A model generated the notes under the pieces. That model saw only the letters and a program-made list of their open reading frames with translations. It was not told the origin of the DNA and ran no database searches. A program made the translations under genes and the position numbers. DNA of 52,443 bases from a virus (taxonomy: Duplodnaviria; Caudoviricetes), in IMG/VR virus record IMGVR_UViG_3300023109_002746, positions 1 through 52,443 of that record, one strand, 5' to 3'. Numbering within the stretch: the first letter of the stretch is position 1; each line of letters opens with the position of its first letter. Below, one piece after another: positions 1-52,443 of the stretch.

Positions 1-127
1 CTTGCATCGAGTTATCAACCCAAACTTGTAGCTTGGAGAAAGAACCTAAACGAACCCAAGTATCATCATTTGCTTTAGTATCAAAGTATCCTAACGCAAA
101 TTTCTTCTTCATGTCAATACGATCCAT
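1..127 (-). CDS. hypothetical early protein (partial, runs off window)
   Basis: ATG at 127 (MDRIDMKKKFALGYFDTK...) with AAGGA RBS, directly downstream of promoter 159-187; open to the window edge. Confidence 0.6.
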   Translation of the reverse strand, partial: MDRIDMKKKFALGYFDTKANDDTWVRLGSFSKLQVWVDNSMQ

Positions 128-158
128 AATATATGTCCTTTTCTCAATTTATAGTACC

Positions 159-233
159 ATTATAAACGGTTTCATAAAGAATGTACACCATTATTTGCAC
201 TTTTTTTAGATCATTTAGTTATAAGGATATTAC
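159..233 (-). promoter_or_regulatory. class A early promoter (TGTACA-N17-TATAAT) with upstream TAGATCATTTAG element
   Basis: -10 at 159-164, -35 at 182-187, TTTAGATCATTTAG at 205-218; same architecture in four other copies. Confidence 0.8.
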
Positions 234-811
234 GAAACGGTCACCTGAAATGCTATATTCATGCGCTGTTTGTCGCTGGTATTGATACCAACTTCATGTG
301 GTAACCAGCCTGGGAACAACACAAGCTCACCATCTTTTGGCTCAAATACAATACCACGCATATATGGTGATACCGTATAGTAGTTGTTCAGTAAGTTTAC
401 TGGATTTGGAAATTTGAGAGCGCCGGTACCTTCAGCTTGTACATAGTAGACACAAGCGAAAGTAGACTCAGGATGGCTGTGCAAAGCGTTAAAGCTTCCC
501 GGCTCATTAATGTTACTCCAAGATTGGAGCGAGATTTGATTTTTTTGAATGGCTCTAGCGAACGTAGGATCAGCTTCTTTATAGAACTCTATAGCTTCCT
601 CGATCATTTCGTGGAGACCCCCGATGAGCCATTCAGCGTCTGGATACTGGACTTCATTACGCCAACATCCAACGTTACTGTTTCGGATACTGTCAGGCAA
701 AGAAGCCCGAGCATCATGCATTTTTTTCTTCAATTGCTCACGTTCGCTCACCGTTCCTACTTCCTTGTAGGACAGGTGAGACATGAACAGATCTGTACGA
801 CTAACCGCCAT
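230..811 (-). CDS. 2OG-Fe(II) oxygenase-like protein (TIGR02466-like)
   Basis: SWSNIN..HSHP..ACVYYV..LVLFPGWLPHEV..RMNIAF motifs. Confidence 0.85.
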   Translation of the reverse strand: MAVSRTDLFMSHLSYKEVGTVSEREQLKKKMHDARASLPDSIRNSNVGCWRNEVQYPDAEWLIGGLHEMIEEAIEFYKEADPTFARAIQKNQISLQSWSNINEPGSFNALHSHPESTFACVYYVQAEGTGALKFPNPVNLLNNYYTVSPYMRGIVFEPKDGELVLFPGWLPHEVGINTSDKQRMNIAFQVTVS

Positions 812-1074
812 TAAGAAGCCTTCAAAAGACTAGGAGAGACCTTCCACATGCCGTTAGTTGTAGATACCTTTATAGTCTTAGGATTAATCTTAAGAATGGT
901 TCCAGTGACTTTCATGCCACGCTTATCGTTGAAAAATACAGCATCTCCAACTGAGAATGAACCTTTAATTTCTTGTGAAATCATTGAACGGCGAGCTCTG
1001 ACCATGCTAATAATTGCATCAAGAGTATCGTTGTCAGCGTTACGGATAGCGTTCATAGTGGTTTTGTTCAACAT
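811..1074 (-). CDS. hypothetical protein with SH3/KOW-like C-terminus
   Basis: FSVGDAVFF..GTILKINPKT..WKVSPSLL; AAGGA RBS favours ATG at 1074. Confidence 0.7.
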   Translation of the reverse strand: MLNKTTMNAIRNADNDTLDAIISMVRARRSMISQEIKGSFSVGDAVFFNDKRGMKVTGTILKINPKTIKVSTTNGMWKVSPSLLKAS

Positions 1075-1080
1075 AATGTA

Positions 1081-1146
1081 ATTCCTTATCAATTAATTTA
1101 TAAGTACCATTCTAACAGGATATGAGCAGTTTGTACACCTTTTTTT
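1081..1146. repeat. 66-bp promoter/leader direct repeat, copy 1 (copy 2 at 1440-1505)
   Basis: 64/66 identical by eye to 1440-1505; the two copies flank ORF 1210-1434. Confidence 0.9.
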
Positions 1147-1195
1147 CACTTTTTTTAGATCATTTAGTTATATCCTTATTCCTAAATGATCTAAA
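1109..1195 (-). promoter_or_regulatory. class A early promoter with perfect 14-bp inverted-repeat operator
   Basis: TGTACA(1132-1137)-N17-TAGAAT(1109-1114); TTTAGATCATTTAG(1154-1167)-N14-CTAAATGATCTAAA(1182-1195). Confidence 0.85.
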
Positions 1196-1209
1196 TTAAA
1201 AAATTAAAT

Positions 1210-1434
1210 TTATGATTCCCATATTAGAGTTTTAAGTTTTTTTTCAGTTGGGATAAACCCGAGTGTTTGTTGGATTAATTCTTCGAGGTGGTCAAAATTG
1301 CCAGAAGAGAATTGAATGAGTTGTTTAGAGGCTTTAGATTTAATAATTTTATAGGTGCAACCGTGTGAAATTGCAAATTGGTTGAGTAGGTCTAGAGATT
1401 TAGTAGGGATGTGAAGTTGAGTGTTATATGTCAT
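1210..1434 (-). CDS. hypothetical early protein
   Basis: 74-aa ORF with RBS, between two repeated promoter cassettes. Confidence 0.7.
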   Translation of the reverse strand: MTYNTQLHIPTKSLDLLNQFAISHGCTYKIIKSKASKQLIQFSSGNFDHLEELIQQTLGFIPTEKKLKTLIWES

Positions 1435-1439
1435 TTTTC

Positions 1440-1505
1440 ATTCCTTATCAATTAATTTATGGGTACCATTCTAACAGGATATGAGCAGTTTGTACACCTT
1501 TTTTT
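1440..1505. repeat. 66-bp promoter/leader direct repeat, copy 2
   Basis: near-identical to 1081-1146. Confidence 0.9.
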
Positions 1506-1570
1506 GAAAATAATTGCACTTTTTTTAGATCATTTAGTTATATGGATATAACCGGATATAACCAAAGTGA
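1468..1570 (-). promoter_or_regulatory. class A early promoter with upstream operator
   Basis: -10 1468-1473, -35 1491-1496, TAGATCATTTAG from 1526, tandem GGATATAACC x2 at 1544-1563. Confidence 0.85.
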
Positions 1571-1571
1571 A

Positions 1572-2012
1572 TTAGAAGGCTACTGATATCGATACACCAA
1601 TATGATCATTATGAGCTACCACTCCCCATCGACCTATGTTTCCTCCGATCAATGCAGGTACAAGATCGTCTGGTTCATACGATCCTATCATATAGTATAA
1701 GCCACTCAAGAGCAAACCATTGATAATTAGTGATTTGTCCTTCGATGGATTATTTCCATAGATGAGCGTATTTTCCTCGCTAAAACAATTACAAGGATGA
1801 TTCAAGGCCCACTGTGTTTGCTTATGGTCAACGTATGCCGCAAGAGTATAACCACTGAAAAGAAGCTGCTCCTTTTTAGTCCAGTCTTCAAAGTGTCTGA
1901 TCTCACTCTTCGCGGCACATGCAAATACTAGAAATAATAAAGCTAGTAATTTACTAACCTTCCCCAAGTGGATTGTCGAGTGCTTTTTGTATTGTATCTC
2001 GTAAACTTTCAT
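1572..2012 (-). CDS. hypothetical exported/membrane protein (start uncertain)
   Basis: signal-peptide-like LLALLFLVFACAAKS plus further hydrophobic segments. Confidence 0.6.
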   Translation of the reverse strand: MKVYEIQYKKHSTIHLGKVSKLLALLFLVFACAAKSEIRHFEDWTKKEQLLFSGYTLAAYVDHKQTQWALNHPCNCFSEENTLIYGNNPSKDKSLIINGLLLSGLYYMIGSYEPDDLVPALIGGNIGRWGVVAHNDHIGVSISVAF

Positions 2013-2508
2013 CTAGCTTCTCCATCTTATCATCAATACGATCTTCTACTTCCCTCATCGTATTTCTAACGTCCTTTTCGGACTCTCTGCTGATGTCTGA
2101 TACTTGTCGCAATCTTGTGTCAATCTCGTCTTGTACTGTCTTCACTCGGTTGCTAGCCGACTCAGCTACTCTTTCTGTTCTTATAATGTCATCACGTAAA
2201 CTATTCTTAATATCTCGAGTGTACTCAATAGCATCATCTAATTTACGCTCAATCGCTACGTTACGAGCTTCTACTGCTTCGATATCTAATACTTCAAGCT
2301 TTTCGCTCATCTCTTGAAAAGCTTTGTATGATTCAAATCCACCATACAATGCAGCGAGTATTGAACTCAGTAAACCAAACGCTACACCTATTGTTGTCGG
2401 AGTCATACTGATTCCGAACAACTGGAATTTTTTGTTCTTTAGATTCTCGACACCTTCTTCAAGGTTTTCTGTCATCTCACCTAAGTCTTTTTGTTTTCTT
2501 CTTGCCAT
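1954..2508 (-). CDS. membrane-anchored coiled-coil protein
   Basis: one TM segment (TIGVAFGLLSSILAALYGGF) followed by a long heptad-rich helix. Confidence 0.75.
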   Translation of the reverse strand: MARRKQKDLGEMTENLEEGVENLKNKKFQLFGISMTPTTIGVAFGLLSSILAALYGGFESYKAFQEMSEKLEVLDIEAVEARNVAIERKLDDAIEYTRDIKNSLRDDIIRTERVAESASNRVKTVQDEIDTRLRQVSDISRESEKDVRNTMREVEDRIDDKMEKLDESLRDTIQKALDNPLGEG

Positions 2509-2624
2509 GTTTTAGCCTCTCGTGCCAACGTCAGGTTGGTCGTTCTTATTATTAATGAACCATCATCAGAATATACTGTGTATGTTCTTCGCAGTTCTCT
2601 ATCGATTTCAACTCTATAAGTCAT
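2481..2624 (-). CDS. small hypothetical protein (47 aa, not in ORF track)
   Basis: MTYRVEIDRELRRTYTVYSDDGSLIIRTTN...; ATGA overlap with the upstream stop; fills the gap. Confidence 0.55.
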   Translation of the reverse strand: MTYRVEIDRELRRTYTVYSDDGSLIIRTTNLTLAREAKTWQEENKKT

Positions 2625-3085
2625 GTTATCAGTACCAAAGTACCAAATACCACAACTCCCGCAAGCAGCACAGCGCCTACACCTATCAGTATATCAGTCC
2701 AGAATGCTTTGTTTTCTGCTTTTTTACGAGCGGCTGCCATACGAGCGTTACGTATTTTTCTACGTTCCCGCATCATATCTTCGTAAAAATTGATTTGACC
2801 TGAATAGATCAAGAAATCTCGTAGCTCTTTCTCGATGTTTGCTATACGGTGATTTGCTGCCGTAATCTGCAAAGCCTGAGCTTCAACGCTCTTGCCCGAG
2901 AAAATGCTTTTCATTTTCGACGTATTGCGTGCTTCTATTGCTGCTTCTGCTATACTTTCTTTCGCGTCAAAAAATCTTGTAAAACCTTCGTAGAGATCTT
3001 GTGCTTCTCGACCTCTCTCCACACCATTCTTTATCATGTTATAAGCAGAGCCAGCTAGCTGTAAAGCTACTGTAACTTCCACCAT
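2621..3085 (-). CDS. phage protein with C-terminal TM helix
   Basis: helical protein ending ILIGVGAVLLAGVVVFGTLVLIT. Confidence 0.75.
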   Translation of the reverse strand: MVEVTVALQLAGSAYNMIKNGVERGREAQDLYEGFTRFFDAKESIAEAAIEARNTSKMKSIFSGKSVEAQALQITAANHRIANIEKELRDFLIYSGQINFYEDMMRERRKIRNARMAAARKKAENKAFWTDILIGVGAVLLAGVVVFGTLVLIT

Positions 3086-3110
3086 GATTATTTACCCTTC
3101 AGTGTTTTCC

Positions 3111-3557
3111 TTAGTTTTCAAATTTTAATTGCTTTAACTGTTGTATCTCTTGTCGCAGCTTCATGACTTCTAGACGTTTCTTTTCGAGTTCAAGTGCGTA
3201 TAGTTTACTACAATCCAAACGCTCTTTAGGAGCACCGATTGGAATCGTAATCCTACCATACACACCAACATCTCGAACAAAATTGTCGGAAAACTGATTA
3301 TAGTACATCGGGTCGTTTTGCATTGCAAACTGATTCATCAATGGATCGCTCTGGTTTAAAATACCCACAACTCCAAATTCTACATTAGTAGAAGAACCAA
3401 TCGCTGCAGAACACTCAACGTCTCCAGCTCTTACTCTATCACTTTGAAATGATGTTTGAGATTGTGGAATTGCGAGGTTTAAGCTACTTTGTCCGTAAGC
3501 TCCACCACACCAAAATCCGACAACAAAATACACCATCATTATTAATATTCTAGTCAT
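3111..3557 (-). CDS. exported protein with two amphipathic beta-strands and C-terminal coiled coil
   Basis: signal peptide; NVEFGVVG and VGVYGRITIPIG strands bracketed by two Cys. Confidence 0.7.
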   Translation of the reverse strand: MTRILIMMVYFVVGFWCGGAYGQSSLNLAIPQSQTSFQSDRVRAGDVECSAAIGSSTNVEFGVVGILNQSDPLMNQFAMQNDPMYYNQFSDNFVRDVGVYGRITIPIGAPKERLDCSKLYALELEKKRLEVMKLRQEIQQLKQLKFEN

Positions 3558-3933
3558 TTTTAATCTTCGAACATATTCTAGATGATATAACAGTAGCTGA
3601 AAAATCTTCAGCTAGCAACTTAGATCGAGAGCAAATATACACAGCATTTTGTAGATCCACTTCTCGAATGTAGACTTCAATGTCAATTTGACGAAGATAA
3701 TCAAGTCTTAATATTCTTTCTTTGGTCGCAAATGTGACCGACTTCATATCTTTATCTAACACTTGTATTTCATAGTAGGAAACTTCTGGCCTACCATTAA
3801 ATAACTTTAGTCTAGTACTATATATCCCATCTACAAAGGAGGGACTTAAAACAGGATACGTAGGTGTCCATTGATGCGCCTGAACTGACCCACCAATGGA
3901 CAACAGCATCCATACTATCAAAAACTTCATCAT
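3550..3933 (-). CDS. exported Ig-fold protein, fimbrial chaperone-like
   Basis: signal peptide ending VQA; beta-rich LKLFN..YYEIQV..IEVYI..VYICSRS..ICSKI; ORF solid, function tentative. Confidence 0.5.
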   Translation of the reverse strand: MMKFLIVWMLLSIGGSVQAHQWTPTYPVLSPSFVDGIYSTRLKLFNGRPEVSYYEIQVLDKDMKSVTFATKERILRLDYLRQIDIEVYIREVDLQNAVYICSRSKLLAEDFSATVISSRICSKIKND

Positions 3934-3946
3934 ATAAATTTCTCAT

Positions 3947-4462
3947 TTAGATTGCTATACACTCAGCTTGTACAATGGCACGGTAAGTTCCCGCTGGCCA
4001 AGACTTCTGATATCCGTATTGTACTTCCGACTCAACTTTAAACCATGTGCTACCGGCGTAAGTTAATGCAATTTCTGTAACATTATCGTACTCAATTTTA
4101 TCTGTGTCGTAAGAAGACATCTGAGCATCAGAAACTTCTTTTACAGATACTTCACCAGTCCACGCAGTGGTGTCAGTTAAAGCAGGACTTTCAGAAAAAG
4201 AAATTGGATGTGTGATGTATGCCTTGTAGTAGCTAGATTGAACTACGTCATAGCGAATCACTGGCTCCACACCAGCATCAGCTTGAGCTGTGCTTAACTT
4301 GTATGGAAGTGGGTTACCATAAATACCCATCGTGTCTGTAGTCACTGTGCATCTTGATTCAACAGTTCCCACTAAAGGGGTGTCAACTGCTAATGCGGTG
4401 CTGGATGCCAATGGGGCTGCCAACACAGCCAGTCCGAGTATTACTTTATTCAGTTTGAACAT
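3947..4462 (-). CDS. exported fimbrial/pilin-like subunit
   Basis: signal peptide ending ALA; N-terminal GTVESRCTV and C-terminal PAGTYRAIVQAEC resemble chaperone-usher pilin terminal strands. Confidence 0.55.
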   Translation of the reverse strand: MFKLNKVILGLAVLAAPLASSTALAVDTPLVGTVESRCTVTTDTMGIYGNPLPYKLSTAQADAGVEPVIRYDVVQSSYYKAYITHPISFSESPALTDTTAWTGEVSVKEVSDAQMSSYDTDKIEYDNVTEIALTYAGSTWFKVESEVQYGYQKSWPAGTYRAIVQAECIAI

Positions 4463-4477
4463 TTATTGTTCTCCTTA

Positions 4478-5368
4478 TTATTTTTCGCTTTTATACTGCA
4501 AATTTACCAACTCATTATGCAATTTATCTTGCGCAAAGTTCACTCGTCTAGCCCGAGTATTATCGGGTAGAGTACCATCTTTTAGCTCAACCTTTTCTAT
4601 ATAACTCGTTGAGGGCAATGCGACTAAGTAGCTTGTAGGGATCAAGTCTAATGCTTGTAGTCCTGCAAAAGCTAACTGAGAAGCTCCCGCCATAGCGGTC
4701 CCATTTTCTGCGCCGAGGAGTTTTTCAAGGCGTTCGTCTTCGCCTTCTTTCTCTTCAGCGAATTTTTGTCGCTGTCGTTCGTCTTCGTCTTCTTCATCCA
4801 TTACAGCTTTTCTATCAAGTTCTGCTTGGACTAAATCATCGTCCATTGGATCATAAGCGACAACTTCACCACCGATAGGTATCGACGGATCTTTCCAGCC
4901 TGGGCACCGCGGATCAGATTGTGGATCAAAACAAGGATCGTATTTGTATCCATAGACAACCATTGGATTTTCTACGCTACCTTTGCCTTCAACTTCAATC
5001 GAACCCAGTCCCCATAATTCTCGAGGTATATTCGATACACCTACAGCTTTATTAATTGTGTTGCCTGGGATTCCCGACCAATCATCAGTCTCACGGAAAA
5101 TATATCCAGGCCCTTGTGCATTCTCGTTTTGAACATGCACTAGCATATCGTCATCTTCTTCTTTAATCGTTGTATAACGATAGATGACTGTATTCACTGT
5201 TAAACCAGCTTGCTGAGGTAATATATTCTGCATCACCCACTGCAAACCAAAATCAGCGGCATTGTTAGTTGAGCCGTACTGAGTTTCGGTCGTAAACGAA
5301 TCAGAGTAAGAGTAGGAGGAGCAAACTAGCAACGCCAGCCCCGCCAAGAAGTGTCTTCGAACTATCAC
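4478..5368 (-). CDS. exported protein (beta-rich N-domain, CFDPQSDPRCPG motif, acidic coil)
   Basis: signal peptide; 296-aa ORF in operon. Confidence 0.7.
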   Translation of the reverse strand: MIVRRHFLAGLALLVCSSYSYSDSFTTETQYGSTNNAADFGLQWVMQNILPQQAGLTVNTVIYRYTTIKEEDDDMLVHVQNENAQGPGYIFRETDDWSGIPGNTINKAVGVSNIPRELWGLGSIEVEGKGSVENPMVVYGYKYDPCFDPQSDPRCPGWKDPSIPIGGEVVAYDPMDDDLVQAELDRKAVMDEEDEDERQRQKFAEEKEGEDERLEKLLGAENGTAMAGASQLAFAGLQALDLIPTSYLVALPSTSYIEKVELKDGTLPDNTRARRVNFAQDKLHNELVNLQYKSEK

Positions 5369-5903
5369 TCATGCCCTCCTTTTCTTTAGTGTCGTTTGGC
5401 TGAGCTTCAACATCAGCTTGCCAAGCAACTTTGGCTGCATCTCCGATTTGCCCATCGTAAGGACAAGGCGTACCGGCCATCATCATTGCATCAAAGACTC
5501 GTTTGTCCTGACACATTGTCGATACTGCAGCAACTTTCATTCCCATATCGTATAGAGTTTTTGAAAGTTTTAACCTTTCGCAATTATCGTCAGTAACTTG
5601 CGTCCCTGTCGATATGCCCAAAATTTGTGTTTGAATCGCCCCTGCTACACCGAAAGTACAAAGATCCGAGTTCGATGTGTTGATCGTCGGAGTAATCGCC
5701 GATGCAGGTGGTGATTTCAAAGTTGTAGTAGTGTTACCTTGCGTAGTTACCGTACTCGTCGATATCGAATCTGTTCGTATTACATCGTCCGGTAATGTAC
5801 TTCCATCGTCTGGAGTCGTTTCATTTTCTTGAGCGACTGCACAAGCTGATGCCACGAGTAACAATACTAACCCTAATTTGATCAATTTCATAATGTCCAC
5901 CAA
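5301..5903 (-). CDS. exported Cys-containing protein with C-terminal hydrophobic anchor
   Basis: signal peptide; SPPASAITP..DLC..CERLK..MCQD..GTPCP; ends LLLLLLL. Confidence 0.75.
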   Translation of the reverse strand: MVDIMKLIKLGLVLLLVASACAVAQENETTPDDGSTLPDDVIRTDSISTSTVTTQGNTTTTLKSPPASAITPTINTSNSDLCTFGVAGAIQTQILGISTGTQVTDDNCERLKLSKTLYDMGMKVAAVSTMCQDKRVFDAMMMAGTPCPYDGQIGDAAKVAWQADVEAQPNDTKEKEGMSDSSKTLLGGAGVASLLLLLLL

Positions 5904-5984
5904 TGTTTCTATATAGATTCATTCAAACTACATAGCTTATTTATCAATTAAAATCCTACAGCAGTCTATTTATTGACGGTTACG

Positions 5985-6002
5985 CTGTCATAATATTGAC
6001 AG
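5985..6002. promoter_or_regulatory. palindrome CTGTCA-N6-TGACAG, putative operator
   Basis: perfect 6-bp dyad in the intergenic region upstream of the exported-protein operon; extra half sites at 5973-5979 and 6014-6020. Confidence 0.45.
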
Positions 6003-6019
6003 TTTTGCCTATTCTGTCA

Positions 6020-6238
6020 TTATCTAATAGGTAGACGATGAAACGTAGTTGCTTCGTACTCTTCGTCTGCTAGCTGCCTCCAGTAAAGCTTGCAAATTTC
6101 CAAATAGCGTTTTTCAATGCTGTCTGGAAGTTTAAAGCTTTCGTTGTTCAGTTTGTAAAGCTCGATTTCTTTTACAAGAGCTCGTAGAGCTTTCTTTTCC
6201 TGGAAGTCAAATTCCAGATTATGCATTTTCTCTGCCAT
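6020..6238 (-). CDS. hypothetical protein
   Basis: 72-aa ORF tightly packed in the minus-strand run. Confidence 0.65.
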   Translation of the reverse strand: MAEKMHNLEFDFQEKKALRALVKEIELYKLNNESFKLPDSIEKRYLEICKLYWRQLADEEYEATTFHRLPIR

Positions 6239-6240
6239 AA

Positions 6241-6429
6241 TTATGTTCCAAAAAAATCACCTAAAATGCGTTCACCATTCACACTTACCCACTCGGTTCC
6301 TTTCCAAACAAAGCGGACTGTATGATACCATGCTTCAAATACAAGAACAGGGACGATCACTAATGCGACCTTCCCTATGTGTTTCCATTTTATCTCACGG
6401 AAGAACTCTTTGATTTTCGCCATACACAT
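6241..6429 (-). CDS. small membrane protein
   Basis: hydrophobic VALVIVPVLVF segment. Confidence 0.6.
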   Translation of the reverse strand: MCMAKIKEFFREIKWKHIGKVALVIVPVLVFEAWYHTVRFVWKGTEWVSVNGERILGDFFGT

Positions 6430-6434
6430 ACCCC

Positions 6435-6665
6435 CTATGTGTTATCACCATCAAAATATTTCACCTTACTTTTGTCAAACGCATCTTTCGCTGACTTACC
6501 CCATGAACCGAAAAGGTATGCCGACCATCCAACAAATCCTTTTTCCCAAGGAAGAGCTATTGTTCTTTTCTGTCTTTTCTCTTCTTGGATGTGCGCTGAC
6601 GTACACACAAATAGTAGTGCACCACATATGAATAATAACTGAATTAGTATTTCAACTACGAACAT
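6435..6665 (-). CDS. small membrane protein
   Basis: probable start MFVVEILIQLLF at 6665 after GGAG RBS. Confidence 0.6.
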   Translation of the reverse strand: MFVVEILIQLLFICGALLFVCTSAHIQEEKRQKRTIALPWEKGFVGWSAYLFGSWGKSAKDAFDKSKVKYFDGDNT

Positions 6666-6960
6666 GCTTGCAATCTCCTCTATAAATGAATCCAGGGCAA
6701 GAACATTTTCCGTCCAGTATATTATATATACGACCACTGGATCCTGCTATTCGCTTTACATTCGGATGATACGTTTCTGTACGCTCGCCGATCTTCTTGA
6801 ACTTACGACGACTCTTGCTAAATTGCTTGAGCGGATTTTTAAACACCTTGTCGTTGTACTGAACCAAGTGGCCAGCACTATTTACGTGATAAATTCCATT
6901 TTGAACTTGATGACCAGCTTTAGACCAGTCAGTCACTTCTTGTAGAATCTCAATCATCAT
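6652..6960 (-). CDS. SWIM zinc-finger protein
   Basis: CSCPGFIYRGDCKH (CxCx7CxH). Confidence 0.75.
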   Translation of the reverse strand: MMIEILQEVTDWSKAGHQVQNGIYHVNSAGHLVQYNDKVFKNPLKQFSKSRRKFKKIGERTETYHPNVKRIAGSSGRIYNILDGKCSCPGFIYRGDCKHVRS

Positions 6961-7066
6961 CTTCCTCGTTCGTTCGTTCACGGATTTGCTCAATAATATC
7001 TACGATAGACAGAAGTTCATCAGCATCACGTACAGTATCAAGCTCAATTTCAATTTTGATTTTCAT
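6950..7066 (-). CDS. small hypothetical protein (38 aa, not in ORF track)
   Basis: MKIKIEIELDTVRDADELLSIVDIIEQIRERTNEEDDD; TAATG coupling with upstream gene. Confidence 0.55.
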   Translation of the reverse strand: MKIKIEIELDTVRDADELLSIVDIIEQIRERTNEEDDD

Positions 7067-7377
7067 TACCATTTCCTACGCTGGTGAATGTAGATGTCGA
7101 TTCGCTTAGAATTGGCGATACCGCCATACACATCACCGTTGATTCGATAAGATCTACCACGAGGGCATTTCTCAATTGCTTCCCTACCTTTCAAAGAAAC
7201 GCGGTATTGTAAAGCGTAACCATAACGATCCACAGCATTCGATTCACGAAGCTGCTTATTCAAATACGTTACAATACCGCGTATTTCTTCAATCTGCATC
7301 ATGTCACCAACACATTGTGTGTCAGCACTTCCAATGTAGGACTCAGAGTTTCGCTTTTTCATATTCACTAATTTCAT
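7066..7377 (-). CDS. hypothetical early protein
   Basis: ORF with AGGA RBS directly after promoter 7410-7438. Confidence 0.7.
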   Translation of the reverse strand: MKLVNMKKRNSESYIGSADTQCVGDMMQIEEIRGIVTYLNKQLRESNAVDRYGYALQYRVSLKGREAIEKCPRGRSYRINGDVYGGIANSKRIDIYIHQRRKW

Positions 7378-7409
7378 AACAAATTCCTAATCAATTTAAG
7401 ATACAGACC

Positions 7410-7438
7410 ATTCTATACTAGTTCAAAGCAAATGTCAA
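7410..7438 (-). promoter_or_regulatory. class B sigma70 promoter TTGACA-N17-TAGAAT
   Basis: consensus -35, near-consensus -10, upstream A tract; spacer nearly identical to 8672-8700. Confidence 0.85.
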
Positions 7439-7446
7439 CTGTTTTT

Positions 7447-7650
7447 TTAACTTTTTTTGCTAAAGAAAACAGACCGAGTTAGACCACCAAAGTAGTAAGA
7501 CATAAACAGAGCAGAGACTACGATGAGTGCTGTTGCTGCCGCTTCCTTATCACCACCGATTGCAGTACCGACTATTAGGAACAGTTGAGTGCCGCCGATG
7601 ATAACTCCCATTGCAATGAGACCTACCGCCATATTTTTAAACATTTCCAT
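7447..7650 (-). CDS. small two-TM membrane protein
   Basis: two hydrophobic helices, AAGGAG RBS. Confidence 0.7.
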   Translation of the reverse strand: MEMFKNMAVGLIAMGVIIGGTQLFLIVGTAIGGDKEAAATALIVVSALFMSYYFGGLTRSVFFSKKS

Positions 7651-7679
7651 AAGATTTCTCCTTAATAAAAAAAGGTAGC

Positions 7680-8636
7680 TTACGCTACCTCCGCCATTTC
7701 AACCGCTAGGTCGAGGGCTGCAACTTTACGCTTAGCGTTTGTACCGAACCAAGCCGAAGTGGCTCGAGCATCAGCAGAACGTCCAAGCTCGTGATCAGTC
7801 ATGTAAGTGACTGCGTTGTATGCATTCCACCAAGTACCACGAGCAAAGTCCGCGCCTGGTTGAGTGTCTACAATTTCGAAGGCACGTTCAGCGGTTCGGC
7901 TGAGTGTGCGATGTTCTTGGGAGGAAGTACCGAAGACTTGTCCAAGGAAGTTCTTGAACGACTCGTCGGTGTATCGCTTCTTACCAAGGAACTCAGCAGC
8001 TTCTTTGAACTGTCCCATACGCATATGTGAGATTCCAAGAGCAGCTTTAACCTGATCAGCATCGAACTCATTACGATGAGAAACTCGTACTGCAGGTTGA
8101 CCTTTTTCGGTAAGAGCCATAGTGAGGGTATTGTTACAAACAGTTCGTGTCATTACAAATTTGCAATCAATGGAACGTCCGTATACGTGAGGATTCGAGA
8201 ATAGAAGGTAGCCCTTCACCTCGTCACCGCCGAACAGAGTGAATCCATCTTTGACATCAGCTGATGCCCATACAATTTGTCCGTCTTTCAACGAACCAGC
8301 AGTGTCCATTACCATGTCACCAGCTCGTACGAATTCGTTAAAGAACTCGAAGGCTGTGTCGTTTTGGCATGGATTCCACTTGCCACCCACGTTTGTAAGA
8401 ATCTTGTTATCGGTATCACGTACCAAAGCTTGTTGACCAGTGAGAACTTGCTCACCGTTGATGTTAATATAAGAATCTTCAAGACGTACTTTCCAATCGA
8501 GTCCTGCAGCAACCTGCATTTCACGTGGAGTCATGTCGTCTTCTACTGCTGTTCCAAGACCGTGCCAAGGCACACCAGAGGAGAGTCGATAAGCCATTTG
8601 AGCTTCGCCGTTTACCATTTCAAGTTCATGAGACAT
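7680..8636 (-). CDS. DUF932-family phage/plasmid protein
   Basis: VPWHGLG..AGLDWKV..TAGSLKDG..RTVCNNTL..GTWWNAYNAVT motifs. Confidence 0.85.
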   Translation of the reverse strand: MSHELEMVNGEAQMAYRLSSGVPWHGLGTAVEDDMTPREMQVAAGLDWKVRLEDSYININGEQVLTGQQALVRDTDNKILTNVGGKWNPCQNDTAFEFFNEFVRAGDMVMDTAGSLKDGQIVWASADVKDGFTLFGGDEVKGYLLFSNPHVYGRSIDCKFVMTRTVCNNTLTMALTEKGQPAVRVSHRNEFDADQVKAALGISHMRMGQFKEAAEFLGKKRYTDESFKNFLGQVFGTSSQEHRTLSRTAERAFEIVDTQPGADFARGTWWNAYNAVTYMTDHELGRSADARATSAWFGTNAKRKVAALDLAVEMAEVA

Positions 8637-8671
8637 AATGTAGTTTCCTATTCAATTAATTTATGAGTACT

Positions 8672-8700
8672 ATTATACTCTAGTTCAAAGCAAATGTCAA
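8672..8700 (-). promoter_or_regulatory. class B sigma70 promoter TTGACA-N17-TATAAT
   Basis: perfect consensus. Confidence 0.9.
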
Positions 8701-8719
8701 CTGTTTTTTTGATTTAATT

Positions 8720-8917
8720 TCAATTTTTTTTCGTTTTGGAGATCCTGTAGTTCAGACCTCCAAATGTTACTGTTTGAAGCCAGCAAATTGCTAGCCAGTT
8801 CGTTACTGTGAACGCAATACCGAGATTGAACAACGTGTTCAAAGCCCAGATCGTGACCAAAGGAGCGAGGAATACCCCCGCTACAATGACCAAAAGAATT
8901 GCGAATGCTTTACTCAT
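8720..8917 (-). CDS. small membrane protein
   Basis: hydrophobic; PLVTIWALNTLF..NWLA. Confidence 0.7.
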   Translation of the reverse strand: MSKAFAILLVIVAGVFLAPLVTIWALNTLFNLGIAFTVTNWLAICWLQTVTFGGLNYRISKTKKN

Positions 8918-9099
8918 TGCTGAGGTCCTTTTCGTACAAGTTCGGGCAGAGGACTGTCAGAGTACACACTCACCGCTTTAACAGCAGAAAGTGGGAAAGC
9001 CGTTGGGGTATGCTTAGCAAACTCTACAATCTCGTCGAACGTCATGCCAAGGAAGGCTGCTTCCTTCCGAATGATTTTAATTGCTGCGTTAACAGTCAT
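8914..9099 (-). CDS. hypothetical protein
   Basis: 61-aa ORF translationally coupled to its neighbours. Confidence 0.65.
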   Translation of the reverse strand: MTVNAAIKIIRKEAAFLGMTFDEIVEFAKHTPTAFPLSAVKAVSVYSDSPLPELVRKGPQQ

Positions 9100-9294
9100 T
9101 ATGCTACATCCTCCATTTTTTCACGAAAGTTTTGAGTCCAAGCAGAAAAGATCTCTTTGGCCTCTTCATTAGAAAGATCAAATGCTTCTTGCAGATGTCG
9201 TGGAGCACCAAACATGTTGATGGTACCACCCTCTCTCAGAGCATCAAGGTACGAAAAGTATTCTTTCAAAGTCATTATGCTACATCCTCCATTT
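9094..9294. repeat. 25-bp direct repeat (9094-9118, 9270-9294) flanking one gene
   Basis: AGTCATTATGCTACATCCTCCATTT occurs twice; encodes RBS plus stop/start junction (..MEDVA*/MT..). Confidence 0.9.
9099..9275 (-). CDS. small protein (58 aa, not in ORF track), DUF5049-like
   Basis: MTLKEYFSYLDALREGGTINMFGAPRHLQEAF...; GGAGG RBS. Confidence 0.7.
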   Translation of the reverse strand: MTLKEYFSYLDALREGGTINMFGAPRHLQEAFDLSNEEAKEIFSAWTQNFREKMEDVA

Positions 9295-9628
9295 CTTCAC
9301 ATTTCATGAAACCTATTGGAGCAACTTCATACTTCCCATCTTCAGTGAACATAACGTCACCAACCGATGTAGAACGAAGACCGTATCCACCTTCACAAAG
9401 TGAAGCCACTCGAGTAACGTTAGGATTGAAGTCACCGTTATCTTCGATGTCGGTACGTGACCAAGAACCCATAACGTTGTTAGTCCAACGATAAGCATAC
9501 TCTAAAGCTTCCATTACATTATCCATAGGAGCTTCTACTACAGCAACTCGAGTAAAGACTTTCTTTTCGTCGTTGTTTCGAGCGAAGAGGCTTTCGTTGT
9601 GGTAGACAGTTACTTTCATGTTTTTCAT
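9275..9628 (-). CDS. hypothetical early protein
   Basis: ALEYAYRWTNN..GSWS..LRSTSVGD..YEVAPIGF; first gene after a class A promoter. Confidence 0.75.
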   Translation of the reverse strand: MKNMKVTVYHNESLFARNNDEKKVFTRVAVVEAPMDNVMEALEYAYRWTNNVMGSWSRTDIEDNGDFNPNVTRVASLCEGGYGLRSTSVGDVMFTEDGKYEVAPIGFMKCEEMEDVA

Positions 9629-9654
9629 TCCTTATCAATTAATTTATGAGTACC

Positions 9655-9755
9655 ATTCTACCCTAAAAAGCAACGGTTGTACACCTTTTTGTGCAATTAT
9701 TTTCACTTTTTTTAGATCATTTTGGAATAAAGATTGAAGTTCTTAGATCAAAAAG
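9655..9755 (-). promoter_or_regulatory. class A early promoter with upstream operator
   Basis: -10 9655-9660, -35 TGTACA 9678-9683, TAGATCATTTTGGAATAA from 9713. Confidence 0.85.
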
Positions 9756-10283
9756 TTATATGGCCTGCTCCCAATGGCTTTCCAGCATATGGGTGGCTCG
9801 TTCGACTAAGATGGGATTTGCTTTCGTAAGCATATTGAGCATATATCTCTTCTCATGCTTGAAAGCTCTGTGGAAGAATTTTTGGTCATGCTTAATGATC
9901 GAATCGGCATTCGAGATCAAGTCAGCAATCTTGATAGTCTGAGACTCGGCAGGTCCCAGAGCGAAGTGGTCAGCATCCATCTTCTTACGAAACGTTCTAT
10001 TTCCATCCATCTTTTCGGAAACATTCGTACAGTAGTGAACATACATACCAATCTTAGGTCCAAACTTATTGCATAGCTCGTCCATAGTGACATCGCAATC
10101 TTCTACGACATCATGCAACAGAGCAGCCGCAATCATATCTGGAGTATGATCAACAGTTTCGACGATTTCAGCAACAGCAACAGTGTGCGTAATGTACGGC
10201 TCACCTGTGTACTTTCGTCTTTGGTTCCCATGTGCTTTGATAGCGAACATGAGGGCATCATTAACTAGCTTTTTTGAATTCAT
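9756..10283 (-). CDS. HD-domain hydrolase, Mesh1/SpoT small-alarmone-hydrolase-like
   Basis: AHGNQRRKYTGEPYITH..AAALLHDVVED..IKIADLISN. Confidence 0.8.
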   Translation of the reverse strand: MNSKKLVNDALMFAIKAHGNQRRKYTGEPYITHTVAVAEIVETVDHTPDMIAAALLHDVVEDCDVTMDELCNKFGPKIGMYVHYCTNVSEKMDGNRTFRKKMDADHFALGPAESQTIKIADLISNADSIIKHDQKFFHRAFKHEKRYMLNMLTKANPILVERATHMLESHWEQAI

Positions 10284-10284
10284 G

Positions 10285-10638
10285 TCAATGTATCGTTTGT
10301 GGTGACTTATCATCGAATAGGCCATCAATCATATCGTGAGTAAAGTCACCGTGTCCCGATTTGATTAGCTCGATAGCACTAGGGTATTCTGTTTCAGACT
10401 CAACCGGCAAAATAAGCAGGTCCTTTCTTTTGTTGGGTGGAAAGGCATTCGAGACAAAGAAGCGTGCGTGTTCCTTTGTTTTGAATGAGCATGCGCTGGT
10501 TAAACCGAATGGATTCTGAGAAGCAAAACAAATATAGATCTTTCCTTCATCAGAGTCGTCTCCCCATTCCTCACTATTGTAAGTTCCTAAGAAGACTCCC
10601 ATTTTCTTATCAGCTAGTACGTACTTTGTCTTTTTCAT
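10285..10638 (-). CDS. hypothetical protein
   Basis: 117-aa ORF in operon. Confidence 0.65.
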   Translation of the reverse strand: MKKTKYVLADKKMGVFLGTYNSEEWGDDSDEGKIYICFASQNPFGLTSACSFKTKEHARFFVSNAFPPNKRKDLLILPVESETEYPSAIELIKSGHGDFTHDMIDGLFDDKSPQTIH

Positions 10639-11296
10639 AGAGGTTTGAATATGCCTCCCTTACAGCTTTAAAATGTTCGATGTATTCTTCTGTGTCGATA
10701 ACAAAGGTCTGAGGTTCAGAATCATCTACCCCTATTAGTACTACACCTTTACGGATAGGAGTGCCTGTACGCTCTTCGAAGGCCTTCGCATAGAAAGAAA
10801 CTTGCATAAAGTAATTCTGGATCTTATCAGGACTCTTTATTCTACGTGATGTTTTAAAATCAATCACTGATAACTCACCTTCAAACTCAGCAATACAATC
10901 GACTTGTCCTGCTGTTGCGAGTTCATCACTATAGAGAAAACATTCCTGGAACCATATATTATTTATTTTTTCGTCAAGCAATGGCTTCATAGTATTGAAC
11001 ATGTGAATGTTTGCAGGCATGTGCTTTTTAGAATAGTCTTCTTTATTATCAATGTAGTCTTCGCAGAGTTTATGAACTGCGGTACCACGGCCTGCGGCTT
11101 GTCTTGAGATTTGATTGGCTTTATCTTCACCTACTCGCTTACGCCATTCCATTAGTTCCTTCTTACCAAGGATACCAAGAACGGTAGTTACTGAGGGATA
11201 GGCTTCGCCTGTGGGAGTAAAGTAACGACGTCCAGCTTCTGTCGTCTTACGTGTTAGGGTAGGTAGATCAATACCATGATCAGCATGGGTAAACAT
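10610..11296 (-). CDS. PD-(D/E)XK exonuclease (T4-like phage type)
   Basis: YPSVTTVL..RGTAVH..AGQVDCIAE..IDFKTS..YFMQ..Y. Confidence 0.85.
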   Translation of the reverse strand: MFTHADHGIDLPTLTRKTTEAGRRYFTPTGEAYPSVTTVLGILGKKELMEWRKRVGEDKANQISRQAAGRGTAVHKLCEDYIDNKEDYSKKHMPANIHMFNTMKPLLDEKINNIWFQECFLYSDELATAGQVDCIAEFEGELSVIDFKTSRRIKSPDKIQNYFMQVSFYAKAFEERTGTPIRKGVVLIGVDDSEPQTFVIDTEEYIEHFKAVREAYSNLYEKDKVRTS

Positions 11297-11324
11297 AATA
11301 TAGCCTTTTCAATTTGAATGTACC

Positions 11325-11353
11325 ATTATAACACAGCTAATTGTAATTGTCAA
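11325..11353 (-). promoter_or_regulatory. class B sigma70 promoter
   Basis: TTGACA-N17-TATAAT. Confidence 0.9.
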
Positions 11354-11374
11354 CTGTTATTTTAGCGGATTGTC

Positions 11375-11623
11375 TTACCCGAGATCAACTGTTCTATCGT
11401 CATTTGTGAACTGCTCTTGCAATGCAGCAGCGTCAGCAGCCTTTTCAAACTGAAAAGTGTATTGACCATCGTCTGGATCGATTGAGTATTCCCAGACCTT
11501 TTCGTCAAGATTAGAATTGATCCACTTGATACATGCAGGTCCTTCAACATCCTTAAGGATGACTCTAAATGATTGGGTCATCAACCAGTTTAATTTATAG
11601 TCTTGAATTTCTTGAGTGCTCAT
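11375..11623 (-). CDS. hypothetical protein
   Basis: 82-aa ORF with GAGAG RBS. Confidence 0.65.
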   Translation of the reverse strand: MSTQEIQDYKLNWLMTQSFRVILKDVEGPACIKWINSNLDEKVWEYSIDPDDGQYTFQFEKAADAAALQEQFTNDDRTVDLG

Positions 11624-11646
11624 GTTAGTCTCTCGTTTTTAATGAT

Positions 11647-11681
11647 AAAGAAAAGCTGCCCTATCGAAACAGGACAGCTTT
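11647..11681 (-). terminator. rho-independent terminator after phoH
   Basis: minus strand GCTGTCCTGT-TTCG-ATAGGGCAGC-TTTTCTTT. Confidence 0.8.
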
Positions 11682-11698
11682 CACCTCCTATTTTTTAT

Positions 11699-12454
11699 TT
11701 ATGCAACGGCTCGCATTGGTTTAGTTTCATATCTTTCTTTTGCGATTATGTATTCCTTTACGAGGCCTGAGCGAACAATATCCTCGACTCCAAACTGAAC
11801 TAGTTCAAATGAAGGTATACTTTTAATCACATTAATAAAAGATACTAAGCCAGAAACATCGTTCCTGTTTCTAGATCCAGCCAGGTCATCCTGTCTGGTG
11901 TCTCCGCAGAAAATGATCTTTGAAGACTCACCTACCCGAGTAATAATACTATCAAGTTCATGATAGGTCATACTCTGGCATTCGTCTACTACGATAATCG
12001 AATTGTCAAACGTCAATCCTCTTACGAAAGATGAAGTCATAAACTTAATTTGGCGTTTTTGGATGAGAATTTCCCAGGCATCACCTCGACCAAACAAATC
12101 ACGTGTAATATCGGCATAGGGTATTGCGTATACTGCTTCCTTTTGCGCTTGTGTACCAGGCATGAATCCTTGCTCTCTGGTCTGAACCGCGGATCGGATA
12201 ATAACTATTTGATCGTAACCTTCATCGCTGAGTACGTCTTGAAGTGCAAGATATAATGCACACATAGTTTTACCAGTTCCTGCCGTTCCTATTGCAGCAA
12301 TATTTTTACCGCTTCGATATTCGTAGAACATATCCTCCTGTGTTTGTGTAATTGGTCTGATTTGTCTCATGCTAAACTTGGAATTTAATGTTCCATTATT
12401 CTCACGCTGTTGTCTACGCTTCTCTTTTGTAGTTAAGCGACGTTGTTTCGACAT
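11699..12454 (-). CDS. phoH: PhoH-family ATPase
   Basis: GTAGTGKT, GFMPG, RGLTFDN, VVDECQ, TRVGE, GDTRQ, DIVRSGLV. Confidence 0.95.
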   Translation of the reverse strand: MSKQRRLTTKEKRRQQRENNGTLNSKFSMRQIRPITQTQEDMFYEYRSGKNIAAIGTAGTGKTMCALYLALQDVLSDEGYDQIVIIRSAVQTREQGFMPGTQAQKEAVYAIPYADITRDLFGRGDAWEILIQKRQIKFMTSSFVRGLTFDNSIIVVDECQSMTYHELDSIITRVGESSKIIFCGDTRQDDLAGSRNRNDVSGLVSFINVIKSIPSFELVQFGVEDIVRSGLVKEYIIAKERYETKPMRAVA

Positions 12455-12484
12455 ATAAAACCTCCTTAATCAAGATCAAGAGGA

Positions 12485-12730
12485 TTAGAAATCGTTGATC
12501 TTGTTGCCTGAATAAGCCTTATTGGCTTTCATGTTTCTTAGGACATCACGAAATCCTTGGTCTGGTTTTTTCAGACCAAGTCGCACCGAATCACCTAATG
12601 CCGGTGCTGAATTTATAATAGGATCTAAATGAGGGTTTTCTTCGAGGAATTTGAGCTTATCATCGTATGACATCATACGATCAAATGTTTCTTGTGTGTT
12701 GTTGTCTCGGAAGGAGTACGTTGGCATCAA
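12485..12730 (-). CDS. FmdB-like small phage protein
   Basis: MPTYSFRD..FLEENPHL..KPDQGFRDVL; usual neighbour of phoH in T4-like phages. Confidence 0.65.
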   Translation of the reverse strand: MMPTYSFRDNNTQETFDRMMSYDDKLKFLEENPHLDPIINSAPALGDSVRLGLKKPDQGFRDVLRNMKANKAYSGNKINDF

Positions 12731-12755
12731 TTGGTTCTCTTCTTCATATAAGGAT

Positions 12756-12763
12756 TATTTATA
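12756..12763 (-). promoter_or_regulatory. T4-type late promoter TATAAATA
   Basis: exact consensus, intergenic. Confidence 0.7.
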
Positions 12764-12764
12764 A

Positions 12765-13340
12765 TTAACCGACTACATAATTGTAGATTTCTTTCCAATT
12801 ATATACACGTTTTGCGTCACCGCTATAATCCTTATTATGTTGGTGGTCAACTAAGATACTATCTAAACCGGCCTGAATTCCTACATCGGCATTTTCCGGC
12901 TTGTCTTCAACCCATATACACCCACTATCTTTATAGCGTGCTAGGGCTTCGTCCTTGTCAGCTCCAGTGTCCAAGTACGTATACTTTTCAAATACTGTTG
13001 GGCCAAATAGTTCAATTAAGTTCTTAGTTCGTAAGTGTTGAGCGTAATCATCATTACTTAACGATGTAATGGCGTGGAAGATATATCCATGCTCTTGGTG
13101 TAGCTTTTTAACGTACTTAATAGCATCAAGGTACGGAGGGAGTTTACGAATCCAGGCTGATTCATTAAACATTCTAACTAGCCTTCGACTATCTTCTTTA
13201 TTAATTAGATACCTATCGTGAATGCTATAAGTATCGGTACGCATTTCTTTATAACCGTGACGACTCATCCATTGGTTGAATGAGTATGCCCAATCAAGTA
13301 GGACGCCGTCACAATCAGTTAAAATTACCTTTTCTCTCAT
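12765..13340 (-). CDS. HAD-superfamily phosphatase (T4 30.2-like)
   Basis: ILTDCDGVLLDW..WVEDKPENA. Confidence 0.8.
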   Translation of the reverse strand: MREKVILTDCDGVLLDWAYSFNQWMSRHGYKEMRTDTYSIHDRYLINKEDSRRLVRMFNESAWIRKLPPYLDAIKYVKKLHQEHGYIFHAITSLSNDDYAQHLRTKNLIELFGPTVFEKYTYLDTGADKDEALARYKDSGCIWVEDKPENADVGIQAGLDSILVDHQHNKDYSGDAKRVYNWKEIYNYVVG

Positions 13341-13510
13341 TAATATTTCTCATCTCTAAAGTCTTTAAAATTTTTGTACTTTTCTTCGTACTTGCTGCGT
13401 TTGTTTTTGCGCCGCTTTCCTTTTTCTTTTTCTTTAAAACGATCTTCTTTACGAACATCTTCCCAGTCATCAAATCCAGCGTCACGGATATCTTTAAAAC
13501 GCTTAGCCAT
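13340..13510 (-). CDS. small highly charged protein (56 aa, not in ORF track)
   Basis: MAKRFKDIRDAGFDDWEDVRKEDRFK...; TAATG coupling with the downstream gene. Confidence 0.6.
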   Translation of the reverse strand: MAKRFKDIRDAGFDDWEDVRKEDRFKEKEKGKRRKNKRSKYEEKYKNFKDFRDEKY

Positions 13511-13528
13511 GGTGTCACACTTCCCTTG

Positions 13529-13969
13529 TTAATCTAGTTTGATCGGAGTGGTAAAGAGATCAGGGAACGCTTCTTCAAGCGTCTTGTATGTAAGACCTTT
13601 TACCGATTTATGCGAAATCATATTCTTTGCAAGAATGTCTGCATCTTCATTCATGAGATCTTCTAAAAGACTGATGAATAAAGCTTCACGCTTAAGTTGA
13701 GCGATATGATCATAACCACCGCCTTTTACGAAAATACGTAAACGACGAGCTTCACGATACAGCATAGTATGTGCATCGGTTAGCTTATTGTACCTCCACG
13801 GCGGAGGAGTTTCAGGTAATAGAAACTCAACATCCTTATCATAAATGAGTCTAACTACTTGTCGAAAAGGTTGCGAATCATTCTTTCGAAGAAAGTCAAT
13901 CTTATCTTGCTTTTTAGTTAGTTTACCCATCTCAGCTAGTATTTCTGAGACTGCCAATTTAATTGCCAT
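13529..13969 (-). CDS. conserved T4-like phage hypothetical protein
   Basis: KIDFLR..FLLPETPPP..KREALFISLLE..EAFPDL; follows rnh. Confidence 0.75.
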   Translation of the reverse strand: MAIKLAVSEILAEMGKLTKKQDKIDFLRKNDSQPFRQVVRLIYDKDVEFLLPETPPPWRYNKLTDAHTMLYREARRLRIFVKGGGYDHIAQLKREALFISLLEDLMNEDADILAKNMISHKSVKGLTYKTLEEAFPDLFTTPIKLD

Positions 13970-13971
13970 TA

Positions 13972-14835
13972 TTAAAAATCCTGTATGTCAGTAATTAAGT
14001 TCTTGAGTTTCTTCTTTACAAAGTAATTGAATAGATGTTCTCTGCCAATTTTCTTATCGATGTTGAACTGCTCAAGAATCTTTTCTTGGTATTCTGAAGG
14101 TATCTGAGAAAGATCAATCATTTTCTTGTTTCGATTATATCTTAACTTTGTTTCTTCATCCATAGAGCCTTCAGGATCACCTAAGAAAGCAGTGATACGC
14201 TTTTTAGTCATAGGCTTTTGACGCTCACCAATAGCTAAACAGTTGTCGCTGCTTAGAATATTTGGTACTCCATCACCGACATCACCTTTTAGAACATGTT
14301 CCTGAAGGTATTTATCAGGGCTATCACTTCTTACCCACTTTTTCAACACAGGATTGTATTGATCTACATTAGCATATGTGTGGAGCTGAATAAAGTCTTT
14401 GTCACCAGATAAGATGAGATACTTTTCAGATCCTATGTTAAGATCAGTACCTACCTCATTAATAACAGTACCAATGATGTCATCGGCTTCGCAACGATCT
14501 ACACTGATTACTTTGTATGGGAAGAACTCGTCGATCTCAGAACGAATACGATGAATCGATTCGAACAACTTATTCCAATCGAGTTCAGACTCGTCTCGAG
14601 ACTTCTTACGATTCGCTTTGTAGTAAGGGAAGTAATCTCGCCGCCATACATCTTTGTTGTCAACGCAGATGATGATCTCGCCGTACTCATTGTGGAACTT
14701 TTTTCGATTGAATCGAATCGAATTGAGGAACATGTGGCGTAGAAGATTTTCATCCACGTCCATGTCAGTGTGGTTACCAATCCCAGCGAAGAGACTGGCC
14801 AGCATTACCTGATTATAGTCAACTAAAATAGCCAT
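13972..14835 (-). CDS. rnh: T4-type RNase H / 5'-3' flap exonuclease
   Basis: ILVDYNQ, WRRDYFPYYKANRK, EADDIIG, SGDKDFIQL, GDVGDGVPN. Confidence 0.95.
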   Translation of the reverse strand: MAILVDYNQVMLASLFAGIGNHTDMDVDENLLRHMFLNSIRFNRKKFHNEYGEIIICVDNKDVWRRDYFPYYKANRKKSRDESELDWNKLFESIHRIRSEIDEFFPYKVISVDRCEADDIIGTVINEVGTDLNIGSEKYLILSGDKDFIQLHTYANVDQYNPVLKKWVRSDSPDKYLQEHVLKGDVGDGVPNILSSDNCLAIGERQKPMTKKRITAFLGDPEGSMDEETKLRYNRNKKMIDLSQIPSEYQEKILEQFNIDKKIGREHLFNYFVKKKLKNLITDIQDF

Positions 14836-14864
14836 AATTTATTCCATTGTCAAATTGAAGTACC

Positions 14865-14893
14865 ATTATACCACAGCTGGGCTCAACTGTCAA
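14865..14893 (-). promoter_or_regulatory. class B sigma70 promoter
   Basis: TTGACA-N17-TATAAT. Confidence 0.9.
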
Positions 14894-15849
14894 CTGTTAT
14901 TTTGTTTAAACCTAGAAAGAACCGCGGTCCACATGGTTTGGAACGAAGGAATATTGTTTCTTGCTAAATTAAATCGATCTGAGTATGTAAACCCATGAAA
15001 GTAATTTGGATCATTGACCATAGTCTGAACAACCTGGCGAGCTACTGAGAATGCATAGTTAGCATGAACCTGTGGATCTTCGTTAAAGTCATACATGACT
15101 GTGGAGTTCGATGCAGTCTCTGTCAGTGCTCCATAGTTTGGATGGATACAAAGTACCTGAGACTTGATTGCCTCGATCAAAGCGATACATGAAGTCTCAG
15201 TCCAAATACACGGATACAAGAAGATGTGTGAGTTATCCAATGCTTCAAGTACCACTTCATTTGGCTGTGCACCATGGTAAGTCATCTGAGGATGTGTTTC
15301 AATCCGCTTGAACAAACCTTCATAAGAAGCATTTCGCTCAGGCCAACCATAAATGTCAAAGCTTGAGAATACATCAAGATGAATATTCGAAAACTCTTTA
15401 GACAAAGCTTCGAAGATAGGAATCAGTAGCTCGAGGCCACGATGTGGTGTTGTATGATAAACGAATCGAATCGTCTCCATATCTTTTTGACGTGGGCTAT
15501 ATTCCTTCTCGACAGCATTATGGATGACTGCGCACTTTGAAAATGGAATACCAAATCTCAGAATGTATTGATCTCGTTGCCACGCTGATACAAAAACAAA
15601 ATGGTCAAACTTTTCCCATCCGCCATCACTTAAGATTTTGTTTTCTGGGTCTTCTGCTAAATCGTGACACCAAAGGATATTCGGTACATCATCATATAGC
15701 TCCCTGGGTCGAGACAAATGAACTGCCACATTTTCCAATAAAGACTTATCGATATTCTTGATCAGTCTTGTTCTCATCTGCTCAGTACCACCCCACGAGT
15801 TCATAGACAACTCTGTGTCAATTACTTCGCCTTTGTAGATACAACTCAT
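14890..15849 (-). CDS. GT-B fold glycosyltransferase (GT4-like)
   Basis: GGTE, WCHD, FVSAWQ, TPHRGL, YPCIWTETSCIALIEA, GALTET. Confidence 0.85.
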   Translation of the reverse strand: MSCIYKGEVIDTELSMNSWGGTEQMRTRLIKNIDKSLLENVAVHLSRPRELYDDVPNILWCHDLAEDPENKILSDGGWEKFDHFVFVSAWQRDQYILRFGIPFSKCAVIHNAVEKEYSPRQKDMETIRFVYHTTPHRGLELLIPIFEALSKEFSNIHLDVFSSFDIYGWPERNASYEGLFKRIETHPQMTYHGAQPNEVVLEALDNSHIFLYPCIWTETSCIALIEAIKSQVLCIHPNYGALTETASNSTVMYDFNEDPQVHANYAFSVARQVVQTMVNDPNYFHGFTYSDRFNLARNNIPSFQTMWTAVLSRFKQNNS

Positions 15850-16664
15850 AATTCTAATACTCCATACGTTTTATGACTCTCACGGTCATTGTCAAAAATT
15901 TCTTCTAGGGTCATTTTGCTGCCTTTTAGTTCCCACCATGCTTTAATAAACTCGTAGGAATAAATTGCAGACTGAGCCTGCTTGTTGTAATAGTATATAT
16001 TCTTCGAGCGGAAGTCAGTTACATTTTGATTAAACAAAGGGAATGACACCACTAGCCCGAAGCCATGCAATACATTGTTTTCAAAAGAAGGAGGAGCTGC
16101 TAATGGCATCCTAATGTGAATTTGCCTTTTGGGCGAATCGAAATAGTAGTCAACAATCTTTTGTGCATATTCTCGCTTGAGCATATAACATTGCAGACCA
16201 TGATCCCACATCTTACGTCTACGAGGTACCATTGCTGGATATTCGTTGTCTACGTCATAGGGATATTCAAATACATTACATAGATGTAAAGCACCCCACG
16301 AATCACCACATCTGTCGATAAACTCCTGCAACGTAAAGGGCCAATGCTCTATTGCAGAGAAATCTACATCGTCTTCGAAAAAGATTCCTGCAGGTTCATC
16401 GGTGTTTTCTAGCCACCACTTGATTGTAAGTAGGTGAGAAGAAGTAACGCCAGGTGTAATACCTTTGATGAGCTCTGGGTCTCCAACAAAAGGTATCGGA
16501 TCTGGATCTTCAGTATACCGCTTATAGGTATGCATATGTATGTTAGGAATACCTAAGTTCCGAAAATGTTCTTCGGTATATTCCTTACGGTCAACGCACT
16601 CAGCTAGATTTATCACATTGGGAATCGGTATTCCCTCGAGTTTCTTCGATAACATATTGTTCAC
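15846..16664 (-). CDS. glycosyltransferase family 25-like
   Basis: VINL..DRK..SHLLTIK..IFFEDDV. Confidence 0.75.
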   Translation of the reverse strand: MNNMLSKKLEGIPIPNVINLAECVDRKEYTEEHFRNLGIPNIHMHTYKRYTEDPDPIPFVGDPELIKGITPGVTSSHLLTIKWWLENTDEPAGIFFEDDVDFSAIEHWPFTLQEFIDRCGDSWGALHLCNVFEYPYDVDNEYPAMVPRRRKMWDHGLQCYMLKREYAQKIVDYYFDSPKRQIHIRMPLAAPPSFENNVLHGFGLVVSFPLFNQNVTDFRSKNIYYYNKQAQSAIYSYEFIKAWWELKGSKMTLEEIFDNDRESHKTYGVLEL

Positions 16665-17274
16665 TTAATTCTTCAAAAATATTATTTAGCACATCATGAA
16701 AATTACGAATGCTTCCATTATTATGTATACGATATGTGAGGATGTTGAGTTCCTCAGGCAACACATATTGACTTTCAATTTCCGTCGACTCGTTAATAGT
16801 AAATGTTTTACGTAGTCTACCATTAAAGTAACGACGAGAATCTGTAGAATAGTCATGCCCTTCACGAGTAAGCTGAACGATTACAATATTTTCAGCACCT
16901 ACTCGTTCGACCAAAGGTTGAAGCTCTTCTACGAATCCACCATCAGCAATAGCATAATGATTACCATCTTCGATTTCTTCAGCAACTGTACGACCAAAGT
17001 AATCTAAGCCTTTCTTTGGCTTAAGGATATCTTCCGACACGTATATCATAGCTTCGCGACGAGACATATCATTCAAAGCAACCTCTTGCTTTTCCTTAGT
17101 GGTTCGATCATCGTAACCTTCCATGAACCACTGCTCATCAACTTCAAAGTGATTAATGGTTTCTTTGAATAGCTGATACTTAAAGGATAGATTACCAAAG
17201 CCAAAGTTTTCTTTATAGAAAGCAGCAGCTTCATCTTTACCTGAGCCCGGAGGCCCGTTGAATATTACTATCAT
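16600..17274 (-). CDS. deoxynucleoside monophosphate kinase-like
   Basis: FNGPPGSGKD, SRREAMIYVSE..K, ADGGF..E, DSRRY. Confidence 0.75.
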   Translation of the reverse strand: MIVIFNGPPGSGKDEAAAFYKENFGFGNLSFKYQLFKETINHFEVDEQWFMEGYDDRTTKEKQEVALNDMSRREAMIYVSEDILKPKKGLDYFGRTVAEEIEDGNHYAIADGGFVEELQPLVERVGAENIVIVQLTREGHDYSTDSRRYFNGRLRKTFTINESTEIESQYVLPEELNILTYRIHNNGSIRNFHDVLNNIFEELSEQYVIEETRGNTDSQCDKSS

Positions 17275-17822
17275 AAGTCGTTCCTATATTCGAATCCAAA
17301 CTTACATATGTAGTATGCATCTACTACGTCTGAAATAGGATTCCAAGTTTTAGTTTTAATTCCAAGTTCGTCTCTTATATCGACACCACATTCTTCTTCG
17401 AATGCTTCCACCATACGTTCTTTATTTGCATTACCTTTGCCGGTGGCGAACTTCTTAATCTCAGTAGGAGCTGGCGTTAATACGGTTAGACCAGTCTCCC
17501 ATAGTTTGAGTTTTAAGATTCCTGCGTTTTCTGCGATCTGGAAGACTCTTCCGACAGCACCAAATGCATATCCTTCAAGAGCAACTCGAGTGACGTTCGA
17601 TCTAGATAAATGACCGACTGACCAATTGGCCAAGTTTGTAAAACGCTGGACATCATGATTCCAGTGTGGATATTCTTCACCAATGTACTGCTTAGTTTTT
17701 TGAGCCAACTTATCATTTTTTACCAAGTAATAAAATTTGCAATTTGAGTACGACCAAGTTTCACCTTCGTGGATACATAGTGCTGGGCTTGTTAAGCTGT
17801 AATCGATTCCAGCTACTGCCAT
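17271..17822 (-). CDS. RuvC-like Holliday junction resolvase
   Basis: GIDYSLTSP, ALEGYAFG, IKKFATGKGNANKE, DVVDAY. Confidence 0.85.
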   Translation of the reverse strand: MAVAGIDYSLTSPALCIHEGETWSYSNCKFYYLVKNDKLAQKTKQYIGEEYPHWNHDVQRFTNLANWSVGHLSRSNVTRVALEGYAFGAVGRVFQIAENAGILKLKLWETGLTVLTPAPTEIKKFATGKGNANKERMVEAFEEECGVDIRDELGIKTKTWNPISDVVDAYYICKFGFEYRNDL

Positions 17823-17859
17823 TGTTATCTCCATTCATAATATACGATAGAGATATTTA

Positions 17860-18375
17860 TCACTCTGCTCTATAGAAGATATGAGAACCAATGTGACCTA
17901 CTAAACTAAACCGCGTACGCCACGAAGGTTCTACATAAGTCGCATGATAGTGTGTTGCACCTTCAGTGATACCTCGATACAGACCACCTTCGATCATTTG
18001 ATATGCAACGAGCCGGCTTTCAGCCCAAGCATCCATATCAGTAGGATCATCACTACGACCATCACAATACCAACTAAACTGGCATTTGTTTCGAACAGGT
18101 ACTTCACGCCCTTGCTCAAGATGCCACTTACTTAATACAGCTTGCTTTACAACACCACAAATTGTATTAGGATAGCGATTATCATTAACACGATTCAGTA
18201 CAACATCTGATACAGCAAACTTACCAGCAAGATTCTCACTACGAGCTTCGTGGTAAACATTCAGTGCAAGACAATACTCGTCGTCACTGATTACTTGAGC
18301 ATCTGCAACATACGATTGAGCGAAGAAGTATAACAATATGATTGCTATACCAGCATGAGTTCTAGTAATTTTCAT
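17860..18375 (-). CDS. cell wall hydrolase (SleB/Hydrolase_2 family)
   Basis: CLALNVYHEARSE, VVLNRV, CQFSWYCDG, GATHYHA, IGSHIFY; N-terminal TM/signal. Confidence 0.92.
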   Translation of the reverse strand: MKITRTHAGIAIILLYFFAQSYVADAQVISDDEYCLALNVYHEARSENLAGKFAVSDVVLNRVNDNRYPNTICGVVKQAVLSKWHLEQGREVPVRNKCQFSWYCDGRSDDPTDMDAWAESRLVAYQMIEGGLYRGITEGATHYHATYVEPSWRTRFSLVGHIGSHIFYRAE

Positions 18376-18650
18376 GCTTGTTTCGTTATGCTGTATGCAT
18401 TAAGCAATTCTTCATCAGACATACGCTTTCCAAACGTATGAATAAGTTTACCATTCTGAAAACGTTCGATATAACCAGCATTGTATTCAATGTCAGTTAC
18501 ACTCTTAGTCATACCAGCGGTATCGTCAGGACGATCATCGTAGTACATAGAATCCATAGAATGTGTATGGATGCAAGCAGCACCACGAGACCATTCAAGC
18601 GCTTCTTGCATCATGGCAAAATCTTCAACCATCTTAGTATATTGTGTCAT
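18372..18650 (-). CDS. hypothetical protein
   Basis: 92-aa ORF in operon. Confidence 0.65.
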   Translation of the reverse strand: MTQYTKMVEDFAMMQEALEWSRGAACIHTHSMDSMYYDDRPDDTAGMTKSVTDIEYNAGYIERFQNGKLIHTFGKRMSDEELLNAYSITKQA

Positions 18651-18921
18651 AGTTTTTCTCCACTACTTCCATTGTCCATCGGTCGAAGACTGTTTCACAT
18701 TCAGTACATTTCCAATAACTGACACCATCGTGTTTACCTTGGATTTCTATTCCAACTACGTTCTTACCAAAATGCTTTGGTGACTTATGAGTACATCCAT
18801 ACAATGCTGCGGTCTGTACTGCTTTCCTACGAGAGTAACCTTGACTCTCAAAGTACTCTGTGATTGTTTCGTCTTCTTCCCAATCAGTGTTACAACTTGG
18901 GCAGTTCTTACCTGCTGCCAT
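18634..18921 (-). CDS. zinc-ribbon protein
   Basis: CPSC ... DGVSYWKCTEC. Confidence 0.7.
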   Translation of the reverse strand: MAAGKNCPSCNTDWEEDETITEYFESQGYSRRKAVQTAALYGCTHKSPKHFGKNVVGIEIQGKHDGVSYWKCTECETVFDRWTMEVVEKNYDTIY

Positions 18922-18947
18922 CGTAAAACTCCTCTAAGTGTTTATGC

Positions 18948-19436
18948 TCATTTCAGTTTCCACGTCAATTCGATACGTTCTTCGCCGGACTCACCCCAAA
19001 ACCATTCGCATCCACACTCTTCGATAATAGGAAGAATTGCTTTGAGATTCTTAACACCTTCAGCACTACCATCGAAGCAAAAAGTACTATCGTCTTGTTG
19101 TTCAGGCGTGTTGCAAACAAACCCAGGCTGACTCGTATCGTAATCATCGGTGTTTAGATTCGAGTAGCTCATGCCTGTGCCGTTACACTCAGCGCAATCT
19201 TCGTCATCCTCGTCGTATCCCTCACCATCACAGAACTCACATTCTGCTTCGTCATCATCATATACTTCGCAGTCTTGGCTATGATTAAAGAGAACTTTTG
19301 AAAAGTCAATTTCTGTCCCATCATCAAATTCAAAAGGAACGTCCTCCCAAGCACATGTTTGGCAGCAGTAATGATTCCATCCTACATACCAGCCTTCTTC
19401 ACGAAGACGTTCTTGAAGCTTACGAAATCCGTTCAT
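18948..19436 (-). CDS. acidic Cys-rich protein with DnaJ-type zinc finger insert
   Basis: CCQTC; CEFCDGEG and CAECNGTG (CxxCxGxG x2). Confidence 0.7.
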   Translation of the reverse strand: MNGFRKLQERLREEGWYVGWNHYCCQTCAWEDVPFEFDDGTEIDFSKVLFNHSQDCEVYDDDEAECEFCDGEGYDEDDEDCAECNGTGMSYSNLNTDDYDTSQPGFVCNTPEQQDDSTFCFDGSAEGVKNLKAILPIIEECGCEWFWGESGEERIELTWKLK

Positions 19437-19666
19437 GCCAGCTTACCTAAAATCCAAGGAAGTACGTCATCACAATAGATGTCCATAATTTCTTGAGCAG
19501 TAAAGCCGAAGCCCTGCATATGATCGATGAACTGATCTTGATCAATTTCTTCTTTCGAAGCTCGTTCAACGATATCTAGAACGAGTTCACCAAGTTCACC
19601 TTCTAAATAATACGAAGGAACAGCTGCGTTAAGATGAAGTTTAGTAATCATATCATTGTTATCCAT
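19433..19666 (-). CDS. hypothetical protein
   Basis: acidic helical ORF; start probably 19666 or the next Met. Confidence 0.55.
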   Translation of the reverse strand: MDNNDMITKLHLNAAVPSYYLEGELGELVLDIVERASKEEIDQDQFIDHMQGFGFTAQEIMDIYCDDVLPWILGKLA

Positions 19667-19742
19667 GTTGAGGCTGCTACAGCAAGTATACACATAAAGA
19701 CAGGAATCATGATGAGACCTACAGTTCGAAATATTAGATCTC

Positions 19743-20111
19743 TCATGCAAATAACTCCTGTTGAACTGGGGCTGAAAGGTTTTTAGGACGTAGCATCTTC
19801 ATCATGTTACTGTTGATGTAGTGACCACGTCCCTTTTCAGTACGAATCATGTAATAGTCAGCATTCTTACGAGGATCGCCAGTAGGTAAGTCTCGATTGA
19901 TATAAGCAACATGACCTTGAATCGTACCTGCGCCACCAGTCCACTCAACCTTGTCACCTACATCAGCGAAGTCACAGTTGACTTTCCAATTGCCATCCTG
20001 CTTGATAACCAAAGCTTTTGGATTAGGATAAGTCAAACGAACAGTTTCAGCCATACGCTTATCAGTGAAAGGACCTGCTTTACGAAAACCATTACAAACT
20101 AGAAAGAACAT
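19743..20111 (-). CDS. hypothetical early protein (SH3-like C-terminus)
   Basis: VGDKVEW..GTIQG; first gene after a class A promoter. Confidence 0.7.
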   Translation of the reverse strand: MFFLVCNGFRKAGPFTDKRMAETVRLTYPNPKALVIKQDGNWKVNCDFADVGDKVEWTGGAGTIQGHVAYINRDLPTGDPRKNADYYMIRTEKGRGHYINSNMMKMLRPKNLSAPVQQELFA

Positions 20112-20143
20112 ATAAAAACCTTATCAATTAATTTATGAGTACC

Positions 20144-20225
20144 ATTCTAACAGGATTTTTGCCGCTTGTACACCTTTTTTTCACTTTTTTTAGATCATTT
20201 AGGAATAAGGATATAACTAAAGTGA
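20144..20225 (-). promoter_or_regulatory. class A early promoter with upstream operator
   Basis: -10 20144-20149, -35 TGTACA 20167-20172, TTTAGATCATTTAG-GAATAAGGATATAA-CTAAAGTGA 20189-20225. Confidence 0.85.
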
Positions 20226-20232
20226 ATAAGGG

Positions 20233-20670
20233 TCATCTTCCCATTCTGGAGATCTCTTTAGCTTGCTCGGTTCCTCGCATGACTGGGACTGCGTTGGACT
20301 TGTGCATTGTAGCGATTCCGATGACGAGGTCTCCTGTGTACTGCTGTCGTTCTGATCTTCCTGCCGACTGGCCAGGCGCAAGCTTGTTCGGCGCTGGGAG
20401 GCTTGACGATGGATAGTGCGGTGTCTCGCGGCGATACGATGTGTTCGGTTCATAAGCTTTGAATTCCTTTTTTACTGTTACTTTACCGTGGCAATAATCG
20501 AGATATTCTTCGAACGTATCATAGCGCAAATCATGATTGCCGGATTGTTTCATTTGCTTGTTGTGAGTGCGCCAAGCTAGCTGAAGCTCATTAATACGAC
20601 CTTTAGTTAGCTTACGCTTGGGTTTACGAGTATTGAGAGAGTTGGCCCCTCGGATTAGATGCATAGTCAT
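20233..20670 (-). CDS. conserved T4-like hypothetical protein
   Basis: C-terminal YTGDLVIGIATMHKSNAVPV..AKEISRM motif. Confidence 0.75.
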   Translation of the reverse strand: MTMHLIRGANSLNTRKPKRKLTKGRINELQLAWRTHNKQMKQSGNHDLRYDTFEEYLDYCHGKVTVKKEFKAYEPNTSYRRETPHYPSSSLPAPNKLAPGQSAGRSERQQYTGDLVIGIATMHKSNAVPVMRGTEQAKEISRMGR

Positions 20671-20700
20671 TATACAGATCTCCACGATTCAATATTTTCT

Positions 20701-20729
20701 ATTATACCAGGATCTGACATGATTGTCAA
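20701..20729 (-). promoter_or_regulatory. class B sigma70 promoter
   Basis: TTGACA-N17-TATAAT. Confidence 0.9.
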
Positions 20730-20742
20730 CTGTTTATTTCAA

Positions 20743-21063
20743 TTAAACAGTAAAACTTTCACCACAGCCACATTCTGCTGCTACATTTGGGTTTCTAAAC
20801 ACAAATCCTTCGTTTAATCCGGTACGAATAAAGTCTACTGCAGTTCCGTCTATGTACACATTACTTTTAGGATCTACGAATACATCTACATCACCGCATT
20901 TAGATATTATATCATCTTCTTGTGGAATGTCAACAAATTCTATAATATATGCTAGGCCAGAGCATCCGGTGGTTGTTACACCAAGACGGATACCTGCCCC
21001 TTTATTACGAGCTTTAAGACTCTTAATAGCATGTTCTTGAGCTTTTTGTGACATAGTAATCAT
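20743..21063 (-). CDS. iscA: Fe-S cluster assembly A-type carrier
   Basis: GIRLGV..GCSGLAY..DPKS..GLNEGFVFRNPN..CGCGESF. Confidence 0.95.
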   Translation of the reverse strand: MITMSQKAQEHAIKSLKARNKGAGIRLGVTTTGCSGLAYIIEFVDIPQEDDIISKCGDVDVFVDPKSNVYIDGTAVDFIRTGLNEGFVFRNPNVAAECGCGESFTV

Positions 21064-21064
21064 A

Positions 21065-21571
21065 TTACTTTGCTTCTTTTGCGCTCTTTTTTTCCATCAG
21101 AATGACTGCTTTGTCGTACTTAGCTTTGTCAACGATACCTTCTGATAGGAGTCGTTCACGATTGACCAAGTGAGCTGCTTGAGTCTCTTCCTTACTTCCA
21201 CCGAAATAAGGTACACAATGACCTTCTTCAGCCATGATCTCAGTCACTCGGCACCAACGGTCATTCTTTCCATCGTAGACTTCGAAGTCACCAAGTACTC
21301 GACCGAACTTACCTTTCATGTCTTCGCCATGCTTGTCTTCGGTCGTCATTAGTTTAGCACCACCTTTCAGTAATACTTTCAAGCGAGCCTTTGCAGCTTC
21401 ACCGAATAAATCTTCGACCCTATCACTAGTACGTGACTCGGGTGTATCGATACCCATGATCCGTACGCGCTCGTCTGTGAGCGTAATGCCGAAGCCTAAA
21501 TCAATGTCTACGTCTACCGTATCTCCATCGACTACCTTGAGTACTTTTACATCGTACTTATTGTGCTGCAT
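21065..21571 (-). CDS. thermonuclease (SNase-like)
   Basis: KVVDGDTVDVDIDLGF..RVRIMGIDTPES..GKFGRVLG. Confidence 0.9.
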   Translation of the reverse strand: MQHNKYDVKVLKVVDGDTVDVDIDLGFGITLTDERVRIMGIDTPESRTSDRVEDLFGEAAKARLKVLLKGGAKLMTTEDKHGEDMKGKFGRVLGDFEVYDGKNDRWCRVTEIMAEEGHCVPYFGGSKEETQAAHLVNRERLLSEGIVDKAKYDKAVILMEKKSAKEAK

Positions 21572-21585
21572 TTTATTATTCTCCT

Positions 21586-21873
21586 TTAACTAAATTTTTT
21601 TTGTAACCATTTGAATGTTGCGTATATGGATAAACCATAAAATGCTAACACGCTCATTGGTAGTGCAATGTAAGCGAGTTCCCAAGGACTTAAAAATAAT
21701 ACTTGCCACGTAAAATCAGCTACTGCTTGCGCATCACCGATATCTGCCATTTCCATAGAACCTAACTCATCAGTCAATTCAACTTCATGTTCGTTTACAA
21801 AGTCAAACCACTGTTCGCTGGTAAGACACACCATATCATCAGGACATTGATGTGCTTGGACTACTTGTTCCAT
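21586..21873 (-). CDS. membrane protein
   Basis: acidic N-terminus plus C-terminal TM helix. Confidence 0.65.
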   Translation of the reverse strand: MEQVVQAHQCPDDMVCLTSEQWFDFVNEHEVELTDELGSMEMADIGDAQAVADFTWQVLFLSPWELAYIALPMSVLAFYGLSIYATFKWLQKKFS

Positions 21874-22061
21874 CAGTAATCTACTTTTCGCCTCGTAAGC
21901 TCATTGCGAATTTTTTGCTTGAGCTTTGGCAAAGTGTTGCGACCTTCAAGAGCATTCTTCAGCTCGTCAGTCGAAATATTTTTAATGTAAGATCGTCGTG
22001 TTTCAGTCTTACCAGATTGTCGGTCTTTAACAACAGTGTCTTCTTTATATTTAATAGGCAT
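21873..22061 (-). CDS. small basic hypothetical protein
   Basis: 62 aa, coupled to neighbours, ends KIRNELTRR. Confidence 0.65.
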   Translation of the reverse strand: MPIKYKEDTVVKDRQSGKTETRRSYIKNISTDELKNALEGRNTLPKLKQKIRNELTRRKVDY

Positions 22062-22444
22062 TATACTTCCTCATGTTTTTGTCTATAGTCATTTACTGCA
22101 GCTTTGATTGCGTCTTCTGCAAGTACACTACAGTGGATTTTAACTGGTGGGAGGGCAAGCTCTGAAGCAAGGTCTGTGTTCTTAATCGCTTCAGCTTCAT
22201 CAAGACTTCTTCCTTTAACCCATTCGGTAAGCAAGCTGGAAGACGCGATAGCACTTCCGCATCCGTAAGTTTTGAACTTTGCATCTAATATCACTCCATC
22301 TTTTACTTGTATTTGTAACTTCATAACATCGCCACATGCCGGAGCACCGACCATGCCTGTTCCTACATCATCATCTTTCTCGTCCATCCTACCGACATTG
22401 CGAGGATTTTCATAATGATCTATCACTTTATCAGAGTACGCCAC
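22061..22444 (-). CDS. iscU: Fe-S cluster scaffold protein
   Basis: AYSDKVIDHYENPRNVG, GAPACGDVM, KTYGCGSAIASSS, LPPVKIHCSVLAEDA. Confidence 0.97.
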   Translation of the reverse strand: MAYSDKVIDHYENPRNVGRMDEKDDDVGTGMVGAPACGDVMKLQIQVKDGVILDAKFKTYGCGSAIASSSLLTEWVKGRSLDEAEAIKNTDLASELALPPVKIHCSVLAEDAIKAAVNDYRQKHEEV

Positions 22445-22667
22445 TTGGAATCCTTAAGTGTTTTTTAAGATTGTTAAGATTACCTATGTAATTACCGTCA
22501 GAGAAAATATGAGGCATAGTTCGAGTATCGCAACCGGTTGCTACTAGTTCTTTATAATACATGGTAATTCCTGCATCATAGTATTGATACGGCTTTCCAT
22601 ATTTCCTACATTCTTTTACAGCTTGTGTACAGTACCCACATCCGCGAGTACCATAAATCTTAATCAT
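22431..22667 (-). CDS. glutaredoxin
   Basis: MIKIYGTRGCGYC..TMPHIF..YIG; start at 22667 after GGAGG. Confidence 0.8.
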   Translation of the reverse strand: MIKIYGTRGCGYCTQAVKECRKYGKPYQYYDAGITMYYKELVATGCDTRTMPHIFSDGNYIGNLNNLKKHLRIPSGVL

Positions 22668-22810
22668 TGCCAAATTCCTCCACCACTGAAAAATCCAAAA
22701 AAAGTAAAACTTAATAATGCTAGTGCTGCTATTAGTCCATACCAAGTTTCTGAATCCGACCAATCTTGTCCCGCTTGGATTTGTTTATAGCGAGGTTTTT
22801 TCTTTGGCAT
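22664..22810 (-). CDS. small membrane protein (48 aa, not in ORF track)
   Basis: MPKKKPRYKQ..WYGLIAALALLSFTFFGFFSGGGIWQ; ATGA overlap with the grx gene. Confidence 0.55.
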   Translation of the reverse strand: MPKKKPRYKQIQAGQDWSDSETWYGLIAALALLSFTFFGFFSGGGIWQ

Positions 22811-22824
22811 TGCTTCGTCCTGAG

Positions 22825-23130
22825 TTAAGTTAGATCTTCACCATACCTGCCTCGTTCACGATTACCATCACCATTAAGCTCAGTATGATCCTGTTGCTTA
22901 TGTTTTTGATTTTTATCATTCCAGTCAAACTTCTCAGCTGCTTTAGGATACCGAGTTTCTGCTGGATGAATAGTTTGCCCAGGATCGTAAGGTCGTTCAG
23001 TAGGATTATCAGACTCGTAAGCTAAGTCTCTATCCTTTGAACCGAATATACGATCCCACCCATCTTCATATTTTTTCGTTGCGGCTTTGCTTTTGATAGC
23101 ATCGCCAGTAATATCGTTTTTTGCTGCCAC
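22825..23130 (-). CDS. hypothetical protein
   Basis: KNDITGDAIKSK..YEDGWDRIF. Confidence 0.7.
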   Translation of the reverse strand: MAAKNDITGDAIKSKAATKKYEDGWDRIFGSKDRDLAYESDNPTERPYDPGQTIHPAETRYPKAAEKFDWNDKNQKHKQQDHTELNGDGNRERGRYGEDLT

Positions 23131-23139
23131 CGTCTTTCC

Positions 23140-23799
23140 TCAGATTTTCGCGCTACGGTACATTCTACCGCCCTTAATCGTATCTCGACGAAGTTCAAAT
23201 GAGAGTCCACACTCTGCAAAGATTTCTTCGAGGTCCTCTTCCCAACGCCAATAAGTTTTTTGAAAACGATCGTACACATAATCGTCTGGCGTTGGTTCCG
23301 TATCACCATTAGCAGCAGGTGGTGCCCCGCCAAACGTCGAAAACATAGCTGACGTTGGATGATCATCCAATGCTTCTCTTACATTGCGCAAACCAATTCG
23401 TAGTTTCTCATCATTGACATGCGGCCATAGAGAATAAGCCCAAACAATATGTACTTTCTCATCGCCTAAAGACGAAAGGTCAAAATTATCATTGACAATA
23501 AACCTAGGCTTTTGAGCTTCGAGAACTTTAGGATTAATCTCGTGGTTAAGACCATAATCAATAATCCTTTGATTCGTATCAAGACCAATATACTTACCAG
23601 TACCGTGAGTCTTAATTAGTCGTGCACCAAGTCGTAAAGACCCACAACCTAAATCTAAAAAGATTTTATCTTTGTCGTAAGCCATTAGCTCGTCATTAAT
23701 AAAATCCCATTGCCATTTCTGAACTTCGGGCCAGTTACCACCTACCCATCGTCTATATTGCTCCATACCGTAGTGTGGATCAACTGCTTCTTCACTCAT
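23140..23799 (-). CDS. class I SAM-dependent methyltransferase
   Basis: FLDLGCGSLRLG..YIGLD..WAYSLWPH. Confidence 0.85.
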   Translation of the reverse strand: MSEEAVDPHYGMEQYRRWVGGNWPEVQKWQWDFINDELMAYDKDKIFLDLGCGSLRLGARLIKTHGTGKYIGLDTNQRIIDYGLNHEINPKVLEAQKPRFIVNDNFDLSSLGDEKVHIVWAYSLWPHVNDEKLRIGLRNVREALDDHPTSAMFSTFGGAPPAANGDTEPTPDDYVYDRFQKTYWRWEEDLEEIFAECGLSFELRRDTIKGGRMYRSAKI

Positions 23800-23802
23800 T
23801 AT

Positions 23803-24153
23803 CTAATCTCCCGGTTGCTTTTCTTTCCAATCATTAATGAATCGTAATTTACGCTCGTGGCTCCAACCGTCTGGACCTTCTGACAAGTATTTATTGTCAT
23901 CGTCAAATAGTTCAAGCATACGAGCCTGATCAACGATTTGTTCATCAACAATTTCTTCTCCCAAGTATTTTTGAGAGAACTCTTTCAGCTCTTGTGCATG
24001 AACAGCTTCACCTGCCCACTGCTTTGCAAGTTCAGCGGTTAGCTCAACTTCCTCATTAAAAGATTGAAGTGCTTCAGTTGGTATAACGTAACGTTGTCTA
24101 AAACTCGTTGTGCACGTTAATACAACATACTGACCTTCAAGTTCGCTCTTCAT
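23803..24153 (-). CDS. hypothetical protein
   Basis: SFRQRYVIP..EFSQKYLGE; AGGAG RBS. Confidence 0.7.
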   Translation of the reverse strand: MKSELEGQYVVLTCTTSFRQRYVIPTEALQSFNEEVELTAELAKQWAGEAVHAQELKEFSQKYLGEEIVDEQIVDQARMLELFDDDNKYLSEGPDGWSHERKLRFINDWKEKQPGD

Positions 24154-24162
24154 TATGTACTC

Positions 24163-24273
24163 CTATAATATAAAAATAATAGCTAAAATAAACCCCACAT
24201 TCAAACCAATAGAACAAACAGTGATAAAGTCTTTAGTAAAACTTCTCTGCTCGAACTCTACAGTTTTGGGCAT
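24163..24273 (-). CDS. small membrane peptide (36 aa)
   Basis: AGGAG RBS; MPKTVEFEQRSFTKDFITVCSIGLNVGFILAIIFIL. Confidence 0.5.
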   Translation of the reverse strand: MPKTVEFEQRSFTKDFITVCSIGLNVGFILAIIFIL

Positions 24274-24280
24274 GTAACTC

Positions 24281-24430
24281 CTAGTCGTTGTAATTGATGG
24301 ATTTCGTCAACTTTTGTTTCTCAGTAATCTTATCCTGAGCTTGCTGAGAAACAACAGCGGTTATTCCCCCGAACACCATAGGACACATCATAACGCTAAG
24401 AATACCTAACAATAACCCTAGGTTTTCCAC
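24281..24430 (-). CDS. small membrane protein (49 aa)
   Basis: GTG start; LGLLLGILSVMMCPMVFGGITAVV. Confidence 0.5.
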   Translation of the reverse strand: MENLGLLLGILSVMMCPMVFGGITAVVSQQAQDKITEKQKLTKSINYND

Positions 24431-24558
24431 TTAGCTTTTTCCTCACCCTTAATCAGTTTACGAGTACTATTGGGCGCACCAAAGTCTCGCTCATAAACTG
24501 TTTTCCCACGATCGGGACTTTCATAAATTTTAGGAACGCGCTTTACACTATCGTTCAT
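24418..24558 (-). CDS. small hypothetical protein (46 aa)
   Basis: AGGAG RBS; KIYESPDRGKTVYERDFG. Confidence 0.6.
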   Translation of the reverse strand: MNDSVKRVPKIYESPDRGKTVYERDFGAPNSTRKLIKGEEKAKWKT

Positions 24559-24568
24559 ATCAAATCTC

Positions 24569-24796
24569 CTAATATTTCTGATCGTTCTTTAATCTTCTCT
24601 GAATTCTGTATATTATATATTCAGCCTCAGGAAGGTCATCACCCATAAACTCAATAACTTTATCTATCATATCGAGCTTTTCTATTTCATCATGCATGCG
24701 CTGAGCATGCCTCAGCCGAGCGTACATCTCAGAAAACTCGTGAGGTCCGAACGGCTTTTTGTTCTTGTTAGAATCTTTTTCGTTCACTTCAGCCAA
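24569..24796 (-). CDS. hypothetical protein
   Basis: 75-aa ORF in operon. Confidence 0.6.
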   Translation of the reverse strand: MAEVNEKDSNKNKKPFGPHEFSEMYARLRHAQRMHDEIEKLDMIDKVIEFMGDDLPEAEYIIYRIQRRLKNDQKY

Positions 24797-25203
24797 CCAA
24801 TTTTCAGACCAGCCGCTTTGCGTCGGTCGTACTCCTCAACAGAACCTGGATATCTCCAAGCCCATACAAGCCAAAATAACATGAATAAACCTATACCGAT
24901 AATTGCTGCCGGCTTAAGTTGTAGGTATATAAGCCAAGCAAAAGAAAAAGCCATACATGCTGCCATAATATACTTTGCTTTTGTTGGGTAGATTCTCTTC
25001 TCAGTCCATGCTCGAACGTATGGACCAAACGTTGGATGTTCCCAAATCCACTGTTGTAAAGCTGGAGAGCCTTTACTGAAACACCATAGCGCAAGTAGCA
25101 AGAAAGATGTTGTAGGAATGCCGGGTACCAGTACTCCAATGTAAGCCATTCCCACCGATACTAGACCGGCGCCCCGCCACAAATATTTTGTTACGCTATT
25201 CAT
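24784..25203 (-). CDS. ybaN: YbaN/DUF454 inner membrane protein
   Basis: IGVLVPGIPTTSFLLLALWCFSKGSP..HPTFGPYV..W..KAK. Confidence 0.85.
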   Translation of the reverse strand: MNSVTKYLWRGAGLVSVGMAYIGVLVPGIPTTSFLLLALWCFSKGSPALQQWIWEHPTFGPYVRAWTEKRIYPTKAKYIMAACMAFSFAWLIYLQLKPAAIIGIGLFMLFWLVWAWRYPGSVEEYDRRKAAGLKIGWLK

Positions 25204-25211
25204 AATTTATA

Positions 25212-25859
25212 CTACTCCTTTGGTTCAGATGCTTTTCGGCGTCTCCTTTTGGGTTTCGGCTTTTCGGCCTCTTCCTCTTCTTGTAATTTAAGCTGTAAGG
25301 CTTCTGCCTTCAACCGTATGCGTCCTGTTACCTCGTCTCCATTCAACCAAATGTCTTTGTTATTAAACATCAGTTGAAGTTCTTCCTCGGTGAGAAATCC
25401 ATCGTAGAAATCTCGGAACATATTCTCGGACCATTCTGCTTCATATTTAAGCTGATCCATCATTTCACCACCCTTTCCAAATGTACCACCACTATAGTTA
25501 TGGAACATAAACATCGAGTGGTCAGATACTTCTACAAGGTCAGCTTGTAAAAATATAATCGTAGCTGCTGACATACACTGTCCTTCAACTGAGCATACGA
25601 TAGTAGCTGCTGTCTCTTGTAAAGCTCGAACGATTTGTAAAGTCGTTAATAGATTACCACCATTTGAATTAATGTGAATCTTAACAACATCGTTTTCGCT
25701 ACAATTACGAATGGTATCCAGCCAGTCGGTATAATCTTCAGGTGAACCTATCTCATAAAGATAGAATGAGTGCATCATTGAACCTGCTCGTGAATAGAAC
25801 GGAGGTCCTCCCCCTAGCACTTTACCTAAATCGATTTTTTGTTGATCGTTACTTCTCAT
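25212..25859 (-). CDS. ClpP-like serine protease
   Basis: IHINSNGG, GQCMSAATIIFL, FMFHNYSGG, DIWL. Confidence 0.8.
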   Translation of the reverse strand: MRSNDQQKIDLGKVLGGGPPFYSRAGSMMHSFYLYEIGSPEDYTDWLDTIRNCSENDVVKIHINSNGGNLLTTLQIVRALQETAATIVCSVEGQCMSAATIIFLQADLVEVSDHSMFMFHNYSGGTFGKGGEMMDQLKYEAEWSENMFRDFYDGFLTEEELQLMFNNKDIWLNGDEVTGRIRLKAEALQLKLQEEEEAEKPKPKRRRRKASEPKE

Positions 25860-25860
25860 G

Positions 25861-26940
25861 TTATACTGGTCTCCTAGACATCACAGTGGTTAAACCTTTT
25901 GTTTCTTGTAGGTATTTATCTTCTACACCAGCATGTTGATCGAGTATTTCCGGACCACCGAAGACATCAATTGCCCGTCCTTGTCGTACGTATAATCCAC
26001 TATCTGCTGTACTCCGTCCTTCGGAAGAGTTGTTACTACTTGCTTCCTCATTCCTTCCTGACTCTTTATCGGCATCGGCTCTTGGCTCTTCTGATACATC
26101 ATGTCCGTTGCCGGTGCTCCCGTCGCTGCTATTTCCGTCATCGATATCCATCCTCATTATTTGATCTTCGTTGACCAATGGGTTAATTTTAAGTCTATCT
26201 CTTTTGAATGCACCTGTCGATACAATCAAAAGCATGATAGCTAGTGGATCAAAAACTACAACTAGTAATATGATAATCCAACGTACTGCCACATCAAAAT
26301 AATCAGCTGCATTTTCTTTTCCATATACAAATTCAGCAATATATTTTAAAGGACCAATCTCAACCTCGAGCTCAAGCCTTTCTTGTTGTAGAGGCGCGAG
26401 TTCCGTTTGGAGTTCTTCAATGCGTATGTACGCAACATCGATGCTCTCGTTGAGGCCTTTCCTTTCTTCTGCTTGACCTTGACGAGTTGCAATCGAACCT
26501 GAAGGACCTCGAATTCTGTCGTATTCGATAAGTGTTTGAACTTGAGAATCCAGTTGCGAGAGTACCGTTTCTGAGTCTGTAATGATTGACTGCTGCCTTG
26601 CAATCTGTCTCTCCAAGTTTTGCATTTGTAATTCATTGTTGCCTCCAGCTTTCACAGACTGTTCGATGTGAGCTTTTGAAAGATAACCAAATATGCCCAT
26701 ACTAGTTATGAACATGAGTATTAATATTGCTGTGGTAAAGTATGCACGTGTAAGTACATTAATCCTTTCCCACTCATAGTGTAGCCAAGCTGCACTGACA
26801 AGTTTACCTATTTCAAGTACACCAGCCATAATCATTACTGATAAGGCGGCACCACTAAAAATAGTCATGATGCCGACGATACTAAACCAAGCAGCACATG
26901 CCGCTAAAAGAATTGCAGTAAATAAAGTTAGCCACTTCAT
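25861..26940 (-). CDS. multi-TM coiled-coil membrane protein
   Basis: three N-terminal TMs (LEIGKLV, ITSMGIFGYLSKAH), coiled coil, GPLKYIAE..VFDPLA TM. Confidence 0.8.
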   Translation of the reverse strand: MKWLTLFTAILLAACAAWFSIVGIMTIFSGAALSVMIMAGVLEIGKLVSAAWLHYEWERINVLTRAYFTTAILILMFITSMGIFGYLSKAHIEQSVKAGGNNELQMQNLERQIARQQSIITDSETVLSQLDSQVQTLIEYDRIRGPSGSIATRQGQAEERKGLNESIDVAYIRIEELQTELAPLQQERLELEVEIGPLKYIAEFVYGKENAADYFDVAVRWIIILLVVVFDPLAIMLLIVSTGAFKRDRLKINPLVNEDQIMRMDIDDGNSSDGSTGNGHDVSEEPRADADKESGRNEEASSNNSSEGRSTADSGLYVRQGRAIDVFGGPEILDQHAGVEDKYLQETKGLTTVMSRRPV

Positions 26941-26970
26941 TTTAAGTATCCTTTGTTTACCTCGCTATCT

Positions 26971-28170
26971 CTATTTAACATAGTTGAAAGCTTCCTTAAG
27001 AGCCTCGACCAACTCTTCCATCATACCATTGGTGTGAAGTGGTGTCGGTGTAATTCTAAGCCGCTCTGTACCCACAGCGACTGTTGGATAATTAATTGGT
27101 TGAATATAAATTCCATGTACATTTAGTAACCTATCTGATATTTCTTTACATCGCTTAGCATCCCCTACCATTATCGGTAATATGTGAGTGCAAGCGGATT
27201 CGTGTATATCGAGCCCTGCTTCCTTTATCATTGCTGTAAGTAATGCTGCTCGCTCTTGGTGTTTTTGTCTGAGTTCGTCGTGGCTACGAAGATATCGTAT
27301 TGACGCGATGTTTCCGGCACATACAACAGGTGACGTGCTTGTGGTGAAGATGAAGCCGGATGCGATTGATCGAATAGCATCAATAACAATACTATCACCA
27401 GCAATATAACCTCCGTGGCCACCAAACGCTTTTCCCAAGGTTCCATTAATAATATCTACCCTCTTTTCTCCTATCTTTTCGCAGTATCCTCCGCCAGTGT
27501 CTCCATAAAGTCCTACTGCATGAACCTCATCAATGTAAGTCATAGCGCCGTACTCGCCGGCAAGATCACATATTTCTTTTATGGGTGCTACATCACCATC
27601 CATACTGTAAACACTCTCAAACACAACACACGGAATCTTGCCTTCAGCTCGTGTTTTTTGTAAAGCTGATTTGAGCTCATCCATATTGTTATGTTCAAAT
27701 AATATTTTATCTGCGCCAGAGTGTTTAATGCCCATGATAATACTAGCATGATTCATTGTATCACTTACAAAGCAAATATTAGGAATGATTTTTGATAAAG
27801 CGATGAGAGCCCATTCGTTTGCAACATAGGCTGAGGTGAAAAGTAAAGCAGACTCGGTAGCATGCAATAGTGCTAATTCTTTTTCCAACGTTACATGATA
27901 ATGTGATGTTCCACCGATGTTACGAGTACCACCACTACCAGCGCCAGTTTTGTCAAGAGCTGTTTGCATGGCCGTGATTACATGGTGATTCTGTCCCATG
28001 CAAAGATAATCGTTCGAACACCAATTGACTATAGACCGTGGCGAGTATTTACCATACCACGTTGCTTTAGGAAAGCCACCTCGCTCTCTTACAATATCAT
28101 TGAAGACTCGATAATTGCCTTCAGCTTTGAGTTGATCTACTACGTCTTGAAATTTTTGTTTATTAATCAT
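26971..28170 (-). CDS. hemA: 5-aminolevulinate synthase (Shemin/C4 pathway, PLP-dependent)
   Basis: [79 protein letters not shown]. Confidence 0.92.
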
Positions 28171-28528
28171 CAACTTGTTCCCAAATATTATCAGCGGTAA
28201 ACCGAAAAGTGCCGATACATTCAAATCGATTCCAATTATCAATTATGCTGAGCATGTGTTCATTATTATCTCTATACAAGTAATATATATGCCCAACACG
28301 AGGAACAAAATTATACTTAGCATTGTATACGAGTTGCGTTAACTCAGCCACCCTTTTCAGTTCTTCATATTCCCTATTGAGTTGTGCTAACCTTTCCTCG
28401 AAATATCGAGCTGCATTAGTCCCTCGTTCGGAGCGGAATAAGTCAGTGTCCGGCAGGGTGATAGCCGGCGCACTGACATTACTTCCATAGGATAATAGGC
28501 CTGGATTCTCAGGCAGCGTATGCGTCAT
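28163..28528 (-). CDS. DUF2452-like protein
   Basis: [35 protein letters not shown]. Confidence 0.7.
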
Positions 28529-29717
28529 CCCAGTTACCTGACAGACCTGCTACTTCATATTCTGTCACACGATTCTCAAAGAAGTTAGTGTGATCAGCTC
28601 CATTCAAAACCCACTCAAGCCAAGGTAGAGGATTCTCTTTGACTTTAAAGTTTGGTTTCATTCCAAGTTGTAGCAATCTCCTATCGGTAATATAGCGAAT
28701 GTATTCTTTTACTTCTGAAACTTCAAGCCCTTCGATTGTACCGAGCTCATAAGCCAAATCAATAAACTTATCTTCGAGATCAACGATGTCACTAGACATC
28801 TCATAGATTTCTTTCTTAAAATCGTTATCAACAACTCGAGCATGCTCCTTACAAAAAGCTTTGAAGAGTTTTGAGTTACCTTCGACATGCATACTTTCAT
28901 CTCGTATAGACCACTCAACAACCTTGCCCATACCCTTCATCTTACCAAAACGCTGGAAGTTCAGAAGCATTACGAACGAAGCAAATAGTGCTACGCCCTC
29001 GTTGAACACTGATTTAGCTAGGGACAATCCAAGCCCTCTGAGAGTGTTTGTATCTGCTTTACGCATGTACTCAATTTTGTCAGCCATTTCTGAATACTCG
29101 AGGAATGCATGATACTCGCTATCTGGAAGACCGAGTGTTTCATTGAGTAGAGCATAGGCTCGTTGATGGATGCCTTCCCTTGCAGCAAAAGATCCTAGCA
29201 TGTTACGTATTTCGTTATTCTTAAACTTAGGAATAAACTGATCATAATAGTTTTGGCCAACAGCAACATCACTCTGAGTAAACAATCTCAATATGTTGAT
29301 AATGTATTCTTTTTCAGTGGCAGTAATCTTACCACCTTTCCAATCAGCTACATCTTCTGACAGGTCAAGTTCGTCTTCGATCCAATGAGCTTTTTCATGT
29401 CGAGTAGTAATCTCAACAGCCCAAGGATAATGAAACGGCTTATAGGTTTCTGAGAACTCTAATAATCCACCTTGCTTCTTAACAAGTTTATCTGAAATTG
29501 CCATAAGATCATTATAAGTTCCGATATGCTTATCATCAATAAAGATCTGAGGTACTGACCTGACTGCTTTACCGTTTGACATCTTTTGATAAAATGCAAG
29601 TCGTTGCTCCTCATTATCAAGGAGAACTTGAGTAAAACCGAAACCATGTTGTGTAAACCAAGCTTTGGCTTTTTCGCAAAATGGGCAATTGCTCTTAGTG
29701 TAAATTAATACTTCCAT
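28509..29717 (-). CDS. nrdB: ribonucleotide reductase class I beta subunit with N-terminal glutaredoxin
   Basis: CPFC..SVPQIF Grx domain; FTQSD, EGIHQRAY, EGVALF, RDESMH, NFFENRVTEY. Confidence 0.95.
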   Translation of the reverse strand: MEVLIYTKSNCPFCEKAKAWFTQHGFGFTQVLLDNEEQRLAFYQKMSNGKAVRSVPQIFIDDKHIGTYNDLMAISDKLVKKQGGLLEFSETYKPFHYPWAVEITTRHEKAHWIEDELDLSEDVADWKGGKITATEKEYIINILRLFTQSDVAVGQNYYDQFIPKFKNNEIRNMLGSFAAREGIHQRAYALLNETLGLPDSEYHAFLEYSEMADKIEYMRKADTNTLRGLGLSLAKSVFNEGVALFASFVMLLNFQRFGKMKGMGKVVEWSIRDESMHVEGNSKLFKAFCKEHARVVDNDFKKEIYEMSSDIVDLEDKFIDLAYELGTIEGLEVSEVKEYIRYITDRRLLQLGMKPNFKVKENPLPWLEWVLNGADHTNFFENRVTEYEVAGLSGNWDDAYAA

Positions 29718-29732
29718 CTTTTGTTTTATCCT

Positions 29733-31523
29733 TTAACCTTGGCAGGCCACACATTCGTCTTGTTGTGGCTCGCTACCGTTACTGAAATTTATTGTGTTTG
29801 GGTTAATAATGTCGTCTAGTTTTTCACGCTCAACTTTTAGTGACACATTTTCAGCCTTATTAGACGTTTCTGTGCGTAAATAATATAGTCCCTTACAACC
29901 TTGTTTCCATGCCTGATAATGAACCTGGTGTAGATCTTTCTTAGTCGCACCGGCCGGGAAGAACACATTAAGTGACTGCCCTTGGCATAGATATTTTTGA
30001 CGATCAGCTGCTAGACGAATAAGTGATAACTGATCAAGTTCAATAGCAGTTTTAAACACTGCTTTGGTGTGATCGTCAAGGAAGTCGAGATGCTGAACAG
30101 ATCCACCATTTGTAATGATCATGCTCCAGACCTCTTCTGTATTTTTACCAATCTTCTCGAGCTCTTCTTCGAGATAGGAATTTTTATTTAGGTGAGAACC
30201 CACTCGTGTACGAGAAGTAAATGCATTTGCTTTCCAAGGTTCAATACTTGGAGATGTGTTTACAATCATAGATGAGTTAGCGTTAGGTGCAATAGCAAGC
30301 ATGTGAGCATTACGACGACCAGTTCCTTCCATATCAGGAGCTTCACCGCGGCGCTTACCCATTTCAAGAGTAGCTTCAACAGCCTTTGCTTTAATGTAAG
30401 AGAAGATTGCGTTATTATGTGCAACAGCTTGTGGGCTATCAAAAGGAATACGATTCTTTTGGAAATAAGAATGCATGCCCATAGCGCCAAGACCTAATGA
30501 ACGTTCTTGTTGAGCTGAGTATCGAGCTCGAGCAATCTCATCACCTGCATTATCAATAAAGAATTGAAGTACGTTATCAAGGAATACTATTAAGTCTTTA
30601 ACCATAGGAGTATCTTTCCACTCGTCATAAGCTTCAAGATTTACTGATGATAAACAACAAACCGCAGTACGATCCTCGCTGGTCACAAGGTGAATTTCAT
30701 TACATAGATTCGATCCCCGAATCTTCATACCTTTTTGCTTTTGAGCGTCAGGCAAAGCAGCATTAGCTGTATCGATAAAGTTGAGGTAAGGCTCACCAGT
30801 ACGATAACGAGTCTCGAGAATATGTTCCCATAGCCGACGAGCCTGAACAGTTTCACGTACATCGTTACCAGCAGGATCACGTAATTCCCAATCAGCATTC
30901 TGCTCAACTGCACGCATGAAGTTATCTGTAATGTTAACAGCATGGTGGAGGTTCAGATTCTTACGATTCACGTCACCAGTAGGAATACGCATGTTAACAA
31001 ACTCAGTAATATCTGGATGATCAACATCCATATATGCCGCGTACGAACCCTTCCGCGTACGTCCTTGTCGATAAGCAACCATGTCAGCATCGACAGTATG
31101 TAGGAATGGCATAGGGCCTGGTGCTTTGTTTGATACAGCACGAATGTCTGACCAATGACCACCGACACCACCACCTTTTACAGACAACCAACGCAATTCT
31201 GCTGAGTGGTCGATTAGGCCATCCAATGTATCTGGAACGTAAGTAAGAAAGCAGCTAATGGGTAACGCCTTTACTTGTTCTCCTTTAATAGGAGCATTCG
31301 AGAGAACAGGAGAAGCATACATAAACCAACCTTTAGATACGTAATCGTAGATCCGCTGTGCAAGTCCTTTATTACCACTACAATAAGCAACTGCTGCTCT
31401 AGCAAATGCATGTTGAGGAGACTTTTCATCATCCCGACAATAATAGTCTTTCAATAATTTAAATGATTGTTCTGATAACAGCTTATCTCTTTTAGTTTCG
31501 ATTTCGATACCTAAGTGCTGCAT
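29733..31523 (-). CDS. nrdA: ribonucleotide reductase class I alpha subunit (no ATP cone)
   Basis: PISCF, GGGVG, SNLCNEI, VCCLSS, AIAPNANSS, QGQSLN, LYYLR, C-terminal CVACQG. Confidence 0.95.
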   Translation of the reverse strand: MQHLGIEIETKRDKLLSEQSFKLLKDYYCRDDEKSPQHAFARAAVAYCSGNKGLAQRIYDYVSKGWFMYASPVLSNAPIKGEQVKALPISCFLTYVPDTLDGLIDHSAELRWLSVKGGGVGGHWSDIRAVSNKAPGPMPFLHTVDADMVAYRQGRTRKGSYAAYMDVDHPDITEFVNMRIPTGDVNRKNLNLHHAVNITDNFMRAVEQNADWELRDPAGNDVRETVQARRLWEHILETRYRTGEPYLNFIDTANAALPDAQKQKGMKIRGSNLCNEIHLVTSEDRTAVCCLSSVNLEAYDEWKDTPMVKDLIVFLDNVLQFFIDNAGDEIARARYSAQQERSLGLGAMGMHSYFQKNRIPFDSPQAVAHNNAIFSYIKAKAVEATLEMGKRRGEAPDMEGTGRRNAHMLAIAPNANSSMIVNTSPSIEPWKANAFTSRTRVGSHLNKNSYLEEELEKIGKNTEEVWSMIITNGGSVQHLDFLDDHTKAVFKTAIELDQLSLIRLAADRQKYLCQGQSLNVFFPAGATKKDLHQVHYQAWKQGCKGLYYLRTETSNKAENVSLKVEREKLDDIINPNTINFSNGSEPQQDECVACQG

Positions 31524-31542
31524 TTTACTATTCTCCTTAAAA

Positions 31543-32214
31543 TTAATTTTTGCTCACATAAGATTCCGCCAACGGGAATACTTCTGCAATAACCTTTGCA
31601 ACCTCTCTTGCGAGCTCCATATGTTCTTTCTGCGTACCATGTCCACTTCGTAATTGAATGAAGTGTATCCAAGAACGTATTGTTCCATTGGCATATAACC
31701 GCGAAACTGTGTTACCTTCAGGTAGGACCGCTCGAGCCTGTTCTTTTGCAATACCATTTTCGATAGCCCAACGGTAAGCTTTCTTTACCTGCATGATAAC
31801 TTTCAGTTGTTCTTCTTCCCACCTTTCATGTAGATAATCACTGTCAGTTTCTACTGAGTTCTGTCTATTCTTAAGATCTTGCAGACGAGCTTCTCTTATA
31901 ACAAAGTCCAAATCTTCTGTTGGATCTGCATATCGTTGACTGAACTCTTGAAAACTAAAACTACGATGTCTTAAGAACTGTCTTGCTATATCTCTTGTTG
32001 TTTCAACTTCTAAACATGCACTTACCATTTCAAACGGTGACCAATGAGCATGCTTTGCTAAGTAACGCAACAGCTTCTCGCTCGTCTCTGAGTTAAATTG
32101 GTTTGTGGGATTACTTACTCGTGCACAGAATGCTATTAGGTCTTCCGCATCGGTAAGACCTTCATCTAATATCTCTTCTGCTGGTTGTGAGTAACTTACT
32201 AAACGCACTTTCAT
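31543..32214 (-). CDS. thyX: flavin-dependent thymidylate synthase
   Basis: ARVSNP, HWSPFE, RHRSFSFQEFSQRY, AKEQARAVLP. Confidence 0.97.
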   Translation of the reverse strand: MKVRLVSYSQPAEEILDEGLTDAEDLIAFCARVSNPTNQFNSETSEKLLRYLAKHAHWSPFEMVSACLEVETTRDIARQFLRHRSFSFQEFSQRYADPTEDLDFVIREARLQDLKNRQNSVETDSDYLHERWEEEQLKVIMQVKKAYRWAIENGIAKEQARAVLPEGNTVSRLYANGTIRSWIHFIQLRSGHGTQKEHMELAREVAKVIAEVFPLAESYVSKN

Positions 32215-33224
32215 TATGTTTTTCTCCATTCCATAAATTTCAATTTTGCTTCCAGTCCTTTGTAAACATTATCTCGTATAACACCCTGAACATCTGTTAA
32301 ACCATTCAGGTACATCTCGTTGATATCTTTACCGGGCACATTAGAGGGCCATATAACGATCTTATAGCCTTGATCAATTACCTTCGCCATCCTTTTATGT
32401 ATTTCCAGATTACGCGGCTCAGCGTCGAATACAAAGACTGCATTGTCGGCTGCACGCCTCAGTGCTTTGGTACTACCTTCCGCACCGTTCATGGCCACTG
32501 AGTTTTTCACGAAGAAACTATCAATGGCACCTTCTACTACGTAATATTGACGATTGAAATCAACAGTATCCAATCCGAAGATCTTGGGGCGATCATCGAA
32601 CATGATAGTGATGTATCGTATACCCTTAGGATCAAACCCACGAGCTGATACACCAAAAACCTTCTTGTGTTCGTCTAAGAAGGGAATTACTAATCGAGGT
32701 TCGTCTTTATCTACCTTTTCGAATTTATTTGGGACGATACTGTTGATCCATCCTTTGAACTTTGGCGTGTAGTAAAGACGATAGTGGTGATTCGCTGGAA
32801 TCTTCCTCTTTTCTATATAGGCTTTTACGGGATGATTCCATGCCAATTGTGAAGCTTTTTTGATACTTTTTAAAGGATTTTTTTCGAACCTCGGAGCTTC
32901 AAACTTAGTTGTCTCGAGGATAGGTTTCGTATTAGCATCTGGCTTTTTAAGAAACTTATCAGCAACCCAGTCATTGTACATCATAGGATCTTGGCTCTTA
33001 AGGAAGTAAGAGAAAGACATAGATGCACCACAGTTATGACAGTAGTATTGGAACTGACTGTCACGTTCAAGTAACCAACCACGAGCTTTAGAGCGAGACT
33101 TTTTACTGTCACCACAGATAGGGCAACGGAAGTTAATCTTATATGGATTGGTGTTACGTATCTTAAAGTTATCTAGCCGGCCGGCCAGTTGCTGAGCATA
33201 TTGCAGGTCTACAAATTCTAACAT
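32214..33224 (-). CDS. T4-like DNA primase (gp61)
   Basis: RCPICGDS..CHNCG zinc finger; RLVIPF; VVEGAIDS; DAEPRN; KDINEM. Confidence 0.93.
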   Translation of the reverse strand: MLEFVDLQYAQQLAGRLDNFKIRNTNPYKINFRCPICGDSKKSRSKARGWLLERDSQFQYYCHNCGASMSFSYFLKSQDPMMYNDWVADKFLKKPDANTKPILETTKFEAPRFEKNPLKSIKKASQLAWNHPVKAYIEKRKIPANHHYRLYYTPKFKGWINSIVPNKFEKVDKDEPRLVIPFLDEHKKVFGVSARGFDPKGIRYITIMFDDRPKIFGLDTVDFNRQYYVVEGAIDSFFVKNSVAMNGAEGSTKALRRAADNAVFVFDAEPRNLEIHKRMAKVIDQGYKIVIWPSNVPGKDINEMYLNGLTDVQGVIRDNVYKGLEAKLKFMEWRKT

Positions 33225-33260
33225 AATATAAAGAACACTATTGTTTAAGTTGGTAAGAGG

Positions 33261-33289
33261 ATTATAACAGGTCTAGGTGCAAATGTCAA
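33261..33289 (-). promoter_or_regulatory. class B sigma70 promoter (primase-thyX-nrd operon)
   Basis: TTGACA-N17-TATAAT. Confidence 0.9.
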
Positions 33290-33807
33290 CCAATAAATGA
33301 CATTAAATCAAATTCAGAAGCCATAGTGAGCACGAAAGCAACCGTAGCAGCCATACCTAGTATCCACCACTTCCCATTTTCAATCCCCCTCAAGCGGCTC
33401 TCCTGATCTTCAGTGGCAGCCTTGAGTTCATTCATACGTAGGTCGAGATTACCGTTGAGCTTACTCAGAGCATCCATAATTTCTTTATTACGTTCGGATC
33501 GATTCAGAGCGTTTTGATCGGATAATCTCTTATGATCATCTTTGGAAGCAGCGCGGTATTCTTCGAGACGTTTGTGAAGTACTTTGGTACGAGCAATGTC
33601 TTCTTGCTTATGCTCTTCGACATTTTTTTTAATGTCTGATAGTTGATTGTCAAAGTGTTCGATGATTTGTTGCTGAACAGCGACGCCCTTGGCCATATCT
33701 GACATTTCTGACATAACCGTGTCGACTTTGTCGAAAAAACGTTCGATTGTTTTGATGTCTTTCTTTATAAGAGCGACATCTGTTTTTAGATGATCTTGAT
33801 CTGACAT
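33286..33807 (-). CDS. coiled-coil protein with C-terminal TM
   Basis: heptad repeats, RLRGIENGKWWILGMAATVAFVL. Confidence 0.7.
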   Translation of the reverse strand: MSDQDHLKTDVALIKKDIKTIERFFDKVDTVMSEMSDMAKGVAVQQQIIEHFDNQLSDIKKNVEEHKQEDIARTKVLHKRLEEYRAASKDDHKRLSDQNALNRSERNKEIMDALSKLNGNLDLRMNELKAATEDQESRLRGIENGKWWILGMAATVAFVLTMASEFDLMSFIG

Positions 33808-33834
33808 CTATCAAATTCTCCAGTGAACTTGGTT

Positions 33835-33863
33835 ATTATATCACCGAATCATTATATTGTCAA
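33835..33863 (-). promoter_or_regulatory. class B sigma70 promoter
   Basis: TTGACA-N17-TATAAT. Confidence 0.8.
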
Positions 33864-33880
33864 CTATTTATTTGAAAGGG

Positions 33881-34441
33881 CTACTTTGATTCGGCCTGTT
33901 CTTCTATTTCTTCTGGCTTTTTCTTAGTAGTAACTTCGCGGTAGTATACGATCACCTCTCCGAGTTCACGTATGTACCTACGAAGCTCTTGAACATTACC
34001 AGACATAAGTTCATAATCTTTAATTGTAGATGCAATGAAGAGGACATCTCCACCTGTTGCAATCTTAATATCATCGATAAACTTATCTAAGTAAGTGTAG
34101 TCTTCAGGCTGGTTGGGATTTTCTTTCTCTTCTTGAGAACAAATCTTAGGCCGGCTGGTTTTAGGAGTACCGTCTTCTTTGAGTTCAGGCTCACCTGCCT
34201 CATTGAGTATTGGTACTTTTTTACAAAGGTTTGCCACTCGTGCTTCTGACACGACATACCATTGTGGGGAGTCTAGCTTTAAAGGAGATGGCATTGTAGG
34301 TTGAATGATTTCAATCTCTACTGGTTTAGCAATAATCTCAATAGTCTTTTCAGGCTGGGCACCTACACCCCATCGACCTAGTACTGAACAACCACTAATT
34401 AGGCTGATCGTCACCAAGAGCAGCAATGTTCTTGCTATCAT
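33881..34441 (-). CDS. o-spanin-like lipoprotein
   Basis: lipobox LISGC, Pro-rich linker, DYELMS.N.QELRRYI..YY; overlaps the upstream gene by 47 nt. Confidence 0.75.
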   Translation of the reverse strand: MIARTLLLLVTISLISGCSVLGRWGVGAQPEKTIEIIAKPVEIEIIQPTMPSPLKLDSPQWYVVSEARVANLCKKVPILNEAGEPELKEDGTPKTSRPKICSQEEKENPNQPEDYTYLDKFIDDIKIATGGDVLFIASTIKDYELMSGNVQELRRYIRELGEVIVYYREVTTKKKPEEIEEQAESK

Positions 34442-34796
34442 TCTCTATCTCCTCAAAAATCTTTTTAGTTGCGCTGTTAGTGCGATTCGTAATCAACCCA
34501 GGCTTAGCTAACGCAAGCTTGTCAAGATTATGACGGGCAAAGATCGACATATAACGATCTTTCTCAGCATTAATCTCTCGGTTTTTAGACTGGAGGTTGG
34601 TTAGCGCTTTTGCCTGTTTCTCAAAGGATTCTCTAACAGCAGCCATTGCAGCTTTTTGTTCTTCAACCGCTCCTTCAAGTTGTACCACATTTCCTTTCAA
34701 TACAGCGTTATTAGCTTCGAGTATTTGATTTTGTTGATAGAACCAACCTGCAGCTCCACCTAGCGCTAGTATAATTACAAAAAAGATCTGGTACAT
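34395..34796 (-). CDS. i-spanin-like protein
   Basis: N-terminal TM, coiled coil, LALAKPGLI..R.N motif. Confidence 0.75.
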   Translation of the reverse strand: MYQIFFVIILALGGAAGWFYQQNQILEANNAVLKGNVVQLEGAVEEQKAAMAAVRESFEKQAKALTNLQSKNREINAEKDRYMSIFARHNLDKLALAKPGLITNRTNSATKKIFEEIENDSKNIAALGDDQPN

Positions 34797-35098
34797 TATT
34801 CTTCCTCAACGCGATAATTTAAGCCGGCATTAGCTCTTACATTAACACTCTTTTTGTCGGCTGTTATAAAATTAAGCTCTTTCCAAGTTTTCTTCAGAAT
34901 CTTAGGTACACCTTCGTATACTATATCATCTGAATTACCAAACTTAGAATCATAAGACACAGTAATCTTAAACGTAGGCTTAGTGGTCCACCACTTCCAT
35001 AACCAATGTAAACCTTTAAACGGGGATGCAAGTACTAATACAAGCCCCGTCCAAAGTTTACTACCGAATGATTTCACCCACGAGTACAGCGGTTTCAT
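34796..35098 (-). CDS. hypothetical membrane-associated protein
   Basis: Trp-rich hydrophobic N-terminus; lies in the lysis region. Confidence 0.6.
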   Translation of the reverse strand: MKPLYSWVKSFGSKLWTGLVLVLASPFKGLHWLWKWWTTKPTFKITVSYDSKFGNSDDIVYEGVPKILKKTWKELNFITADKKSVNVRANAGLNYRVEEE

Positions 35099-35106
35099 TG
35101 TGAATA

Positions 35107-35451
35107 TTAACCGCCACAGTTAGATGCGTATAGACCTTCTGCCTTAGCGCCAGTACAACCGTACTTCTCTTTAACTGCTTTCAGTACTTTAGCTTTAGAA
35201 GCACCTTTACCGTGCATAGCTTTCATTTCTTTAGCAACTTCTTCGTCGTCATCGCTATCATCAGAATCGTCGTCTTCAGACTCGTCTTCGTCATCTTCGT
35301 CTTCGTCATCTTCTTCTTTAGCTTCCATCATATCACGATACTTCTCTTCAAGAGCGGTACGGATACGTGCACTCATCTCCTCGTCAAAAGCTTCCTTGAG
35401 CTTCAGAGGATTGTTGTCGATCGCCGTAGCGATGATTTTTTCAATAGACAT
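35107..35451 (-). CDS. prohead core protein gp67-like
   Basis: IIATAIDNNPLKLKEAFDEEMSARIRTALEEK plus long Asp/Glu tract, as in T4 gp67; follows a late promoter. Confidence 0.5.
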   Translation of the reverse strand: MSIEKIIATAIDNNPLKLKEAFDEEMSARIRTALEEKYRDMMEAKEEDDEDEDDEDESEDDDSDDSDDDEEVAKEMKAMHGKGASKAKVLKAVKEKYGCTGAKAEGLYASNCGG

Positions 35452-35487
35452 TTCTATTCTCCTTAGTGGAATTTATAACTAGTTTGT

Positions 35488-35495
35488 TATTTATA
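35488..35495 (-). promoter_or_regulatory. T4-type late promoter TATAAATA
   Basis: exact consensus overlapping the lysozyme stop. Confidence 0.7.
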
Positions 35496-35943
35496 TAGCT
35501 TCCAGTCTCGCCATTAGACGCTCAGCGCGATCACCAACCTGGCGGAACCAAATAGAGTCACGACCTTCTGGTGCAGCACCAGCCCAATCGCCCTCTATCA
35601 ATTTTGTGTTAAAGTTTTTAAACTTGCTTAAGCGTGGACGTCCAAGATTGAAGAGCATGTTAACCAAGACTTCTTGTACTTCGTCAGGAAAATCTTCCCA
35701 GGAGTCGCCGTATAAAACAACACACTCGCTAATGGCGATATTGAGGTCTCGATCAAAGCATTCTCGTACTCGTTCTTCGTCGACAGGAGTTCCAACTGAT
35801 TGTCCGTGCTCACTATCTTCTTCAAGGACCAAGTGCCCGACTCCGAAGGTTGCATATCCAAGATGATCTTCGTAGATTTCATATACTACACCTTCATCTA
35901 TTTTAAGTTGTTCAAAAACTCTTTCTTTACTTACAGGGTTCAT
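35491..35943 (-). CDS. phage lysozyme (GH24/T4-like endolysin)
   Basis: LKIDEG..IYEDHLGYATFGVGHL..VNMLFNLG..DSIWFRQVGDRAERL. Confidence 0.92.
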   Translation of the reverse strand: MNPVSKERVFEQLKIDEGVVYEIYEDHLGYATFGVGHLVLEEDSEHGQSVGTPVDEERVRECFDRDLNIAISECVVLYGDSWEDFPDEVQEVLVNMLFNLGRPRLSKFKNFNTKLIEGDWAGAAPEGRDSIWFRQVGDRAERLMARLEAI

Positions 35944-36482
35944 TTCGTATCCTTGATCAGATCTTTAAATTGTTTCTTTTTGCGACGAGTCATTGCAAGC
36001 TTAGGCTGATGCTTTACACTTCGCCCAGGCTCACCTTGATCGCCAACACCTAATCCTGCAATAGCACCACTACCCACACTCATAGTTGGTTCTTCTTCTA
36101 TTGCCTTTTCAAATAGAATCGAGTACTCTTCCTCGAATGCTTGTAACAGATATACAAGTTCAGAATCATCAAGATCTGAACTTTCGTTAAGCATGCCCGC
36201 TTCTTCCATACGAGCTTCTTCTTTGACTAACCACAATGCGGCTGCATATGTTCCTAGGCGAGTACCACCACCCGGAAGTTTAGCAAGTAGTTTCTTAATG
36301 TTAAGTATTAACTTATCGAATATACCAAATGCATCACGCTGGGCTTTCCTAACGTAGTCCTTACGCTTGATAAGAATGGTGCCGTCCTTATCTATGATGC
36401 CCAGCTTATACGCCTCCCACTGATCAAAAGGCGTAACAAGCCTTCTGATGAATGAGTAAACTAAAAATAGGTCTACTACCAT
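35940..36482 (-). CDS. conserved T4-like protein, probably virion-associated
   Basis: YSFIRRLVTPFDQWEAYKLGIIDKDG..YAAALWLVKE; C-terminal EEPTMSVGSGAIAG module. Confidence 0.75.
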   Translation of the reverse strand: MVVDLFLVYSFIRRLVTPFDQWEAYKLGIIDKDGTILIKRKDYVRKAQRDAFGIFDKLILNIKKLLAKLPGGGTRLGTYAAALWLVKEEARMEEAGMLNESSDLDDSELVYLLQAFEEEYSILFEKAIEEEPTMSVGSGAIAGLGVGDQGEPGRSVKHQPKLAMTRRKKKQFKDLIKDTK

Positions 36483-36857
36483 TTAAATTTCCTTGAGTCT
36501 GGTGACGATAGCTGAATCGGAATCAATACTATTTGCATTAATCATGATATCATCAAACGCTACAACTTGTGGCATAAAGTTAAGATATTCCACAAATGGC
36601 TTTAAGTATTGGTGATACTCATGCAATCTCATAAACAACATATTAGTAGCTTGAGAGCCAAATACATTGTAAAGAACTATGAGATGGTTAAGAATAAGCC
36701 TTTCTTTTAAATCGTCATCTAATCGATATCGACTGAAAAGTTTTCGAAGATATTGAAAGCGTTTCATATCTTCTTCAAATTCTGTTATCTCAGTGCACTG
36801 TGGATTATCATAGTGCTTCATCGCATATAGTACAAAAGTTGATTCCGTCAATATCAT
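36483..36857 (-). CDS. conserved T4-like hypothetical protein
   Basis: YAMKHYDNPQC..FEEDMKRFQY..LKERLILNHLIVLYNVFG. Confidence 0.8.
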   Translation of the reverse strand: MILTESTFVLYAMKHYDNPQCTEITEFEEDMKRFQYLRKLFSRYRLDDDLKERLILNHLIVLYNVFGSQATNMLFMRLHEYHQYLKPFVEYLNFMPQVVAFDDIMINANSIDSDSAIVTRLKEI

Positions 36858-36880
36858 AATGTAAAGTTACTACCTGTGTA

Positions 36881-37177
36881 TTAAGCGTCTGCTACGACTG
36901 TATCATCACCAGTTCCGCTAACACCTAAGTCACCAGCAGCAACTGCAGTTACCTTCATAGGTACCAAACACTCTGCAAAGTGACGACTGTTTGCTGTGTG
37001 ATATAACCACCAGCCTGGACCTGTAATACCCTTAGCACGGTTACCAGCAACAGCTGCTTCGGTCAAGTCGACGAATACGGCATTATCCATATCGTGAGAC
37101 TTGTTTGTATTACCAGCAGCGGTTTCCAACCACTTAGGCGCAGCGGCCAATGTGTCAGTCTTTCCCCATAGTGCCAT
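36881..37177 (-). CDS. putative virion structural protein
   Basis: MALWGKTD..VFVD..EA..GITGPGW; late region, AAGGAG RBS. Confidence 0.6.
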   Translation of the reverse strand: MALWGKTDTLAAAPKWLETAAGNTNKSHDMDNAVFVDLTEAAVAGNRAKGITGPGWWLYHTANSRHFAECLVPMKVTAVAAGDLGVSGTGDDTVVADA

Positions 37178-37220
37178 TTCTATTCTCCTTGGTTTTTATT
37201 ATTATTTTTAATAACAGAAA

Positions 37221-37493
37221 TTATTTCAACTGTGCAAATAGCAAGTCAACAAGCTCATCTTTCAGTTTGCGCTTGTCGAGCTCAAGACCAACTTTCCGAC
37301 CTTCTTCTTCGAGTTGAGTCTTGGTTAATTTTTTCAAAGAAGCTTTAGTTACCTTTGCTTCTTTCTTTGGTGCCGGTTTAGCTTTTGGCTTTTTTGCTTT
37401 TGGCTTAGGTGCCGGCGTAGGTTCTACCACTTCTACCACTTCACCTGGCTTGTCAGTCTTAAAAAGACCTAAAACCCAATCTAATAAAAACAT
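37221..37493 (-). CDS. Lys/Pro-rich protein with C-terminal helical nucleic-acid-binding-like motif
   Basis: LKKLTKTQLEEEGRKVGLELDKRKLKDELV. Confidence 0.65.
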   Translation of the reverse strand: MFLLDWVLGLFKTDKPGEVVEVVEPTPAPKPKAKKPKAKPAPKKEAKVTKASLKKLTKTQLEEEGRKVGLELDKRKLKDELVDLLFAQLK

Positions 37494-37512
37494 AATTTAC
37501 TCCTAGTATATA

Positions 37513-37707
37513 TTATTTAGCTTCATCTTTTGTCATCGCTTTCTTAATAGCTTTGCGACGTTTATGCAGATACTCATCGGAAGAATCGACATCGCCATCG
37601 TTATCAATGTCAGCGTCAGCCTTTCCTACAGGATCCATTTTCTTTTCTTCCAGTCTAGCAGCGATTGCTTCATCTAACTTAGACTCGATTATTTCTTTAA
37701 GTGACAT
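37513..37707 (-). CDS. putative internal head protein with EF-hand-like loop
   Basis: MSLKEIIE N-terminus; DIDNDGDVDSSDEY. Confidence 0.7.
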   Translation of the reverse strand: MSLKEIIESKLDEAIAARLEEKKMDPVGKADADIDNDGDVDSSDEYLHKRRKAIKKAMTKDEAK

Positions 37708-37709
37708 TA

Positions 37710-38402
37710 TTAGCTCCTTTTCCAGCCTAAGTCTTGAAATTTCTTAACATCTTTAACTTCAACATGTCTTACAGTACCGTTGTCGTTATGCATTCTAACG
37801 TGTCCCGCGGGTACTTCTTTATATTCACCACGATCTTTCATTTTTTGAGATGCAGACTGAGATCCTTTAAACCTTTTCCCAGCGCGCTTATCATGCTCTT
37901 TGCGCTTAGCTGCGGTATAGCCAGGATCGTTGCGCTTTTTATCTGATTGCTTAAATTGCTTAACCGCTTTATCTCGATAACGCTTGAGTAGTGCTGGAGA
38001 CAATTCGTTAATTTCAGCGCCTTCCTTTAGCTCGTCACGCAATAAATCTTTTTCGATTTGAAGTCTGCGATGAGCATCGTCTAACCGGTCAAGGAAGCGG
38101 TCAATCTTTTGAATAGCTATGCCTTTAGCATTGTTATCAATTTGTTGTGCACGAATACGTCTTTTATCTTCTTGATATTTCTCAGATTGCTTATCGTAGC
38201 TATCTTGCTGAGCATCCATAGCTGCGATCTTTTTTCGAATTGCTTCTTTTTGAGAATCATTCAGGGCTTCTGTATAAAAAGATTCAAATTCTTCGTCCGT
38301 CATTTCTGCAATTTGCAAGAAAAGCTCATTATTGAAATCTTCGCCTAAAAAGCCATCGATAGCCCTAGCTAGTTTAGACTCGATTATTTCTTTAAACGAC
38401 AT
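37710..38402 (-). CDS. putative modular internal head protein
   Basis: MSFKEIIE N-terminus; INE|LSPALLKRYRDKA basic module. Confidence 0.7.
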   Translation of the reverse strand: MSFKEIIESKLARAIDGFLGEDFNNELFLQIAEMTDEEFESFYTEALNDSQKEAIRKKIAAMDAQQDSYDKQSEKYQEDKRRIRAQQIDNNAKGIAIQKIDRFLDRLDDAHRRLQIEKDLLRDELKEGAEINELSPALLKRYRDKAVKQFKQSDKKRNDPGYTAAKRKEHDKRAGKRFKGSQSASQKMKDRGEYKEVPAGHVRMHNDNGTVRHVEVKDVKKFQDLGWKRS

Positions 38403-38432
38403 GTCTGTCTCCTAATCCTAATATTATTTAAA

Positions 38433-38687
38433 CTATTTATTTATTGGAGTAATCCTAATCTTAAGATTGTTTACTCCTTTAATTAATCTGTGGTACTCGC
38501 CCTCTCTTATTGTAAACCCTACTCCTGGCGCTAATAAAAAAGGTAGAGAGCTTTCTGGTTGGAGTCTCCATCCATCACCTTCAAGCACTTCGATTATGCG
38601 ATCTTCGTTATCTCTGTGCCACACATACTCACTATCATCTTTTGTTACATCAAAGATACGAACATCATCGATATCCGTATAAGGCAT
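38433..38687 (-). CDS. small cupin-like protein
   Basis: WHRDNEDR.IEVLEG..W..Q..EYHRLIKG. Confidence 0.7.
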   Translation of the reverse strand: MPYTDIDDVRIFDVTKDDSEYVWHRDNEDRIIEVLEGDGWRLQPESSLPFLLAPGVGFTIREGEYHRLIKGVNNLKIRITPINK

Positions 38688-38688
38688 A

Positions 38689-38940
38689 TTAAATCAAACC
38701 AGATATCATCTTAAGCGCATCAATCGCCTTTTGAGCATATATCTTGTTTTGTTCGCGAGCAAGGTCAGCTTCAACACCTTTCATTTCAAGTAAATCTTCG
38801 ACGAGTTCTTCATACTCGCCCAACGAAAGATTACCACTATCAAATAATTCCTTGAGCTCACGTACAGCAATTTCTGTTTGAGCATGCCATAATGTTAATT
38901 CTTCGAGTTGCTTAACATCTTCAATCAGTGTTTCTGACAT
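38689..38940 (-). CDS. hypothetical helical protein
   Basis: 83-aa acidic ORF coupled to the lipoprotein gene. Confidence 0.65.
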   Translation of the reverse strand: MSETLIEDVKQLEELTLWHAQTEIAVRELKELFDSGNLSLGEYEELVEDLLEMKGVEADLAREQNKIYAQKAIDALKMISGLI

Positions 38941-39326
38941 TATTTTCTTCCTCCGAATACTTCAAGTGACTGAGTCGTCACTTTATGTATGTTTTGTCTT
39001 TTAAGCCTACAATATGCATCACTAGGATTTTCCCTAGCAACCAGCTCATCAGTTAGCGAATTTAGTTTTTGATATATGGTCGTAATGTTATCATTTAAAC
39101 GGTATTTAGAATATGTATACAACCAATGAGTTCTATAATCCATTTGACTAAGAATTGGTTTCATGCACCACAGTCCGTCTTCACCCATTGCTGATATTAC
39201 ATTGAGTTCTACGAGTTTACCGTACTCAACATTATCAAAGTCACTTGGTATAAACTTACTAATAGATGTACACCCTGATAGTACAAATATGCATAATGCT
39301 AAACTTACTATATTTTTCATGTTCAT
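38940..39326 (-). CDS. lipoprotein
   Basis: lipobox VLSGC. Confidence 0.7.
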   Translation of the reverse strand: MNMKNIVSLALCIFVLSGCTSISKFIPSDFDNVEYGKLVELNVISAMGEDGLWCMKPILSQMDYRTHWLYTYSKYRLNDNITTIYQKLNSLTDELVARENPSDAYCRLKRQNIHKVTTQSLEVFGGRK

Positions 39327-39595
39327 GATATTACTGCCCTGATATAATCGGAATGGACTATGACAGCGTCTTGTCCATTAATTCTGACTGGCATTGATTT
39401 ATCCCATTGGAGATATACCGTATCGCCTTGTTCGAGCCAAGTTACTTCTGGCCCTTTAGCAATTACCACACCAGGTTCTGATGCTGTTGCTTTAACTTCA
39501 GATGATAATATAATACCACCCTCTGTCTTTGTTTCTTTTGGTGCAGCTGCTACTAACACATTGTCACCTATCATTTTGATATCACTTTTTTTCAT
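39323..39595 (-). CDS. groES: GroES-like co-chaperonin
   Basis: IGDNVLV..ETKTEGGIIL..GVVIAKGPEV..GDTV..IRAVI. Confidence 0.85.
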   Translation of the reverse strand: MKKSDIKMIGDNVLVAAAPKETKTEGGIILSSEVKATASEPGVVIAKGPEVTWLEQGDTVYLQWDKSMPVRINGQDAVIVHSDYIRAVIS

Positions 39596-39906
39596 TTTGG
39601 ATAAACCACCTTCACATTTAATTTTTTAGCGTAATACTCAGCATCTTTCTTTGCTTCACCTTTAAGTCTATGATATAGACCGGATGATTCCCAACCTAAA
39701 CTCTGAGGAAGAGTATGCCAAGCTTCGTAACCATTCTTATCAACTGGAGTTACATACCAACCTAAACCAGGATAGCGTACAACTTCAATTTCATGTACTT
39801 TACCATTACCGACAGAAGGGGCACCAGTTTTGATAACAATTTCGTTAAACTCTTTAAAACCCTTCATTTTGATTTCCCCTTCGTGGAACCTACTAAACCT
39901 TATCAT
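39592..39906 (-). CDS. putative internal head protein
   Basis: MIRFSRFHE..MKGFKEFNE capsid-targeting-like N-terminus. Confidence 0.6.
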   Translation of the reverse strand: MIRFSRFHEGEIKMKGFKEFNEIVIKTGAPSVGNGKVHEIEVVRYPGLGWYVTPVDKNGYEAWHTLPQSLGWESSGLYHRLKGEAKKDAEYYAKKLNVKVVYPK

Positions 39907-40271
39907 TACCAGAAGTAGCTTCCGCCACCTTTGAGTCCAAGTGACTTTGCGTATCTTGGGAGTCGGCAGGCCCAGTAGCCTGGAGAGAGTTTATCATTTT
40001 TAGTGTCGCAAGCGTGTCGCGCTGCAAAGCTTCTTGCCGCGTCTCTATCATTGATTTTAGATGTGAGTCCACCTTTCTCATCACCAAACTCAATCTTTTT
40101 GATATTGCCTGTTTTAGGGTTTCGAACGTAAACGACATATTTTTTCTTACCTGAGCTGCGTTTTGGTGAGTTTAATTCAGGATCTTTGTCTTCTTCTAAC
40201 TCGATCATTGGTTGCTCGAGAGGTACTGTGACTCCCTCGTATATACCAAAGCTATCTTTAAATCTTTTCAT
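39906..40271 (-). CDS. conserved viral protein (DUF6321-like), putative internal protein
   Basis: MKRFKD; KKKYVVYV..KKIEFGD..RSFAARHAC..PGYWAC. Confidence 0.75.
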   Translation of the reverse strand: MKRFKDSFGIYEGVTVPLEQPMIELEEDKDPELNSPKRSSGKKKYVVYVRNPKTGNIKKIEFGDEKGGLTSKINDRDAARSFAARHACDTKNDKLSPGYWACRLPRYAKSLGLKGGGSYFW

Positions 40272-40276
40272 CTGTT

Positions 40277-40723
40277 TTACTCAGCGTTGCAATCACAATG
40301 AGGACAATCTGCTGGGCATTTACAGTCTTCAGCTTTTACATCAGAACCGCAACACTTGTCAGAACAACGCTTGGTGTCTTCGTTCAATTTACTAATTTTC
40401 ATACCGGCAACATCAACGTTTTTGCTCAGCGCTGCTTTAATTTTTACTGGATCAAGTTTGCTTGCATCACCGCGAGTACCTACAGATATTGTACCTACTC
40501 TTTTACCTGATTGTGGACTAGGAGATTCTGTATCTGTTACTAAACCGCCTAATGGTTTAACAATCTTTCTTACTTCTGATCGGCAAACATCCCATTCCTT
40601 TTTTAATTCTTCAGCTTCAGTTCTCTTTAAACTGCCTTTAGGAAACGTTGATGTATAATCAACCTTAATCTCAAGTGCTTGAGTTAGCTTTGCCTCTTGA
40701 ATATAAGTTTTAAAATTTAACAT
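40277..40723 (-). CDS. putative internal head protein with Cys-rich tail
   Basis: MLNFKTYIQE; 8 Cys in the last 30 aa. Confidence 0.7.
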   Translation of the reverse strand: MLNFKTYIQEAKLTQALEIKVDYTSTFPKGSLKRTEAEELKKEWDVCRSEVRKIVKPLGGLVTDTESPSPQSGKRVGTISVGTRGDASKLDPVKIKAALSKNVDVAGMKISKLNEDTKRCSDKCCGSDVKAEDCKCPADCPHCDCNAE

Positions 40724-41245
40724 TTATCCTCCGAACTCGTGTCCTGCGACTCGTTTCATTTGTTTTGTGAATTCTTTAAAGGATGGTTTGTCCTTGTAAA
40801 GCTTAATGGTGAGATGAGATTTGTCTTTTCCTTTGATTCGCCAGTTGTAACCTTTTTCTTTGTGTTCCGGCTCCGTTGTCTTAACAACTCTACGGGGATA
40901 GCCCTTTTCCCAAGTTTCTGATCCTTCATTTACTTCCTCTTTAAAAGACTCAAGATTCGGAATATTTATGCGGAGATGCTTTGGTAAGTCTCCTTTGTCT
41001 ACTAGCTTATTCAATGTCAGAATCAATTGATTACCGTCTCGAGGATTCAATCCCATTATTCGAATTACTTTTTGAACACCACGATTACCTTGCCCAGGAT
41101 TCTTACGGCGCCAATCAAGGTAAAATCTTACAATCTTTTTCATTTTGGGAGCGAGTACCAAACGACGAATAAGCTCTCCAGTAGTTGTCTCGTCTAGCGC
41201 TTCGTCAAGACGTACCTGCTCGATAAAATTATTGAATGATTCCAT
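40724..41245 (-). CDS. putative modular internal head protein
   Basis: MESFNNFIE..LDE; two basic modules split at NLE/VNE. Confidence 0.7.
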   Translation of the reverse strand: MESFNNFIEQVRLDEALDETTTGELIRRLVLAPKMKKIVRFYLDWRRKNPGQGNRGVQKVIRIMGLNPRDGNQLILTLNKLVDKGDLPKHLRINIPNLESFKEEVNEGSETWEKGYPRRVVKTTEPEHKEKGYNWRIKGKDKSHLTIKLYKDKPSFKEFTKQMKRVAGHEFGG

Positions 41246-41250
41246 GGTGA

Positions 41251-42339
41251 TTATCCGAAGTAATGTTGGAGTTTCATGTAATCGCTGTCTCTTACAAATC
41301 CACGGTCAAGTGGGATTGTATGAGCAGAACCTCTATACGTAAACTCCATTGATCGATCAGTCTTTTTGATTTTAGACCCGCCATTTGAGCGTATTTCTTT
41401 TTCAACAGTAGAAACCGAAACAGCACCTTCTTGTAAGTCTTCTCTTACAATCTTAGCAATGCTGTCACCAGATTTTGCTCGAGGGTACATGCTATTAAAT
41501 GTCTTTGAATCGTGTCTGCTAATACAATCAGCAATATATTCTGCAACGTCTGTGTCTAAACCTTTAATGTGTTTCTTAAGGTCTTGAACCTTAGCGTCTT
41601 TATAAAGATCGTGAGCTTTCTTAAAGTCAGCCTTATCAATGCCACCGGTCTTTGCTTTATTAGCAAGATTCTTAATTACATCTTGACGACCTTCTTTCAA
41701 ACCACCCATTGCATTACCGTAGACTTTCTTTTTGATACTACTTTGACGATTGCCTTCAGGCTTCTTACCATCTTTACGCTTATCTGCTGCAATCTCTGCT
41801 GCAGTTGGCTTACGATAAGCTTCATTAACTCGGCGTAATACAGCACGTATCTGAGGATGCTTAGACAATCCTTTCTTTAACTTTTCAATTGCTTGAGTAG
41901 CACCGGTCATGTTACCACCAGCATACCGCTTATCAGTAGCAATACCAACAGCCTGTCGTATTTCCTTAGTAGTAAAAGCTTCTTCCAAAGACTCTTCATG
42001 CATACGATCAATTTTAGCACTTTTCATGAATGCAAGCTTGACATGCGCAGCAAGTTTAAATAGCTTCCAAGCCTTCTTCAAAGCTTCATCAGTATCTTTA
42101 GCTTGTACTGTATGGAAGGCACCGCCATAAGTAATTTTGAACTTTGGTATCTTAAGAATCCTATTCAATCGATCAGGATCAATCTTAGGAGCTTTTTCTT
42201 CAAGCTTAGCTTTGTTCTTGGCGCCAATGTCAGTGATACCCTGTCCAGGTGTGTCCTTTCTCAAAGTATCGGTGAGCTCTTTAGTTCCCCAGTCACCGGC
42301 TCCGGATTTTTCTACGAGGTCTTTGAACTTAATAGTCAT
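41251..42339 (-). CDS. putative modular internal head polyprotein
   Basis: MTIKFKDLVE; basic modules separated by LEE, LEE, VNE, LKE, LQE. Confidence 0.7.
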   Translation of the reverse strand: MTIKFKDLVEKSGAGDWGTKELTDTLRKDTPGQGITDIGAKNKAKLEEKAPKIDPDRLNRILKIPKFKITYGGAFHTVQAKDTDEALKKAWKLFKLAAHVKLAFMKSAKIDRMHEESLEEAFTTKEIRQAVGIATDKRYAGGNMTGATQAIEKLKKGLSKHPQIRAVLRRVNEAYRKPTAAEIAADKRKDGKKPEGNRQSSIKKKVYGNAMGGLKEGRQDVIKNLANKAKTGGIDKADFKKAHDLYKDAKVQDLKKHIKGLDTDVAEYIADCISRHDSKTFNSMYPRAKSGDSIAKIVREDLQEGAVSVSTVEKEIRSNGGSKIKKTDRSMEFTYRGSAHTIPLDRGFVRDSDYMKLQHYFG

Positions 42340-42344
42340 TGCTT

Positions 42345-44441
42345 TTATTTTCCTTTATGCTGTGCCCAGAGATCTTTATCTGCTGTAGTTCGTGTTTTAC
42401 CGCCGGTAGCGAATGAATTAATACGTGCTAATCCCCACTGTGCAGGAGTAGTACCAGGCCTATGACCGGTTCGCCATGCAGCTACACCTCGATCAAATAC
42501 CTTCTTAAGAATACCATAAGAAATACCAGTCTTTTCTGCTTTATTCTTAATAGCTGCTTCTGGATTGCTTTCAAAAATAAATTCAACAGTCTCGGCCAAG
42601 TTGTTAAGATTCTCTTCAACCAATGTACCGTCTAGTTCGGTTACCATTTCATCAAGCTTTGGCTTACGAAACATTTTAAAGCGTTGGTCAAGTTTAACAC
42701 TACCATCTTGCTTAAGTAGCATGTGTGGCTTTTGTAGATATGCTCTTTCAAGGTTACTACTCTTTTCACCAAACATTTGCTGGAATTTAGTGGTATGATT
42801 TGAAGGCTTAGTCTTTGATCTTTTATCACCAGGGGCTGGCTTATATGCAGCAGGATTATCATCATCCATTTTTGCTTGCTTTGCAAACTGAGCTTTGCGC
42901 TTAGATGCAGTACTCTTTGCGAGACCAGAATGATATGATGCGCCTTCATCAACTCGCTGTACAACTGTATACTCGTTATAGGATTCAGGAGTAGATGCTG
43001 CTTCGTCTAAAGCTTGTTTTACCTTAGCGTGTTTACTAATACCCTTACTAATCTTTTCGATTTCTTTGATAGCATAGTTTTGATTAGCACCTAATTGCTC
43101 GGCTAGATCTACTGCACGTTGAATATCAGTCTTACGAGATTCATAAAATGCTTCAAACTTCTGATTGACATCTTCGGTAATCTTTGGTACACTAACAACA
43201 GTTGCACTACGCTTAACTGGATTAGTTGGTCTTGATTTAGCGATACGACTAGCAATACGATCTTTTTCGTCTTGCTTTACTTTAGGTAGCATACGTCGCA
43301 TTAGAATATTAAGTCTGGAATCTGGTATTTTTGCTACTCGATCATCAATACGTTGACGAGCACTATAAGGAAGATCAGCGTAATCTCGTGACTTAGCAAA
43401 CCTTTTCTTTAAAGCACGGATGACTTGACGACGAGCTCGCTTTTGTAAAGTATCAATAGTTGCTTTACGCCTCATTGCTCGACGTCGACCCATTTTAATT
43501 TTACTGCGTAGACGACGCATGATCATCTTACGCTTGAGTCGTTGTTGTCGAGTTAATGCTTCATAGATTGATTCAACATGAACAGGCTTACCATTGATGT
43601 GTACAATAGGCTTACCTTCTTTGTTAACGTTACCGTCCCATAGACCTTGCTTATGAGCTTTACGAGCTTTCTTAACGAGTGGATGATTTTGATTTTCGCT
43701 AAGTTGAGTTGATTCATTAACATTCATACCAGTTCTCACTGAATTAAATACCGCTTTACCTTGACTTCGTAGTTTAGCAGGTAATCCTTTTTTGAATGAC
43801 TCCATGTCACCGTCTTTAGCTAATGCCCTCATTTTAGAGGCTGACATCCCTGAAACATCATCAGCGTCTGGATCGCGTTCCCCCGCAGAAACCACCTTAA
43901 TAGACTTATAGGTGTAATCCTTACCATTATACTTATTTAATAAAGTATTGAACTCTTCAACACGGTCACTACCAGCAACCACGATAAGATTTTCAAATTT
44001 ACCTTGTAATTCTTTAGCTACATCAATAATAGTACGAGCTTTTGATTTTTGAATAAGTTTAGTACCAAAGGCTGTTTTGGCAAACTTGATTTTCTTCTCG
44101 TACGAAAGAGGATTTTTCTTGGCGTCTTGAGAATGAGAAAGGAATATAAGAGGTGTAGCATTATTCTTTACACCTGTACGAATTACCGCGTTTGCAAGTT
44201 TTTCGTGGCCAACTGTAATTGGATTCATTCGACCAAAACTAATAACCGCTGTTGAGTCTGCAGCAGCTTCATCGAGAGTAGGCTTCACATCTACATACTT
44301 AGATGGATTACTAATTCGTTCGCCTTTACCTTTCGACTTTTTGGCTTTCTTAGTGCTAATTGACTTTGCATCATCGGCACCACCATCCACTGTCTGTTCG
44401 GCGTCGTTTCCAATAAATTCTCTTATTGATTTTAAGCCCAT
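42345..44441 (-). CDS. cytidylyltransferase-like (HxGH-superfamily) domain fused to multiple basic modules
   Basis: FGRMNPITVGHEKL, KNPLSY, VAGSDRV, SAGERDPD, MSASKMR; C-terminal RGVAAWRTGHRPG..QWGLARINSF. Confidence 0.85.
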   Translation of the reverse strand: MGLKSIREFIGNDAEQTVDGGADDAKSISTKKAKKSKGKGERISNPSKYVDVKPTLDEAAADSTAVISFGRMNPITVGHEKLANAVIRTGVKNNATPLIFLSHSQDAKKNPLSYEKKIKFAKTAFGTKLIQKSKARTIIDVAKELQGKFENLIVVAGSDRVEEFNTLLNKYNGKDYTYKSIKVVSAGERDPDADDVSGMSASKMRALAKDGDMESFKKGLPAKLRSQGKAVFNSVRTGMNVNESTQLSENQNHPLVKKARKAHKQGLWDGNVNKEGKPIVHINGKPVHVESIYEALTRQQRLKRKMIMRRLRSKIKMGRRRAMRRKATIDTLQKRARRQVIRALKKRFAKSRDYADLPYSARQRIDDRVAKIPDSRLNILMRRMLPKVKQDEKDRIASRIAKSRPTNPVKRSATVVSVPKITEDVNQKFEAFYESRKTDIQRAVDLAEQLGANQNYAIKEIEKISKGISKHAKVKQALDEAASTPESYNEYTVVQRVDEGASYHSGLAKSTASKRKAQFAKQAKMDDDNPAAYKPAPGDKRSKTKPSNHTTKFQQMFGEKSSNLERAYLQKPHMLLKQDGSVKLDQRFKMFRKPKLDEMVTELDGTLVEENLNNLAETVEFIFESNPEAAIKNKAEKTGISYGILKKVFDRGVAAWRTGHRPGTTPAQWGLARINSFATGGKTRTTADKDLWAQHKGK

Positions 44442-44492
44442 AATCGATTTCAGCCTTTACTTGTTTGGTTTTTAAATGATAGATCTACACTG

Positions 44493-45194
44493 TTATTTAT
44501 AATTTTTTGCAAAGGAAGAAATAAATTCATAGTTCATAACCGAACTGTGGCCACCAGACCAAATAGTACTATCTCGTAACCATCCCATAGCCGGTGTTGG
44601 GCTAGCAATTTTAAGTGGCACTTGAGTTTGTCTTTGTCCTCGTATAAAGTAAGCATTATCAACACATCCCAAGACACCGCGTCTTGCGATTTCAAGACAT
44701 AAGAATTGAGCAGTTTTACGAGTCATCGCGTAGGCGTGAGCGCCTTCGTGCCCGTCTATATCAATGAGTTCTGTGGGTGGGCCTGCTGCTTCGTGGTCGT
44801 AACGGCCTGGCTCTTTAAGTTTATAGCCGAGGGTTACAATATATCCATCAGGTATTTCAATACTGGGATAGTGAAGCATAATTGCATCATGTTCTAGTAG
44901 AATACCAACGTCTTCATTTCCTTCAGCAATACGTTTCCATATTGCGCCGTGGCCGGCAGAACAGGCATTTGCTTTATGTTGAGGAGCAGGTTTGGGTACG
45001 TATCTTACTGGTTCTTGATATTGAGTACGTAGACCTGTTAACGTCCAAGCCATTTTGCCTGTCATGTTTTGGTATCCGCGGTGATACTCCCAATCTAAAC
45101 CAACTCGATCGCAAGAATCGGAGCATACCTTTGCGCAGTCATTTGAAACTGGATCATTTATCTTAAGGATATAAGCTTTAGCTGATTGGGCCAT
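44493..45194 (-). CDS. glycosyltransferase family 25-like
   Basis: ACSAGH..IWKRI..ILLEHDA..GAHAYAMT..A. Confidence 0.7.
   Translation of the reverse strand: MAQSAKAYILKINDPVSNDCAKVCSDSCDRVGLDWEYHRGYQNMTGKMAWTLTGLRTQYQEPVRYVPKPAPQHKANACSAGHGAIWKRIAEGNEDVGILLEHDAIMLHYPSIEIPDGYIVTLGYKLKEPGRYDHEAAGPPTELIDIDGHEGAHAYAMTRKTAQFLCLEIARRGVLGCVDNAYFIRGQRQTQVPLKIASPTPAMGWLRDSTIWSGGHSSVMNYEFISSFAKNYK
44494..44501 (-). promoter_or_regulatory. T4-type late promoter TATAAATA
   Basis: exact consensus about 50 nt upstream of the 698-aa gene. Confidence 0.75.
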
Positions 45195-45846
45195 TGGTGA
45201 GTCTCTCGTACATCTCAAAGTCTTCTTTAAAGTGTCTACGCAAATCTGTCATAGCGGCATCATCGAATCCTATTTCGTTTTTACGAGATTTACGAATACC
45301 TGACTTGTGTTGTGGTAGAGGATAAGTAACTTCGATTTTACGATCATACAAAAATTGAAATAGTTCTTCTTCGAGATTTTCGTATAACCAATAACGACCG
45401 ACAGGCTGATCACCTATTTTACATAGGCTTGTTTGACGTATAGCTGAGTTTGCTTCGTTTTTAAATACACCGTTACGAGTCCAAGACTTATATTCGTCAA
45501 GGCTAGCAGAAGTTAATGGTGACTTAAACTTTTTAAAGAAGTAGTACATGCTTTTCTGTCGATCGACTGGATTACGCAATAGAGCAAATATGTCGTATTC
45601 TCGAGCCTGCTGTTCTGTAATAATATTCTCGTCAATTAATTGATTTAGCGTAAAATGGTAGAAAGCATAAGGTCTATATTTACCTACGATCGCTTCATTT
45701 AATGTACCAGGCAGTTTACTATCTTCGACTTCAGTATAAATTGCGTTTGGATCATCTACATTACGGATAAAGAAATCTGATAGGCTACTGCTAGCGGTCT
45801 TAGGGGTGCGTAAGAATAGAAATTTATATTTGTGAGACAAATACAT
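45178..45846 (-). CDS. sulfotransferase (Sulfotransfer_2-like)
   Basis: FLRTPKTASSS 5'-PSB loop; LRNPVDRQKSMY 3'-PB motif. Confidence 0.85.
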   Translation of the reverse strand: MYLSHKYKFLFLRTPKTASSSLSDFFIRNVDDPNAIYTEVEDSKLPGTLNEAIVGKYRPYAFYHFTLNQLIDENIITEQQAREYDIFALLRNPVDRQKSMYYFFKKFKSPLTSASLDEYKSWTRNGVFKNEANSAIRQTSLCKIGDQPVGRYWLYENLEEELFQFLYDRKIEVTYPLPQHKSGIRKSRKNEIGFDDAAMTDLRRHFKEDFEMYERLTNGPIS

Positions 45847-46508
45847 TATAAAACTCCATCTGAATATTGTTCACAGAATGCATGCATTCCAGTTGATCCC
45901 CATTTATGGTCAGCATATATTTTATCCGGTCCATTATATCGCTTTGCACCTGCGACATAAAACTGAGGAATGAAATAATGCGAAGGGAATATAGTTAGTT
46001 TTTCTCGCCATGCTGGAACGTGACGAGCTAAAAATTCGTTGCCGGTACTCTTATATGGCTGTATATCTAGTTGCTGAGGCCTAAGCTTGTGTAATTCGTC
46101 TAGCACCATTCGTATAAAAGGATTGCCTGGATTACAACCAAAGATTGGCTGAACAAAGTTTGGTCTGCCCTTTTCATTCTCGAAACAAGTGTAGCAATGG
46201 TCTTCAGGACTTTGTAATAGATCTTCAACGTTGTTTAAGCACACCATATCGGCTTCTGCTATGAACCCACCATTCTCATATAGTAATTCATAACGAATTA
46301 AATCCGATACACCAGGCCAAAGCTTAGCGTTATAATAGGCCTCAATAAGAGATTGATTATACCATCGACGATTCTTAAGCATACTATCAGAGAAAATACT
46401 ATACTCCCAATCAGGGTGCTTATCTCTCCACGTGTACATCCATTTCAACGGAGCCGGCTTGGGCCCAATCCAAATGTGACTCATTTTCTTTTCAATACTT
46501 ACTTCCAT
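45846..46508 (-). CDS. glycosyltransferase family 32 (OCH1-like)
   Basis: KKMSHIWIG, W..KHPDWEY, SDLIRYELLYENGG..ADM, STG, YADHKW. Confidence 0.85.
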   Translation of the reverse strand: MEVSIEKKMSHIWIGPKPAPLKWMYTWRDKHPDWEYSIFSDSMLKNRRWYNQSLIEAYYNAKLWPGVSDLIRYELLYENGGFIAEADMVCLNNVEDLLQSPEDHCYTCFENEKGRPNFVQPIFGCNPGNPFIRMVLDELHKLRPQQLDIQPYKSTGNEFLARHVPAWREKLTIFPSHYFIPQFYVAGAKRYNGPDKIYADHKWGSTGMHAFCEQYSDGVL

Positions 46509-47104
46509 TATTTCGCCCTAAACGGTGGATCAAGATCGCCTTCAATCCATGTATTAAATGCACAACAAAAACGCTTTACATCAGTTTGAGATCGATTCAC
46601 TCCATGCAGTGTCTTAGATGGGAATAACAATATCATTCCATCGGTTGGCTCTACCTCAATAATCCTAGTGTTAATATCATTATCTGAAAATTCAAAATCA
46701 AGTATATCACCGAAAAGATTCTTTTCACGAAAGAAGCATATATTACCACAGTCCTTATAAGTCTGTAAATATAGTACTCCTGATATAATACTATTAGGAT
46801 GCCAATGCATGCCAGATTTATCATCTCGACCGTGCTTCATTACCCAGCTGTCAGTGATCCTAAGCTTATGTCTTCGAGACATGCCTAAACTATTATGAGC
46901 ATAGTCCTCAATACGAGATTGAACTTCATCTTTAAGGAACGCTAAATCATTATCTAATATTTTATAGTTAGATGAATGCCAACGATCTTTAGTATCAATA
47001 CGTTTAAAATCAATATCCGACAAGATAGGATTCAAAACGTTTTTGTCAATTCGAATCCTATCTTTATATATCGGCGTTGAAAAGGCTGGGTGTATCTTAT
47101 TCAC
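46508..47104 (-). CDS. 2OG-Fe(II) oxygenase-like protein (TIGR02466-like)
   Basis: FSTPIY, DSWV, HWHPNSIISGVLYL, LLFPSKTLHGV, R.CCAFN. Confidence 0.85.
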   Translation of the reverse strand: MNKIHPAFSTPIYKDRIRIDKNVLNPILSDIDFKRIDTKDRWHSSNYKILDNDLAFLKDEVQSRIEDYAHNSLGMSRRHKLRITDSWVMKHGRDDKSGMHWHPNSIISGVLYLQTYKDCGNICFFREKNLFGDILDFEFSDNDINTRIIEVEPTDGMILLFPSKTLHGVNRSQTDVKRFCCAFNTWIEGDLDPPFRAK

Positions 47105-48246
47105 TATTGTTGCAACAGGTCTGCTATTCTTTCTGCTAACCTTGAGAACCACGCTTCATCATGGCCTCTCGTTGTTTCAGCAGCCGTACCAATACGAATA
47201 CCACTTGTTTCAATAAAGGAACGAGGATCGTTTGGTACTCCATTTTTGTTTACGGTGATACCATTCTCTTCTAGTAAGTCTGCAAACTGCCTACCACTAT
47301 ATTTGCTCTCACGCAAATCCATTAAGATAATATGTGAGTCAGTACCACTTGTTTGTACAGGTATATCACGTTCTTCAAACACCGCGCACATAGCCTGAGC
47401 ATTTTTAATTACGTTTTCAGCATAATCAAAAAACTCTTTAGTGTCTGCCTCAAGGAATGCTTGTGCTTTAGCCGCAACAACATTCATCAATGGTCCACCT
47501 TGAGTGCCTGGGAAGATAGCTGAGTTAATCTTCTTACTATACTTCTCTTCGTTCCACATGATGATTCCACCACGAGGTCCACGTAGAGTTTTATGAGTTG
47601 TAGAAGTAACTACATCAGCATAAGGTACAGGATTATCGTAAGCACCACCAGCAACAAGCCCAGCGTAGTGAGCCATGTCAACCATTAGTATTGCATCTAC
47701 CGAGTCAGCAATCTCACGGAATCTTTTCCATCGAAGTTGACGTGGGTACGCGGACGCTCCCGCGATGATAATCTTAGGTCGATGCTCATGTGCTAGCCTT
47801 TCGACTTCTTTCATACTAATCCAACCACAAGTATCAACACCATAACTAACACAGTTATAGAGTTTGCCTGAGATATTTACAGGTGCTCCGTGGGATAGAT
47901 GACCGCCACTAGCAAGATCCATACCAAGGATTGTATCGCCGGGCTTAAGGAACGCTTGGAATACAGCGGTGTTTGCGTTTGCGCCTGAGTGAGGCTGAAC
48001 ATTTGCGTATCCGCACTCAAACAAATCTCTGAGCTTTTGTATTGCAAGCAATTCGATTTCGTCCATGTGGTCACAACCATTATAGTAACGCTTGCCGGGA
48101 TAACCTTCTGCGTACTTATTGGTAAACTCAGAACCACATAACTTCATGACCGCGTCAGATGCAAAGTTTTCTGAAGCAATCAACTCAATCGTCGTTTGTT
48201 GACGCTGGAGTTCTCGTTGGTAAATTTTATCTACTTCAATGTGCAT
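47104..48246 (-). CDS. glyA: serine hydroxymethyltransferase
   Basis: ELIASENF, NKYAEGYPGKRYY, NVQPHSGA, GGHLSHG, DMAH, STTHKTLRGPRGG, FPGTQGGP, SGIRIGT. Confidence 0.97.
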   Translation of the reverse strand: MHIEVDKIYQRELQRQQTTIELIASENFASDAVMKLCGSEFTNKYAEGYPGKRYYNGCDHMDEIELLAIQKLRDLFECGYANVQPHSGANANTAVFQAFLKPGDTILGMDLASGGHLSHGAPVNISGKLYNCVSYGVDTCGWISMKEVERLAHEHRPKIIIAGASAYPRQLRWKRFREIADSVDAILMVDMAHYAGLVAGGAYDNPVPYADVVTSTTHKTLRGPRGGIIMWNEEKYSKKINSAIFPGTQGGPLMNVVAAKAQAFLEADTKEFFDYAENVIKNAQAMCAVFEERDIPVQTSGTDSHIILMDLRESKYSGRQFADLLEENGITVNKNGVPNDPRSFIETSGIRIGTAAETTRGHDEAWFSRLAERIADLLQQ

Positions 48247-48256
48247 GTTTTTCTCA

Positions 48257-48811
48257 CTATAAGATTAAAGAAAGGTCCATTCGACCCAATATGTGATCAT
48301 AAGCAGCCGATGCATTATCTGGACCTTCTATTTGTTTATAAGGAATTCCAAGAGTTTGGAATTGTTTTAATATATCTAGATCAATCTGTACACTTTGTAC
48401 TTCGTCTTGTGCACGACCATCAACTTCAAAGTTTTCACGAGCTCGAGAGAGCATAAAGTTAATGTTATCATACTTATTATAACACTCTAAAGCAAGCTTG
48501 TCAATAAGATCTGTATATAATGGGTCACCATAAGCTTCCCTATAGATTGGACTCAGCAGGACTGGTGAGTCTGTAATGATATAATCTACCTTATCAGCTA
48601 ACCTCAATATCTTACGATGTTGGTGAGCTAATATCCAAAGTTGATCTGCCAGCATTGGGATATTTTCTTCCCATACACATTCTTTAGCAAACTCATCTGT
48701 GAGTTCTACTTTATAACCTGCTAACTTCATCTTATAAAACAAACCAGCAGCTGCTGTACTCTTACCCGAGCAGGGTCCACCATAAAAATTAATCACACGA
48801 GTTTTTTTCAT
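48257..48811 (-). CDS. P-loop NTPase/kinase (AAA_28/NadR-like)
   Basis: INFYGGPCSGKST..EFAKE..IITDSPVLLS. Confidence 0.8.
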   Translation of the reverse strand: MKKTRVINFYGGPCSGKSTAAAGLFYKMKLAGYKVELTDEFAKECVWEENIPMLADQLWILAHQHRKILRLADKVDYIITDSPVLLSPIYREAYGDPLYTDLIDKLALECYNKYDNINFMLSRARENFEVDGRAQDEVQSVQIDLDILKQFQTLGIPYKQIEGPDNASAAYDHILGRMDLSLIL

Positions 48812-48827
48812 ATTATAAAAATTCCTT

Positions 48828-49394
48828 TTACGTCTTTTCAACTAACCAAAGAAAGTCATCCTCTACCTTCCAAGAGTTCGGACCAAAAAACTCAGTTACT
48901 GCTTGTTCAACAGTTGGGAAGTGAATATCATGTCCGATAATCATTCCACCCTTACGTACTTTTGGCGCCCATGCTTGAATGTCTCGAAGACATCCTTCAT
49001 ATCCATGATCTGCATCGATGAATACAAAATCTAGACTTTCATCTGGAACTTGCTTGGCAGCTTCGGTTGTGTAATCTTTGATGATTTCCGCTCGGCCGGG
49101 ATAGCCTTGACAGAACCGTACCAAATCTTGATAGTAATGTTCATGATCCCACGAGTGGCCGTTTTCACCAGAAGTCCACTTTTCAGGTCCATTATTTTCT
49201 GGTTGAGGTGCGTATAGATCTACACCAATAAGATGTAGTCTATGGCATGTTTTAACGAGGTGTTTAAAGGTTTCGCCTAACCATACGCCGAGTTCAGCGC
49301 CTTTAGTCCAACCATTTTTACGAACGTATTTTTCGAGGGTGTTCCATCGATAGATGTTACCTCCATCATGACCTCGGTCACGTATTCGTCCCAT
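48828..49394 (-). CDS. SAM-dependent methyltransferase (Methyltransf_24-like)
   Basis: GAELGVWLG, DFVFIDADHGYE, W.PKVRKGG..GHD. Confidence 0.88.
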   Translation of the reverse strand: MGRIRDRGHDGGNIYRWNTLEKYVRKNGWTKGAELGVWLGETFKHLVKTCHRLHLIGVDLYAPQPENNGPEKWTSGENGHSWDHEHYYQDLVRFCQGYPGRAEIIKDYTTEAAKQVPDESLDFVFIDADHGYEGCLRDIQAWAPKVRKGGMIIGHDIHFPTVEQAVTEFFGPNSWKVEDDFLWLVEKT

Positions 49395-49468
49395 ATTTGT
49401 CTCCTTTTGTCGCTTTCATATATTTGCCGCACTCGCTAGAGTGAGAACTGTGTCAAAATTCAAATAGT

Positions 49469-49497
49469 ATTATATAACATTGTGGGCTGAATGTCAA
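49469..49497 (-). promoter_or_regulatory. class B sigma70 promoter
   Basis: TTGACA-N17-TATAAT. Confidence 0.85.
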
Positions 49498-49532
49498 CCA
49501 AAGATCAAGGGAAACATAATATAAATTTGAAG

Positions 49533-49772
49533 TTATGGTACTCCGTTGGCGTTTAATTGGTCGTAGAAGTTCTTATTTAATTCGCCTCGTAAAACAGTCT
49601 CACCTGTTTTTCTACAACTAACGTATGTCAGTTGAACCGCGCCGGATGGTGGAGTATATGATCGTACACCGGCTGAATAAGTTCCATTAGCATCTGGATA
49701 AGTGTCTGCTGCTGTGGCGACATTATCATATTGCCATATTCCATTGCTTCCTGGTACTGATACAAATGCCAT
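49533..49772 (-). CDS. small hypothetical protein
   Basis: MAFVSVPGSNGIWQYDN...; TAATG coupling with the upstream gene. Confidence 0.65.
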   Translation of the reverse strand: MAFVSVPGSNGIWQYDNVATAADTYPDANGTYSAGVRSYTPPSGAVQLTYVSCRKTGETVLRGELNKNFYDQLNANGVP

Positions 49773-51007
49773 TATTTTTGCCATCCTTTAATGTATTCTG
49801 TGCTAAAGTTTGCCTTGCTGAACTCTAATCTATCGACTAGTTTCAGAGCACCCTTGCCGATGTGGTCAATAGCAACAAAGCCTTCCTGACCTGTTACTTC
49901 AAATCCGTTCTTCGTTTTAAGTAAAGTACGAAGACCATCTACATGATTTAGCTTTTCGATAACCAGCATCTTGCAGTCAACTAAGAGGTTATACATCTCG
50001 AACACCTTTTCAATATCTTTAATATTACGAGGAGTAAAGATCTTAAGTGCAGTGTCAGCCATAGCGAGTTTCTTATCTTTAGTCGCTTGTTGCTTAACCT
50101 TATCTGCTTCCTTTTGAAAGTATTCACGAGTATGTGCTTGTAAGCCGACGACGAATGCTTTTGTATCTGTAATACGCTCACCATCACGGACTTTTAAATT
50201 GATATAACGATTAGTTCGCTCATTCAGTGTTTTGTTATTAGCAAACTCGTTAAGTATAGGAGCCTTAGTACGTTGGAAAAGTGTACCGGCTTTTGATAGG
50301 ATGTCTGTAATCTTTTTGGTTTCTGCTTTTGTAAATGTAGCATTACCGGATCGATCTTCGAATACTGCGTCTACATGCCAGACCGACGAGACTTGGGTGA
50401 GCTTAGTTGAGATTCTCTCTCCAAAACTTGCCGACATTGATTCAAGATCTGGTCCTGAGTATGTTGTGTGCCAAACCACACCGATTTTGGATCCTGTAAT
50501 TTTCTTTCCGAGTCCGCTGTTTTTTGGTACCGCATAAACAATGGTATTAGGATGGAAAGTAATATGCGCTTCTCCATCAATAGTTTCTTCTTTAATATCG
50601 TCATCCGTATAGAGGAAATCACCTTGAACTACTCCTGTTATTCCGAGCTTACCGAACTCGGCCAGAGCAACTTTGAATTTGTCATTCAGTTCGCCACTCA
50701 AATCATTATCAATATCTGCATTTGTCTTATACAGCTTTGGGCTCTTGTTGAATACACCTTTCTTTGCAACAAAGAACTTACCATCGCCGGGATCGATACC
50801 AGCAAAGATTGCCGGTGCACCATCCCACTTTACTGATACACTTACAGGAGCCGAAGCATTACCTGCTAACATGTCGCGTAAAGCACGAAGGTAATTAAAT
50901 ACATTACGTGTACCTTTAACTCCTCCATCGATAACTGCATCTTCAAGGTGAGTCATGTGCAGGTTTTTACCTGCTGCTTCTTCGAGGTACTGGCTAAATC
51001 TTATCAT
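49772..51007 (-). CDS. conserved T4-like protein (DUF6267-like) with ligase-type KxDG motif
   Basis: MIRFSQYLEE|AAGKNLHMTHLED; SVKWDGAPA, VQGDF, EGFVA, KLVDRLEFS. Confidence 0.75.
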   Translation of the reverse strand: MIRFSQYLEEAAGKNLHMTHLEDAVIDGGVKGTRNVFNYLRALRDMLAGNASAPVSVSVKWDGAPAIFAGIDPGDGKFFVAKKGVFNKSPKLYKTNADIDNDLSGELNDKFKVALAEFGKLGITGVVQGDFLYTDDDIKEETIDGEAHITFHPNTIVYAVPKNSGLGKKITGSKIGVVWHTTYSGPDLESMSASFGERISTKLTQVSSVWHVDAVFEDRSGNATFTKAETKKITDILSKAGTLFQRTKAPILNEFANNKTLNERTNRYINLKVRDGERITDTKAFVVGLQAHTREYFQKEADKVKQQATKDKKLAMADTALKIFTPRNIKDIEKVFEMYNLLVDCKMLVIEKLNHVDGLRTLLKTKNGFEVTGQEGFVAIDHIGKGALKLVDRLEFSKANFSTEYIKGWQK

Positions 51008-51993
51008 ATTAGTTTGCTCGTTTTTGCTGCTTTGGCTGCTGGGAAAACTCCGATTCGAGCGTTCTCAATAAATTCACCAGCGACTCGAGCTCCTCGATCG
51101 CCAGTATATCGTGCGTAATAAATTGGTTCATAACCACCACTATCTAATATACTACCATTACTACCTTTATGTGATGAAATGATTTCGTATGTAGCATTAC
51201 CAGGAAGCTTCTTAAGTTTAAGAGTACCTTGATGGAATTCGTCTACGTTTTCAGCAGCAGGTTCGCCACCAAATGCTGTGCCGTATACTGACATATTAAT
51301 AATTGAAACATCTTTACATGGCCGATAAGCTGAGTTACCACGCTCTAATCCGTTTGGATATAGCTTCTTGAGGTCCATAACAAATTGTTTTACGTCAGGA
51401 TTCTCTGAGAATGCACTATCGCTCAATCCACCATATTGCTGGAATTGGCTGGGCTTGGTACCTGCTTTATGAGATAACCAAGCAACCTCTTCACCTGTAG
51501 CATTAACAATTGAGAAATCGGACTTAGGAGCTCGTCGACCCCTTTGAGGAGTTGAAATGATACCAGCACACTCAACGGTACGACCATTGATTTGTAGATT
51601 AATGATGGGCTGATTCTCAGTTGCAAAGACTTTTTCTAATACTTTAGTAAAGTTTTTGAGATAAGCATCCTCAGCTGCAGTACCGGCACCAGCACCTTTA
51701 CCACCAAACTCAGGCGTCTTTAAAAACTCTTTTGAGTAATTGACTCGAACGGGTCTCTTATTCTTGGTGTCAGTTCCAGTAAAGGTATCACGATATCCTC
51801 GCTTCTCCATACCTTTTTCGATATCATCTAAATGACCTCGGTCTAAAACGACAGCGCCCTTCTTAGTCAAGAAGGGTTCACCGTCTTTAACCTTTTGCAC
51901 AAAGACTTGGGTCCGTGCACCACCACGTTTGGTAAGGTCAGAGTGTTTTAGATCAACATAGAGTTCATTAAGAAATTGCTTAAAGCTTAACAT
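51004..51993 (-). CDS. putative PD-(D/E)XK-fold nuclease with capsid-targeting-like N-terminus
   Basis: MLSFKQFLNE; KTPEFGG..AAED; PKSDF..WLSHK..FQQYGG. Confidence 0.6.
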   Translation of the reverse strand: MLSFKQFLNELYVDLKHSDLTKRGGARTQVFVQKVKDGEPFLTKKGAVVLDRGHLDDIEKGMEKRGYRDTFTGTDTKNKRPVRVNYSKEFLKTPEFGGKGAGAGTAAEDAYLKNFTKVLEKVFATENQPIINLQINGRTVECAGIISTPQRGRRAPKSDFSIVNATGEEVAWLSHKAGTKPSQFQQYGGLSDSAFSENPDVKQFVMDLKKLYPNGLERGNSAYRPCKDVSIINMSVYGTAFGGEPAAENVDEFHQGTLKLKKLPGNATYEIISSHKGSNGSILDSGGYEPIYYARYTGDRGARVAGEFIENARIGVFPAAKAAKTSKLI

Positions 51994-52028
51994 TGATGTC
52001 CCTATTATTATATAATAACTGTTTTAGC

Positions 52029-52036
52029 TATTTATA
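52029..52036 (-). promoter_or_regulatory. T4-type late promoter TATAAATA
   Basis: exact consensus between the helicase stop and the next gene. Confidence 0.75.
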
Positions 52037-52037
52037 A

Positions 52038-52443
52038 TTAATTGATTTGTACATCATCAAACACAGGCCGCTTTTTCTTATTGAGTCTCATGCCAATGTC
52101 AGTCTTGTCAAACACCGGACCACTGTCCTGATTTGAATTAGCACCTCCACTGGAACCTCCACCGTCGAGATTAATATTCTTCTGAGCGGATTCTTCGAGT
52201 TCATAGATCTTCATCTTAGCTCGTTCAATACCAACCAAGAATCGACGATAGTAACCAAGGTCACTCCAACGATTTTTAAGTTGTTTGATCATAAGTTGAC
52301 CGAGTTCGTCCAAAGCTTCAGATGTTACAAGACCAAGAATACAGTCAGCAGTATGAGTAATACCCATAGATTCAGATGTATTAGTAAGGTCAACATCAGA
52401 GTTGCCATAACCATCACGGTTAAACTGAGATGATGTTACAAGA
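52038..52443 (-). CDS. T4-like replicative helicase gp41, C-terminal part (partial)
   Basis: TSSQFNRDGYGNSDVDLTNTSESMGITHTAD..QLMIKQLKNR..RFLVGIERAKMKIY. Confidence 0.9.
   Translation of the reverse strand, partial: LVTSSQFNRDGYGNSDVDLTNTSESMGITHTADCILGLVTSEALDELGQLMIKQLKNRWSDLGYYRRFLVGIERAKMKIYELEESAQKNINLDGGGSSGGANSNQDSGPVFDKTDIGMRLNKKKRPVFDDVQIN

What the first reader, a model, noticed from the sequence alone, without database searches (positions are those of the whole stretch)
1572..5903. Phage-encoded operon of exported proteins resembling an usher-less fimbrial or cell-surface assembly system
Seen: five consecutive genes (200, 296, 171, 127 and 148 aa) all begin with Sec-type signal peptides and carry paired Cys, followed by membrane-anchored helical proteins (154, 184 and about 146 aa). 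The 171-aa protein has pilin-like termini (GTVESRCTV; PAGTYRAIVQAEC). The 127-aa protein looks like a single Ig/PapD-like domain. The 148-aa and 200-aa proteins each have a Cys-bracketed amphipathic beta-hairpin. Known: virion proteins assemble in the cytoplasm without signal peptides, and chaperone-usher pili need a large usher, which is absent here. Inference: this lytic phage builds a periplasmic or surface structure on the infected cell, perhaps a fibre exported through an oligomeric hairpin pore, for adhesion or aggregation with new hosts, receptor masking, or superinfection exclusion.
Basis: partly seen in the sequence, partly recalled or inferred. Interest (0 to 1): 0.82.

Follow-up and report, generated by a model that had tools for sequence, protein, structure and literature searches.

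The report
Phage usher-less chaperone-subunit envelope cassette
An uncultured marine T4-like phage carries a conserved block of genes for proteins sent into the host cell envelope, two of which look like a pilus subunit held by half of a pilus chaperone, but with no export pore, so it probably works inside the envelope and does not build a surface fibre.

Summary
Eight minus-strand genes at 1572-5903 encode six proteins with N-terminal export signals and invariant Cys pairs, plus two membrane-anchored helical proteins. The five-gene core is syntenic in all 18 related viral contigs fetched.

The pilus reading is partly right. The 127-aa protein folds like the N-terminal domain of PapD-type chaperones. 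With the 171-aa beta-sandwich it gives a donor-strand-complementation-like model (ipSAE 0.75, best control 0.01).

Defining features of a chaperone-usher system fail. There is no usher in 10 phage records searched, two of them complete genomes that carry the trio. The chaperone is a half, and neither protein is a sequence member of PapD_N or SCPU.

The cassette joins two older sets. One (200/296/184 aa) is shared with SAR11 and Roseobacter phages. The other (171/127/148 aa) is shared with Vibrio and Erwinia phages, where it lies between tail-fibre and lysis genes.

My best reading is a late, periplasmic, usher-independent chaperone-subunit assembly acting on the envelope near lysis. Receptor masking is the main rival. 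Function is untested.

This scan noted the same cassette before on other DNA (at least 8 windows). I found no paper describing it.

The parts
5904..6019 (-). 116-nt gap upstream of the cassette with two ATAAATA motifs (5967-5973 and 5938-5944), like T4-type late promoters
   Evidence: Of the 16 minus-strand ATAAATA sites in the window, 13 lie within 90 nt upstream of a gene start. Ten of 17 related loci have the motif within 160 nt upstream of the p200 homologue. The full octamer TATAAATA is not more frequent than chance in the window (4 found, 3.87 expected).
5301..5903 (-). p200: export signal, Thr/Ser-rich linker, conserved four-Cys domain, acidic linker, C-terminal hydrophobic tail. The real start is probably the ATG at 5891.
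   Evidence: phrog_20531, E 2.8e-14. The domain is 56% identical to gp54 of Pelagibacter phage HTVC115P. It occurs in 13 cultured or assembled phage records.
4478..5368 (-). p296: exported protein with a conserved N-terminal domain (Cys146/155), an acidic linker and a conserved C-terminal domain
   Evidence: Only the C-terminal 39 residues match HTVC115P gp53. No Pfam, NCBIfam or PDB relative.
3947..4462 (-). p171: exported beta-sandwich subunit with a free, conserved N-terminal extension (26-34) and a C38-C168 pair
   Evidence: AF2 mean pLDDT 83.5, with the N-terminal residues 27-34 below 50. 703 homologues. 110 clusters at 50% identity. Foldseek best hits are the PapG pilin domain and FimG, but weak (E 1.7e-3, TM 0.38-0.49).
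3550..3933 (-). p127: exported single-domain PapD-like 'half chaperone', with Cys101/121 and an invariant mature N-terminus HxxTPTYP
   Evidence: AF2 pLDDT 85. Foldseek top hits are PapD, FimC, SfaE, DraB and Caf1M (E 4e-4 to 1e-3, TMq 0.5-0.6), followed by MSP/VAP domains. Predicted complex with p171.
3111..3557 (-). p148: exported protein with a Cys49-Cys116 bracketed, strongly conserved core and a charged C-terminal helix
   Evidence: phrog_37374, E 3.5e-7. Relatives in 186 phage records, 183 Vibrio and 3 Erwinia. Fold not tested.
2621..3085 (-). p154: helical protein with a C-terminal membrane anchor (132-150) and no export signal
   Evidence: Present in 12 of the 18 related loci.
1954..2508 (-). 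p184: N-terminal cytoplasmic tail, one membrane segment (40-58), a long helical periplasmic part, and an invariant C-terminal NPL motif
   Evidence: Relatives are HTVC115P gp49, Mosig_00200, HTVC202P gp26, Baldr gene 004 and CRP-810 gp51.
1572..2012 (-). p146: sixth exported protein. It overlaps the end of p184 by 59 nt and has an invariant C-terminal ...VAF.
   Evidence: No conserved lipobox Cys. Found in 6 of the 18 related loci.

Best explanation
This is a late-expressed envelope cassette of a marine T4-like phage, built from two older gene sets.

Set A is p200, p296 and p184, with p154 and p146 in this lineage. It places a Cys-rich domain, a large exported protein and a membrane-anchored helical stalk in the periplasm.

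Set B is p171, p127 and p148. It is an usher-independent chaperone-subunit module. p127, a one-domain PapD-like protein, caps the first and last strands of the p171 beta-sandwich by donor-strand complementation. The conserved N-terminal extension of p171 stays free.

Because no outer-membrane usher or other pore is encoded, the assembly stays in the periplasm until the cell bursts. I think it most likely acts on the envelope at the end of infection. It could help take apart or bridge the peptidoglycan and outer-membrane layers in phages without recognisable spanins.

Shown: the genes, export signals, Cys pairs, synteny, distribution and absence of an usher.
Predicted in silico: the folds and the p171-p127 interface.
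Inferred: late timing, polymerisation, and the role near lysis.
For: - Synteny of the five-gene core in 18 of 18 loci.
- Relatives of this phage carry T4 gp23 (2 of 5 contigs searched). The window has T4 RNase H, RNR, PhoH, ThyX and Cpn10.
- p127 has the fold of the chaperone N-domain.
- The p171+p127 model scores ipSAE 0.75/0.74/0.75 against a best control of 0.01. That mark was reached by 58 of 80 solved complexes and 2 of 110 mismatched pairs. The runs share at least 90% of contacts and the partner pLDDT is at least 86.
- The interface is p171 35-42 and 160-171 with p127 20-26 and 112-123. These are the first and last strands of both models.
- Ten of the 18 invariant mature residues of p127 lie in the 24-residue interface (p = 7e-4).
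- The p171 extension keeps a hydrophobic-x-hydrophobic-x-Gly-x-hydrophobic pattern in distant members.
- No usher in 5 of 5 related fragments or in 5 of 5 cultured phage genomes. Two of the latter are complete and carry the trio.
- Late-promoter-like motifs lie upstream.
- Context: in Vibrio phage River4 the trio ends 0.6 kb before the holin and the M15 endolysin. In D460 an endolysin lies 2.4 kb downstream.
- Context: set A sits directly upstream of the large terminase in HTVC202P and Baldr and after the tail-fibre-like genes in HTVC115P. From memory, T7-like phages keep their holin and spanins between the tail-fibre and terminase genes.
- Marine cyanomyophages are listed as spanin-less (PMC6139136, section 15 read). 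That section states that proteins of other topologies could act as spanins.
Against: - No experiment exists, and the link to lysis rests on gene neighbourhood only.
- In this window the cassette is not next to a lysis gene. The only cell-wall hydrolase found lies about 12 kb away.
- In Erwinia phage pEp_SNUABM_01 the trio lies among tRNA genes. rV5-type phages, the kind this phage's record is classed with (Vequintavirinae), already have spanins (PMC6139136).
- The same neighbourhoods also contain tail-fibre genes, which fits receptor masking equally well.
- The complex pass may reflect the model's memory of solved chaperone-subunit complexes.
- p171 folds confidently as a monomer without a donor strand, so it may be a complete domain.
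- The pilin-fold match of p171 is weak, with TM below 0.5.
- TATAAATA is not enriched overall in the window.
Confidence: 0.4

Rival explanations
1. Receptor masking or superinfection exclusion. The exported proteins bind or block an envelope receptor. Other phages then cannot inject, or progeny are not lost on cell debris. T5 Llp and Cor do this, and both are encoded beside receptor-binding genes (recalled).
For: The trio directly follows two tail-fibre-like ORFs (phrog_10818, with a collagen-like stretch and no export signal) in three Vibrio phage groups of 128, 84 and 60 kb. Set A follows tail-fibre genes in HTVC115P and CRP-810. All the products reach the periplasm. The large set-A proteins of HTVC202P and Baldr start with what looks to me (not tested) like a carbohydrate-binding sequence.
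Against: There is a late-promoter-like motif, not early control. The proteins are strongly conserved: p171 is 50-86% identical across loci and has 703 homologues. An arms-race receptor binder would be expected to vary more. There is no conserved lipoprotein signal. In the T4-like window no tail-fibre gene is adjacent.
Confidence: 0.22
2. A true surface fibre. p171 polymerises by donor-strand exchange and leaves the cell through a pore made by p148 and/or p200, giving an adhesive pilus on the infected cell.
For: A chaperone-like and a subunit-like pair with a donor-strand-type interface. A free, conserved N-terminal extension on p171. p148 has a conserved Cys-bracketed core with alternating hydrophobic residues. 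Donor-strand assembly without an usher exists in Enterococcus (preprint 10.64898/2026.10.17.759780, abstract read).
Against: No usher in 10 of 10 phage records searched. There is no evidence that p148 or p200 form a pore. The C-terminal helix of p148 is highly charged. p200 has an inner-membrane type C-terminal anchor that its pelagiphage relatives lack. The fold match of p171 to pilins is weak.
Confidence: 0.1
3. A stable 1:1 periplasmic heterodimer that does not polymerise. p127 and p171 together form one closed two-domain binding protein. It could inhibit or recruit a host periplasmic enzyme or sense an envelope signal for lysis timing, as T4 RI does (recalled).
For: p171 is predicted as a complete, confident sandwich on its own. 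The predicted interface involves both edge strands of both partners. The two genes always travel together, also in Vibrio and Erwinia phages.
Against: It does not explain the conserved free N-terminal extension of p171. It also does not explain the constant third partner p148.
Confidence: 0.15

Closest known systems
Chaperone-usher pilus pathway (PapD/FimC/Caf1M/DraB chaperones with their subunits; the archaic Csu type with SCPU subunits)
   Same: Both partners are Sec-exported. The chaperone-like fold of p127 matches the PapD N-domain. The subunit-like beta-sandwich is predicted to be capped on its first and last strands. It carries a free N-terminal extension with alternating hydrophobic residues and a Gly. 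It has a C-terminal 'PAGxY' strand motif like SCPU.
   Different: There is no usher. The chaperone has one domain, not two, and no longer forms were found (weak evidence). There is no sequence membership: Pfam finds nothing, and hhalign gives 0.4% against PapD_N and 4.4% against SCPU. It is encoded by lytic phages. The subunit's Cys pair links its first and last strands.
Elr/WxL pilus of Enterococcus faecalis (chaperone-guided donor-strand exchange without an usher)
   Same: It shows that a chaperone can prime subunits by donor-strand complementation and that fibres can form with no usher (abstract of 10.64898/2026.10.17.759780).
   Different: It is Gram-positive, with a membrane-anchored DUF916/DUF3324 chaperone, WxL subunits and sortase anchoring. 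According to the abstract it is confined to Bacillota. I made no sequence or fold comparison with it here.
Phage spanins (lambda Rz/Rz1, T1 gp11)
   Same: p184 has the i-spanin layout: an N-terminal membrane segment and a long helical periplasmic part. A partner gene (p146) overlaps its 3' end. p200 has a signal at one end and a membrane segment at the other, like a u-spanin. There are conserved periplasmic Cys residues. In several phages the position is next to lysis or terminase genes.
   Different: Neither p146 nor p200 has a conserved lipoprotein signal. There is no sequence relation to known spanins in PHROGs, Pfam or NCBIfam. Five further exported proteins have no counterpart in spanin systems.
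Receptor-blocking morons beside tail genes (T5 Llp, Cor, lambda Lom; recalled)
   Same: These are exported proteins encoded next to tail-fibre genes. That is the position of the trio in three Vibrio phage groups.
   Different: Those are single lipoproteins or outer-membrane proteins. Here there is a multi-protein set without a conserved lipobox, and it is strongly conserved.

Membership tests
Chaperone-usher pilus system | Outer-membrane usher (Pfam PF00577) | tested here: not met
   No match in the window or four related contigs, 0 of 5 (all are fragments). No match in 0 of 5 cultured phage genomes, including the complete trio-bearing River4 and pEp_SNUABM_01. The control found the family in E. 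coli.
Chaperone-usher pilus system | Two-domain periplasmic chaperone that is a sequence member of PapD_N (PF00345) | tested here: not met
   p127 is one domain of about 108 mature residues. Pfam finds nothing. hhalign against nine PapD_N domains gives probability 0.4%. No longer homologues were found (weak). Only the fold matches the N-domain.
Chaperone-usher pilus system | Chaperone binds the subunit by donor-strand complementation on the subunit's edge strands | tested here: met
   In silico only. ipSAE 0.75 against a best control of 0.01 (mark reached by 58 of 80 solved complexes and 2 of 110 mismatched pairs). Contacts agree in at least 90% across runs and the partner pLDDT is at least 86. 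The interface is the first and last strands of both proteins. The pass may stem from likeness to solved complexes.
Chaperone-usher pilus system | Subunits polymerise by donor-strand exchange through an N-terminal extension | not tested
Only motif-level support exists: a conserved, free extension.
SCPU / Csu-type pilin (PF05229) | Sequence membership in the SCPU family | tested here: not met
   Pfam finds nothing for 22 of 22 family members. hhalign against 13 SCPU domains gives probability 4.4% over the last 18 columns only. The ESM feature search gave an SCPU-labelled cluster at 0.94, with SCPU on 15% of its members. That is a lead only.
Two-component spanin | i-spanin: type II inner-membrane protein with a coiled-coil periplasmic domain | tested here: inconclusive
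   p184 has one membrane segment at 40-58. It gives only weak hits to helical or coiled-coil families. No coiled-coil predictor or fold was run.
Two-component spanin | o-spanin: outer-membrane lipoprotein with a lipobox, encoded within or beside the i-spanin gene | tested here: not met
   p146 overlaps p184 by 59 nt. Its signal has a Cys at the possible lipobox position in only 1 of 5 aligned homologues, and that Cys is not conserved.
Unimolecular spanin (T1 gp11 type) | N-terminal lipoprotein signal plus a C-terminal transmembrane domain | tested here: not met
   p200 has a signal and a C-terminal hydrophobic tail. The Cys in the signal is not conserved, and the Mosig, HTVC202P, Baldr and CRP-810 homologues lack the tail.

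The most novel reading that the evidence does not exclude
Phages encode a previously unknown, usher-independent donor-strand assembly machine that works inside the periplasm. p127 primes p171, and p171 then polymerises through its N-terminal extension. Together with p148 and the membrane-anchored set (p184, p200, p296) it forms an envelope-spanning structure that breaks or fuses the outer layers at lysis. That would be a new class of outer-membrane disruptor, filling the place of spanins in the many marine T4-like phages where none is known.
Probability: 0.15. Interest if true: 0.85.

Novelty: new variant of a known kind. Interest (0 to 1): 0.6.

Why it matters
Donor-strand complementation is known from bacterial pili, which need an outer-membrane usher. 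A phage-borne half-chaperone and subunit pair without an usher would show that this mechanism has been put to another use inside the periplasm.

The cassette is common. p171 alone has 703 homologues. Runs from 15 seawater or marine metagenome studies dated 2016-2024 hold at least 86% of the sampled words, and 5 of those runs may be the source of this DNA.

It may also bear on an open question: how marine T4-like phages without recognisable spanins get through the outer membrane (PMC6139136, section 15).

Cultured carriers of the trio exist among Vibrio phages, so the question can be tested at the bench.

Tried and rejected
- Family searches. Pfam, NCBIfam and PHROGs gave no named family for any of the eight proteins, nor for ten homologues from cultured phages. 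Profile searches of PDB sequences with p171, p148, p127, p200 and p296 gave nothing significant.
- Viral fold library. Foldseek of p171 against BFVD was uninformative.
- Misread coordinates. I first took a DNA match to HTVC115P as lying in p171. The query was offset, and the match is in p200.
- Copper-binding idea for p127. The invariant mature N-terminal His suggested a histidine brace. I dropped it because the River4 homologue starts with Leu and the fold matches chaperones.
- Lipoprotein readings of p200, p296, p148 and p146. Rejected because the signal-region Cys is not conserved.
- Bacterial homes of the p171 family. Only 7 MAG contigs of mixed taxonomy turned up, probably misbinned phage. 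There were 0 hits in 399 other Gammaproteobacteria genomes searched.
- RNA evidence. Contigs from four RNA libraries cover parts of the cassette, some with no mismatch, and one 1,709-nt contig spans p127 to p296. Contigs in an RNA library do not show transcription, strand or ends, so I do not count this as support.

Full report
WHAT IS THERE

The window is an IMG/VR viral contig of 52,443 bp that CheckV rates about 30% complete. My ORF call gives 95 ORFs, all on the minus strand, covering 96% of the window. The products include ribonucleotide reductase, PhoH, ThyX, SHMT, T4 RNase H, Cpn10 and NifU. Two of five related contigs searched, including the closest relative, carry a T4 gp23-type capsid gene (E about 1e-149). 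The phage is therefore T4-like.

The eight ORFs of the finding are at the stated coordinates. Six of them (200, 296, 171, 127, 148 and 146 aa) have an N-terminal hydrophobic stretch scoring 2.76-3.24. That is above the 90th percentile (2.52) of the other 87 ORFs of the window. In alignments the N-terminal region varies while an AxA-type cleavage site and the mature protein are conserved. Every mature exported protein of the five-gene core has one or two invariant Cys pairs (same calls). p154 has a C-terminal membrane segment and p184 an internal one.

CONSERVATION

All 18 related IMG/VR loci keep the order p200-p296-p171-p127-p148. p154, p184 and p146 are present in some loci only. p171 has 703 homologues at E <= 1e-3. 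They collapse to 110 clusters at 50% identity, mostly fragments, so the family is compact.

A scan of species genomes found only 7 short MAG contigs of mixed taxonomy. A profile of the wider family hit none of 399 other Gammaproteobacteria genomes. As far as I searched, the family is phage-borne.

Runs from 15 marine or seawater metagenome studies (2016-2024) hold at least 86% of the sampled words of the stretch. Five of those runs may be the source of this DNA.

TWO OLDER GENE SETS

Set A:
- The Cys domain of p200 occurs in 13 phage records: six Pelagibacter phages (five podoviruses and the myovirus Mosig), two Roseobacter phages, Ralstonia phage RSP15 (two records) and three assembled phage genomes.
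- In HTVC115P, Mosig, HTVC202P and Baldr it is followed by a large exported protein. Where detectable, that protein shares only its C-terminal part with p296.
- Next comes a p184-like protein with one membrane segment, a helical region and an invariant C-terminal NPL motif.
- In CRP-810 a p184-like protein (gp51) follows, but no p296 relative was detected.
- In HTVC202P and Baldr this set lies directly upstream of the large terminase. In HTVC115P and CRP-810 it lies after tail-fibre genes.

Set B:
- p171, p127 and p148 correspond to phrog_25895, phrog_25455 and phrog_37374.
- All three families are found side by side in Vibrio phage K404 (84 kb). The first two are confirmed in D460 (60 kb).
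- In River4 (128 kb, T5-like), p171-like and p148-like proteins match by BLAST. The middle gene matches p127 only in size, export signal and Cys pattern.
- In Erwinia phage pEp_SNUABM_01 a p148-like protein matches by BLAST. The two flanking genes look p127-like and p171-like from their signals, Cys patterns and termini only, with no significant match.
- In the three Vibrio groups the trio follows two tail-fibre-like ORFs (phrog_10818).
- In River4 it ends 0.6 kb before the holin and the M15 endolysin. In D460 an endolysin lies 2.4 kb downstream.

FOLDS AND THE PAIR

p171 is predicted with confidence as a beta-sandwich: mean pLDDT 83.5, with ten-residue block means of 89-96 from residue 41 to 170, and residues 27-34 below 50. 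Its best PDB matches are the PapG pilin domain and FimG. They are weak (E 1.7e-3, TM 0.38-0.49) and mixed with carbohydrate-binding modules and adhesin domains.

p127 (pLDDT 85) matches the N-terminal domain of PapD, FimC, SfaE, DraB and Caf1M (E 4e-4 to 1e-3, TMq 0.5-0.6). Next come MSP/VAP domains, which as I recall belong to the same fold superfamily.

The complex test of mature p171 with mature p127 passed:
- ipSAE was 0.75, 0.74 and 0.75 against a best control of 0.01.
- That mark was reached by 58 of 80 solved complexes and 2 of 110 mismatched pairs.
- The runs agree in at least 90% of contacts and the partner pLDDT is at least 86.
- The tool warns that a pass for pairs resembling solved complexes may come from memory. 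The result shows likeness and does not prove binding.

The interface joins the first and last strands of p171 (35-42, 160-171) to the first and last strands of p127 (20-26, 112-123). As I recall it, this is the geometry of donor-strand complementation in FGL-type chaperone-subunit complexes. Ten of the 18 invariant mature residues of p127 lie in the 24-residue interface (p = 7e-4). For p171 the figure is 12 of 36 in 33 residues (p = 0.06).

The extension of p171 before the first strand stays outside the interface. It keeps a hydrophobic-x-hydrophobic-x-Gly-x-hydrophobic pattern even in members found only at E 1e-4 to 1e-8.

MEMBERSHIP

The system is not a chaperone-usher system in the defining sense.
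- No usher was found in the window or four related fragments, nor in five cultured phage genomes, two of them complete and trio-bearing.
- p127 is a single domain. No longer form was found (weak evidence).
- Pfam finds no PapD_N. A profile-profile comparison with nine PapD_N domains gives 0.4%.
- p171 is not an SCPU member. None of 22 family members hits Pfam, and hhalign gives 4.4% over the last 18 columns only. The ESM feature hit to an SCPU-labelled cluster stays a lead.

Spanin membership also fails on the lipoprotein partner.

TIMING

The 116-nt gap upstream of p200 holds two ATAAATA motifs. Of the 16 such sites on the coding strand of the window, 13 lie within 90 nt upstream of a gene start. 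Ten of 17 related loci have the motif within 160 nt upstream of the p200 homologue. These loci are related, so they do not count independently.

The exact T4 octamer is not over-represented in the window. Late expression is therefore inferred.

RNA-library contigs cover parts of the cassette but cannot show transcription.

FUNCTION

Nothing tested here fixes the function.

For a role at lysis:
- The position beside holin and endolysin genes in Vibrio phages, and at the tail-fibre/terminase junction in podoviruses.
- The late-type motif.
- The i-spanin-like layout of p184, with an overlapping partner gene.
- Marine cyanomyophages have no known spanins, and the authors of the spanin census state that other topologies might do the job (PMC6139136, section 15 read).

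For receptor masking:
- The constant neighbourhood of tail-fibre genes.

Against both:
- In this window the cassette has neither neighbour. The only cell-wall hydrolase found lies about 12 kb away.

A surface pilus is the least likely reading because no route across the outer membrane is encoded.

EARLIER NOTES AND LITERATURE

This scan has noted the same cassette on other DNA at least eight times. I used those notes as leads and tested the claims myself:
- The half-chaperone fold (confirmed).
- The two older gene sets (confirmed).
- The trio in Vibrio phages (confirmed).
- The late motif (partly confirmed).
- Copies in bacterial chromosomes (not found in what I searched).

Searches of the paper library with the terms listed no paper on a phage-encoded PapD-like chaperone or on this cassette. 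Supplementary files were not consulted. A recent preprint shows donor-strand assembly without an usher in Enterococcus (abstract read). That makes an usher-free system conceivable.

VERDICT

This is a new variant of a known kind of mechanism, and its function is open.

Noticed in passing
L024 4917-5445 (Vibrio phage River4, MT448617.1): The p148-like gene is annotated only as a 67-aa fragment (gp148), but the open frame is 125 aa (4917-5294). An unannotated 67-aa ORF (5242-5445) overlaps its 3' end. It carries what looks like a canonical lipobox (..IISGC). It sits just upstream of the holin and could be an o-spanin-like lipoprotein.
   Followed up: partly
L022 5833-7641 (Roseobacter phage CRP-810): gp51, annotated 'lysozyme', is a p184-like membrane-anchored helical protein ending in NPLG. 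gp53, annotated 'OmpA family protein', carries the p200 Cys domain and has no Pfam OmpA match. Both annotations look wrong.
   Followed up: partly
window 1954-2508 and alignment A9: The only invariant residues of the p184 family across T4-like, SAR11 and Roseobacter phages are a C-terminal Asn-Pro-Leu, one to three residues from the end. This may be a docking peptide for a partner.
   Followed up: no
window 3550-3933: The mature N-terminus of p127 is an invariant His followed by xxTPTYP in all 10 marine sequences. The Erwinia phage homologue also starts with His, but the River4 homologue starts with Leu.
   Followed up: partly
L015 upstream of 4636; L022 7643-7894; L033 3914-4186: A small, very basic protein ending in ..AYWADKVKW or similar sits beside the p200-like gene. 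It lies upstream of it in one IMG/VR locus and in HTVC202P, and downstream of it in CRP-810.
   Followed up: no
window 24154-24568: This is the largest gap without a called ORF in the window (415 nt). It was not examined.
   Followed up: no
window 6241-6429, 7447-7650, 8720-8917: Three small ORFs (62, 67 and 65 aa) just upstream of the cassette each show, by eye, one to three hydrophobic segments. They are possible small membrane proteins. The first two have relatives in the closest loci.
   Followed up: no
window, whole: The window carries a rich set of auxiliary metabolic genes: SHMT, two class I/II aminotransferases, NifU-like and Fe-S assembly proteins, two 2OG-Fe(II) oxygenases, glutaredoxins and Cpn10.
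   Followed up: no
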